Positions 1 through 64,000 of a stretch of 64,000 bases of DNA are shown piece after piece. A model generated the notes under the pieces. It was not told the DNA's origin and searched no databases. It saw only the letters and a program-made list of their open reading frames with translations. Source of the stretch: Mytilus trossulus. Lineage: Eukaryota. Location: the NCBI RefSeq assembly GCF_036588685.1, contig NC_086381.1, positions 64,976,001 through 65,040,000 on the forward strand, given 5' to 3'. The first letter of the stretch is position 1. The number at the start of each line of letters is the position of its first letter. A program made the position numbers and the translations under genes.

Positions 1-685
1 AATAAAGTGCAACAGCTTTTATTGCACGTGCTCTTTGTGAAAAAATGTCAATGTAATGCATAGAACAATATTCAAAAGACTTATTTCAACACGTACTTTG
101 TATGGCATAAACATTGCAGTTATAAGAATTGATTGCTTCTTTTTATAATTTATTGGGTTATAAAAGTGTGTTCATAATAAGAACGCTCACACATTTTTAG
201 TATGTAGTGATTCTGTGCTTCAAACAAAATGAACTTCGATCAATGATTTTACGTCCCAATAAGATTCCTAAGTTAATCTGTACTTGCAATTGTAACATTT
301 TGCTATTTCTCCTACTAATATAGATTGGACATTCTTTTCCTCAACGTAATTATTACCGATTCTCTCTTGTGTCGGATTTCACTTCAAGATTTTGTTTTTC
401 AAATTAAAAATAGGAAACTTGTTTCACCATGAACAAAAAACAGTTAATTCTAGTTTCCAGTAACCACGAGTAGGATTTACATGAACTCATAAGAATGCAG
501 AGACTCAGATAAAAAAAAAGTTTTTTTTTTTAGAAGTTTGAACTGTCGGACAACCCATCTGTCTGTTTTTGTCTTCAGTAAAACTCCTTTGGACATATCT
601 ATGTCTGTGCATTTTCGTCCCTTATTTGAAAAAAAAATGTATGAATGCATGAAAATTTTTTTAGATGTCTTTTAGGATTTTAGCG

Positions 686-838
686 ATTAATGACGAATTC
701 GACGATGATAGCTATGACAAAGACAATGATAAAGACGACGATGATGACGATGATGATGACGATAATGATGGCGATGACAAAGACAATGATTAAGACGACG
801 ATGATGATGACGATGCTTTTAATGATAAAGATGATTGA
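686..838 (+). repeat. GAT/GAC trinucleotide-rich low-complexity tract with a ~60-bp internal duplication
   Basis: Runs of GATGAC/GACGAT; GACAAAGACAATGAT occurs twice 60 bp apart. The ORFs at 680-883 and 690-878 are by-products of this tract. Confidence 0.8.
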
Positions 839-3569
839 AGATAAGCCAAACAATTTTTGGTCACTGTTGAAGTTTTGATTCAAACTTTCGACAACCCATG
901 GCTCATTTTTGCATGTATATACTGATCCTACCCCTTACCACACACACATGAAGAATGATAGGGATGATGCTCTTAAAGTGCTAGACTTCATGTGACTTGT
1001 ATATGTATACAACGGTTCAACAAAAATAGCATACTATTGTTTTCATAAGTATATATATTTATAGCCTTTGGCTAGTCAGATACATATTTAATCCCTCATA
1101 ATTAAATGTATATACAGTTTTGATGATCACAGTAATCCTAAATCTTTACAGATTAAAGTAATAAGTTGATTTTATAACGATTTTAACTGAACTTAACTTT
1201 TGTATACATGTATGCGTTTGAAGAGGGTATAAGTGTATGTAAGCTAAATAACTTTAACAGTCTCTTATATTTTCATACCAGTCCAATTTTTGGGGTTAGG
1301 GTGCCGGGCTAAGGGGAGGGCATGTCTTTAGTCAAAGCGGCATATATTAAATTGTCTTTAATTTCTACAACAGACATAAAGTTAAATATTGGAGAGATAT
1401 ACAATGCATGTCAAAAAGCGCGATCTGAGAATATCTTGAAAACTCTTACTTGATAGTTATAGTGATAGCATTGAAAGAGTTCTGTTGCGCACCATGTTAA
1501 GGTTTAATTTCGGTCCCCAATGAGTGTTCAGAAAAAAAGTTTGGAAATGTAAAAAGATACTCTTTTAGTCCTTATTGCGATTCTGCAGACCTAGATCAGC
1601 ATTAAATTGTAATTCAAAACAGATGGCGGACATCACAATTAGCAAATTAATCAATTAAGTCGATAAAATGTAGAGCACGAAATTGACACTGACATATAAA
1701 TATAGGGTCCAGCGTCTGACTATAATTACCAAATTTCGTTTTGAATATAAAGAATATTTCAAGGTGTTTTTTTCGAATATTAAAAAGAGCATTTCTATCC
1801 CCGGAACTATGATGCTTTATGTGAACTAGTCAGTCGTTGATATTAGGACTTCATGTACACAAGTAGTTTTCAGAAACAAAACTACGAATTGCAAAAATCA
1901 TACAAAACTATTCCGGAACTTTGCTAATTGAGAATGGAGATGGGAAATGTGTCAAAATGACAACAACCCGACCAAAGAGCAGATTGGTCTTTTAAATTAG
2001 GACTTCATGTACAGAAGTCAAAACTATGAATTGCAAAAATTGCTCAAAATTATGAGTCTAAAAATAACTATACCTGACACTGTCTACTAGCAGTTTGTGT
2101 GTCTGTTTCAACATCGTCCATGTAAACTGTCCCTTAGGTTTGGAATACTTTTGAATCCACAACTTTATAGATATTCATCTTAAACACACAACGCGATCAC
2201 GTGTAACGTTAGAAATGTATGTGCAAAATCGTTTCTTTCCCTTGCGTAATATCCTAACTGTCATAAGCGATTGAAATGTATCAGAAAAGATCGTTATCCT
2301 CACACCTGTTGCCAAATTCTTCCTTTTCTCATTGATTGGGAATTATCCTTCAGTATTGAGTTCGGTTGCCAAATTATTCATATTGTATAGTGTTGAATTT
2401 CTACAAATTGTATTCCTACATACAGGTATATCGAGTATTTAAATATATATCCCATTATGATTTTGAATATGAAAAGTTAGATAAAGATCGGATAAAACAA
2501 GTTCTTTTATCATGATCAGAAGTTTATTTCTTTGTTTTGATTGATGCACTCGCTCAGCTTCGCATCGTGTTATTCTTTCAGTTAATTATTTGTAAACACT
2601 CAATTACCTTCACCTTAATTATATATCATAATTGATCTAATATTTAACGCCATAAATTTCAAACGAGGTTGTGTAAGCCATTTAAATACTTTAATGCAAA
2701 ACATATGATTATTTATCAGTACGTGTTATGTAACTCAAGGCTGCATAACGAACATAACTTTACCACATAATATCAAAGCCAAAATATTAACGAAAATAAT
2801 ATGCATTCAGCATGCTCAGTCAAAACAGGCGGAAATTAATCAATTTCATATCTTGGTAGATCTAATAAATAATAATCGATTTTCTGTATAGGCATTATAT
2901 TTCTTTAATATTGTATTGCACGTAATGTATTCTGCATTAACGAAACTCGCGCATAGTTGACATGCTGACTGAGAAATATCCCTACTTTTAAAAATGAAAT
3001 TTGATAACTGCATTTACTACTGTTCGTCGCTAACAAATAAAATCAACTTAAAACTTTTTAAAATATATGGGAAAATGTACCAAAAAAAGTTCACTAGGCC
3101 ACCATTATCTTCGTGTAAAAGAAAAGGACCACATGCCCACCCACCCACCCCAAACAAAAACAAAACCCCAACAACAACAAACAAAAACCCCACAAAACAC
3201 ACACAAAAAAAACCCCAAAAAACAGATGTTTTAAAAGTTTAAATTTTCTGTTGTTAGATAGAACATGAAGTAATTACATTTTACAGAAGAAATAGCCAAC
3301 AATATTAAGAATAGTGGAAAATGGGAATATATGTATTTTTTTTTAGAGAAAAATGGTTAAGAATAAAGGATACTGAACTGTGAGACCCCATTCAGACCTT
3401 GTTTGATTGTCTGTTCTTACGTTTTCTTTTTGTTACTTTGTTATTTATCAATCTTTGTTGACTCGTGATTTTAACTGTTCTGTAAACTAACTTGATATCA
3501 CATGACTTATGGTACGAATATGGTCAACAGAAAAGAAAATTTTGAGCAAAATGTTAATTAAAGAGATTA

Positions 3570-3840
3570 ATGGAAGCCAATGCTTAAATGATAATTGGAT
3601 GCTAAGGGAATAATGGAATGCTTTGATGATAATGAAATGTTTAGAGGATAATTGAATGTTTAAAAAATATTTGAATGCCTCGATAAAAATGGAATGAGAA
3701 GAGAATAAAATTGAAATTATTTGATAATAACGGGATGCTTAGAGAACAAGGAGTTTTTCATATAATAATTGTATGCTGAGAGAATAATGTAATGCTGAGA
3801 TAGTAGAGGGATGCTAAGAAAATGACGAGATGCTTCATAG
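3570..3840. repeat. degenerate ~21-bp tandem repeat (GATAATGGAATGCTTAGA-like)
   Basis: About a dozen diverged units of ataat-gg-atgct-ga are visible by eye. Confidence 0.55.
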
Positions 3841-4772
3841 AATTTATGTTTAGATTAATTTGATTAACTTTATTTAAAGAAATAGAAAAAAATCGGATCA
3901 TATAAGAAGTAGCCCCCTATTCATACCCTCGTGAACATTTCAACACATTAGTGTCTATTGTACATGATGTGTTTGGAGATTTTTATAATGCATGTTGTTT
4001 TTATTCAAGTTTAAACATCAAATGCAATTGTACATATTAACACATGTAAATTAATAAATGTTCAAAGTCATATAAAATGACAGTTTCCGCCATAAAACAA
4101 TCATTTGAACTGATGTCGTCAGAATAACATTTATTAATAAATTTTATTTCAATTTAAAATTATATTATCCGCTAGTCTTACGCATTTGTTCCAATAGAGT
4201 CATATTTTGTTTATTTTTACTTTTTAATATCCATTTATATTCTGATTTAATTTTACAAATCTTTATCGAATATCTAAGAACAATACACTATATACATTGT
4301 ATAGATAAAGTTAACAAAAATCGTCCGTTTGAGACTAGGACTAGAAACAAGATAACTATTTAAATAATAGCTGGTTGTGGGCGAAGAAACTTAGGTTGTG
4401 ATGGATTATCTCCCCTCTAGCAGTAAACACTTTTGATGAACTGAAAATGTATGTATACCCAGAGACATGTATTATATGTCTCTGGTATACCGAAGACGTA
4501 TAAAAACGCCACACTATAGATGGTAATAGTTTGCACCTCTGTTTTACACAGAAAGTCTATTTTGGCAATCATAAGCTGAAATGCATTTTTTTTCACTGAT
4601 GTAAGTGTAGTTATGTATGGGTTTCGAATTTCGCTTCAATAAATTCGTGTAACGTCAATAATTCGGTTTGTTCATTAACGCCAGTTGAGTATTAATTCAG
4701 GTTTTGGTTAATTTTTTAGACAGAAAGAAGTATGGTAAACTAGATATGGTATTATAAAAACTTATGATGATT

Positions 4773-4940
4773 AATCATGATTTGGTAAATAAAATCGCCA
4801 AATGTGTTTAAGTTAAATCATGATTTGGCAAATAAATCACCTAAATATGTGCAAGATAAATCATGATTTGGTAAATAAATCACCTTAATGTGTGTTAGAT
4901 AACTCATGATTTTGTAAATTTTCTACTATCACCTAAATGT
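4773..4940. repeat. ~42-bp minisatellite, about 4 copies
   Basis: Repeated AATCATGATTTGGTAAATAAATCACCTAAATGTG units. Confidence 0.75.
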
Positions 4941-5074
4941 ACGTTGAGTTTCTTAGTAAGTTCGTCAGTATATATAACTGTTGTGTGGGTTGTGTCGGTA
5001 TACTGTAAAAGTCAAAATTAAATATTCAAGTCCTTCGAGGTTATTTTACTTATATCTGGAACTTATACATTTCT

Positions 5075-6615
5075 GGAAGCGTATTAGGGACATAGAAAAA
5101 ATAAAATTGGCAGTAAACTTTTTTTTCAAAGTCGAAATTTTGACATTTCAAATCTCGAAATTTCGACTTTATCTCGAAATTTTAACTTTTCTTATCTTGA
5201 AATTTTGAAATTCTAAAATCTTGAAATTTCGACTTTTTTGAAACTCGAAATTTCGACTTTTATAAACTCAAAATTTCGACCCTATTTTACACTCAAAATT
5301 TCGACTTCTTTTAAACTCAAAATTTCGACTTTTTTTAATCTTAAAATTTCAACTTTTCCTCAATATCTATACGTTTGCGATTACCACATTCACAGTCATT
5401 TATATCAGCAAGGCGGAGCTGCCATATACATCATAAACTTCATAAGCATATTTTAATAAAACTTAACCATTTTAAAGAGGTTATTTTAGATAGAAAATCT
5501 TGTTTTTGCCGAAGAATAAATAAAAAATGTTTCATGTTCAAATACATTTTTGAAGTCTCGACTTCAGATATGTGTATCAAGACAACCCCGCTATTCCGAC
5601 ACACCTATATTACGACATACTTTTATTCAACAGTCTAATATATAAAGACAAGGGTTAATAGTTGTGTTATAAGAATGCAAACTTCCCTAGCTAGAAAACT
5701 GAGGAGCTCATTGGTTGTCCTGAATATGCATGGCATTTTTGGCTACTTGATTTACCATTGTTTAAACAAGGCAAAGTCAGTGACTTGCTATTGGGATACC
5801 AAACGGGCCTTTGAAACTGTGATGCTAAATGTACTCAGATCTGACGATCCTATGACAGTGTCGTGGAAACTAAAACATGGAATATGGGGGGGGGGGGGGG
5901 ATTCTGTCAACATGCATGCTCTTTATGAATAATTTCTTTAATATTAAATGCTAATCCATATCTTAATTTAAGAAAAAAAAAACAATTTTTGAATATAAAT
6001 TGCCAAAATATATGGATGACGCTTTAATAGTTTGCGACCATGTCTACTCCTTCTAAAATTGTTATAACTATGTGTGAACACTAACATCAAAGTTTTAAAA
6101 GTACTTAGAAAGAGTCAAAATTTCGAGATTTCAACAGTCGAAATTTCGATTAAAAAAAAAATCGAATTTTTGAGTTTAAAATAAGTCAAAATTTTGAGTT
6201 AAAATAAGTCGAAATTTCGTGTTCAAAATAAGTCGAAATTTCGAGTTTTAAAAAAGTTGAAATTTTGAGTTTAAAATAAGTCGAAATTTCGAGTCTTAAA
6301 TAAGTCGAAATTTTTAAATAAGTCGAAATTTCTAGTTTTGAATTAGTCGAAATTTTGAGTTTAAAGTGGAAATTTCGACTGTTTATAAGTCGAAATTTCG
6401 AGTTTCAAAAAAGTCAAAATTTCGACTTTTCAAAAAGTCGGAATTTCAAGATTTTAGAAAGTCAAAATTTCAAGTTTAAGTCAAAATTTCGGGATTTGTA
6501 AAGTCAAAATTTCAAGTTAAAGTCAAAATTTCGAGATTTGAAAAGTCAAAATTTCGACTTTGAAAAAAAAAGTTCACTGCCAATTTTATTTTTTCTATGT
6601 CCCTAATACGCTTCC
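5075..6615. mobile_element. non-autonomous foldback-type DNA transposon with long TIRs and subterminal tandem arrays
   Basis: Left end GGAAGCGTATTAGGGACATAGAAAAAATAAAATTGGCAG is the reverse complement of right end CTGCCAATTTTATTTTTTCTATGTCCCTAATACGCTTCC. Inverted arrays of ~21-bp AAGTCGAAATTTCGAG units lie at ~5130-5355 and ~6115-6560. No coding capacity. Confidence 0.85.
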
Positions 6616-7442
6616 GTAGTACGTACATTTCAATTCTTCCCTATACACATTTTGATTATTCTTTTACTTAATTATATTAGTAAAGTTTAGTATTTAAAAA
6701 AACATTTCAAAAGACAATATTTTATAATAAGACAACATTTATTAAAACGTGTGTATTATTTTTGAAGTTAGACATTTAAGATAAGTTCACGGTGTGTAAT
6801 AAAGGTCACTGCTCTTTTGTCAAAGAACGATGTCAAAATTTAAATTAACCTGTTGAAATCTTAAGTGAGGTAGACAGGGCTATAAATAGCCGCCCCTGAA
6901 CTTATTTCAAATTAGGGTCTTCAAAGACAGATCCACATACAAGGGGAGGGGGCTGGCTGACCTGAGGGGGGCTCGCTGCAGTCATGCTTCAGTGATTCCA
7001 TATATAATCAACCAAATTCCCCCCGGATCTGCCTATGGTCTTTATAGAAAAAAGAGAACAAGTGGGGTTGAACCCATATGTCGCCATTCAAATGCATTGA
7101 TCGTCCAAAAAGGGGGTTCTAACCCCGGACCCACCCCCCTTTGCATAGACCATACTGCTTTATGTTACCTTAAGGATAAGAATAAATGATAGCTCAATTC
7201 TAAATTACCCTGATCGCATGAAAACAGCAATAAAAATGCTTAAAGCATATAGTACTAGTATATTTTAATTCGGCTGAGCGAGATTAAAAAGGGTGGGATG
7301 AGATTTTAGAATAGTTTTTTTCGCAGCCGTTCAATGCAGCCTTACGAGGATTTGATAAGTGAAGCTGTTCTTGTTTACCCTCCGTATCACTTGAATGAAT
7401 TCGTGGTTTTTGATTGGGTTGTGTTGCATTGACTATTCATTA

Positions 7443-7782
7443 TTTTTTTGCCCTTTTTTGGGGATTTTAATTTTCAGTTTGTTGTACAGTTCGCCCGTCC
7501 GTTCGTCTTTCCATTCGTTCACTTGTCCGTTCGTCCGCCCGTTCGTCTAACCGTTCGTCTGTCCCGCTTTTGGTTAAATGTTTTGGTTAAAGAGTTTTTG
7601 GTCCAGGAAGTTATTGATAAAGTTGAAATCCGATCAATTTGAAACTTAGTACACATGTTTCCTATGATATGATCTTTCTAATTTTAATGCCAAATTAGAG
7701 TTTTGACCCCAACTTAACGGTCAATTGAACATAGAAAATAAAAGTGCGAGTGCTGCATCCGTGTACTATGAACATTTTCTTA
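7443..7782 (-). mobile_element. Helentron-associated (DINE-1/HINE-like) non-autonomous element
   Basis: T-run start, (CCGT/TCGT)n microsatellite at ~7490-7565, then GAAACTTAGTACACATG and TTTTGACCCC blocks typical of bivalve DINE-1-like repeats. Confidence 0.55.
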
Positions 7783-10038
7783 TATATCTATGTTTTGTAA
7801 TTGTTTGTTTATTCGTTGCTTTTCCTTTTAGCCATGTTTTTTTTTTATTGAATCTTTGATTTGTTGTTGCTTCCTTGTTGTTTCCCCTCTATTTTTCTAG
7901 ACCTGGAGCAGTTCAGATTTTGAATTAATTTATAAACACTTGGATTTAGTCTGAGTGTATTCTGACATCTAGATGTCTTTCGCCAAGTCTTTTAGTTTGA
8001 TTGCTGCCGAACAGAAGTATTCTTCACATTTAAGAATGAATCAAACCTAGGGTAAGCGCAAACATGCGGCGGTGTTAAATATGTTTTATGATATCTCAAG
8101 CCTCACTTTTTATTTTGAAGAGTTGTTAATATCTGTGTCATTTTGGTTTCTTGTGGAGAGTTGACTAATTGGCAATCATACCACATCTTCTTGTTTTATA
8201 TTAATAGCCTTGCAATCATGAGTGAACACGATAGTTCTCATCTTTGCCGGTACTAGGAAAGTTTGTTGATGTTAATTGAATATTATATTTGCGTTACATA
8301 TTTCAAACATATTGGCTTTATTTGTAATCTACAGCTTAAAAGTTATTACCTGTAGCGCGTAAGCTTAATCGGAGCTGTCAGACACCTATGCATGTTTTTC
8401 CGTTTCTTATAATTAATAGTAAGGGTTGGGCACGACAACAGGTGCGCCTCTTTAGGTTCAATATACTTTTGATCAGAATTGCATTACCTTTATCTACATT
8501 CAGCGTATATTTGTAATTAATATTTCCATTTTCATAGGATATAAATTATTATATTTACAAGAATTCGAAAAAATAAAGAGCTTGATTACGTGTAACGATG
8601 TCAAAATATGTATTAATGACAATCAAGAAAAGAACTCGAAACTTATTAAGAGACTATAAAGAATTTGACTGCTAATCTTATGTAGGTTGATTTTTTTTAA
8701 TTCATTACAAGTGTGGACACAGATCAGTGTGGATAGTACTAGTAACTTAAATTTTAATTAGTTTGTTTCACATGCAGTGTTATCTCCACTGAGTGTATGT
8801 ATTAGTCGTGCCCCCACCAGATGTGGTTTAAGCTACTTATACATGTTATATGCCTGTCTTAAAGGTGTCTATGTAAAACTGTGTTCCAGGATGACGATAA
8901 GTTTGCATTTTTAGATAAGAATCAAAAGCTCAAAATTGACATTGTAACAGGTTAGTCTTTTTTTTTTATTATGATTTATGAATATAAAAAAAGGAATACT
9001 TGGTATGATTGTCAATGAGACAGTTCCTTATAAGGGAACAGCTGTGTAGAAGTATATAGATATAAGTCACAATCATCAATGGATAGACAACATTCGGGGT
9101 AAGGGTTAGAGTTAGGATAAGAGTTTTAACATCCTAATGTATTGATTGTTCTTGTCCTAAATATTCATGAGATATTTTGTTATTTGACGAAAAGCAAATA
9201 CAAAACAATCGAGCTTTAATTTTTCAATATATAAAAAACTATTGCAACAAAAAATATGACATTATCATGCACAGAATCGACATATTTATACACGAATGTT
9301 AAGGTGCGGTTTACAGAATAAAGGGCCTTTTATAGCTAACTATGCGGTATGGGCTTTGCTCATTGTTGAAGGCCGTACGGTGACCCATAGTTGTTAATGT
9401 CTGTGTCATTTAAGTCTCTTATGGACAGTTGTCCCATTGGTAATCATGCCACATCTTCTTTTTTAAATAATGTGCAGAAAAGATTTAAAAAAAAAAATAG
9501 AGATAATAGGACAAAAAATAAAGAATTCATACTAATGGGCTGCTAGAATATATAGATGGAGAAAAATGGGCAAATACTATAAAGAATACAGAAAAAATGA
9601 CCTAAACAATCGAAGACCTCGTACATGAACTGTGGACTACAGCACAATTAATACACCCATACATGTACATACAATAGCGGTCTTTGTCATCCATGGGTTT
9701 AAAGCTCGACATTTATCAGAATTTAATACATTTGGGGTAACTTAGTATATTATTTTTAATTCAGACTGGAAAAAGACGTGATGAACTTTGATAAAAGTGT
9801 TATGTGTGTCATTATGTTTGAATATTGTAACAAGTATTAAAGATGGTATCATAACATCGTGCTAATAATCCATTTAAATTAGTGTCTGTTTTTCAACCAT
9901 AAATAAATATTAACTAATTGTTTTAAGCAACTGAACTGAGGCGTAATTAATTTGTAATTCTAAATTGGATACTTTATAAACCTTTGTACATGTATGTGAA
10001 CATGGTCGAAAATTGAAAGAAAGATTTTTGATATCCTG

Positions 10039-12074
10039 ATGGCCAGCAGAGGACCAACAGATGGTAAATTTATTGTTTTGTTTAATTTAAGGATGTTTGC
10101 TGCTCTGTTTCAAATAATTCAATAGATTGTTATGAATTGAAAGTATCACAAATAGAGGAACTAAAAAACAGATCAAAATGAAAGGATCGTGTGCTTGTTT
10201 TCGAGATATTAGCAATTGGAAATTTGGCGGGACATTTTTCTATCTAGACTTTTCATACTTTTAAATTTGGCACTCTATTTCTTTTAAAAAATATGAAAAC
10301 ATACTAAGGATTTTATATAGCATTTATTAACTACTATATATAATACAATTGTGAAAAGTAGAAGTTGGCAGTGAAATAATTGAAATTGCACTACATGGCT
10401 AAAACCAGAGTATTACGAATATCTGACAATATTTCTAAAAACGAGAGGAGCGAACATCCCGAAAGGATTTCTATATTAATATATCTATGTTGTCATTTCA
10501 TTAATACTTGCACCGTTGTAACACAGATATACACACCATTTTGATTCAATTAAAAGACATCTGCACATTTGAATAAAAACTTAATAAAGAAATTAACAAC
10601 TGAAATTAAGTTAAAGAATTATTCTTTTGTTATCCACAGATTGAAAACGGCTGCATATAATTTTAAGACATTTGTTTACAAATTTCTAATGGATTCTTTT
10701 TGTAAAATTTATGAATATAATTATATTACTAATGCAATGCAGTGTAATGTAATGTAAGGTTATTTTGTAATAACTTGATTATAGACATTGAAGCTGCTCC
10801 ACCATACGAACCACCTAACAGATTTTCAAACATTCACCATGGAGCAGGTCCAAGTGATTTCGGGAGGGGTTCACATCCCGCCCCTAATAACTTTTTGTTC
10901 AACAGAGCTACATATCCAGAACTTCCAGGTTTTTATGATGAATATGGACATGATCAATTCCAGATGATGGAATTGAATTCGAAGCATAAAGCAAAAATGA
11001 GACGTCAGCTTCGTCAACATAATACAACGGTATGAGCAATAACTACTAGTATACTGCCATCTTGAAATGTATCAATGTATTTAAAAACAAAGACACTTGT
11101 CACTAGTTTATGCACATTCTCCAAAAGTCTGGTAAAACATATACTTGAAGCCTCAGAAAATAATCAATCTGAAATGTTCATTCGTCGGTCATGCATTGCA
11201 AAAGCACTTTTGAACTTAAAAAGACACTTATTGAAATAAATGTCAAACGGGGCGTGTTGTTAGACAGCTATCGTCGAGTCGGGTGTACAGTAACATTAAC
11301 AAAGTATATTTGCTTACATACTGGCAACCTTAAAGTTATGTCAATTCTTGTGGAGAGTTGTCCCATTGGCAAATATATCATAGCTTCTAACTTTTATATC
11401 AACTAGAAAAAAAAAACGTTCGAGCGCGACTTGATGACGTCATGTACCTGAAATGTTTATGCTGAAACATAGAATTGGTTCGTTGTTTCTCAAACTGTTT
11501 TTACACACTGTTGCATAATGATCGGATGAATAACTCGGAGAAGAAGTGTGAACCACCTAGAACATTGATGATTAAAACATTTCTCAGTGATGCTTGTTTG
11601 TAGTATTTCTTTTTTTCTTCGAAGTTGTGGTCTTCAAATTTAAAAGAATAGATAGATTTAATAGTATATATAGGTATTGGAAATAATAAAAAAAAAATCT
11701 TATAGGTACTACATGTATATAAATTGCATGCAGTCAGCTCTTGTCGACGACGTTCCGAGTATGTGAGAACCTCATAGGTAGTCATTGTCGTTTAACATTC
11801 CTGTTGTCAACGCATCTGTGTGAATGAACATTGTTTGTCGGTTTCGTTTTTGAATATTCAAGGAATCTAGTCGAGGAATAAAAAAATAATAACATTTTTA
11901 CCTTCAAACTGTAAAACTATTTAAACTGTTTTTTTCTATTTTCAGGAACTGGCGACGGTACGAACAAGAAGTTCCGGCAGTAAACTTGGACTAATTTTCT
12001 TCTTTGTGTTATCTCTTGTGATTGTTGGAGGTTTTGTAGCTCTTGTCTTTTATGTTATCTCTTCCCGTAGTTGA
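10039..12074 (+). CDS. uncharacterised 132-aa tail-anchored (C-terminal single-pass) membrane protein, 3 coding exons
   Basis: Exons 10039-10063 (MASRGPTD, G|GTAAAT), 10785-11029 (ATAG|AC ... ACG|GTATGA) and 11946-12074 (TTTCAG|GAA ... TGA); phases 1 and 0 match, total 399 nt. The C-terminus LGLIFFFVLSLVIVGGFVALVFYVI-SSRS is a TM helix. AATAAA at ~12497. Confidence 0.8.
10088..10463. mobile_element. degenerate short TIR element (Kolobok-like TTAA-GG termini) in intron 1
   Basis: TTAAGGATGTTTGCT ... AGCGAACATCCCGAA form imperfect inverted ends. Confidence 0.4.
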
Positions 12075-13419
12075 TTTTAAAGAACAAAACTACACGGAAT
12101 CGAACCATGTATTATATTTTTTTATTTTTCCTAAAAACATGAAATACTGCATGTATTTGTTTTCTCTCTTCAGAGATTTTGACTTAACCCTCACCGAGAC
12201 AGCAACCCAACATTAAATCGAAGCAACCAACATACTTTATTTTGTTGTATCTGATGATTTTTGTTATAGTTTATAGCTGTTTTGTTCTATGATGTCTTAT
12301 CGTATTTGAGTTAAAAAGAGTAGAAAAAGCATCTAATTAATATGTAGTGCATTTTCTCATATTGTATTTCATTTTTTACTGGCATTATTGTGCTGTATTT
12401 TTTATCAAGTAAAGAACAGATAAACTTCGTCCATATATGCATTTGTTAAAGTTCAATTTATAAGACTCTTATAAAAATATTACTTGCTTTCCCAGAATAA
12501 ATCAAATTATCTTTGTTCAGCTGATACTACCTAGATTAAACTTCTACGTATTTTGAAAGTTGAGCATTTGTTTTTGCAATGTCTTTGAAAATTGATGATT
12601 GATGAGGGTTCTTTGTGGAACATTATTAATATGTTTGGATAACAGAGAGTGCGATTTTTGCAGTTTATTTTAGAAATGATCAGAAATAGTTGCTCTTAAG
12701 TGAAATTTTTAAAATTTCATTTTTGTGTTTATTGTTTTGAAAACAATAGGAGTGTTCCCCCCTAATGCCTCTTTTTTAATGGTGTTAATGGCAGTTGTTT
12801 GTCAGTGTTTCTATATTCTGTTCCTATAGGAATTGTGTATGAACGAGAAATCGTGTTGTCCTTTCTATATTTGTTCACAACTTGACCTATAGGAGCTCGA
12901 AGTGAATATAAATCTGTCGGCCAACGGTGGTTATGTCATCTTTTTATATTTTATCAACAAAAACGGATACCTTAAATATGCGCTTGAATATAAAAGCAAT
13001 ATCGACATTAGAAATAAATAAAAAAAAGACATATACAGGCTGATTATCAGTCAGTTAAAATTCAAGAAAAAAATGGAACTCTTTCTTAGACAAAGGCAAA
13101 AAGACCAAGTTGGTATTTTCAAATAGTTTACATGAAATTGTTTGGTAATATGAATATTGGCATTTCCATTCTCAACTTTATTAAAATGTTCAATGCATAA
13201 TTCAGGATTATTTGCATCTTCCATATGTGATAATATTTAGTTTATAGTTTGGAGCTTCGATATATTTGTAAACTTTTCAATATAAAGACAATTTTTTTAT
13301 TCTATGTTTTACACAATTTTCACAAACACAACTTACATGTATTTGTACGGCTCCATAAAAATGATTGCTCTACAAAATTGCTTTCCAAACCTCTACTCTA
13401 ACTTTTTGAGAGTTATATT

Positions 13420-13900
13420 CAGACATCGGACTCGGACTTCATTAAACTGAGTTTTACTGAGCGTATTGTTGTGCGTTTGTTTTTCTCTACATTGGCTAGA
13501 TGCATTAGGGGGGAAGGGGGTTGATATCTCAATAAATTTTTGATAGTTGTTAATTTCTGTGTCATTTTTTGTCTCTTGTGGAGAGTTGTCTCATTGGCAA
13601 TAACACCACATCTTTTTTTTTTTATATTAACACCGCCGCGTTTTTGCGTTTTTTCGAAGTCCGGAGCCTCTGGCAATCGCTAGTATGGTTTGATTTTTAA
13701 TTGTTTAGGCATTTAATATGTTTTGGAGTTTAGTATGACGTCCATTCTCACTGAACTAGTACACATTTTTTGTTTAGGGGCCACCTGAAGCCTGCCTACG
13801 CGTGCGGGATTTTCTCGCTGTGTTGAAGACCCATTGGTGGCCTTCGGCTGTTTTCGGCTCTTTGGTCGATTTGTTCTCTTTGACACATTCCCCATTTCCA
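13420..13900 (-). repeat. dispersed repeat family B (GAATGGAAATGGGGAATGTGTCAAAGAGACAAC...)
   Basis: Same sequence at 17945-18338(-), 56903-57075(+) and 62655-62985(+), with fragments at ~1930, ~43525 and ~49715. It generates several spurious ORFs in the track. Confidence 0.8.
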
Positions 13901-14555
13901 GTGAATTTTTATTTGTGTTCACAAGCACATTTTTTCTCGAAAATTGTAATATATTGAAAAATAATTCAGAAATGCATGTTGACTTTTTTCGTATTAATCA
14001 CACGTTTGTTGTGTTTAATTAAACAAAAAATACAACATAGACACATAGGAGATCAAAGTGGATTCCATGAGAAGCACTAATTATATAGTACATCAATAGT
14101 CAAACCAATCCGAAATTGTAGACTGTAACGTTTTATGATTTAAAAAAAGTATATACTTTTTCTTTGCTTTATTTGCTTTATTAAACAGCAATGTCTATTT
14201 TGTACAAATAACGCAGTGAACAGCTACTGCATTTGTGTACGGTTGACATCTCAAACTACCACATTTGGTGTTGATTGGATAAAATAAAAGCTCAATTTTC
14301 ATCTTCAGTTTTATCGTCAACAGGCTCGGCATCTTTGTCAACACATACCTAGTTCTTGTTGCTGTGAGTCTTATAATCTGACATGATATACTAGTTATTT
14401 ATATACACTCATTTGTCCAGCCCTTGTATCAGGTTGTCCTTCTTCAAATTTTAATGAAATTGCTTTTGATTCAACCCCGTTCCTCTTCTATACCAAAGTG
14501 AATATTTGAATAATTTTGCTACGGACTTTAAATTTGCATAACTTTGTTTTATTTC

Positions 14556-15270
14556 TATGGCAAGCCGTTTTTCTATTTATTCTTACTTCAAGATATTTCA
14601 TAAACTTTATAATATATCTTATATAGTTTATAAGATAATAGTTTATGAGATATCTCATCTAATTTATCAAATATCTTAAATAATTGTCTTTATAAGATAG
14701 CTCATATACTTTATAAGATATCTTATAAACTTTAGAAGATATCTTATAAAGTTTATAAGATATCATATAAACTTTATGAGATATCTTATATAACATTAAG
14801 TATATCTTATATAACATGAACGATATCTCATACAACATTAAAGATATCTTATATGATATATGAGATATCTTATAAAAATGAAATTATATAAGATATCTTA
14901 TATATTATAGGAGATATCTTATATTATATAAGATATCTTATAAAAATGAAATTATATAAGATATCTTATATATTAAAGGAGATATCTGATATTATATAAG
15001 ATATCTTATATATTATAGGAGATATCTTGAAATTCGAAAAAAAGAATCTCGAATGGTCAACAATAATACATCGCTCAAGGTATATAATTATCTTTTAACA
15101 TAACAACTAATTTCAACAGTAAAAACAAATAACAAAGCATTATCAAATTTGAAACAGAAGTGTACGAGTTGTCCTACGCTTCAGGCTTGACATTCACTAA
15201 ACATGCATGCTGAAATTAACATGGTTGATTTTGTAACACAATCGAATAGATAGTAAAACGGCTTGCCATA
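14556..15270. mobile_element. foldback/MITE element with internal AGATATCTTATA tandem array
   Basis: TATGGCAAGCCGTTTT ... AAAACGGCTTGCCATA inverted termini; ~21-bp internal repeats at 14590-15030. Confidence 0.85.
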
Positions 15271-15879
15271 TATGTCCCATGTAAATCAAGTAAAAGGAAT
15301 CGAACCATATCTAATTATAAGCTTAACTTGAAATCTGTTCCCTTTATGTAAATTCAAACACTTCTTTTTTCTTTCTTTTTTTTCATTGTCTTTACGTGTT
15401 TACTTTCCGGTACTAAAATTGAAGAGTAGATTCTTTTTGGTTGGTTTTTGTACCGTATTTCTAGTTGTTGCTATGTACAGGGTCAGAGTGAGTTGTTGAC
15501 ATGTTCTATCGCATTTTTTCATACGTCGTGTTTCAAGTCAAATTCTGGTAATTCAAGTAGTGATGTCACATCGTCCACGTTTATTAGGAACAAAAATTCT
15601 ATACCATTTATTCCGTTAGGAACATATATACTGTAATATTTATTCCACTGGACATAATATTCAGGAATATCTTTTCCATTTGGAACTTATATTATGAAGG
15701 AACTTCTATTTCGTGACATCATTCGATGAAAAGAAGTTGGTATCATTGGTATTGCAGCTGCGATAAAGAACAGAAAATCGTGATCACCTATGACACAAGT
15801 TTTCCATATCAGTAAACTAAACAATGACGGCGATCTCAGACATTTGGAAGAGCCGATTTAAACTTAACCGTTGTGAGAC

Positions 15880-16090
15880 ATTGGTTCTGAAGCTATCTTG
15901 AAAGGATTAATCTTTTATTAAGCGAATCCTGATCGGATACGGAGGTCTTGAGTATCATATCAACTGGGCGATACATGCTACACATGCAGACCCTGCTGGA
16001 TTTTTTTTATCATAAACATCTGTAAGCAATTACTTGACGTCTAAAAGTTTTGTTCTCTACCGATCCTCATTGTCAATTTCTAGATTAACT
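15880..16090 (-). mobile_element. Penelope-like retroelement RT C-terminal remnant
   Basis: Minus-strand translation PAGSACVACIAQLI*YSRP resembles the PAYGVYISQLIRYSRAC motif; a matching degenerate motif lies at ~53270. Confidence 0.5.
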
Positions 16091-16300
16091 GTGATTTCAT
16101 TATCATTCGTTGGATACCACATTTTGTGGATTTCGAGTCTAAATGTTTAACGACCAACAAATTGTGTACAGGATTAAATGCAGACTCTAGTAAAAGCATG
16201 AATTCAAATATTCACAAATTATTTTTTTTCTTAATCCACAGTACATATGAAGAAGACTTGACAATCCTATAAATAAGTTAATTTTAAACTATTATATATA

Positions 16301-17001
16301 CAATAACTGTTTAGTGTCTTTAAATATCAGCTGTATTTAAACGAGACTAGGAAACAAGGTGTATGCGAGCTTTTAGCGAGCTAATACACCTGTTTCGAGT
16401 AGAGTACAAATACAGCTGATATTTAAAGACACTAAACAGTTATTGACTTTATCCTGCAATTAATTCCGTATATTGTTTTTGTTTTGAAAGACACAAAAAC
16501 TAACATATGTAGCATTTATTTTCGATTTGTAACCCCTTAGAGGCCCGCCTAGTAATACCAAAATCACACATTACGGTGAAGACGGGTTCGCAAAAAAGAA
16601 TCTCGAATGGTCAATAATAATACATCTCTCAAGGTATATAATTATCTTTTTTAACATAACAACTAATTTCAACAGTAAAAACAAATAAAAAAGCATTATC
16701 TTTGAAACAGAAGTGTACGAATTGTCCTCCGCTTCAGACTTGACATTCATTAAACATGCATGCTGAAATTGACATGGTTGCTTTTGTAACACAATCATAC
16801 ACATTCAAGTTTTGAAATCGACAATTGTTAACGTCACTGGAATGCAACTCGAGTACACATTCTGAGGTCATACATGTTCAAACAATACTCAGTCCGGCAG
16901 TGGGCGGAGCTTTAAAGCGATATATGTATAGTATACAGATACAGCATAGCGATATCTGTAGGGCTGTGTCTGTATAGTAGGACACCCAAATGCAGGATAA
17001 T
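16301..17001. mobile_element. non-autonomous element with a long terminal hairpin (Crypton-like architecture)
   Basis: Perfect 38-bp inverted arms 16301-16338/16408-16445 surround a degenerate inner stem. A short IR TTATCCTGCA (~16449) / TGCAGGATAA (~16991) closes the other end. Confidence 0.55.
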
Positions 17002-17944
17002 ATAAATTATTAATCAACTGTAAAATATATTTCTATCTGGTATCATGAGAACAGTTGATCTTTTTCTTTGGTAGCAAACAGCACATGACACCTCTTTTTG
17101 GCGCATGTCACTTTTCATTCCTGATGGTTTGTTTGATGATTCAATCTCATATTCGGCACCAAATAACTGGTCATTACCACAGATCTGCGATTGACTGTCC
17201 GTTATCTGGATCATTTGGTAAACAAAGATAGTTGACACCTCCTCCTTTTTTGTATACTGGTTGCCACCAGCTTGTCCTGGGATACAGCAATATATGTTGA
17301 TGTAATTTGTTGTATTGACGTGTAGTGTTTTTTGTTTTGTTTTTTGGCGTTAAAAAAACCCGTTAAAATAAAATAAAGCTATACAGACGCTAAATGAGAA
17401 ATATTTCTGAAATGAACAACAAAGGGTAGTTTTAAACTTTTTTTTTTTTTTCGAATACTTATCAATACTTTCATGACCAATAATTATTGTATCTGTCATT
17501 TTCAGCTGAATTAGAGAAATGAAAAGTTGCGATCAGTTCTAACCTTTCTTAATCTCCCCCCCCCCCCCGGAACTTACAGGAGAAGTGATTAGAACCGCCT
17601 TTAATACAGATCCAATATAAACTTTAAAATAGTTTTAATTATTGTATGGAGCTTCGAGGTATTTGTAAACTTTTAAATGTAAAGACAACCTCTCAAAAAA
17701 TATTCGATTATGGTCGGGTGTAAATACAATTGTATCTTTTTGTACATAAGCGTACTATATAGCATCATAAAGCTTGAAATAATTGACGTTGTAACCCCAG
17801 CGCAAACAGAATTTGTGATTTATTTTATGTTCAACACAATTTTCTCTTCCAATTTTCATAAACACAACTTATTTGTACAGCTCCATATGAATGATTGCTC
17901 TACAAAATTGCTTTCCAAACCTCTACTCTGACTTTTGTAGATAT

Positions 17945-18338
17945 CTATTCTGACATCGGACTTGGACTTAAACTGAGTTTTACTGTGCGTATTGCTGTGT
18001 GTTTGTTTTCTCTACATTGGCTAGAGGTATAAGGATGTGTGTTGAGATCTCACTTAACATGTTTAACCCCGCCGCATTTTTGCGACTGTCCCAAGTCAGG
18101 AACTTCTGGTCATCGTTAGTATTGTATGATTTTTAAATTTAGTTTATTAATATGTTTTGGAGTTTAGTATGTTATCCATTGTCACTGAACTTGTACACAT
18201 TTTTTGTTTAGGGGCCACCTGAAGCCCGCCTCCGCGTGCGGGGTTTTCTCGCTGTGTTGAAGACGTATTGGTGGCCTTCGGCTGTTTTCTGCTCTTTGGT
18301 CGATCTGTTCTCTTTGACACATTCCCCATTTCCAGTCT
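17945..18338 (-). repeat. dispersed repeat family B copy
   Basis: Reverse-complement match to 62655-62985. Confidence 0.8.
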
Positions 18339-18618
18339 CAAAACACATTTTTTTCTCGAAAATTGTACTGTATTGAAAAATAATTCCGAAATCCAGGTTG
18401 TCTTTTTTTAATTTAATCACAAGTTTGTTGTGTTTGATTTGACAAAAAATAGCAACACAGACGGACAGATGATCAAATTGTATTCGATGAGGAGCACTAA
18501 TTAAATAGTTTATCAGTAGTCAAACCAATCCGAAATTATAGACTGTAACATTTTATATATGATTTAAAATAAGTATAACATTTTTCTTTGCTTTATTTGC
18601 TTTATTGAACAACAATGT

Positions 18619-21600
18619 CTATTTTGTACAAATAACGCAGTGAACAGCTACTGCATTTGTGTAAGGTGGACATCTCAAACTACCACATTTGGTGTTGATT
18701 GGATAAAATAAAGCTCCATTTTCATCTCTAGTGTTATTGTCGACAGGCTCGGCATCTTTGTCAACACATACAAAGTCCTTGTTGCTGTGAGTCTTATAAT
18801 CTGACATGATATAACCGGTGTACTCATTTGTCCAGCCCTTGTAGCAGGTTTTTCTCCCTAAAATGACAAAATTGTTTTTGATTCAATCACGTTCCTCTTC
18901 TATACCAAAATGGATTATTGAATATTTTTGCTACGGAGTTTACTTACATGTGCATCACTTTGGTATCATAAGAATAGTTGATCTTTTTCTTTGGTAGCAA
19001 ACAGCACATGGCACCTCTTTTTGGCGCATATCACTTTTCATTCCTGATGGTTTGTTTGATGATTCAATCTCATATTCGGCACCAAATAACTGGTCATTAC
19101 CATCTGCTATTGGCTGTCCGTTTTCTGGATCATTTGGTAAACATAGATAGTTGACACCTCCTCCTTTGTTTTGATAATGGTTACCACCAGCTTGTCCTGG
19201 AATACAAAAATATATGTTGATTTACTTTGTTGTATTGATGTGTAGAATTTTTGTTTTGTTTTTGGCGTTCAAAATAACGTTTAAATAAAATAAAGCTATA
19301 CAGACGCTAAATGAGAAATATTTCTGAAATGTACAACAAAGGGTAGTTGTAAACTTTCGTTTTTTTCGAACACTTATTAATACTTTCATGACCAATAATT
19401 ATTGTATCTGTCATTTTCAGCTGAATTAGAGAAATGAAAAGTTGCGATCAGTTCTAACCTATCTTAATCTCCCCCGGAACTTACAGGAGAAGTAAACTGT
19501 GTTTAGAACCGCCTTTAATACAGTTCCCATATAAACTTTAAAATAGTTTCTAACAGACAAAAAGTTAACACGAAAAAAGTTATCAATTTCTAAATGTGAC
19601 CCACGGTCGAAATCACGAAAATCACTGATTTTGATCTAACATGGTTCATCATAGTTACAACGAATGATTCATTTGTCTTTAATCCCTAAAGATTTTACAT
19701 ATTTAAGGTTCAAGTATTTACAGACAGTCTTGTGACGGCTCAACTTTAAATTTATATGAAAAAGAAATAGTGTATAAAAAACAAATGTAACGTATTGTTG
19801 ATATAGCTGTTCATTACAAAACGCAACTTCTAAATAGAATATTCTAGGAAGCAATGTAGGTAATGAATGCACTAATGATTGTTTCGAAATTGGGCATAGC
19901 CAGTGAAAACTCTTCAAATGACATGACAAAAAATACTCTTACAAAAGGAAACTACAACCTCATTTTCAGATATAGACATTTTTTATTACCTGTATATACC
20001 ATTTCTACTCCTTTTGGACATCCTTTCTTTCCCCAGCGTACATATGTCACACCTAGAACAATAACACAACGTTTTTTATTTCGTATTTAGAATTTGAAAA
20101 ATAAATAAATAAACAGTTCAAATCATACGTCCGTAGGTGGCCTATTGGAAGACTATCATTCTCCACACATTAAAAATGCTCTAATAACAGTTACCGGACA
20201 TATTTTCTATTTAATGTACTAGTATTTTAACAGAGTCTCTATAAATTTGTTCCCACCTTAGAAAGAACTGCAATTTATGCAACTGTACGATAAACAAACA
20301 GCAATCAATCAATCAAACAATTAATATGAATATCAAATTATATAGTGATAAAATCGATTATTTAAAATTTGAAATGATTAACAAGCAGTATAACTGTATC
20401 AAAAGCATGAGAACAATTCTGTACGACAAATAGTTTTCAAATTTCCAACTTCCTATTTCTCAGGAAGCCTATCCTTTATCAAATAGTTTGCGTTTTTAAT
20501 CTCAATTGATACGTTATCACTTTGTACGTTATACACGTACTAGACTGGTTCCCGATCGCAATATTAAGTATGTTACACCCTCGTGAGAGAGTATGTTAAT
20601 AGCTAATAGCTGGAACGTAGTCCCCGGGACCAGGATATACACGTACGAACTTCCTTAACAAGATTTCTAACACAAAAAAGTCCTTCACCACGATTTGTGG
20701 AAGAACAACTGAAATCGACATTACACAAGTGTCACGTTCACCATCACAATCAATTTGAGCAATACACAATGTCTGTATCTCACTTCGATCTTTAAAAACC
20801 AGAATAGTTTTAAATTTCCCCATGTCGTATCTTAATTTTTATATTAAAATGGATATAAGAGTTTTGAGGATTGTAATGCTACAGTTGCCTCTTGCCTAAA
20901 ATTTTAATCTTTTATTTTTTAAATTGATATATTTCCCATTTTTCTTTTCTCTTTCTATGTTTCCAAAAAAAATTGTCTCGAATTTGGTACATGAAGAGTG
21001 CCATACATTAACAAACACATTTAAAAAAAATTAAGTGGAAGAGCATACTAATGACTTTTCCATGATATTCATAGTTTTGACCATGTCTGGTGAATTTTAA
21101 ACACTGTAAAGAAAAGATGATACTTTCATGATTTAAGATTATGCAGCTTCCTCATCGTTGAGCTTGATTGAATCTTTTGCTCTGCTGTTCATAGTAGTAT
21201 TTATATTTTGTGTGTACACTTTCTTGCATGTTTAAAATAATGTTTGTCTTCTCGAAAAAAATTATTTTGGCCGTGGTATTTTCCTTATTTTTTAGTTTTG
21301 ATCACTTTCTAAGTATTCTCTTACTTGTTATATTAATATGTACTGCTTCACAATTTCCGAAACATAAGATAAAAAGAAACACATACTTTTGATACTGTTG
21401 AGTTAATGAGACACTTTTTAAAGGTTTAAGAAGTTTAAAGTACATACCTGAGGCGACTGGTTTTCCTGTTGAAAGGCCTTCCCCATTTCTAGAGGTATGG
21501 AGGTAATGTTTCATCAGAAAAGACTGCTCAGATGCCGATAGGTCATAATGTTTACAATCATGACATTGGACAAGCACCATGCTTGTTGCTATAAGAACTG

Positions 21601-21619
21601 CCAAATTTGACAAGTTCAT
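18619..21619 (-). CDS. secreted protein with short-chain collagen C4-like C-terminal domain (no collagen repeats); last donor site disrupted, possibly a recent pseudogene
   Basis: Exons 21619-21448 (signal peptide MNLSNLAVLIATSMVLVQC), 20052-19990 (GVTYVRWGKKGCP), 19196-~18960 (GGGVNYLCLPNDP...LFGAEYE...VPCAVC...LMIP) and 18857-18619 (TCYKGWTNEYTGYIM...FVCVD...NGALFY...CGSLRCPPY...CVICTK). These are the hallmark motifs of the domain. AATAAA lies 13-27 nt past the stop. Confidence 0.85.
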
Positions 21620-23616
21620 GGTTCTTTTTCTACAACAAAAAAACTAATGGCTCTAAAGAGCCTGTGTCGCTCACCTTGGTCTATGTGCATAGCTGTATTT
21701 GGAAAACAAACCTTTTATTAGGTCCGTAATCACAATTTCTCTTTTATTTGACCATATAATGTTATTTTTTCGGGTGTGACGCAAGTCCTGATAGATATAG
21801 GAAGATGTGGTATGAGTGCTCATGAGACAACTCTCCATCCAAGTCACAATTATAAAAGTTAACCATTATAGGTCAAGGTACGGTCTTCAACACTGTTTTC
21901 AAGTCTTGGTATGTAATTGGCGAATTAATCTTATACATAATTCTTCAAGAAAATAAAAGCCAGACATTTTTAAACATATTCAGATAGTCATAAAAAGTAA
22001 AAAAAAAAAAGGAAATAATCTTAGAAAACATAAGTATTACATTTAGATATTTTTAATTGAAAAAAATCCAGATCTTTCTGTTTTAAAGAACCGTTAATAT
22101 AATCTCTTATTTTTATTTGGGAAATAAAATGTCTTATTTTTTTGAAATAAAAAGAATGTCATAAAAATCTTTCATGTTTATGGAGTAACCATTAAAATGT
22201 TAATACAATCAAAGAATTTAATAAAAATTGAGCATTGCTATTATTTGTATTGTTTCAAATACTTGCCATTGTGGAACCGGTGTTGCGGATGATGTCAAAA
22301 CAGCGGGTATTTATCCCACTGATGGAACCAAATAAATGTTCCAGCACAAAAGCAAATAAAAACACAAGTGCTATACTTGTTGTACTAGTTAAAGTACAAA
22401 AAAAAAATATATAGAATTCTGTTTTAACACGTACAAATATTAAAACACATATTCTATGAAGACACGAGTTGTTTTCGGTAGAACTTCAGGACTGTGGATT
22501 CAAAGTTGCTCGATTCCAAATTAGAATCAGTGTGATTATTACACTATATCATATACATGTAGCAGCTCATTCTTAAAGGAATGTAATCAAATTAATATAT
22601 TACATAGAATGTTCATTTATGTGCATCAAATAACCTTCATGTATGGTCTTTGTTCATAAAATATAAACTTCATTGCTCTAACTCATATACGTATGTACTT
22701 TTGAACCTTTTACAATTTAAAATTCGTTGATTGACAGTTTTAAGCAAAACTTCAAATGGCAACTATTAAAAGAATTTTATGTATAAAGGAATCAAACATC
22801 ATATTAGATATTAAGTAGATAATGCAATACAGGTCGCTTAGAATGATGGACGGGGAATGTTGTGTATGTGCAGGAAATTGACCCTCTTGTTACGAACATT
22901 TAAAAGAGTTGTTGCATTAGTTCTTTGACGTGAAAAGAGCGTGACATTCTCTCAACAACGGGTACATTTGGTAGCGCCTCATTTCAAACCCGGCATAAAA
23001 GCATACCAGTACATCGTGCAGTACCATCAGAAAAGTCTGAACTACTTATTCTTAAACCCAAGTAATCCTTTTTATCTTTTATGTTATATCGTAATATAAT
23101 TTCGAGTTTAGAAAAGAAAAAAAAAAACACCAAAAAAACCAACGTTTATTTGAAAATGCATTAACTTATTAGATAGAGAGGTTAACACCAATCAGTTTAA
23201 TAATATGTCAGTGTTTTGCTAATCAATAAATTAGGTGGTATAAAAGGGAAAGCTTTTACGTTGCACATTGTATAGAAATATAAATATGAAAGTTCATGTC
23301 TGTTTAAAAAAGAGACCGAACAAAATCGATCAATACCACAAAAGATCTTCTGAAAATAAATATTCCCAAGACACGTATTAGCTTGCAAACAATTTTAGTC
23401 GTAATATTTAAAAAAAACCAAGCCTAAAGTTGTGGTACTTTATACAAACGGAAAAATCATATATTCAATGGCTATAAGAAATACAAAAAATAACGTGAAG
23501 TTAATTCTAATCGTTAAAATAAATCAAAGAAGGAAAACATAGTAAAAATTTATGTAAGACATAACAGTTTTGTTTCGTTCTAAAAAAATCAATAAAGATC
23601 TAGACTTATATGTTAC

Positions 23617-23679
23617 CTTCTTGTGTTGTCACAATTACGAATCACTGTGAACTCAGTGTATATAGTTATGTCATTTATA
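23617..23679 (-). promoter_or_regulatory. probable TATA promoter and non-coding first exon of the C4-like gene
   Basis: TATAAA (23679-23674), Inr-like TGAGTT/CACAGT ~25-30 nt downstream, then donor AAG|GTAACA at 23617. The ATG exon has an acceptor at 21630-21631, so an upstream UTR exon is required. Confidence 0.55.
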
Positions 23680-26600
23680 GTCCCGGAATACTTATACATC
23701 TGTTGTTAAAAGTAAATGAGATAATTGCATGTATAGAGTATTGATTTAGTATATGCTTACATGTATATGTACATGTATTCTAAAGGTTTAAAACGAAATG
23801 AGTTTTACTTTTTCTTATCTCGGTCCATGTTCATATAGAACAGCAGCAATACTGAAAAGTTCGTTTATTCACAACTGAAAGTATAAGGTGATAAATGACA
23901 AGGTGTCCTTTAATATCTGTTACTTTAAGGGTTTAACTATAAACAGTTGGTACCATTTAAATCATTGATGGAACTTGTTTTGTTCTAAAAGCACAACACA
24001 CTTAAAACTTAAAGCTATGTGGGAACTCTATTACTGTAGAAATGTAGGAGCATACAATATTGCATGGAGATACATTCTACTGTAGATAAACACCACTTGA
24101 ATAAAACTCCATAATGCATATTAGTCAATATTATGTTTGTGTTGAAGAGTGTGCCTTATATCTCCTTCCATTTATTGACTACCTTTACTATTTTTAATGG
24201 CATTAATGAAAAAAAGCAAAAGACAGTTTATTTGTTAGTGATACATCAAATTTGTACCGAAGTTTTGTAATTGAATGCATTTACTTTTTATGGCACACAT
24301 GAAAAAAGCAAAGACAATTTGTTTAACAGTGGTATATCCACATTTGTACCAAAGTTTTGAAACTATTTTACGAATTTGTAATACATTTGTTGTATACTCA
24401 TATTCACTCACAACGCATTTGAATTTCAATCATTTTCATCAGCATTATATATGTAGAAACATTTTAAGTCCGTTTCACATCTTTTGTCTATACTCACATG
24501 CCCTTCACACAGATTTCAGACAAAACCATGGAAATAAAAATTATATCATATCTGTATTTTCAATGTTATTTTAACTGATCGGGCGGAGCTTATGTTTTAA
24601 TTTGCATGTGGACAGTCTATTTGAAGATGTGTGTGAAAAGGATGATTGCCGTTATAATTAATACTGATTTCTAATCCCCAATCAGTGTCATCAATGGATT
24701 TAGATTTAGACCCCGCCTACATTAAATGATCTTTTATGTAACGATCAATTATCCGGTAATGAATTATTTTCTCAAAGACATATTCGAGTATTCTTCATGT
24801 TGTTTAAACTACAGTATATATGTTTATAAGTCAGATATGTACCCAAGAATAACACACTGGGTAATTCATTATTCAAATTTCTGGTATATTTTTTTTAATT
24901 TTGTAATAAACGGTTCATTGTATTACATCATATTGTATTCATCCATTATTCATCTACAAAGAAGATGGTACAAATAGCTACCAATTTGAAATTGACTTTA
25001 ACATCAAAACATATTTTAAATTGTTTCTAAAATAGAATCGAATGCTTAATTTTTTGTACAATTTTTAATTGAAATATCCGCTTTTCATAATTATATACAG
25101 CCATACAATAACAGTATGTTTAGTAAAATAGCAATACGACAGCTGTATATACAATTAAAGAGGAGAGAAAGATACCAGAGTGACATTCAAACTCATTAAT
25201 CGAACATAATCTGAAACGCCTTGGCTAAAAAAATACGTAATAAGCAGTACGAACCCCACCAAAAACTGGGGGCGATCTAAGGTGCTCCGGAAGGGTAAGT
25301 TGATCCTGTCCCCCATGTCACACCATTCCTGTTGGTCATGTTAGTACACACGTGGTAATGAGTCTTATTCGGTAAGTCACATTCGTGAAAAGGGAACGGA
25401 ATTGTAGTTACGACATAAGGAACATATCCGTTATCACCTGTAAAAAGGAGATAATGAAAAAAATATTTAAAGAATATTAGGAAGACGATATGACAGCAAT
25501 AGTGACAATATCTATACTTTTTTTAATCTATTTTTTTCAATATTTCAATATTTCAGTTTTCTTTTTTTATTGTTTTTTTCTATTCCAGTAACGGTGGACA
25601 TATTATTATTGATATGGATAATACAAACTATGTACAGACAAATGTCGCACCAACCGTATTAAAATACATTGAATGTCCATGGAATTCAGTATACCTGGAT
25701 CAGTGTTCAGAACGTAAATGGAGTAAAAAAGATAATAGAATAAGCTGCGGCTATCACCAACACGATTGAAGACTCAAGTGTAGGTCAACCCCTTTTCCAG
25801 GTAATCAAGGCATATTTTATTATCAATGAGTAAGGGAAAATAATAACATCATTAGTGTAGGTTTTGTTCATTATTGCAAGCAAAGCAGTGATTTAGACTA
25901 GCTTACCACCAAACTCATTTGGTCTGGATATATATAGTTGTCTCATATCAATCATTCAATTTTTCCATATTGCCTCACCTACAACGAAAATCTTTAACCA
26001 TTTTTTAAAGGCTTTATACATTTAGATACTCTACATGGATGATGATACGAATATAAATTGTATGGTGTGTTATTTACTGTTTGCAAAAGTATGACTTATT
26101 CAAAATATAAAAGATTTTCTTATCCTAGGCATATATGACCTGATCTGTATTTGACACAACATTTTGGAATTTTGTGTCCTCAATGCTTTTCAAATTTGTA
26201 CTTGTTTTTGCTTTCTAACTATTTTGATCGGAGCATCACAGACGAGTCTTATGTAGACGTATGCGTCTGGCGTATACAATTATAAGCCTGGTACCTGATA
26301 GTGTATGCAATATGACAGGTCAACTTATTTTGTCTTAAACGATCTTTTGATCTTATCGTCTTCTGAAATACTCGAAACTGTAAATGTTAAGTCTCGTTAA
26401 GATTTTTCTTATTGTTAATTAGTACTTATCAGATGTTTTGCTTGCAGACTATTCAGTACTTTTCAGTAGCTCTTCAGACAGAGCTGTTCAAATTGAAAGG
26501 ATTATTTTAAAATGGGTATGTTACGTGATTATGTCTATCATCAATATGTAATGTCCCTAATTGTCATGGTTCATTGACAAATTGAGTCATGTGCAGTGAT

Positions 26601-26989
26601 TTGTCATGTTAACATGTCATTTATAAGTAAACCATGTCGGGAATATGTGATACAGAAGATCTATATTTCCGTCAGAGAGGGTTACATGTGACTAAGCCTC
26701 ATAAAATGGAACCGTAATCAATAACAAGGTTTCGTGGTACAGTTTAAATGTTGTTAACCGTGCCCGGAAATTTAGAAATGATCCATGTAAACTTGTTGCT
26801 CCTTTAAATAAACTTATTCTTAAAGGTAACCTATTCAACACTGTGATAAGATCATTGAATATTGTTTTTATTGGTATACATATTGACTTTGTCATCAGTA
26901 GGTTAAAAGCTAACTAAATATCACTAGAATGTTATATACGTATACATTTTCATGGATCTACAATCTGTCGATACCTGTAACTTGTCATT

Positions 26990-27641
26990 GCACAAGGTCA
27001 TGTTTTTCTCTGGCTGTTAATGACGTCTTTACACTAAATCCATTGTATGTAAGATGTGTACGGATTTATTGCTTAGTCTTAGAGGCATGATTTTTTTTAT
27101 TAGTTGTTTAAATGACTTTGAACTAGCAGTCAGATAACTGCGAGTACTCTCAGATGTGTTCATTGTGTCTTTCTGTGTCGGGATGTATAAGTACCCGGCC
27201 ACGTCCACTTTTATGTTTTGTCTATCTGATGAGTTAAGCCTTTTTCAACTGATTTGTATAGTTCGTTCTTATGTTGTACTGTTATACCACTGTCCAAGGT
27301 TAGGGGGAGGGTTGGGATCCCGCAAACATGTTTAACCCCGCCACATTATTTATGTATGTGCCTGTCCAAAGTCAGGAGCCTGTACTTCAGTGGTTGTAGT
27401 TTGTTTATGTGTTACATATTTGTTTTTCGTTCATTTTTTTACATAAATAAGGCCGTTAGTTTTGTCTCTTGAATTGTTTTACATTGTCTTATCGGGGCCT
27501 TTTATAGCTGACTATATGCGGTATGGGCTGTGCTCATTGTTGAATGCTGTACGGTGACCTATAATTGTTAATGTTTGTGTCATTTTGGTTTTTGGGGATA
27601 GTTGTCTCATTAGAAATCATACCACATCTTCTTTTTTATAT
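26990..27641 (+). repeat. dispersed repeat family A (...GGCAATCATACCACATCTTC / GAAGATGTGGTATGATTGCCAATGAGACAAC)
   Basis: Longest copy. Other copies or fragments at ~8130-8200, 9322-9463, 13545-13625, 21793-21895, 28145-28240, 37203-37630, 45205-45405 and 50480-50560. Confidence 0.8.
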
Positions 27642-29293
27642 GTACATGGAATGAATGTAATATGTAAAGTTTAAAAAAAAAGTGTGCATGTCACTCTAGT
27701 AGGATTTACTAGGATTGATCTCCAATACTATGCAATTCTATTCAATTTTCTACTTATATTTTGTATTCCTTGATTCAAGAGGCTCTGATGCATTGGTCCC
27801 TTGTAGATCAAACGCGCGTTCGGAGTGAAAAATTCTAATTCTTGTATCTATGAAAAGTTTATTTTCCGTTCCATTGGACACTTGCAATATTTAGTCTTTT
27901 CATATATATTATTATCAATAGGTCAACACTATTCGAGATTGTGAGATATACATGTCAGTATTTGACAGGTTTTGTCTACACAGACCTTATTTTATAAATT
28001 GTTCAAGTTTTAATGGTTTGGCTAATATATCAGATACTATGCGAAATAGGTCAACTAAAAAAAGAAGATTGCCAATGAGACAACTCTCCACAATTTTGTT
28101 AATATATTAAATTATATTCGTACTTGCCTGTCTGCCATTATATATAAAAAAGAAGATGTGGTATAATTGCCAATGAGACAAATATTCACAAGAGACCAAA
28201 TGACACAGAAATTAACAATTATAGGTCACCGTACGGCCTGTTTATTTGCCTCAATCATATTTATATAGTTGACTGATCAATTTAATTCAATTTCATTTTT
28301 TTTTGTCTTTTTTTTTTAGCAATTTATCTACTTTACTTGGTTTATTGTATAACTTCGGTTCAATAGATAAAAAATAAATAACCCTATGGTAACTCACTCC
28401 TCAAGTTTGCAGCAGCTTAAATGTAAGACACGCAAGAACATGGTCCATTTGTGTGATTATTGGTGTTTCGGTTAGATATACTTGTAGAATGTTTATAGCG
28501 TTTAATATGTTGTTGTTAGGTAAAACGAGAAAAGATTATGCTCAGCGGTTCAGAGAATAGGTCACATTTTATAAAAATAGCAGAACATACTCAGAAATCC
28601 ATCAACAATATGCATTTTGCTTTCAAGAATAATTTCGTCAGGCATATGTGAATAGGCAAAGTTAGAAAAAGACCCGGGATTAAAAATCAGATACCAAAGT
28701 GAAAAATATATATACTTTTTATCAATGGCTGGACAAAACATGCATAAAATACAACAACTATATCATGCACTAATGGATTAAAATTCACGAGAATAGTAGT
28801 TGCTAGGTGTTAATATCGGACCACAACTTTGTATTATTTGGTTTCGTTTCAGACCATGAGCGTGAACGAGTTTAGGATGTCTTCCCTTTCTTTGGCCTTG
28901 AACATATAATCTTTTCGTATACAATAAGCAATATTGCGGGAGATATGCAACCCCACTACCAATATTGACGAGTCACAAACGACATATGCGAGGAAGAACC
29001 TATGTCTAAAACTGTAAAGGGATAACTTATTGACAGTTGCAAAAGATGTTGAGAAAAATTTTGTTTCTTGAGATTGTATATTCTCTGAAAAATGGAAGCC
29101 TATTTTCTTCACTCATTTGCGAAGGTTTATTTTATAATACATGCAACTCTTGAAATGCCGATATGAATTACTTGTATACAACATTTGTAACCATTTGAAA
29201 ATGAAATGTAATGTAAATGTTTTACTGCTCTCAAAACCCTTTTAATTAACACTTTATTGATACGGGACAGATATATAATGTCACAAAATGTTT

Positions 29294-29452
29294 CAGGCCC
29301 GTAGCCAGGAATTTCCAAAGGGGGGTTCGTTTGACTCACAAACTCGACTTTAACAGTCACAATTCGAACAGAACATCGACTTTAACAGTGCTTAATAGTT
29401 TTCAAGGGGGAGTTCGTCCGAACCCCCCGAACCCCCCCTGGCTACGGGTATG
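29294..29452. mobile_element. 159-bp MITE with 5-bp TSD
   Basis: CAGGCCCGTAGCCAGG ... CCTGGCTACGGGTATG inverted ends; TGTTT directly flanks both sides. Confidence 0.7.
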
Positions 29453-31493
29453 TGTTTTCTGTATATCAGTATATATGTGTTTATTGAGCATTCTGACATT
29501 AAATGTGTTTAATTGAAGATTATAAAGTACAGTTATTGGGAGCGAATTCGGCCAATGAAGGAAACTTCTTGTGAAATATGATAACACGTGGACAACGGTA
29601 TATTCTTATTAATTTCAAACAACATATGTAGCTGTGGTATGCAAGCAGCTTGATTTTAGGTATTTAGGTTATATAAACGAATTGTGAATAAGAAGATAAC
29701 TAAGCAAATTATAGTTGAAGAAAAGATCTGCACAACGATCTTCCCTAAATAAATATTCCAATAAATTTTTCAATACTGAAATAACTTGTGGGCTTTTTTG
29801 TCTTTTTCTTTTTTTTGTATTGGTTTGTTAAAGAAATTGCGTATTTGTTTAATAAAGAAACGTAAATTCGTTTGGCTAGCCACAGATTAACAATTAAAAC
29901 CGTAAGCATGTTTTAATTTTGGATGCTTCTAAGATGAAGTAATGGTACCCAACCAATTTCAAACATAGGGGGAGATATGATAAAGAACTACACTGCGTAT
30001 TTGTTATAAACTCAAAAATAATTGATTGGTCGAGTTTCTTAAGCATCCTTAAAGCAACACTCATAGTGTATATCATAGACATGGCTGAGAAATAAACAGT
30101 AAAGACTCCGTTTAGAAAAACAGTCCGTTAAACTACCATTGATATACTGTGTAGTTTGTTATTTCATCATTAACAGGAGAGGTCTCACACGTGGAGCAGG
30201 ATCTGTGAACCCGTCCGGAACTTTTAAGGTCACCCCTCTGATTTTTCGATAAGTTCATGTTAGTTTTGGTTTTCAGTGTTAAAAAAAGTATGATTTGAAG
30301 ACCGTTTGTTTATTGTTTTGTAATGGAATTGTTTTTTTATTCTTATGTGATTGATATCCTTTATTAAGTTATATCTGTCTCACTTTTCCAGTACTATAAC
30401 TTATTGATATTTTTTGTAGAGCTCCAGATGACAGTTTCGTTAGAAAGTGATAAAAGTTGTTCACCGAGAGGGAGAAACATGAGAGATCTGTGTTTCTAGA
30501 TGGTATTATTCCATTGGTTATTCTTTTATAGGATGAAATAACTGCATTTATGTTGAATAACATTTAGAAAGTATTATTTAGTATCTAAAATTGTCATATA
30601 AATAATGTGTACATTTCGGAATACGCATATTGTACTCAAATTCTTTAATCATTTTCGCCAATGGACCCCAATTTTTCTTTTTATAAATCTCTTACATGTA
30701 TAAATATAAGTTATTTATAAAAGTCGTATAAAATTTTATCTATTTTGTAATAGTTTTTGAGAACTTGACAAAGCGATGAAAAACCGAGAAATAACATTTT
30801 CCCGCAAACATTCCGATGGTTAATATCTCCAAAACAAGCTTGTAACCTTTACTCCTTTTCTGCCTTTTCGATTTCTCAAATAATCCCCTATCGAAATGTA
30901 CTAGTGCTATGGAAAGCTTTTCAATTGAGACACCGAGCAGCAAACTTCCATACGTGTGGTATTAACCGTTTTAGAATATGTCTCTCAAAGATGATGATTT
31001 GTATGTTTTAATAGTTGAAATACCAACATGACCAATGACTGAGAATTAACCATCGATACTTATATAAGAATGTGTAATTCATGGGGAGTACGAGAGCTAT
31101 CAAACGTGGAAGAGGGTCTGCTTCTTTTTCTATTTTTGTTAGGAGCACCCTAAATTATGTTTGGGGTTGTGCATTTTTGTTCGTTTTTCGAATCTTGGGA
31201 TGAGTTTGAAAATTCGTTTGATAACTCATAATATCTCTTAAATATCCGTCACTTTCCCAATGTGTCTATCCGTTTACAGAGGTCATTTGACCAGTGGTTG
31301 TAATTGGTTGATAACATTATCATTATTGGCTTTCATATTAATTTGTTTATTGATATAGTTCTAGATATTTTAATTTCTCTCTAGAACTATAAAAAAAATT
31401 GTTTAGTCAGGCTTTGGAAGCTTTCTTTATATATATATTTCATTTATAATTTTTTGTTTCTGTTTATTATTAAATTTATATTAAGATACATTT

Positions 31494-32190
31494 TTTACAT
31501 CTTGTGATCAATTTTATTTGGCAATCGCCAATGGCAGTCAGCTGGGTTATAGAACGTCAGTTGTTCGACCTGTTAGTCAAATGCGTTTTGTTTAAATATA
31601 CTTTTTCAATTTAGACTCGTTTATATTTTTTCTTTGGGCTTGTATCATATTTTTCCTTCGGTTTGTATGATCGTTCATCCTATATTGACTCTTAAAATTC
31701 AAGAGTTTTATCTAAAAATGAGGGTACTCTTTCTAAAAATAAGGTACATTTTATATGGCCTTCCAAATACTGTTTCGATCCCTTACATCACTGAAGAGAC
31801 AGTTATTGTCGAAATCCGGATCTGGTGTACTAAAAAAATATTGACACCGTATGTTTGTGGCATAACATCGTGGCCACAAGTTTTTTTCTGTTTAGTATTA
31901 AATGTAAATGTTATGTAAGATCCATTTTGTTACATCTTGTGATCAATTTAATTTGTCAATCGCAAATGGCAGTCGGCAGGGTTAAAGAACATCAGTTGTT
32001 CGACCTGTTAGTCAAATGCGTTTTGTTTAAATATACTTTTTCACTTTTTTTGTCTTTTAGAAAATGTTGTTTGTGCTGTTTTTAGACCCCTCTACAACGA
32101 AATTTGTTTTACACGCACACGTATAACAATTGCGATTTTTATCCAACGCAATCATAGGTTTGAACGTAGTATTCAATTTAGACTCGTTTT
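31494..32190 (+). mobile_element. non-autonomous Penelope-like/retrozyme-type insertion with partial direct repeats
   Basis: 31494-31622 is repeated at 31930-32190, the first copy lacking ~130 bp internally; the hammerhead lies between the repeats. Confidence 0.6.
31784..31829 (+). ncRNA. minimal type I hammerhead ribozyme (intact core) within a Penelope-like repeat
   Basis: TACATCA-CTGAAGA-GACA gttat TGTC-GAAA-TCCGGA-TC^-TGGTGTA: 7-bp helix I, CUGANGA core, 4-bp helix II, GAAA, palindromic helix III and AUC cleavage triplet (cut after 31822). Confidence 0.8.
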
Positions 32191-32202
32191 TATATATATA
32201 TA

Positions 32203-33798
32203 TGTTACAGTAAATAGGTGAAATTAGGAATTACATGTAATTACTAAAATTTAAGAATTACAGGTAATTCCCGGTGCACTTAGTTAATACAAGTAATTCC
32301 TGAAACGGCCCAGTTATTACCAGTAATTACTAATTTTAAAATGAATTTTTACAACTATTTACTGACTGCTAAAACAATGTAGTATTATGGTCAGGTGATC
32401 AAAAGTCATGGTAATACTAACTAAAAGATCAGTTAAAGTACAGTGCAGTAAATTTTGAATGGTTGATTTCTATAAAAAAATATCTTGAATAGATATGGAC
32501 TTTCAAATATTTGGTTAAATCCAAGTAACTTTAGTTTTAATCCAAAATGGTTCAAGTTGAGCATTAAACAGATATTTTTTGACCAATTTCAGCAGACATG
32601 GAAATCAGAAATAGAAAATTCTCTTAAAGCATAATGTTTAATTTTTTTGAAAAAAACTTTGAATTCTAAGAATATTTAGACTTACTACCTTATACAGATA
32701 AGACAACGTTATGTAGTTTAAGAACTGGTATGAACTGTTATGTGCATAAGCTTCGAGATATAAAAAAAATTAATATATATTTTTTGTTGTCAAATCATTA
32801 ATAACAATGATATAGTGAAATTATAATTCACTGTTAGCAGCCAATCTGGTTATAATTTGTTAAAATAGCTGAGAAACAAGGTTGATGAGTTGTGCACTTG
32901 CGAGTGAATATTTGGACCTCATTGATTACGCATTCATGTGACCTTCAATTCAACCTCTAGCTGAAGATGCGCCAGTATGATGTATTAAGCTATTAAAGTT
33001 GTAAGGGTTTTGCAGAACAAATAGCCTACTTTTGCTGTTAATCGCAGGCTCAACAAAAATGAGGAAAAAATATTAAAATTTTCCTCTAGATACTATCTTT
33101 TGACTAGTACTGTAAGAAGCTTCTGTCAAAATAAGGTAAAAATCCAGGATGGTTTATTAAACCTAATGTTTTGAAAACTTTAACTGCATAGTGTATGAAA
33201 CGTTAACTGGGAAAAAAACTCCTAGACTAGTCCATTTATAAGTAATATGCAAAAAAGGATTCTTTTTACAAACTCTACTTTTGGATATTAACTTTTTACT
33301 CTTAAAAATTTTGCTTCTGTAGAAATCCAGGATATTTGGAGAAAGTTATTTTAAAGTTTTAAAACACAGTGCATGATGGAGATTTTAGTTTAACCAAATT
33401 ATGAAAATCAATTTGATATAGATATCATTGTCTTGCATGCATATATTTACAGAGTTTCAAAACCTATAAAACAACCATTTTCCAGTTGCAATTCACAAAC
33501 ACTAAAGAGTATGCACTTTTGATGTGCCTTATATTCCTACATCCTTAAGTAAACTCCCTTAAAATCCCCATCCCTTTACTTTCTTATTTAATATCTTGAA
33601 TTATGTTTTTTAATTTTAAAACAAAAACATCAAGTTAGTAAATAGCTGTAAAAATGACAAAAAAAATCAGTGATTACCAGTAATCACTGAAACAACTAGT
33701 AAATACATGTAATTACTAAATTGGCTAGTAATTACAGGTATTTACTGAAACGTTTAGTAATTACGTGTAATTCCTAATTTCACCTATTTACTGTAACA
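32203..33798. mobile_element. non-autonomous TIR element (TGTTA...TAACA) inserted in a (TA)n tract
   Basis: TGTTACAGTAAATAGGTGAAATTAGGAATTAC is matched by GTAATTCCTAATTTCACCTATTTACTGTAACA; subterminal GTAATTAC repeats; carries a LINE 3' fragment (~32500-32730, DQFQQTWKSEIENS). Confidence 0.85.
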
Positions 33799-33859
33799 TA
33801 TATATATCTATATATATAAAATAAAAAGGACAAACGGAAAAAAAGTAATGCATAAAATG

Positions 33860-34140
33860 AAAACTAGATTATTTGCAACAAGAAGATCAAAGAAGCCAGG
33901 AAATTAAATTTCACATTGAGATATATTAATGATGTTCTTTCCATTATCAATCCACAATTTTCAGAAATTGTTCAATACATATATACCACCAGAACTAGAT
34001 ATTAAAGAAACAACACGGCTTCCTCTGCCTCATTTTAGACTTATTCCTCTAATTTGATATGCAAAGTCATCTCAACACCATAATCAATGACAAACGAGAC
34101 GATTGTAGTTTTAAAATTATCAACTTTTCCTACATTAGTT
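33860..34140 (+). mobile_element. Penelope-like retroelement reverse transcriptase remnant
   Basis: Frameshifted translation FTLRYINDVLSIINP..IYPPELDIKETT..SASFLDL...NDKRDDCSFKIINF (YIDD-type RT motif region). Confidence 0.75.
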
Positions 34141-35689
34141 AGTTGGGGGTACTTACTAACTTAGCAAACTCCATAACATAATTGCATCCCTTCATTTAAA
34201 GTTATAGCTATTTCCCTTTGACTTATAAGCTGAAATAGTGATGGAAGGCAACGATATTTTTAAACCTCATTTTCGAAAAAATGGAGATAAATGGATTTCA
34301 TTATCTCGTTGTAGACGGCTTATTCTTTCTAGAAATATAACGACATATTATATGACAAAATGAATATCATTACCCGTCAGATGATATTAAAATGTATATT
34401 GATTTGAATCGTTATTTATATTGGTGTCGAATAATTCGTTTACAGCAATGTTCGACACAAGGATTGATTTATATAGATGCACATTTGAAAATTATTATTA
34501 AAAATGGAATTCAAATAATGATATATATTTTATTGCACCAGATGCAAACTCAAAAGCTTCCCACAAACATTGGGAGTATTATCTCAAAAGTATGACAAAT
34601 ATTTAATATATAATCAAATAATACAGACAAATGCTAGTTATTATTGTTATAAAATAAAGAAATTTAATTGAAATAGCGTTTTCCCCAAAAATCTTTGTAC
34701 AATACGACAAAGTAAAATTTTATCACTCAATTGTAATACTGGAAGATCAATGGAGTGAGTGCCCACTTTTTTATGGTTGGAATGAGCGAATGAGACACCC
34801 CAAATCAACTCTTCTTATTTATCATGATTATTATTTAAAAATTATTTCATTTCTTTTTCTCAACAAATAAAACTTTATTATGATTATCGCAAAATGATTG
34901 TTTTTATTGTATTTCTATTTATAATATCATTTAGAGATTGATAGACCTTAATAGGATTATTTTTGTTCTTGTTAATAAACAATCAAAATATATTAATGTT
35001 GATCTCAGTCATTTTTTTTTTTTTGAAAACTATATCAATCATTGATTTGTTCACCAGGTGTGTACTATCACGCGATCAAATGAATATAAGTAATTATGTT
35101 AAGTATGTCGATACTGAAACATAAGAACACAGAAGTTAATACAGTACGTCGATCCATCGCATTGCATTGACCACATTAATAGAAATTTATCAGATGTGAA
35201 CTGTTTTAATAGATAAATCAATAACTTTCAAAAAAGACAAAATGATCAAAAAAGCGTTAATAAGAAAAAAAAGAATCCTATTTTTCAAAATATTTGATTT
35301 TATACAATTAATATTTTTTTAGGAGGGCAAAGTAAATCAATTATTGTCAATTACCTGTTCAGTTTATCTTCAACTTAAGATTTTTAAATTTCTTTTTGGA
35401 GGTTTCTACCTCTTTTCTACTGTTTTGCTATTTCATAACTCAATATCATACACTGCACATGTGCAATTTGTAAGACGTTGATATTTTTGCAGAGAAATTT
35501 AAATTCTTTAGGAAAATGAAACAGTAAACATGAACACAATTTACAGTTAGTTTGAATATCATTCAGTCATTATTCAAGTAATCATACTTACATCTAAATA
35601 TAAATGTGGATTTATTATGTTATATTATGAAATTATAATGAACATTGGTATAATATGTGTCTCTCCTATATATGCATACTGTCATATAT

Positions 35690-38600
35690 GAGAAAGAAGC
35701 AAAACCCGGTAGAAGAAGAAAAAGATCGACTCAAACTGTCTCAGATACTGAACAAGAACTAGTTCCTCTGCCAAAGCGCTCAGATACCGATTCTTGTACT
35801 GTTTAACACCCACAACTATGGAAAATAAAGCCGATCCACAAAAACAAGGTCAGTGAATGAAATTTACGATTAATGAGTCAAAGTAAGAGAAAATAAAAAC
35901 TCTCTGAAATAGTCACTAGACAAACATATTACTGGTCTAGAAAACAGTCTCATAAACGGTAATATTAAAAAAAAAAGAAGAAATAGATCTGGTATTACAA
36001 ATGTCGATAATAAAAAAGAGAGATTAGATCATCGTATTGAAACACTTGAGAAAGGCCAAATAAATACACAAATTCTACAACCCGTGAACAGAGATGATTT
36101 CTCACTCTTAACTTGTTTTTCAAAATGTACAACAAAACGACCTGGATTATGTAAAAGATGTGATTAAAGCCATGGAATTAGATTATAGTTCAATGTCCGT
36201 TGATAGTCTAGGATCACAAAATTAACATGAGAACACTACAGAAAAATATTGGTAACATAAGAAAACGACACAAAACGGTCCGAAGTGATGAACAATAAAC
36301 GGAAATTAACACAGTAATGAAGTTGAAGAGTTGCCACCGTCAATGTCGACTCAACGGTCGCAAATACAGTTTTACAGGCGACGCATAGAGGAGATAGTAA
36401 AACAATCATTTGTGACCGTCAAATTAAAACTGACGGTGGCAACTCTTAAAGTACAGTATTGTTATTCCAATTCTACGGAATGACAAAAAGAAATAATATC
36501 TTAGAGCTTAGAAAATGTATAAATTTGACAAAAAACTAAATTCTGCGAAATTTATGAATGATTTTGGCGCAAAGACTTCATGAATTAAAGTAATGTCATA
36601 CAATTGAAAGGTTATTACGTTACATCTACGATTCAAATTCTGAATAAAACGGCGAATTCGTGGTAGGTGGTGTTTTATTTTGGATAATATTGTTAAAATC
36701 GAACATTGTTGATATAATCAACTTGAAATAGCGGGTCCCTCCTTAGTTTAATAGGCCTGATCAACTGTGGATTTAGCGGTAACTATTAGGATGACAACAG
36801 ACACATAGTCCAATTTATGCCCAATTTTCAAATCCGAGGAGGACGAGTTATGAAAAAAAAATAGGAAATATGGATGCTTTTACAGTGTTTAAAAATAGGT
36901 ATTTGGAACTGTAGGGGTGGAACCTATAAGATGATATTGCGTATAGCAGAATTTTAAGGGAAGATATCATTAATTCACTAAATTTTGATATAATTGATAT
37001 ACAGGAAACCCACTTGATTGGTTATCATAATGTATTCATAAAAGGCTACAAATCTTTTGGAAATAATCAGACGGATATTTCAACTAATGCATAGAGAGGA
37101 TCCAGAGGTGTCGGTTTTTAAATTTTAAATAAAATATTAGAAAGTTTCGACTGTGGAATTTTATACAATTTATATGACGATATAGTATTGATATATCTTA
37201 CGTAGATATAGGAAGATGTGGTGTGAGTGCCAATTAGACAACCTTCCATCCAAATAACATTTTTTTTAAAAATAAACAATTGTAGGTCAAAGTACGGCCT
37301 TCAACACGGAGCCTTGGCTTACACCGAACAACAAGCTATAAAGGGCCCCAAATATACTAGTGTAAAACCATTCAAACGGGAAAACCAACGGTCTAATCCA
37401 AATAAAAAAACGAAGAACGAGAAACACGTATATATTACATAAACAAACGACAACTACTGTACATCAGATTCCTGACTTAGGACAGGTGCAAACATTTGCA
37501 TCGGGATTAAACGTTAAAATGGATCCAAACCTTCTCCCTTTTTCTGAAACACTAGCATAACATCACAACATAGTAATACACACGATAAAATATAAATTGA
37601 CAGACTTAACTCAATCAAAAAACGTTAATGATGTGTCTTTTTTGAAGTTCAGTTAATTTGGGCTTTTGGTTAGTGGCAGCACGAAGCAACTATACCAGAC
37701 CACTCGGTGCTAACTCGTAAACTATCTCTATTGGATTACTAGCAATATACAAAAACAATAAAAAAAACAAAACTCAAGCGCGAAAGATTGAACGGAAACG
37801 TGTTTACCAAGTGAAGAACCTTCCAAATGCTATATTTACAAACGAAATGTGCAGACACGCAATACCCAATGTAATTTTAAAAGCAATATAAAGTTTTCAA
37901 AACAGACAGTCTTTACAACCCGTTCGTTGTCACACTTTATAGTAAAGTGGATCGACAGCTTGTTTGCAACGATAAACATAATGAACATAACGGCAAAAAG
38001 AGGCGAAAAGCAGTTACACCATGTTGGAACAATGATCTAAATAAACTTTTCAGTAAAACGCTTCGGTCGGAAAAATTTTTGTTCGATGTTATAACGGTAA
38101 CAGACGTACATGAGAAAGACTGTAGCAGGTTTTTATTGTGAATCGGAAAAGCTTTGATAAATGTGTGAGGCAAGCGCAACATCAGTATCAAGAGCAACAA
38201 CGCAACAAGCTACGAAGTGAGTAATTGCTTTTTTCAGCAGAAATTACGGAAGTTGATGACTTATTTCTGTCAAACATTGAACAGTTAAACGCGCAAATGG
38301 AAGCCTAAATCGATTACATAATTTTAAATAAAAATGAAACTTAAGTTACGGATGCTCCACTCAATGATGATATAAGTATTAAAGAGACAAAAGGTGCCAT
38401 GAAAAGACTGAAATCTGGAAAATCAGAAGAAGTAGATAATCTACCAAATGAAATTCTAATAAACAAACCTAAGTATATGCCTTAGAAACAATGATCAATA
38501 TGTTTTCCACTATTAGAAAAGTGCCTAGTTTGTGATGTAAATGTAAGGACTATCGTGACCCATTAAAACGTGTATGTCAACGGTCGCTAAACCATTTGAT

Positions 38601-40150
38601 TAAATTCTTAATACTAAGTAGTCGAAGGATGAATTTCTTTGAAAGTGAAAATATTTTTGCGGGGACCAAATGGATACCGTAAACGCAGATCAGGCCGCGA
38701 TCACATATACAGCTTTTGTTCAATTCTAAGAAACAGAAAAACACACTAATTGGAAACATTTACAAATGTATGTGCTTTGTAATCTTTTCAAAGGCTTTTA
38801 ACTAAGATGACCAAACTTTCTGTGACATAAACTTATGACTGCCGGAATTCACGGTCATAGGCTTAAAAAAGTTCCAAGTATGTATTCCGTTATGAAAGTC
38901 TGTATCCAGATAAACGAACAATATACAAGATGGTTTTCTGTAGGAAAAGGAGTCCATTAGGGTGATAATTTAGCTCCGACGCTACTCGCCTTATTCATTA
39001 ATGATCCAATACCTGAAAGCTATTCTCTTGGCTGTGAAGTCTTTCTAAAAAAATACTTTTCAGTCAGTGAGTAACTATACGCCGACGACACAGTTCTCAG
39101 TACTAGCGCTACTGCGGGTCAACAAACACAATTAAACACGTTGAACAACTAGTCGAGAATATTGACAAAACTAAAGTACTGCACGTAAAGAAAGCTTCAG
39201 TTGCACAAAGCCACTTTGAGTTAAAAACTGGCGACAAAATAGTTAACTATACTTCAAACTGCCGATATTTAAGTCTTCAAGTGTTAGAAACATTAGACTA
39301 CATCATCAGTATACACCAGTTGATTACTGGGAGCAGTCATGCTTTAGGTTCCCTTGTTATGAAATACTGCATAGCGGTTTATTTACGAGGGTATACAATT
39401 TTTGTTATCAAATAAGGTATTCGAAATATTTTGGCGGTATTTATTTTGGAGGATTCAAAACGTTTATCAATATTCAGGCATATGCACTTTTAAATTAGCG
39501 GAATTATTTTTTGCATTTATGTTCTTTTCCCGAAAATAGGCGAACATTTACACCCCGCGAAAATAACCGACTATACGTTATTACAGTACCGTTAGATTGC
39601 ATTATGATTGATTTAAAACATACTGTGCTGAAGTATGGGGTTAAAAACGTATGAAGGACTAGCTAGACAAATTGCAAATTAGGGCTATATGATCTTTTTC
39701 AGGAGTCGGAAAGTTATACCGATACCAGAAATGACAGGTGAAATGGCATGGATATAAGTCTCTATCCAAAATCCTTGTCAGATGATAAAGCTGTGGTGCC
39801 GTCATGTAAATATGAACTCAAACGAAACAAAAACAAAACAAGAATTGCACAGCAAAGACCTTTTATGTAAATAATAAGTTGTTGTCCAAAAGCACTTGTT
39901 TCCACTTGAGACAAAATGAACTAGAAGTTAGCAAATATGACATCGCTTATATAATATTTGCATGCAATTAAATCAACCTGTATTTGCATCTTTGCGTTTT
40001 CATTACACTAGAAAGATTGATCTTATCAAATCAAGAACTTTTTCCAATGTATCTAGCAGATTATGACATCTTGATAGTAAATACTTATAAATATGGAATA
40101 CAATCAGAACCGTTCTGACCGAAATACCTTTCCTACCTTGAAAAATCATC
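35690..40150 (+). mobile_element. degenerate non-LTR retrotransposon (LINE): ORF1-like, APE and RT remnants
   Basis: APE-like DIIDIQETHL...GYKSFGNN...RGSRGVG (~36975-37120); PCWNNDL (~38018); LNDDISIKE..LKSGKSEEVDNLPNEIL (~38360); GVH*GDNLAPTL..LFIND (~38950); LYADD (~39075). Many stops and frameshifts. Interrupted by family A repeat (37203-37630) and short TIR elements (~36326-36448, ~39365-39580). Confidence 0.85.
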
Positions 40151-40951
40151 GGTCAAATAAGTTTCATATTCACTATTTTGTGTAGTTGCAGGCTGCAAGC
40201 TGGGGATTATTGTCATGACGCTTCTTTCTTATAGATTATATTTTCATTGTAGTTGCTTCTTCAATAGTTTTATTTCGATTACTTTATTCAGTGTCATTAC
40301 TATTTTCGACTTTACTGGAGTTATTGATAGATAATTTCTGCTACATGTATTTACTAATTTCAATGCTCATTGTAAACTTTATTTGATATTTTATACTTTT
40401 TTTTTATTATATAATACCACAACCCTTGACGAAATAACACAAAACTTTTCAATATAATTGTATGTATAAGTGACCCGATTTATCTTATCAGACTTGAATA
40501 TTAAAATTGCAAACAAGAGAAATAATGGTGATTAATTTGAAAAGTGTTTGATCAATCATAAACAGTCCTGTTAACCGCATGAACAGGAAAACATAAGATA
40601 AAAGAATTAGCTCAAAAAGATTAATGTTTATAAAGAGACGTGTGTTTGTTGAATATGCAGTTACAGCCGATTTTATTGAGTGTGTGTGTTTTGCTCGCTA
40701 GGAAGCTGAAACTTGAATTCATTTTAAGGTTAGGTAAACTATTTTCCTCGTAAACTAGTCCGACGAATAACCAATTTATCTCTCTGAAAGGAAGGTGGCA
40801 TACCTTACCTTATAAGGACAGCAAGCTTACAAAACATATTACCTACACACCCAAAAACATCGGCTGAAATGTTCACACTGATTTCGGTTGAAGTATTGCA
40901 CTTTTTCATATTGATATATATATACACATATCAACGAGTTGTATATATATT

Positions 40952-43900
40952 TCAATGTCTAAACACAAGTATGTATAAATCACCTAATTTAAAATAGAAA
41001 TAATAATTCAGATTATATGTAACGTAGAATCCAAATGAACTTCCAACAATGCAATGGTACTTTCCGCCACCATGTCCATCTAGGCTGACTTTAATATGTT
41101 CTGCGATATCGGCCGTATTGCTATAACGATGTTTACCTTCTCGGGAATATTGAATTGTTTTCTTTTGCATATATACAGACATATGCACGGTTCTTATATC
41201 TACAACATACATGTATCAGTTATGCAAAATACTTTTATACAATAGTTATCAAAGGTACCAGGATTATAATTTAATACGCAAAATGCGCGTTTTGTCTTAA
41301 TAAGACTTATCAATGACGCTCAGATCAAAATAGTAATAAAGCTAAACAAGTACAAAATTGAAGACAATTGAGGACCCAAAATTCAAATGAGTTGTGCCAA
41401 ATACAGCTAAGGTAATATATTCTTGGGAAAATCTTTAGTTTTTTTCGAAATATGTTTAGCTTTGTTAACAGGAATTTATAAAAAATGACTATATAATTGA
41501 TATTCATGTCAACACCGAAGTTATGACAAATGATTAATGTATTCCAACAAAAAAATATAACTTAATCACTCAGTTATAACATTCTGATTTCAGTACACTC
41601 GAAACACATTTGTTGAGGTATTCACGTGCCGCTGATTTTATTTGATCTAATAGAAACAATTATGCATTTGTAAAATATTGATTCACATACCAACGTCATC
41701 TGAACTAGACCTTTTCCCAAATCTGTTTTCTAGATGAAATTCTGAAAAAGTATCAAATGTTAACATGCAGTCATTTTCCTCGAAAGTTAAAAAAAATGCC
41801 ATTACATTAATTTGCAAGGAATGTTTGCGCCGCAGATGTTCGTGGATATATGGCACTTGCCATAGCAAACACTTTCTTTTTCCCTTCAATTGTGTAGGTC
41901 TATTTTCAATTAAAACTAGATTTTACTTGCCATGATTAGCCGTGAAAAATCATGATATGGGTTCTTGCAATCTTTATCCGTAATTTCGTGGTGATTTTGC
42001 CTTGGTGTCTTAGAATGGATTGTTGTTTCGAGTTTCAAGTAATTCAATGAATTGAAAAAAAAACGTTAAGTCTTTTTAAAAGTTTAAAATAAATTTTAGA
42101 TATTTCGTTGCTATAAATAGAAAGCTATGCTGAAATGTTTTGCTTGTAGTCAATCCAGAACTTATAAGTGAATATTCTGACAAATCAGCATGCTTTGGTT
42201 TTGTAGAAGAGATCATAATTGACTACAAGTTGGTGAATTTATCGTGGTAAAAGGTATGAAAATTGACTGACAGACTGAATTGAACATCAAAATTTATTAT
42301 ATGACTTCATTCATTAAATGTCGAAATTCGCATCTGGTGAAGTCAAAATATGCTGTAAATATTGCTGTTTAGTTTTTTCAGAACTGGTTTTATTTTATAC
42401 AACTTTTTGTGTTGATATTTGATCTAAGTGTCTTGTCTTGTTCATTGTTCTGTTGTTCTGATAAAGTTAGAATTAACAAATTCTGATACTGTTTGCTCTG
42501 TTACCAGTTACAATTCTGCCTTGGATAAGACAAACGGGTGTTTCAAAGTGACTCTGATAGAGCACCCTTTTAAGGTATAGACTGACATCTTTTCTTTGAT
42601 TTTCTTTTGGAACCGATGTTAACGTCACTTTATGACCTTTGGTTTTCCGTCCCATTGGGGTATTCTCTTTGTTGTGCTTTTCCCATTTGCAATAAGTTAA
42701 TTTTTGTTTTATTGATTAGTATTTGTATGATGCTGTATGATACTTTTTGTATGTGATTGTCGTTTAAAGTGGTATGGGTGTCTTCCTCCATCTTGGATTG
42801 TAAAAAACATAGAACCAAAGGTCCAGATTTTGATCAAGTTAGCAAAATTTGATGCAGAAATGCAGATATTTAATGCGAATTTTCATTTATAAGAACCAAT
42901 TTATAAGTATATAACTTATAAATATAAATATTTTTGCAAATGCTAATTATTATTGGATGTTTTTTTTATTTTTTTGAGTTTGGCATTTTAAGGGGAGCTA
43001 ACTCTAAAACAGTACATTTTCTGAAGGATTCTACATGTAATTTTCATAATTTTGTGATTTATCCGGAAAAAACGTACGGTGACCCTATCTTTTCTTTTAA
43101 TATTCTCAAAGCAGTGTCTGAAAGCTATTTTTTCCTGTAGTATTTAACAATTCTATCATTTTAATTTGTTTCTGATCACAAAATGGTGCTTTTTCCTATA
43201 TAATCCATACAAAATGTTTCAGTTTGTCCTATGCTGTAGCTTTAGAAAATCGCGGTGACCTATCATTTTTATTATATTTTTCAGCATGTATCAATAGATA
43301 CTACATTTTGGCCAAGTATGAACAAATTCTATAATTTTTTTTTTTAGACTCCCATATCACCTTAAAGAGCTCATGTTATGTCTGTTATTATGTACATGTG
43401 TGTCGACTTTATATAAAATAATTTTAACTACTTACAAACTATTCTTTCGTCCGTCAGAATCGATTAAGTATTGTCTAAAGAAAAGACTTGGGATCATTGC
43501 GATGCCTCATTTAAATAGATAAATTTGAGAATGGAAATTGGGAATGTCAAAGAGACAACAACCCGACCAAATAAAAAAACAAGAGCAGAAGGTCATCAAC
43601 AGGTCTTTCCCTAGATTAAATTTAACATTAATCATTTTGAAAACAAGTGACAGTTTTCTGTTAGCAATTATATAAAAAAAAACAGAAATTACAAAATTAG
43701 CTTTTTAGAAGAATCATTTATTATGAAATATAGCTTCACAGTGTAGATACTAATCTGTACGCTATCCGGAAGTCGCGATTTTCGAAGCGAGGATTTCAAA
43801 CTGACTAAAAGAACGGTTTTGTTTTGGTGCCTTTTCTCATCATTTGTTTACTCCTTTATCTCTAAAGTGCTTTTCACATCTTAAATGTATGTATAGCATC

Positions 43901-46900
43901 ATAACTATGAGTAACAGTAACAAAAACATGTAGTAGAATATAAAATATACGTGTGCATCACACCAACTTCATAGGGAAAAGTGAAATTGATGGACAATTT
44001 TGCTCTCGTAGTACAAAGTAAATAATCTTTTATTGCAAATATTTACATCAGTTTACAGTTAAATATATACTGTTTCAATATTCTTAGCGTATTTAAGTAG
44101 AATGTTCGTATTTCAAATAAAAAAATATGCTTTCCTTGAGGATCCCAAAATAAATTACTGTACGATCAGTCTAAAACTGACTGTATTCTAGAAGCGATTT
44201 TAGATTTTTTGTCTGTATGACCAGTCGTGATTTTGAAGAAAAAAAACAACGGCAATTTGAAGGTATATACGTGTCTTTGTGATATTATGATTGTGTCCAT
44301 GGAACTATAACGTGTAATTGCTTTCATCAGACAATGCAAATATATTTCTGATGATTTTTGTAGACGGCAAACTAATCTTATTTTTGATCCGTCAGTCTTA
44401 TTTAAAATGAAATGACTAAAACGCAAAACATGATTGGACTTTGTATTAATGTGTCGTTGCAGTTATCTGTTTAACTATTACATTTTTAGACTATTTACAC
44501 CGTCTGTCGTTGACGAATTGGTGAGAACATACATCAAGTTTGTCTCTTTTAAAATGACAAAAAATAGATAGAGAAAGTTTTGTTTAAAAACTTTAGGTAT
44601 TGAGGAAAGAATTGACGAAATTATACCCCGACACCTATAGTCCATGTTTTTGAAAAAAATAAACCACCAAAAACCTAAATTATAGGTACACAGGGGCATC
44701 ATTTAAAAACGAATATGAGGAAGTTTTATTAATATATGGTAAGTTTTTGAAAGTTGCGTATAGTAAATGGGTACCATCCAATAAGGTAGTGGAAAAGTCC
44801 TTATCATGGAAATAGAAAACTGCAGAATTTTCTAAAAATCAAAATAAGAGGTGCACAATTGAATTAAATGATAAGGAATCTGAAAAAGATTGATTAAATT
44901 ATGACAAGTGTCTGAAAGAAGTTGTGGGTATAAAATAGGTACGCCCAATATAAGGTTATGACAGTCCGTATTTAAGATAGAGAAACGTCAAAAATATTTT
45001 TACCAAAAATCCGAAATAGAAGGTCCATAATAAATTAATTGATTAAAATTGGAGCAATTTTAGAAAAAAAATAACAATTGTTTTTGGAGGTCACGGTTGG
45101 AAATACCTGATGGGTGCCCCCATATAATGCAATGTTCAAGTCCGTATCTTATATAAAGAAACCCCATTAAAGATTTTAATAAAATTCTTAATATATTCCT
45201 TTTTTATATAAATAAGGCCGTTAATTTTCTCGTTTGAATTGTTTTACAGTGTCATTTCGGGGCCTTTTATAGCTGACTTTGTGGTATTGGCTTTGCTCAT
45301 TGTTGACGGCTGTACAGTGATCTATATTTGTTGATGTCTGTGCAATTTTGGTCTCTTGTTGACGGTTGTCTCATTGGCAATCATACTGCATCTTCTTTTT
45401 TTATATTATCATTTATGCTAAGGAATCCGAGAAAAATTAATTAATAGTTTAATACCAGTGACGGATTCAAGAAAATTGGGATCCGGCGGTTTGAAACTCT
45501 TTTTTTAACTTTCAATGCATTTGTATGGGAACATATTGAAAATGGATTGGACCCCCTCAAAATGTCGGGAAACCCCAATGTATATTAAGTGGTTTATGAG
45601 GAGATGCGCTTACAAAACCGGCGAAACATGTTGTACCGGTCCAACGGACAGACGGATAGACAGACGAACGGAAAGACGGACTTCGTTATCATTATAAACC
45701 ACCGCTTTACAAAGTGGTGTACAATTTAGTGTGAAAGAGACAGATCTACATCCAAAGCAAAGTGAAGGAATTGTAATCAATTATAGGCTACAGTACGGCC
45801 TCGAATGTTTGTAAATACATGCATTTTTATATAACAATTAAATTTGTGTGTTTGTACAATTTTAAGTATAACGGAGAACATTTTTGAAACTTATATAAAC
45901 AAACAAACCTTCCTCTTATTTCAGCAACATTCAAACATCATTATACTTACTGTTGTAAGTCGATTACACCCTATCAAGCTTAAACATGTTTGATAAGTTT
46001 TCAGGATGTGAATTTATTAAAATATATTTGTGTTATTTAGAGAAATGCCATCTTCTAATGTATCGTAAAAACTTGAAATCACCACTAGAATACAGTGAAA
46101 TAAAGACTGAGCATTCAGTTTCAAAATATACAAGCGAGACTGATCGTACAGTGAGAAATTCAAACAAGTGTAATTTTCTTATTTCTGGCTTCAAAGATCT
46201 GGCTGAAACTTTTACCACCACTTAAAATATACTTTATCTAGTTAATTAAGTCTGGTTTTTACGTGAATTTGTACAGTAAGGGTGCAAAAACATTGTTTTT
46301 ATGTTAACCGACTGATATTCCGTAGTGATGCACTTTAAAATCTCTTGATTAAGGCAAAGATACGAATAATGAATATTCTCAATTTAATTCTAAACCATTT
46401 GTGAATATCGATGTCAGCTGAATTAATCATTAAGCAATGTACAGATGAACATCTTACTGTTTAATATAGTATATCCAACAAATTTAAAATGTGATCCAAA
46501 AAGTTCTCGCTTCGAAAATCGCGACTTCCGGATATCGTACAGAATAGTGTCTACATTGTGAGCTTGCAAGCTTCAAATAGTTTTCATCTTTTGTATATCC
46601 CTTTAAAACTCATCTGGTCTAAAGAGCAAAGTGAGCATTTATTTTATTTTTTTCCAAATGTTTTTGGGATGCAAGTGAATGCTTAGTTCAATAAGTATAT
46701 TGTTAATCTCCGCATATGTTTATATGAGGTTCAAAGCAATTACTTGAACAAAAGTAGTCATCACCGTATGGTAAACTGAATATATTACAAAAAATATTCT
46801 GTTCTTTCATAAAATACTTCATCAATATTTAAATGATAAAAGACTATACAGAATTATATACTGTCACAATAAAATACAAGGATGCAATACATAGTGATTT

Positions 46901-49289
46901 GGAATACTACCATTTACGTCTGTTGTCGCACTGAAAGCCTGTGCAGTGTCACCTTTTTCGTCTTTCGAAAGGTGGAAGGCTGAAAAGAAAGAAAAAAATA
47001 ATTTTACATATCGATTTCGATCCATACATGCTTTCAGCGATTTCTAAGCTGATAAAACAATTTTGTTCAACTGTTTGATGCAGTTGCAATGTTTAACGTT
47101 TCCTCCCTTCTCTTTTTGATATCTAGAAATTGTAACGAATTATAAAGCAAAAATATGAGAATTAAAATCATATTCCTGTCCATCATTTTTAGACAATCAA
47201 ACAAGCATTTTTCAAAGGTTGACCGACACACATGTAGGTTGCATTTCTGTAAATATTGACAATGCAATTTCCGATAGCAACTGCTATTACGGCTAAATCT
47301 GTACCATTTTTACTATAAAGTTTTAAATCTTATCCTAGAATTGAAAGTTCATATGCACCACATTTTATTCCAAAGGTCAACATATAGGGCTGTGCGGCAT
47401 ATTTTCAACATTTATATGCTCTGAACTTCTCAGAGTTTAAACTAACACTGATTTTCTTAACTACCCCTACCTCGAATGAAAGGTAACCACAGATTTCAAT
47501 GTAAACAATATGCACGTGTTTATTTACTGGTAACATTCCCAAGTTCTGTCTCTGTGATATGGAACACAGAGAGTATAACTGGGAACCAGTATGTAAACAA
47601 AATTAAGTTTAGAACTATGAATATAGATCTCCCCAAAGAGGCGCGTTTTGAGAAACAGCTGTAATTACAAAGCGCAACTTATGAATTAGTCTTACATATT
47701 TTAGAAATAAGTGTTGAATAAAATGAATTTGTCGATATTTTGTGAAGAATTTACAATTTTACAAGTCAAAAGACTTCAGATATAAATGATGTTTTTGTGA
47801 AGAATTTTCAATTTTACAAGTCAAAAGACTTCAGATATAAATGATGTTTTCAATATTTTCAATTTTTTAATCCATTATATCATTATTATTGAAATGAAAA
47901 CGAGTACAGTATGTATGCGTATGTAGTCAGTAACATGCCAAAGTAATTAACAACATTTCAGGTACGTGTATTCTTAAATTTTGTTTTTGTTGTGTTCAAA
48001 AATGCCAAATGCAATAATCTTAACTTTAATTACTTTTGTACTTTGAACAAATAAAATTCATATCATACAGAATAACAATGACACCTGTTAGAACATGTAG
48101 AATGAAACTTCCATATGTGCGCTATTTTATATGTTATGACTATGAACCCTCTCAATCGCATTTTTATCCTAATGTTTAGCATAATTTGTTTTAGGTTTCG
48201 ATTCTTATCATGCTTAAAAAGTCTTTGGTTTCAAATATTCGGCATTTTTTTTAGCGTTCACGATGTAGGCCTATCCTGATAAATGCTTTGCATGAATGCA
48301 ATTTATAACGTGTGGTTTCCATTTTTTAAGATTGTCTTGTTGTATCACAGCTCGGTGTGATATTTTCCGGGATTATATATGATCAATAAAAGTCTAAAAC
48401 TTCTATTTCAGGGGATTATAAATAAATCAAAATTTCTCTCTGTTTGGTAAAAATACCCAGACAAATAAGTTATATGTATATGCATAGTTTTTCTATTTTA
48501 TTTCTATTTTCTATTTAAATATGTTAAACCATATTTACTTCTAAACAATATGTTTGTGAGCGCTAAATATGCAATGCTCTTCTAACCTTGAACAGTGGAT
48601 GTAACAGAACAGTATAAGAGCAAATTTTATAAACTAGCTTCACTCAAAACATCAGTACGAAGCACAAAAAAAACAAAATAATTGTCAGAATTTATTTCAT
48701 TTTCACATTGAAATATCGACACACCTCACAGATACACGTTACCTGGAAAATAACCATTTGAAAAACTTGCAGAACAATGGAATGATTTGTACCTATCGTG
48801 TCTAGTAGAAACGATTGTTCATAACTTAAACGATACATCATGTATTTATATCACGGGCAACTTCAACTCAAATTACGAATTGTTTCTATACTAATTATTT
48901 TTATAAAATAGTTAAGATTGTTAATACTTATTGCGTTACACATGCTGCGCTTTCTGGGCAGTCAAAAGCTTTATTTCCAGTCATAATAGAAGTATCCTCA
49001 TAACCAAAATTACGCAAATGTAATTGTTCTTTTGAGGCATGCAATTACATTTACTAAAGATTAAGTAAGAGACTGCAGGGCAAATTCAATAGAACTGAAA
49101 CATTGAATGTAAATCGTTTGTTTTCATAATTTATATAAACAAGTTTAAAATTGAGAAAAAAAAAGAAAAATAAAGTTTGAATGTATTATAAGGTTAATCT
49201 AAAATTAACAAATTTATAATTTAATAAAACTTACCATTGGAAAGGCCCTTGATTGATAGAAAAAATAATATAGCTCCACATAGTTTCAT
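40952..49289 (-). CDS. 140-aa prepro-protein: signal peptide + pro-region (RF-G-KR) + divergent dynein light chain LC8-type domain
   Basis: Exons 49289-49235 (MKLCGAILFFLSIKGLSN, G|GTAAGT), 46979-46911, 41741-41691 (EFHLENRFGKRSSSDDV, G|GTATGT) and 41199-40952; all introns phase 1, total 423 nt. The last exon (IRTVHMS..MQ...DIAEHIK..LD....YHCIVGSSFGFYVTY....YFYFKLGDLYILVFR) aligns by eye to LC8 (IKNADMS..MQ...DIAAHIKKEFD....WHCIVGRNFGSYVTH...FIYFYLG..AILLFK). The LC8 exon is high confidence; the link to the signal exon is inferred. Confidence 0.72.
41240..41530 (-). mobile_element. Penelope-like terminal repeat with degenerate hammerhead
   Basis: Same family as 26100-26300(+) and 59070-59240(-); hammerhead core mutated to TTGATAA...AAAA. 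Confidence 0.7.
43737..46560. mobile_element. Transib/RAG-like non-autonomous DNA transposon (2824 bp)
   Basis: 55-bp TIRs with 4 mismatches, beginning CACAGTG (left) and CACAATG (right); exact 5-bp TSD AGCTT at 43732-43736 and 46561-46565. No transposase ORF recognised. Confidence 0.85.
44620..45725 (+). mobile_element. Helentron-associated (DINE-1-like) element nested in the Transib-like element
   Basis: (GACG/GACA)n tract at 45645-45680 followed by terminal stem-loop CACCGCTTT-ACA-AAGTGGTG. The left boundary is approximate. Confidence 0.5.
47738..47850. repeat. 55-bp tandem duplication (2 copies)
   Basis: TTTTGTGAAGAATTT...AGATATAAATGATGTTTT repeated almost exactly. Confidence 0.9.
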
Positions 49290-52089
49290 CTTGTTCTTTT
49301 AAGACTGGAAATAAAAAACGAAAAAAATATTAGGATAATTTGACAAACTCTTTTTGCAATCAAAGTGATCCTTTCCTAAATTCTATTTATATACATACGG
49401 ACAGGAAGAATAAATCGCTTTCAAATTAATCCATACTTAACTTTCAAATGTTTAATTGGTTAAAAGAATATATATCAAGTTTAAGATTAAGCTATGAGGA
49501 AGCAGTTTAGAATCAAATGATTCATGAAGTTGTTAATGTTGTGAAAATGTAGACAACTTAAAGAAAAGAAAAATATTATACAGATTAAAAATGTTGAAAG
49601 AGATAATAATTATGAAATCGAGCTAAGAATTTTAAAGTTTGAAATATATTTTATAAATTGTCCACTACCGATTTACTCTCCAAATACAACTACATCTGAC
49701 AATGCATACAATTTAGAACGGAAATGAGGAATGTGTCAAAGAGACATCAACCCGACAAAAGAGCAGAAAACAGCCGGAGCCCACCAATAGGTGCTCAACA
49801 CAGCAAGAAAAATCCCACACCCAGATGTTGGCTTCAGCAGGCGCAAAAACATAATGTTTACGGCACACCAAACTCAAAAACATACAAATAAACTAAAATT
49901 TGAAGTATTAGGCGCATTATATATTGGAAACATATAAAATTTTTTTGATTTTCAAAGATTTCATCTGGAAAGAATTGTCATAAAAACCAACAGTTAATAT
50001 TGACATACCAAAGTTGAAAAATAAGTTAACAATTATGACTTCATTGAGATGAAAAAATAAAAAAAATATAAGAACATTCTTGATTGTTGACAAAAAAATC
50101 AAATCAGCGAATACCTTCAAATGTAATTCACACTTTAAAAACGATCACAATTAAAACATTTTAGCCCCTTTTTTTCTAAGTATTTATATTATTATTTGCA
50201 TTTAAGCATCAGTAAGAAGTTTTTTTGAAACATCTATATAACCAAAACATTGGTTTCTAGTATTTGTTCGATATTTGTGAAGATTGATAGTAAAAGAGGA
50301 TATCACAATCTCAGTAAGTTTGAGCTTACATACTTTATAATATTCTTTTTTAATAGCTATTTGTTGAACAAGTTAATGATAAATATAAATAAAACAATGT
50401 GAGATTCAAATAATTATATTATTAAGTCTACAAGTGATCCCAATGAGATAACAAGATAAATCTTAGAAAAAAAACCAGTACTAGATATAGGAAGATGTGG
50501 TGTGTTTGCCAATGAGACAACTCTCCATCCAAATAACAATTTAAAAAGTAAACCATTATATGATCTAGTAATAGTATATCTAAATTTAGGACGATTTTAA
50601 CCTTGCATATTTTTTATCAATTACTGTGGACAAAAATTTTTATCAAGGAAATGACATTTTAATTTAAAATGGACATAACTTTGCCTTGAATTGACAGTAG
50701 TTTTCACACACTTTATAAAGTAAAAATACAGACTTAAACTTTTATGATTTATCGCGGTTAAGCTATTTTACTGTCGACTTGATTTTGTCTCGATTATTAA
50801 ATTACCAAATTGAGGCAAATTGCATATGATATATTCAACAGGTTATAGTTTGTTATCTTGAAAGAATCTGTATGAAATTTTAAGTACTTCTAATATTTAG
50901 CATCAATTGCTTTACGTTTACAATCAGGAAGATAACGTTCAACTAGACTTAGTTACCAATGGCTGTCGAAGTCGAATCTTCCTGGTATTTAAATTACAGT
51001 TAGATAAGTTCAAACGGAATATTCCGAAGGAAACCATGAGTGGTACTTGATTTTGTGTTAACATTGTCAAGTACTATATAACTTCCGTTTCTTTCATCTT
51101 CGATATAAGAAAAAACTCAATACCATATAAACTGAGGTATACACATATAATTCAATATCAGCAGAATTAAAACTATGTCGTTTAATCTAAAACTCAATCT
51201 GTTTTAGGCTCTCAGTTCCACTTTTATTTATCAAATACAAATGTATCTGAAAGACAATGCCGTGCATATCATTAGTAAAATACAACCATAAATATAAGAA
51301 AACATGTCATTTTCTATATTGAAATGAAAGTTCTCACACATGAATTTCCTACTTCTCTCAAAATTTGAACACTCTATTAAAGATCTAGACCTTGTTTTCT
51401 GGTATTTGTAAATCCAAGATGAAGGAAGACACCCTATCTACCTTCCTTAAATATTCTCAAAAGCCTGTTTTATCTCGCAAAATAAAATTGAAAAAGCCAC
51501 AGAAGAACATTTTTCTAAAACTGTTTTTACATAACTATGTAATATATAAATTAAGGACTCTACCTCATTTAATTCTTTACATATGGAGCTATATGACTAT
51601 ATTGACACTCGGACGTCGTCCTCGGTTAATAAAATATGAACAGGCCCATACATTAGGTATTGATCTCGTCAAATGCCCATGATGGATAAACATTTATTTA
51701 GCGGGCTGTTAAGTATATAATAATGTTGTAAAAAGACAATCAAATATAAATAAATATATATGGAGGTGGTGTCCCCAACATATATCTAGATAGATGTCTA
51801 AAGATTTAAACCCAAGTGCTTCACGAAATCACTTTATAAATTAGTAACATCAGTTTTATCAATAACCAAAGCTCCTAAGTCATTATATTCTAGATCTGAA
51901 GTGAATCAGATGTGGAAACGAAAAAGTTCAAAAGATCTTTTTGCGTATTTAAAAAAACTCTTTCATCTTTGCAGCAGTACTAAACTTTTGACTTTTCTAA
52001 ATACTAGTACTAGTATTATATATTCCAAACAAACAAAATCATTCATATATTGATACATGTAGGTGTTTTTTTGTTTCATAAAAAAGAAT

Positions 52090-53830
52090 GGCCAACTTTG
52101 ATAGAACTATTTTGTCTTAGGAAGCGATGCATTCTTCTTCGTTAAACTAGCTCTGATTTGAACAATACTTTTCTGAAACTGACATTATCAAGATGCTGGA
52201 TTTATTGATTGACAGCAAATTTGTTACGTATAAAGGACGTGTTTCTCAATAAACAGTCGGCTTTTCCATTTGAACAAACTGTGTCCCTCTTTTTGTCGAC
52301 TTTTACCTTTATTCACACGAGGCTTACTTCAAACAGGAACTTCTTAGGAGAAAGAAGAAAAGTAAGCAGTATCCGTTAACTTGAATTTTCGCTATATTTA
52401 TCATGTTAAAGCATTAAATAATCAGTCAGAGGCATTACTTAAACAAGTAACAATTAAAATTACCTATACAAGTAATGTTGAAAACGAGGCTAATTTAAAT
52501 ATAACTTATATAAGTTATTTTTCTTAATATTATTTGTATAGGTGTCCAAGAATACAGATTTTACTAGCTTTAGATAATTTTCACAGTTATCTGGTTATTT
52601 TTCTCTTGATATATAAAAACTAATTCTTCAGAAACACTAATTAACTTTCCGACGCACTTATCTTTCATACCGACGCTTCTGGGTCAAAGATTGGTCTCTT
52701 GGGACTATTAAATTATTATTTTCCTCTAAAATCTTGAAGGTAGACTGATATAAATAGATAGATACTTGTGAATTAATTAAGACCTGAAGTTATTTATAAT
52801 TTGTAACCTAAATCAATTACATATGTGCCTTAGATAAGTGTAATTGCTATTTTTTTCAAAAATGTTTAAAATAACTTATTCAAGTAATATTTTTGTCATT
52901 ATTTTCAAAGTAACCCTTTATCTCTATACTCCTCTCAAATCTGATAAATTCTTTATTTTGTGATATAAAATGTTGTTTAAAATCATGAATACTACATTTA
53001 GTCTATGTTTCTATTGAAAATTAAAATAACTCTATTAAGTTATTTTATTATTTTTAAAATAAAAAATTACTTATATAAGTAATTAAAAAAAATAACTTGT
53101 TTAAGTAACGCCCCTGACTGATAATTCACAATTTGATGACTTTGTTGATGACATCTATCGCGTCGTACTTGAGATAATGTATACTGCAGATACAGTTAAG
53201 TATGTGTTATATCTTGACTTACACTGAGATATTGACAATGATGGTCGCGATCGGTTGACAACATTCCGACAGTGCCTGAATATGGACTATTTATCTCCAA
53301 GTTTAAACAATATTCGAGTGCTTATATTTCCTTTTATGATGTCCACGATAGAGTGTTGCTGCTTACAACGATGCGTACATTTTCCTAAAGTAGTAACAAT
53401 AATCGTCTTCCCTTTTCGCAAATGTGACCTCCAAAAATCTACTTATAATCGGGTTTGTACTACCAGGACTATCACGACGGGTGCCATATGTAGAGCAGGA
53501 TCTGCTTACCTATCCGGAGCACCGGAGATAAACGCAAGTTTAAGGTAGGGTTCTTGTTGCTAAATTTTTAGTTTTTTTATATTTTTTTAATATATCTTCG
53601 CATCACGATGCTAAAAATACAACATTTTCAATACTTATTTAACAACCACATGCACACATATAACCTTAGATTAGCTTAGAGCGAAGCAGTCCATAGCTTT
53701 AAATAAAGCTAACACTTGTGAACATTTGCTTGTCTGTTAATCTTTTTTCTCTTTTAGTTATGCTTATGCGTTTATTTTCGACTTACGAGTCTGAATGGCC
53801 TTCTGGTATCTTTCGCGTCTCTTTGAAGGA
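52090..53830 (+). mobile_element. Penelope-like RT remnant plus 3' region, split by a MITE
   Basis: DIIKMLDLLIDS.FV...Q*TVGFSI*TNCVPL.VDFYLYSHEA...FRYIYHVKALNN, then the MITE, then SQFDDFVDDIY..LEI...YLDLH*DIDNDG...IPTVPEYGLFIS, followed by the GCAGGATCTGCTTACCT.CCGGAGCAC repeat. Confidence 0.75.
52422..53121. mobile_element. ~700-bp MITE inserted in the Penelope-like RT remnant
   Basis: (T)CAGTCAGAGGCATTACTTAAACAAGT ... ACTTGTTTAAGTAACGCCCCTGACTG(A). TSD is TAA (or ATAAT, depending on the boundary). Removing the element restores the RT reading LNNS. Confidence 0.85.
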
Positions 53831-54409
53831 GCAAAATTTGTGCATTAGGTACGAGCATAATTTTCTATTGTTTCATTTAAGTACAAAACCAAAAAAATGT
53901 TAGAAAATGTGGTAATTTTTTTTTTATCTTACTGCAGTTCAGTTAGTACGACGGCTTTGTGAAAAATTGTGATACTTTAATATATAAAATAATACTAAAC
54001 ACACATTCTTTATTTTGAAATATTTGCACTGCCTTGTATAAATTTAAAAAAAGAGGGATAAGGAAGATGAAATTTGTGTATGTGAAACAGTATTTTTTCA
54101 ATATATAGAACACAGTTGGTAATTTCTGGTCAGTCGTCTTCTATATTATGGTCATCAGGCAAATACATATTATTACGTGTTTTGACGTATAAGCTGTTAT
54201 GTCTTACATGACCTGGCTACTTAGGTAATTATATTATCCATGATTATAAGTTTAAAACAAAGTCATTGTTGTTTGTGATCTCGGAAATCACAAACGTGTG
54301 TTGCAATGACAAGAGAAAATAATAACATAATAATACAAACTAGATGATTCAAATTTAATCTTTTTATTACACGACGCATCCGAAAACTTTTCCACTGTAG
54401 TATACACTT

Positions 54410-57400
54410 TTATGGACAGGTTTTCTGAAAAATAACATTGTTTAGAAAAATGTATATTAGCTCATATAATCAAATTACTTTTAAAAGCAAATAAAACACT
54501 TTGTATATAAAGGCAATTTATATTTGATTTTAATAAAATGCTTTGACAACATAACTAAACCAAAATGTAATGGTACAACAAAAGATGTTAAAATAAACAG
54601 AAATCATTCGAAACTACATTATCCTTGATCCACTTGACGGGTGTCACATGATAAACACGATTTGCTTACCCTACATGAACACATGTTATCATCACTAGTT
54701 TTTGGTAGAGTTTATATTGCTCAGTTTTTAAATATTTTGTAGACTTTTATTGTTTTCTTTGTTGTTTTAGTTCACCATGTGTCGGTCGTATGTTTTCTGT
54801 CGTATGCCGTCTGTTTTGTGTCTTTTGTCGTCATCATATGTTGTCTGTCGTATGCCATCTGTTGTGTGTCTTTTGTCGTCATCATATGTTGTTTGTCGTA
54901 TGCCGTCTGTTTTGTGTCTTTTGTCGTCGTCATATATTGTTGTCTTTGACAATTATGTTCTCATAAACTACTAGGCCAAGTTTAATAAAACTTTAATAGA
55001 ATCATCATTCTGGGAATTTAGTTTAAAATATTTGTCTGATACATTAGTCTAGCAAACAACATGGTAGATAAGGCTAAGACAATAACACTCAAAACCCAGG
55101 AGTAAACAAAGACTAAAAAAAAAAGGACATTAATATTTACATCTACAGTTATAAATAAGAAATAACACAAACTCCACTAAAAACCGGAAGTGAAATCATA
55201 TGCTCCGGAAGGGTAAGCATTTCCTTCTAAATATTGAGCATAGTGATTAAATGCAAGTTTGGTCTTTTATCTAAAAAAACATTAGAGAAAATTTATCTGG
55301 CCAAAAAGTGCCTCCAGTCAGTTTAGACCAAACTGGCATATTTTGTTAAAAGAACAATTGCCCTTACGAGACCATGCCAATAAGTCGGAGCTTAAGACGC
55401 TACAAATCTTGCATGTCTTCAGTGTCCAAAAATTTTGATTAAGTTTGAAATTTTCTCAAATAATTTAGTATGCATATGTGCAAAAGAGAGCACAATTCTT
55501 CTCAGTCATGTTTTTACATATTTCATCAAATGAGCCAAAAGAAAGTATCAAAAGGTGTATAAGACACATTTGCAAAAGTGTAACTTGGAAATTATCTGCC
55601 GTTACAAATTATTTTGCCATTTTAGAAGGGCGTTCCGATTTTGAATATATATTGGAGTTCGGAAATTTTGTTATTTAACTTTTTGTTTTTTTAGGGCCTA
55701 AAATTTATGAATGCCTATACAATTATTTTGACCAGTATTATTTCTACCAACTAAATGAGAAAATGCTTCAAAAGTGTGATTTTTTTTATAGATATATGAA
55801 TATTTCTTTTGTGAATAAAAATTATACTTTAATGACTTCAAAGGTCAAAGATATATTCAAACTCAGTAACCGAGGACAGAATATCTAGGCCCTGACAATA
55901 AAAAAAGAACCAAAGTGAAACGACAAACAACAGTCTACAAAATACAAGGACAACTAAAGGCTTCGTTTCAATGAAAGCCACCCAAACGGATGGCGAGCTC
56001 AGGTGCTCCAAAAGTGCCCCCTTTGTGCTTCTTTTGTTAGTAAAAAATCGATGATGAGTCTCATTCTTAAAAAACGATTTTCGTTTAACAAAAAAAATAA
56101 AATTATTTTAATCATTAGAGAAACAGATTTTTACATAGTTACTCGTGGATTATCGGATTTATCCGATCTTGATATTTAAATTATAAATTTTAAAGTCCTC
56201 GCCCAGGCTCGGACTTTAACATTGATAATTTAAAACTATCTCGATTGAATAAATCCGATAATCCACTGGTTTCAATGTATGAATCTATATTTATCATATA
56301 ATTTCAAAAATAATGTTCCTACTTACCCTAGGAAATTCGCATATATATTGATATTCGTTCTTACAGGGCTCATCATTCCAAAAAATTGGTTCTCCGGGTT
56401 GAATACCAATACAGTCATTGTTTTCAAAAGTAACAGCTGAAAAAAAAGAAATAGAGGTAGTTTTGATAGACTAAGCCGTTGTCAAATATATACCCAATAG
56501 CTTCTGTAGATAAGCAAGAAATCGGTTAAAATTCATCCTTCATATATTATTACATTTCAAATGACTAGATTTAAATGGTGGAGGATGTATGTATAGAAAA
56601 AGACGCATACATTTTTGAAACATACGGTATTACTCCTTGTTATGTTCCTGTAATTTCCTTTGGTTTTGTTTAACCTTCGTTTGTATTCCTTATCGATTTA
56701 TGATATCAGAACATCGGTAATGTACTGTTGCATTTTTTTGTGGTATCAGTATCGTTGTATAGTCCTTCGACTGATATCAAGTTTGCTGTACTGTTGTTTA
56801 ATGTATTTTCTCTCGCGTACTCCTTTTAAATGGAAGTGATGAATGTTATTTATTAAAACCAGTTTAATTCGAAATTTTGCAACCTCGGGACAATTTAATA
56901 AAATTGAGAATGGAAATGGGGAAAGTGTCAAAGAGACAACAACCCCACCATAGAAAAAATAACAGCAGAAGGTCACCAACAGGTCTGCAATGTAACGAGA
57001 AATTCCCGCACCAGGAGGCGTCTTTCAGCTTGCCCCTAAACACATATATACTAGCTATAGTTCAGTGATAATGAAAGTATAACGAGTATTTTGACCTCGT
57101 TGTGTTTTTTGTGTTGTTGGTTTACTGTTACCCGTATATCTCACATCAATTTTATCCATAGATATCAATCTCTGAAATCAAATGTCTTCTGTTGTTTTCA
57201 TTTATATCGAAGTATCTTTTGATTACACATACATGACATTATTATTATAAACAGTACATTTTAATCAATATGTTGTTTTACTTACTGTTACCGAAGGGAA
57301 CATTCGTATAGTCAAAAACACCATTTTCTACAGCAAATACATAATTTCCGTCACTGCCAGGACTATATGCACCAGTCCATAGGGTAGTCGCTAAAACGAA

Positions 57401-60400
57401 TAGACTGATAATTAGTTTCATAGGACTTGTAAGTAGATTCTTAATCCCAGTCAGTTAGCAAATACTTTCTGAGACTTGCCAAAAACTGATCCCAGAGTAT
57501 TAGATGAAAGACAACTGAAACGTACATAAACATACGTTTTACTGTCCTCACAAGCTGACCTGTATGATAGTTCTGTATCTGAACTCACTAGCCACATGCT
57601 TTCGGGTTCTCAGATTATTTAATACTGTTAAATACTTTTCATCTGTGTCACTAGCAACAATTTCTGAATTTTCAGACGCTTGATCAAATACGGTTATCCC
57701 TTAAATTATGATTTTGTCTAAGTATAAATATGTATTGTATATGCATTTGAATATTTCCAATTAGCCTTTCTTTTATTTGCCGCATAGTCAATTCCTCTTT
57801 TCCATATATCATTGCTGTATCTGATAAAAGTAATCAATGTAAAATGGCTTCTTTTCAAATAATTAGCTATGTGTAAAATGGTTTTAAATGTTATATTAGC
57901 GCCGTTAATTTGAGTAACTAATGAAAATAATCCTTATATGTAAGTAGAAATTTTAGAATTTTAAATTAAACTCATAAGAATCTCTAGAATTGAGAGATGA
58001 AATGTTTTAGGATTCTTAATTCATTATTGAAGACTTTCAATAACAATGATACTGTTTGTTTTGTGTTGTTCCTTGTCGTTTTTCTTAATTGGCTTAAAGT
58101 GTGGTGATTTAGAACGGGAGTGCTTAATATGATGGTATCTCTTCTTGTTATCATATCCATTTTTATCTAAATATTGGAAACTTCACAAACAAGTCTTATG
58201 GATTCTACGCATATTGTTGTTATGTACCGGATATTGTAGAATTTTAAGAGCATCCTCAATATTACATTATTTTAGACTTGAGTAATTTTCTGGGAAGATT
58301 CACAAAGACGGTACATATTTTGTGTGACACTCTTCTACTAGCTTTTAACTAAGATTCCAGAAACTTCATTAATAGATTGTAACATGTTGTTCTTGGCAAG
58401 CTATGCATAATTTATTTGTGACCTAAGCTTGTTAAATCCAATCCTTATCTGTTGTTTGAGCACATTTCTCCCACTTTTTGAGATGAACAACCATCAAGTC
58501 GGAATTACTTGATATTTTAATATATAAGATGGCAGTAAAATCAAGAATTACAAATATATTTGTGTAAAAACATGTCGTTCAACTGATTGATGTTAAAATG
58601 GAGTATTTAATTTTATAATTTCTTAAAAACTAGTCAACGATATGCTTCGTCCAAAAATAGACGCTGCATGTTGCTATTATTTATAATGATAAAAAAGAAT
58701 ATCTATTTACTTAACAAAAACTTACAGCATAGAAACTTTTCAAAGACAGCCTTAGCTTCTGCTTCAGTATTTGGTCTCCATAGATAAGCTCCTTGGGTCA
58801 TGGTGCATGTCGACTAAAATTTAAGAACAGTTTGCACATTTAAATAAAGATAACAAAACACATAATACATGTTTGTTTGAGTTTACACCGGAAAAACATA
58901 ATACAAATAACGTAGCTTTTAATTTATTGGTACTGCAATTAAGTACTGTAAACCAACTTATTTTCATGGATATTTTTTTGCGCGAATTGCCCTTTCTAGC
59001 CAAATTCATGGCGATTCAATATCCCTATTTCTACTTTTACTTTGTATAATTAGACAAAGAAATATTCAAATAAACTCATCATAAATACCAGGACTAAAAC
59101 TTGTAGATACGCCAGACGCGCGTTTCGTCTACAGCAGACGCATCAGTGACGCTCGAATACAAAAAAAATAAAAAGGCCAAAAAACTACGAAGTTCAAGAG
59201 CTTTGGGGATCACAATTCCTAAAAGTGTTCTCTGCCTGAGTTTCAAGTCAAATATCAAGTTTACGCGAATCTATATTCGCGTTATTTTTCTTCTCGCGAA
59301 AATAGTTTTACTTGCGATTTTTGTCAGGTTATTTTAACTCTGGGTTTCATTATTTTCGGGGCTTCTAAATTCTGCAGCTTTGGGAACAACTATGTTTTTG
59401 TGGATTTTTGATCTCATGGTTTTGACAAAGCCTGCTTACAAGCCTAAGTGAATGTTTAGTTTGTTGAGCATTTAAATTCGAGCTTCTGATATACCCATGA
59501 AATCCCAAGAATAATAAAGAGTCATATATTTTAACATTGAAATGATAATGCATAAACTATTGGTTAATATTCGATGTATTCAATATGAATGTTTCTTTAT
59601 CGAAAGAGCTGATATACAGGGATTAGGTTTTCATGTATTTACATCGATATTAGTTGATACTCGAATTATGTTTTATAATTCGATCATGACAGATAAGTTT
59701 CTTAACGGTAATTATTTTCCTGATACTGACTAAGTATTCACCTTACAAAGATACCTGAATTAAAAAAATATATATATCATGTTTATGAGCGATTTAAAAA
59801 AAATATAAGGCAAACTTGCAGTATATGTTATCTCGAGGGGGTTATAGATGAAAAAGGCACATACGTGTTTCGCATTATTTATTTAAATTTTCAAATTCAT
59901 AGAAAACACAAACATTAGTAAACATGAAAAAGATAGATCCTTTTGCACATTCTCTCAGAAATGTTTGCTTTTATATTTCATTACATATCAACCATTCAAA
60001 TCAAAAGTACATTAAATCTGATACAACATAAAACATACTTACCAAGGCATTGGCCCATTCTGCGTCCTGTGTACTGTGAAAGTAGCAATTAGGACTTATG
60101 GTTTGGTCATCTAACAGCATGTATCCTTCAGGACAATTTGTGGGAACACATGGTGCTATTTATATGACACAATAAGAATTAAATGTTAAAAAATATCAAC
60201 AACATTAAAAGGGACGAAAGATACCAGAGGGACAGTCAAACTCATAAATCGATGAGCTAAAAATGAAAAAGACAAACAGACAAACAATAAAGTAAACATG
60301 ACATAACATAGAAAACTAAAGAATAAGAAACACGAACCCCGTTTAAAACTAGGGGTGATCTCATGTGCTCCGGAAAGGTATACAGATCCTGCCCAGCATG

Positions 60401-62624
60401 TGGCACCCGTCGTGATGCTCATGTTACAGCAGATCCGGAAAATAGTATAATTCAGTAGATCGCATTCATGAAGGGAAGGGGATTGTAGTTACGACATAAA
60501 CTGATAATATCAACAAATAGTAATGGGTTAAATGTACAAAATTGACAGGATGAATATGCAATGTATCATTGTCACAAAGAAGACTACTATTTCGTTGAAT
60601 GAAACCCATGGTATTTCGACGACATACACACAGTGACAAACATGTATAAACCGTTTTACTGTATAGGGTTAGCTGTATATAACTAGATATGGCAAAACCG
60701 AATTCGTTAATGAAAAATATTAATGCATTCTGTCTAAAATAGTATACCAAAGAAGATAAACGTATTATTAAATAGAATGACCAATATACAGCTGCATTCT
60801 CTCAAAATAATATGATTATTGTTATTAGGGGAGTAATATGCATACATTATATGTATAAGCGTTATCGATATATATTAAGTAAAATGAATATAACCAGACT
60901 TAACAAATACAAATGATATGATTTAAGTTTAAATATCTAAGTTGTTATAAACGAACAAGCAGTAAATAAATTAAGGTGTGTTAATTAAATACATTCGACT
61001 GAACACGGCTGCATTTCGACGCTTCCTGAACAATATCGTAATTAATTTTTTTTCTATAAACTCTTTAAATTTAAGTTTTGATTTCCAGCCATGTTCGTGA
61101 TATGACTTTTGAATAATTTTATTCGGGAATGGTCAGCTGTTTATTAAACGATACTTACTTGGTAGTACAGCTGTTTGTGTCGTTGGAACAATATTCGGAA
61201 CAGTAACCTGAATATTTGTTGGCGTTATACTTGTTGTTCTACTATTAGCAGTACTCATCATTGTCATCATCGCCATTGCTACAATCGGTAAAACCAGTGT
61301 TAACAGAGGAATAGGAAACAACTGCAGAAATGATCCTGTGCCACGTCCAGGACCATCCACTGTAAAACAAATTAAATTATGATTTAATGTAACACAAAGA
61401 CGTGGTGATGACCATTTCACTACTCTACTGATGATAGAAAATAAAGGTCCTCGTTAAAAAAGATACGTATATATACATAATGTACACGGAGGCTAAATGT
61501 TATAATTAGAACAAACATGTTTTATAATTATACGAAGTAACTCAGTCACGACTTACAGCCTTTTCTGCGGGTAAGGAAGGGTCTGACTTTTTTTTTAATT
61601 TCAAGTGATTTCCGTAGATTTCACTAGGGTAACATATATTTTCCCAAAAAAATCACGAAAAAAATACTCTAAATTAAGATTTCAGATCCGCGCCGTATTG
61701 ATACGGTTCAAATAGTTCTGTCTTTAGTTTTCTTTGCTGTCAAATGGTCTTTTACAAACAAAAGATTGAATATTCCCCCTTGATATCTTTCGCCTCTCTT
61801 TTAACTTTGAAAGACAACAGTTGATCGACAAATATTTAGTTTCGTATGCGTTGACTTCGACATAACTCATACAAATTATTATTGTTTTTAGGGTCAATGC
61901 CATTGTAATATTATCCGGATACTGAACAGCTGACATTTCTTAACAACCAGGTGTTGATTGGTTCATGCACAAGGCATATTATTAATGCATGAAATTCGCA
62001 AAATATTGAAAAGTAAATTGCAAATCAGAAATCCAAATTATAACATGTTTTTAGCGAACACATATATTTTGCTATATGAAAGTCTTATTTTTAAAGTTTG
62101 ATTTTAGCAAATTCTGATAGATTTGAAAAAAACATAAAAAGTATTCAATTTTGAAACGAAAAAAATATTTGTGTCACCCTACATTTGTTGATTGATTAAT
62201 TCTTGTTAGTTTAAAATGAGATATTGGAAAGTTTAAATGCATCAACTGCGGTAAAGAAAATGTACATATTTGTCAGTCACGATATTATGCACATATGTGT
62301 CAGTCACGATATTATGTACAAATGTGTCAGTCACGATATTATGTACAAATGTGTCAGTCACGATATTATGTACATATGTGACAGTCACGATATTATCTAC
62401 ATATGTGTCAGTCACGATACTATGTACATATTATCATATTTACATAACTCTTTATTCTGAAACTTAGGAATAACTTACTTCTTTTCACAAATGTTTAGAT
62501 TTTTTTCAAAGTAATTCTATTTTAAATGTTTTCAGTGAAGACAAAAGAAAAACATATGTATACACATATGTTTTAGTCCGCACTTAAAAAAACTCCTCTC
62601 CCTGTAATAAATAGTAATTACCAT
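54410..62624 (-). CDS. type II membrane C-type lectin (TM anchor, Thr-rich stalk, single CTLD), ~226-232 aa
   Basis: Confident exons: 61359-61159 (TM + stalk), 60155-60043 (CPEGY...CYF...W.NA), 58813-58726 (TC...AYLW), 57390-57286 (LWTGA...YVF), 56436-56327 (DC...WNDEPC...YICEFPR) and 54424-54410 (KTCP*); all GT-AG with matching phases, AATAAA at ~54363. The 5' exons (62624-62622, 62516-62479, 61564/61582-61557) are tentative. Confidence 0.88.
54780..54945. repeat. 48-bp minisatellite, ~3.3 copies (last intron of the lectin gene)
   Basis: TGTCGTATGCCGTCTGTTTTGTGTCTTTTGTCGTCATCATATGTTGTC units. Confidence 0.9.
56125..56286. repeat. long imperfect palindrome/hairpin (Crypton-like terminus remnant)
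   Basis: GTGGATTATCGGATTTAT ... ATAAATCCGATAATCCAC arms around TTTAAAGTCC-TCGCCCAGGCTC-GGACTTTAA. Confidence 0.7.
59109..59152 (-). ncRNA. minimal hammerhead ribozyme with a single core substitution (A9C)
   Basis: GCGTCA-CTGATGC-GTCT gctgt AGAC-GAAA-CGCGCG-TC^-TGGCGT; the core reads CUGAUGC instead of CUGAUGA. Confidence 0.7.
60205..60500 (-). repeat. dispersed repeat family C (Penelope-like 3' region)
   Basis: GGTGATCTCATGTGCTCCGGAAAGG..AGATCCTG also occurs at 25160-25445, ~55190 and 55830-56060, and reversed at 30175-30300 and 53400-53830. Confidence 0.7.
62265..62435. repeat. 27-bp minisatellite, ~6 copies
   Basis: GTCAGTCACGATATTATGTACATATGT units; explains ORFs 62224-62460 and 62270-62467. 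Confidence 0.92.
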
Positions 62625-62654
62625 TCGACTGCTGGTAATACAATATTCAAAATT

Positions 62655-62985
62655 CAGAATGGAAATGGTGAATGTGTCAAAGAGACAACAACCCGACCAT
62701 AGAAAAACAATAGCAGAAGGTCACTAACATGTCTTCAATGTAGCGAGAAATTCTCGCACCCGGAGGCGTCCTTCAGCTGGCCCCTAAACACATGTGTACT
62801 AGTTCAGTGATAACGAACGCCATACTAATTTCCAAATTGTACACAAGAAACTAAAATTAAAAAAATACAAGACTAACAAAGGCCAGAGGCTTCTGACTTG
62901 GGACAGGCGCAAAAATGCAGCGGAGTTTAACATGTTTATGAGATCTCAACCCTCCTTCTATACCTCTAGCCAATGTAGAAATTCA
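62655..62985 (+). repeat. dispersed repeat family B copy
   Basis: Best-preserved copy; matches 17945-18338 and 56903-57075. Confidence 0.8.
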
Positions 62986-63228
62986 AAAGTAAATTAACAT
63001 ACACTATTAAATATTGACATCAACACTAAACACTTCAGCTGACCAATATGTGAAGTTGTGACAAAAGTGACCATTAACGAGTTAATTGACTACTTGTTAA
63101 AATATATTGCAAGGTAAAACTATGTACATTCTAAGTTATATTTTGTAGAAATCAACAATACAACATATCTAGTATTCCATCGAATAAAGTCTCTGCTACT
63201 TAAACAAGATAAAGACGTTCTATAATTA

Positions 63229-63660
63229 CACATCAATTTGTGCATTGGTACTGTTTCTGTACTTAAAATCTGTAGATCTGAAAATGTACTTTTAATATTT
63301 AGACAGTACTATTTCTTTACTTAAGAATTATTGTAATATTTAGACACTAAAATAGAGTACTTGATTTGGACTTAAAATATTGGTATACAAATACTACCAA
63401 CAACGATCACAGTTTTCCATGTTTGAACATCATAATTTTATGAGATTTGAAAAAGACAAACTGTCAAAATGCTGAAAATATTACTGTGCAATCAAAAATC
63501 TGAAGTACTTAAATTTCAAGTACAAATAAAGTCCTGTAAAATACAGGTACCTAAATATTACAGTAATTTTAAAATCACAAAATAGTACTGAATATCAAAA
63601 GTAGATTTCCAGTACTACATATTTTGTACAGAAATAGTACCTATGCAAAACTAGCTGTGT
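63229..63660. mobile_element. degenerate inverted-repeat (foldback/MITE) element
   Basis: TGCATTGGTACTGTTTCTGTAC ... GTACAGAAATAGTACCTATGCA, with imperfect complementarity continuing for over 100 bp inward. Confidence 0.65.
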
Positions 63661-64000
63661 TAATACTGCATCATAGTTAAAACACAGTAGTCGAAATAAA
63701 AGTACATCAGTCCATAGCTTTTCACTACCATAAACAAGTCTATCGTGCATTTCACTTTGTAAAACAAATGACACAATTCAGGTTTGCTTCTATCTATTAA
63801 TGTTTATACAACCAACCAAAATACAACCTCAAAACAGGACAAGACATAACATACATGTTTAACTAAGCCATTTATCAGTAAGTCACTTTCGGTCAAAATC
63901 AAAAGAAAGATGACAAGGACAACTCTTAATTAAACAGGCATAACGTTTATACATAAAATGCATTTAAAACAATTAAAATGTAAAGGACAAGTGTGAAATA

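What the first reader, a model, noticed from the sequence alone, without database searches (positions are those of the whole stretch)
40952..49289. Candidate secreted dynein-light-chain (LC8-fold) protein made as a prepro-precursor
Seen: the 86-aa ORF at 40952-41212 is a divergent LC8/DYNLL-type domain, but its 5' end contains an acceptor (CTGAT branch-like motif...TGTTGTAG|AT at 41200). Three upstream exons join it in frame through phase-1 introns, giving MKLCGAILFFLSIKGLSNA/FHLSKDEKGDTAQAFSATTDVNEFHLENRF-GKR/SSSDDVDIRTVHMS...LVFRH (140 aa). Established: LC8 proteins are highly conserved cytosolic dimeric hubs that bind linear motifs and have no signal peptide; to my recollection the secreted nematode Ground-like domain is grouped with the same fold. 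Inference: a cytosolic peptide-binding scaffold has been redeployed to the secretory pathway, with convertase cleavage at KR releasing an ~88-aa mature LC8-like domain, almost exactly canonical LC8 length. It could act extracellularly (immune, mucus, byssus or gamete). I know of no description of this architecture in molluscs.
Basis: partly seen in the sequence, partly recalled or inferred. Interest (0 to 1): 0.88.

Follow-up and report, generated by a model that had tools for sequence, protein, structure and literature searches.

The report
Mussel LC8 protein with secretion leader
A real, expressed four-exon mussel gene puts a secretion leader and a cleavable spacer in front of a domain (LC8) that otherwise works only inside cells, and it belongs to a small mussel-specific family, so mussels probably export a protein-clamping module whose outside targets are unknown.

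Summary
The ORF at 40952-41212 (minus strand) is a full-length Dynein_light/LC8 domain (Pfam 79.5 bits against a cut-off of 29.1).

Contigs of three public runs from two studies carry the joins 41199/41691 and 41741/46911 with GT..AG ends. The exon 1 join is supported indirectly.

The architecture is not a one-off. At least nine relatives have a hydrophobic leader, a 30-60 aa spacer, a KR site (RSR or KSR in one sub-branch), and then an 84-92 aa LC8 domain. All named relatives are Mytilus.

The predicted mature protein, S53-H140, is 88 aa and starts where canonical LC8 starts. The model has the LC8 fold (TM 0.94-0.96) and the canonical dimer interface (0.90 against 0.01 for the best control, possibly from memory). 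Several residues that I recall as lining the peptide groove are replaced.

Most likely it is a secreted, convertase-processed LC8-like dimer with a new ligand preference. Secretion, cleavage, tissue and ligand are all untested. I found no paper describing it. I class it as a new variant of a known kind, of moderate to high interest.

The scan also noted the RF-G-KR motif of this gene separately. That motif is not conserved in relatives.

The parts
49384..49391 (-). TATA-like box (TATAAATA), about 31 nt upstream of the furthest 5' reach inferred for transcripts
   Evidence: Read directly from the sequence. The position relative to the 5' end is inferred from the length of the X3 contig. Function not tested.
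49235..49353 (-). Exon 1: short 5' UTR plus ATG at 49289. Codes M1-N18 and the first base of A19, i.e. the hydrophobic leader. GTAAGT donor, phase 1.
   Evidence: for sequence and donor. Part of NCBI protein P0001. Matches residues 1-16 of P0152 at 69%. The 5' end at 49353 is only inferred from 119 extra letters in the X3 contig. There is no ATG between 49353 and 49289, and A stands at -3 of the ATG.
46980..49234 (-). Intron 1 (phase 1, GT..AG)
   Evidence: Borders read from the sequence.
46911..46979 (-). Exon 2 (69 nt, phase 1-1): end of the leader (A19) and the first part of the spacer, F20-N41
   Evidence: Join 41741>46911 seen in X1, X2 and X3. Matches residues 19-38 of P0152.
41742..46910 (-). 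Intron 2 (5,169 nt), full of repeats. Another note of this scan places a transposon at 43732-46565.
   Evidence: The joint skips exactly 5169 letters with CT..AC ends on the + strand, in three runs. Very high contig depths at 43400-43600 and 45200-45400 point to multi-copy repeats.
41691..41741 (-). Exon 3 (51 nt, phase 1-1): E42-V58. Holds the G50-K51-R52 site (41718-41710) and the Ser-rich start of the mature protein (S53 at 41709-41707).
   Evidence: Both flanking joins seen in three runs. The KR site is conserved in relatives.
41200..41690 (-). Intron 3 (491 nt, phase 1, GT..AG)
   Evidence: Joint 41199>41691 in X1, X2 and X3. The paralogue at C12:26.66 Mb has an intron at the same place and phase.
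40952..41199 (-). Exon 4, coding part: D59-H140 and the stop (40952-40954). This is the whole LC8 domain.
   Evidence: Pfam Dynein_light 77.8-79.5 bits. Ungapped alignment to human DYNLL1 residues 8-87. AlphaFold2 pLDDT above 90 and Foldseek TM 0.94-0.96 to solved LC8.
40013..40951 (-). 3' UTR of about 0.9 kb. The end is inferred, not seen.
   Evidence: The X1 and X2 contigs run 987 and 914 letters beyond 41000. That part lay outside the laid stretch. I found no clear AATAAA.

Best explanation
This is a real, transcribed four-exon gene of Mytilus trossulus. It belongs to a small gene family that seems confined to Mytilus and encodes a prepro-form of an LC8 (DYNLL-type) domain.

The likely sequence of events is as follows.

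1. The 19-residue leader takes the nascent chain into the ER and is cut off after A19.
2. The 33-residue spacer is removed at K51-R52 by a kexin-type proprotein convertase. The site is a plain dibasic one without Arg at P4, which fits a prohormone-convertase site better than a furin site.
3. The 88-residue product, S53-H140, starts at the position that aligns with residue 1 of canonical LC8. It folds as an LC8 strand-swapped homodimer and leaves the cell, or is stored in secretory granules.
4. It then binds extended peptide segments of unknown extracellular partners. Its specificity should differ from the cytosolic TQT motif, because several groove positions are replaced.

Shown here: the gene, two of its three splice joins, the domain identity, and the conservation of the architecture. 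Predicted: the fold and the dimer. Inferred: ER entry, both cleavages, export and ligand binding.
For: **Gene and splicing.** See, as set out in the observation check.

**Family.**
- P0152, P0004, P0153, P0160, P0007 and P0012 each have a leader, a spacer and a basic site in front of the LC8 domain. P0156 and the N-terminally incomplete P0009 keep the KR site and the domain; the hydrophobic stretch of P0156 is weaker (2.0).
- Every member that carries a name is from M. edulis, M. californianus, M. galloprovincialis or M. trossulus.
- An exhaustive HMMER scan of 1.84 billion cluster representatives gave only 16 hits below 1e-10. Beyond these the hits look canonical.
- On a maximum-likelihood tree, all canonical and other LC8 rows lie on one side of a branch with 94/93 support. 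The leader-bearing proteins lie on the other side.

**Own-genome paralogues.**
- C12:26.66 Mb has a signal exon with a GTAAGT donor about 15 kb upstream, and the same phase-1 intron in front of the LC8 exon.
- C12:51.46 Mb and C6:10.16 Mb carry KHKR and KRQKR in the same exon as the domain.

**Which part is constrained.** Between M. californianus P0160 and its M. trossulus orthologue, the LC8 domain is about 96% identical. The leader is 71% identical and the spacer exon 62%. The domain is therefore the conserved product.

**Fold and dimer.**
- AlphaFold2 with 130 sequences gives pLDDT above 90 for residues 55-140 and below 50 for 1-49.
- Foldseek finds solved LC8 chains at TM 0.94-0.96 and rmsd 0.8-1.2.
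- The homodimer score is 0.90 against 0.01 for the best of 3 controls. The partner's pLDDT is at least 94 and the three runs agree in 100% of contacts. This mark was reached by 21 of 30 proteins solved as pairs and 0 of 23 solved as single chains.
- The interface is residues 86-96 and 105-119, which correspond to DYNLL1 34-44 and 53-67.

**No retention or anchor signal.** There is no KDEL-type end, and the hydrophobic core is only about 11 residues long.
Against: - No signal-peptide or cleavage predictor was available, and no proteomic or localisation data exist for any member.
- The mature domain has a single Cys, the buried canonical one. It has no N-glycosylation sequon and no disulfide pattern of the kind common in secreted proteins.
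- Hydrophobic N-termini arise easily in this AT-rich genome (31% G+C).
- The dimer pass may reflect the model's memory of solved LC8 dimers.
- The window copy sits on a longer branch than its nearest relative (0.31 against 0.086). It has His where about 90% of LC8 domains have Asp (residue 64). That could mean relaxed constraint.
- In X1, the contig over exons 3-4 has a depth figure of 411, while the exon2/exon3 join has 44. A different 5' part in most transcripts of that sample is therefore not excluded.
- The tissue of expression is unknown, because run names are coded.
Confidence: 0.68

Rival explanations
1. Prohormone reading. The active product is a small peptide cut from the spacer. In this copy the spacer ends in RF-G-KR, which would give a C-terminal RF-amide. 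The LC8 domain would then be a carrier or packaging partner, as neurophysin is for vasopressin.
For: The sequence signal peptide, peptide, G-K-R, folded domain of about 90 aa is the layout of the vasopressin/neurophysin precursor (established knowledge, not tested here). The plain KR site without P4 Arg fits prohormone convertases. The start of the spacer, just after the leader, shows a loosely conserved motif in several paralogues. All introns are phase 1, so skipping exon 2 would keep the frame and give a very short RF-amide peptide. The depth difference in X1 leaves that possibility open.
Against: Gly before KR occurs only in the window copy. Relatives have H, Q, N or Y there, and their spacers do not end in RF. 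Between orthologues the spacer is the least conserved part (62%) and the LC8 domain the most (about 96%). That is the opposite of what a peptide-hormone precursor shows.
Confidence: 0.1
2. The protein enters the secretory pathway but is not exported. It would work inside the ER, Golgi, lysosome-like granules or dense-core vesicles, for example by clamping disordered cargo proteins during packaging.
For: It has the same leader and KR evidence as the main reading. The dibasic site suggests the regulated pathway. LC8 acts as a dimerisation clamp on disordered chains (abstract of PMC3078936, seen).
Against: The protein has no retention motif or membrane anchor. Default routing of such a protein is export.
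Confidence: 0.1
3. The leader is not used as a signal peptide. The protein acts in the cytosol like other LC8 paralogues, either because the leader fails or because transcripts start at the in-frame ATG at 41212 inside intron 3.
For: An in-frame ATG lies 13 nt before the acceptor. Several database ORFs of relatives start the same way (P0002, P0154, P0161). The mature domain lacks disulfides and glycosylation sites.
Against: Spliced contigs join exon 4 to exons 3 and 2 in three runs. The intronic ATG is absent in the M. trossulus C12:26.66 Mb paralogue, so it is not conserved. The ATG-initiated short ORFs are what a gene caller makes of genomic or unspliced contigs. Leader and KR site are kept across paralogues that are only 35-45% identical.
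Confidence: 0.07
4. The window copy is a young, dispensable duplicate drifting towards loss. It is expressed but has no function of its own.
For: The branch is long (0.31). Asp is replaced by His at a position conserved in about 90% of LC8 domains. No M. edulis or M. californianus protein closer than 64-70% was found. Truncated LC8-like fragments exist elsewhere in the genome (C12:56.31 and 56.33 Mb).
Against: The reading frame is intact over four exons with all splice sites good. Spliced contigs occur in three runs. The fold is predicted with pLDDT above 90.
Confidence: 0.05

Closest known systems
Canonical LC8 / DYNLL dynein light chain (Pfam PF01221; e.g. human DYNLL1, PDB 1CMI, 3ZKF)
   Same: Same domain over its whole length: an ungapped alignment of residues 60-139 to DYNLL1 8-87. 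Same predicted fold (TM 0.94-0.96) and the same predicted dimer interface. The mature length is 88 aa against 89 aa.
   Different: About 35% identity, compared with the near-identical canonical copies that this genome also has on contig C8. It has an N-terminal leader, a spacer and a KR site, which canonical LC8 lacks. Positions that I recall as lining the peptide groove are replaced (DYNLL1 numbering): R60 to S/T, N61 to S, S64 to F/Y, H68 to Y, Y77 to K, A82 to Y, E35 to T. The role of those positions is from memory and was not tested here.
Flatworm tegumental EF-hand + dynein-light-chain proteins (TAL family, e.g. CsTegu20.6)
   Same: A lineage-specific expansion that uses a DLC domain outside the dynein motor, at a body surface.
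   Different: Those proteins have EF-hands in front of the DLC domain and no signal peptide or membrane segment (PMC5372573). The mussel proteins have no EF-hand; Dynein_light is the only Pfam family over its cut-off. They do have a leader.
Nematode Ground-like (grl) domain proteins (Pfam PF04155)
   Same: Signal peptide, then a variable region, then a conserved C-terminal domain of about 75 aa (PMC1636047). Two mussel paralogues give weak Ground-like hits over most of that profile (P0160: 19.5 bits, E 0.0016; P0153: 16.7 bits, E 0.012). The only near hit of that profile in the whole mussel genome is an LC8-like exon of this family.
   Different: All scores are below the cut-off of 35.4, and the window protein gives no hit. 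Ground-like domains have several conserved cysteines and are described as confined to nematodes. The mussel domain has one Cys. I found no paper linking the two families.
Vasopressin/oxytocin-neurophysin type precursors (analogy only)
   Same: The order signal peptide, short peptide, G-K-R, folded domain of about 90 aa.
   Different: There is no sequence or fold relation. The G and the peptide end are not conserved in relatives.

Membership tests
LC8 / Dynein_light (PF01221) | Profile match above Pfam's gathering score over the full domain | tested here: met
   79.5 bits (ORF) and 77.8 bits (P0001) against a cut-off of 29.1, profile positions 2-85 of 86.
LC8 / Dynein_light (PF01221) | LC8 fold: strand, two helices, then a four-stranded sheet | tested here: met
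   In the AlphaFold2 model, residues 55-140 have pLDDT above 90. Foldseek against PDB gives LC8 chains at TM 0.94-0.96 and rmsd 0.8-1.2. The Atlas model gives TM 0.91-0.95. This is a prediction, not a solved structure.
LC8 / Dynein_light (PF01221) | Strand-swapped homodimer | tested here: inconclusive
   Score 0.90 against 0.01 for the best of 3 controls. The mark was reached by 21 of 30 proteins solved as pairs and 0 of 23 solved as single chains. Partner pLDDT is at least 94, and the runs agree in 100% of contacts. The interface lies at the canonical place. Because LC8 dimers are solved many times over, the pass may be from memory.
LC8 / Dynein_light (PF01221) | Conserved groove residues that bind TQT-type linear motifs | tested here: not met
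   F62, Y65, T67, Y75 and F86 are kept. R60, N61, S64, H68, Y77, A82 and E35 are replaced, mostly in the same way across the family. Which residues line the groove is from my memory of the solved complexes.
LC8 / Dynein_light (PF01221) | Cytosolic protein without targeting signal; subunit of dynein and hub of cytosolic or nuclear partners | tested here: not met
   The N-terminal leader and basic site are conserved across the family. Association with dynein cannot be tested with these tools.
Secreted prepro-proteins processed by kexin-type convertases | Cleavable N-terminal signal peptide: basic start, hydrophobic core of 7-15 residues, small residues at -3 and -1 | tested here: met
   Rule-based only. 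K2, then a hydrophobic core at residues 3-13, then S-N-A before F20. The best 9-residue hydropathy is 2.8, and 2.7-3.3 in six full-length relatives. No trained predictor was run.
Secreted prepro-proteins processed by kexin-type convertases | Conserved dibasic site at the border of the mature domain | tested here: met
   KR is present in P0001, P0152, P0004, P0007, P0012, P0156 and P0009, and in the genomic paralogues at C12:51.46 Mb and C6:10.16 Mb. One sub-branch has RSR or KSR instead. Cleavage itself was not tested.
Amidated neuropeptide precursors (RF-amide type) | Gly before the basic site and a peptide end conserved among orthologues | tested here: not met
   G-K-R and the RF end occur only in the window copy.
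Ground-like domain (PF04155) | Profile match above the gathering score, and multiple conserved cysteines | tested here: not met
   P0001 gives no hit. Paralogues score 16.7-19.5 bits against a cut-off of 35.4. The genome-wide best is 21.8 bits at E 0.3. The domain has one Cys, whereas Ground-like domains have several conserved Cys (PMC1636047).
Flatworm tegumental EF-hand + DLC proteins | EF-hand domain in front of the DLC domain | tested here: not met
   Eight family members were scanned. Dynein_light is the only Pfam family above its cut-off and no EF-hand was found.

The most novel reading that the evidence does not exclude
Mytilus has evolved the first known extracellular LC8 hubs. These would be exported 88-aa LC8 dimers that clamp or cross-link linear motifs in disordered extracellular proteins (mucus, byssus, shell matrix, haemolymph or gamete coats), or in proteins of microbes. 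The groove would be re-tuned away from TQT. The family would turn over quickly between species, as immune or surface genes do. A bolder extension is that the nematode Ground-like domain is a distant branch of the same exported LC8 lineage.
Probability: 0.3. Interest if true: 0.78.

Novelty: new variant of a known kind. Interest (0 to 1): 0.62.

Why it matters
LC8 is among the most conserved eukaryotic proteins. To my knowledge it is treated as a purely cytosolic and nuclear dimerisation hub.

A family that keeps the fold and the dimer interface, but sits behind a secretion leader and a convertase site, would show that this hub module can be moved outside the cell. It would also give LC8 research a natural set of re-tuned grooves to study.

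For mussel biology it adds an uncharacterised, lineage-restricted, apparently fast-evolving secreted family. Database records call its members 'uncharacterized protein' or, misleadingly, 'dynein light chain 1, cytoplasmic-like'.

All three introns are phase 1. This fits the classic exon-shuffling route by which domains join the secreted repertoire.

Tried and rejected
**Joined model.** I never joined the exons myself. The 140-aa protein used in searches, folds and the dimer test is the database record P0001, which came back from a search with the exon-4 ORF given by reference.

**Runs that gave little or nothing.**
- Folding P0001 without an alignment gave a useless model (pLDDT 33). I repeated it with 130 sequences.
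I therefore could not fetch the DNA of the relatives, compute dN/dS, or see a full transcript contig.
The loose end at 46979 was not among the rows shown.
- Run X6, the only run on record as RNA, has no depth on the exons.
- The word-index search found only the protein itself. The profile version found only Mytilus and unnamed members.
- The bacterial-type promoter scan is meaningless for an animal gene, and I ignore it.
- No clear polyadenylation signal was found near the inferred 3' end.
- The Atlas feature hits (0.78-0.82, nematode and flatworm clusters) are below the level at which they count.
- Paper searches for a signal-peptide-bearing LC8, in Mytilus or anywhere else, found nothing relevant.
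- The window holds no second family member.
- A 192-aa ORF next to the truncated copies on C12 has no Pfam hit.
I reran it by reference.

**Readings rejected.** The RF-amide reading and the cytosolic-isoform reading are rejected as main explanations, for the reasons given under the rival explanations.

Full report
**What is there**

The window is G000:C9:64976001-65040000 of a 1.3-Gb genome with 31% G+C. The organism is Mytilus trossulus, judged from the identical NCBI protein found.

On the minus strand, the 86-aa ORF at 40952-41212 matches Pfam Dynein_light over nearly the whole profile (E 2.5e-22, 79.5 bits, cut-off 29.1).

| Exon | Coordinates |
|---|---|
| 1 | 49289-49235 |
| 2 | 46979-46911 |
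| 3 | 41741-41691 |
| 4 | 41199-40952 |

**The gene model**

A search with the exon-4 ORF by reference returned one protein, P0001 (140 aa, 'uncharacterized protein LOC134684137 [Mytilus trossulus]'). I used that database record from then on.

- Contigs of three public runs (X1, X2, X3; two studies) laid on 41000-46999 show the joins 41199>41691 and 41741>46911. The ends are CT..AC on the + strand, which is GT..AG on the gene's strand. There is no mismatch over exon 4.
- These runs are only guessed to be RNA, but the spliced form itself argues for RNA.
- Low-depth minus-strand contigs inside intron 2 look like pre-mRNA.
- The exon 1 join was outside the stretch I could lay. It rests on three things. 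P0001 contains it. The X2 and X3 contigs carry 70 and 119 further letters 5' of exon 2. And P0152, a 141-aa relative predicted from a 1,132-nt contig, must come from a spliced transcript and matches each of the four window exons.
- The ATG at 49289 is the first in the inferred transcript and has A at -3. A TATAAATA box lies at 49391-49384.

**A family, not a one-off**

An exhaustive HMMER scan of 1.84 billion cluster representatives gave only 16 hits below 1e-10. The closest ones share the architecture:

1. a hydrophobic leader;
2. a poorly conserved spacer of 30-60 aa;
3. KR, or RSR/KSR in one sub-branch;
4. a short Ser-rich stretch;
5. an LC8 domain that typically ends in VFR followed by H or R.

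Every member that carries a name is from M. edulis, M. californianus, M. galloprovincialis or M. trossulus. The rest are unnamed transcript or metagenome contigs.

The M. trossulus genome has five near-identical canonical LC8 genes on C8. Besides the window gene it holds divergent copies at C12:26.66 Mb, C12:51.46 Mb, C6:10.16 Mb and C8:58.83 Mb, and two truncated copies on C12.

- The C12:26.66 Mb copy has a signal exon with a GTAAGT donor about 15 kb upstream, and an intron of the same phase at the same place before the LC8 exon.
- Two other copies carry KHKR or KRQKR in the same exon as the domain.
- On a maximum-likelihood tree, all canonical and other LC8 rows fall on one side of a branch with 94/93 support, and the leader-bearing proteins on the other. 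The tree is unrooted, so this is compatible with one origin but does not prove it.

**Which part is under constraint**

Between M. californianus P0160 and its M. trossulus orthologue, identity differs sharply by region:

| Region | Identity |
|---|---|
| LC8 domain | about 96% |
| Leader | 71% |
| Spacer exon | 62% |

This is the pattern of a prepro-protein whose mature domain is the product. It argues against the spacer peptide being the active part.

**The mature protein**

G-K-R is residues 50-52, so the product after cleavage is S53-H140. It is 88 aa, with pI 8.7 and one Cys. In relatives the product is 84-92 aa.

Residues 60-139 align to human DYNLL1 residues 8-87 without a gap. S53 therefore aligns with residue 1 of canonical LC8, and the KR site sits exactly at the domain's natural N-terminus.

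With a 130-sequence alignment, AlphaFold2 gives pLDDT above 90 for residues 55-140 and below 50 for 1-49. Foldseek finds solved LC8 chains at TM 0.94-0.96 and rmsd 0.8-1.2.

A two-copy prediction of residues 55-140 scored 0.90 against 0.01 for the best of three controls.

- The mark was reached by 21 of 30 proteins solved as pairs and 0 of 23 solved as single chains.
- Partner pLDDT was at least 94, and the runs agreed in 100% of contacts.
- The interface is residues 86-96 and 105-119, the canonical LC8 interface.
- Because many LC8 dimers are solved, this shows likeness rather than proof.

**The groove**

In DYNLL1 numbering, the family keeps I8, M13, A39, K43, C56, V58, G59, F62 and F86. It mostly keeps H55, Y65, T67 and Y75.

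It replaces R60 (S/T), N61 (S, invariant in the family), S64 (F/Y), H68 (Y), Y77 (K), A82 (Y) and E35 (T). From my memory of the solved peptide complexes, these positions line the groove or cap the conserved Gln of the TQT motif. That assignment is recalled, not tested.

If it is right, the fold and the dimer are kept but the ligand preference has changed.

**How it most likely works**

The most likely course is ER entry through the leader, removal of the spacer at KR by a kexin-type convertase, and export (or granule storage) of an LC8-like dimer that binds extended segments of unknown partners.

The site lacks Arg at P4 in most members. By established knowledge of convertase preferences, that fits prohormone convertases better than furin.

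There is no retention motif and no membrane anchor. All three introns are phase 1, the phase class typical of shuffled exons of secreted proteins (established knowledge).

I put this reading at about 0.68. The gene and its architecture are near certain. Export, cleavage and binding are inferred.

**Rivals**

- **RF-amide idea.** It was noted separately by this scan (s1-827536) and fails the conservation test. Gly before KR and the RF end occur only in this copy.
- **Cytosolic isoform from the ATG at 41212.** It is not supported. That ATG is not conserved in the C12:26.66 Mb paralogue, and the contigs are spliced.
- **Open point.** In X1 the exon 3-4 contig has a depth figure of 411, while the exon2/exon3 join has 44. 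This may be an allelic break in a very polymorphic species, or a second 5' form such as in-frame skipping of exon 2. I could not resolve it.
- **Relaxed constraint.** The window copy has a longer branch than its nearest relative, and His at a position where about 90% of LC8 domains have Asp. Some relaxation in this particular copy is therefore possible.

**Comparison with what is known**

- **Canonical LC8.** It is a member by profile and predicted fold. It differs in its targeting signals and its groove.
- **Flatworm tegumental EF-hand + DLC proteins.** These are another non-motor use of the domain, but they have no signal peptide (PMC5372573).
- **Nematode Ground-like proteins.** They share the layout of signal peptide, variable region and small C-terminal domain. 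They are described as nematode-only and Cys-rich (PMC1636047). Two mussel paralogues give sub-threshold Ground-like hits. The best near hit of that profile in the whole mussel genome is an exon of this family, but at E 0.3. The window protein gives none. This is a lead, not membership.

I found no paper describing an LC8 domain behind a signal peptide. The sequences exist in databases only as uncharacterised or mislabelled entries.

**Limits**

- No trained signal-peptide or cleavage predictor was available.
- There are no proteomic data and no tissue information, because run names are coded.
- Only two of the three joins were seen directly.
- The restriction to Mytilus rests on protein databases, not on a search of other mollusc genomes.

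**Verdict**

This is a new variant of a known kind, the LC8 domain recruited into a prepro-secretory architecture. It is lineage-restricted and its function is unknown. Interest 0.62.

Noticed in passing
window 41710-41724 (-), exon 3: The spacer of this copy ends in R-F-G-K-R. After cleavage and amidation this would leave a C-terminal RF-amide. The scan also noted it as a separate finding. Relatives lack both the Gly and the RF end.
   Followed up: partly
window 41200-41400, 43400-43600, 45200-45400 (introns 3 and 2): Contig depth figures in the thousands in all four runs, with many loose ends at 41241, 43579 and 45385-45406. These look like multi-copy repeats transcribed from elsewhere in the genome. 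Another note of the scan places a transposon at 43732-46565.
   Followed up: no
window 41741 / 46911 in run X1: The contig over exons 3-4 has a depth figure of 411 and starts exactly at the 5' edge of exon 3. The exon2/exon3 join has 44. This may be an allelic break or an alternative 5' part. Skipping exon 2 would stay in frame.
   Followed up: no
L010 and L011 (G000:C12:56330228-56330392 and 56311142-56311306): Two identical truncated LC8-like fragments (65 aa, second half of the domain only) lie in opposite orientation about 19 kb apart. Each sits next to a 192-aa ORF with a YIDD motif that has no Pfam hit. They are probably dead copies inside a duplicated segment.
   Followed up: partly
P0010 (M. 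edulis CAG2192640.1): This gene model fuses a truncated LC8-like domain of this family to a partial C1q domain and an unrelated tail. It is probably a merged model, but it suggests that a family member lies next to a C1q gene in M. edulis.
   Followed up: partly
P0004 and P0007 (M. edulis XP_071139099 and XP_071139098): Two family members with consecutive accession numbers lie on one 84-Mb chromosome of M. edulis. They are only 45% and 40% identical to the window protein, and neither has a close copy in the M. trossulus assembly. This hints at tandem paralogues with presence/absence differences between species.
   Followed up: partly
L001-L005 (G000:C8:32.56-32.58 Mb and 21.73-21.74 Mb): Five near-identical canonical LC8 genes, each with the whole 89-aa coding region in one open frame, sit in two tandem groups. 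That is an unusually high copy number for this hub protein.
   Followed up: no
P0160 and P0153; L037 (G000:C12:26657807-26658022): Sub-threshold matches to the nematode Ground-like profile PF04155 (19.5 and 16.7 bits). The canonical mussel LC8 gives no such hit.
   Followed up: partly
residues 53-59 of P0001 and the same place in relatives: The first residues after KR are Ser-rich and often followed by acidic residues (S-x-E or S-x-D). This resembles the target motif of the Golgi casein kinase. The comparison is recalled from memory and was not tested.
   Followed up: no
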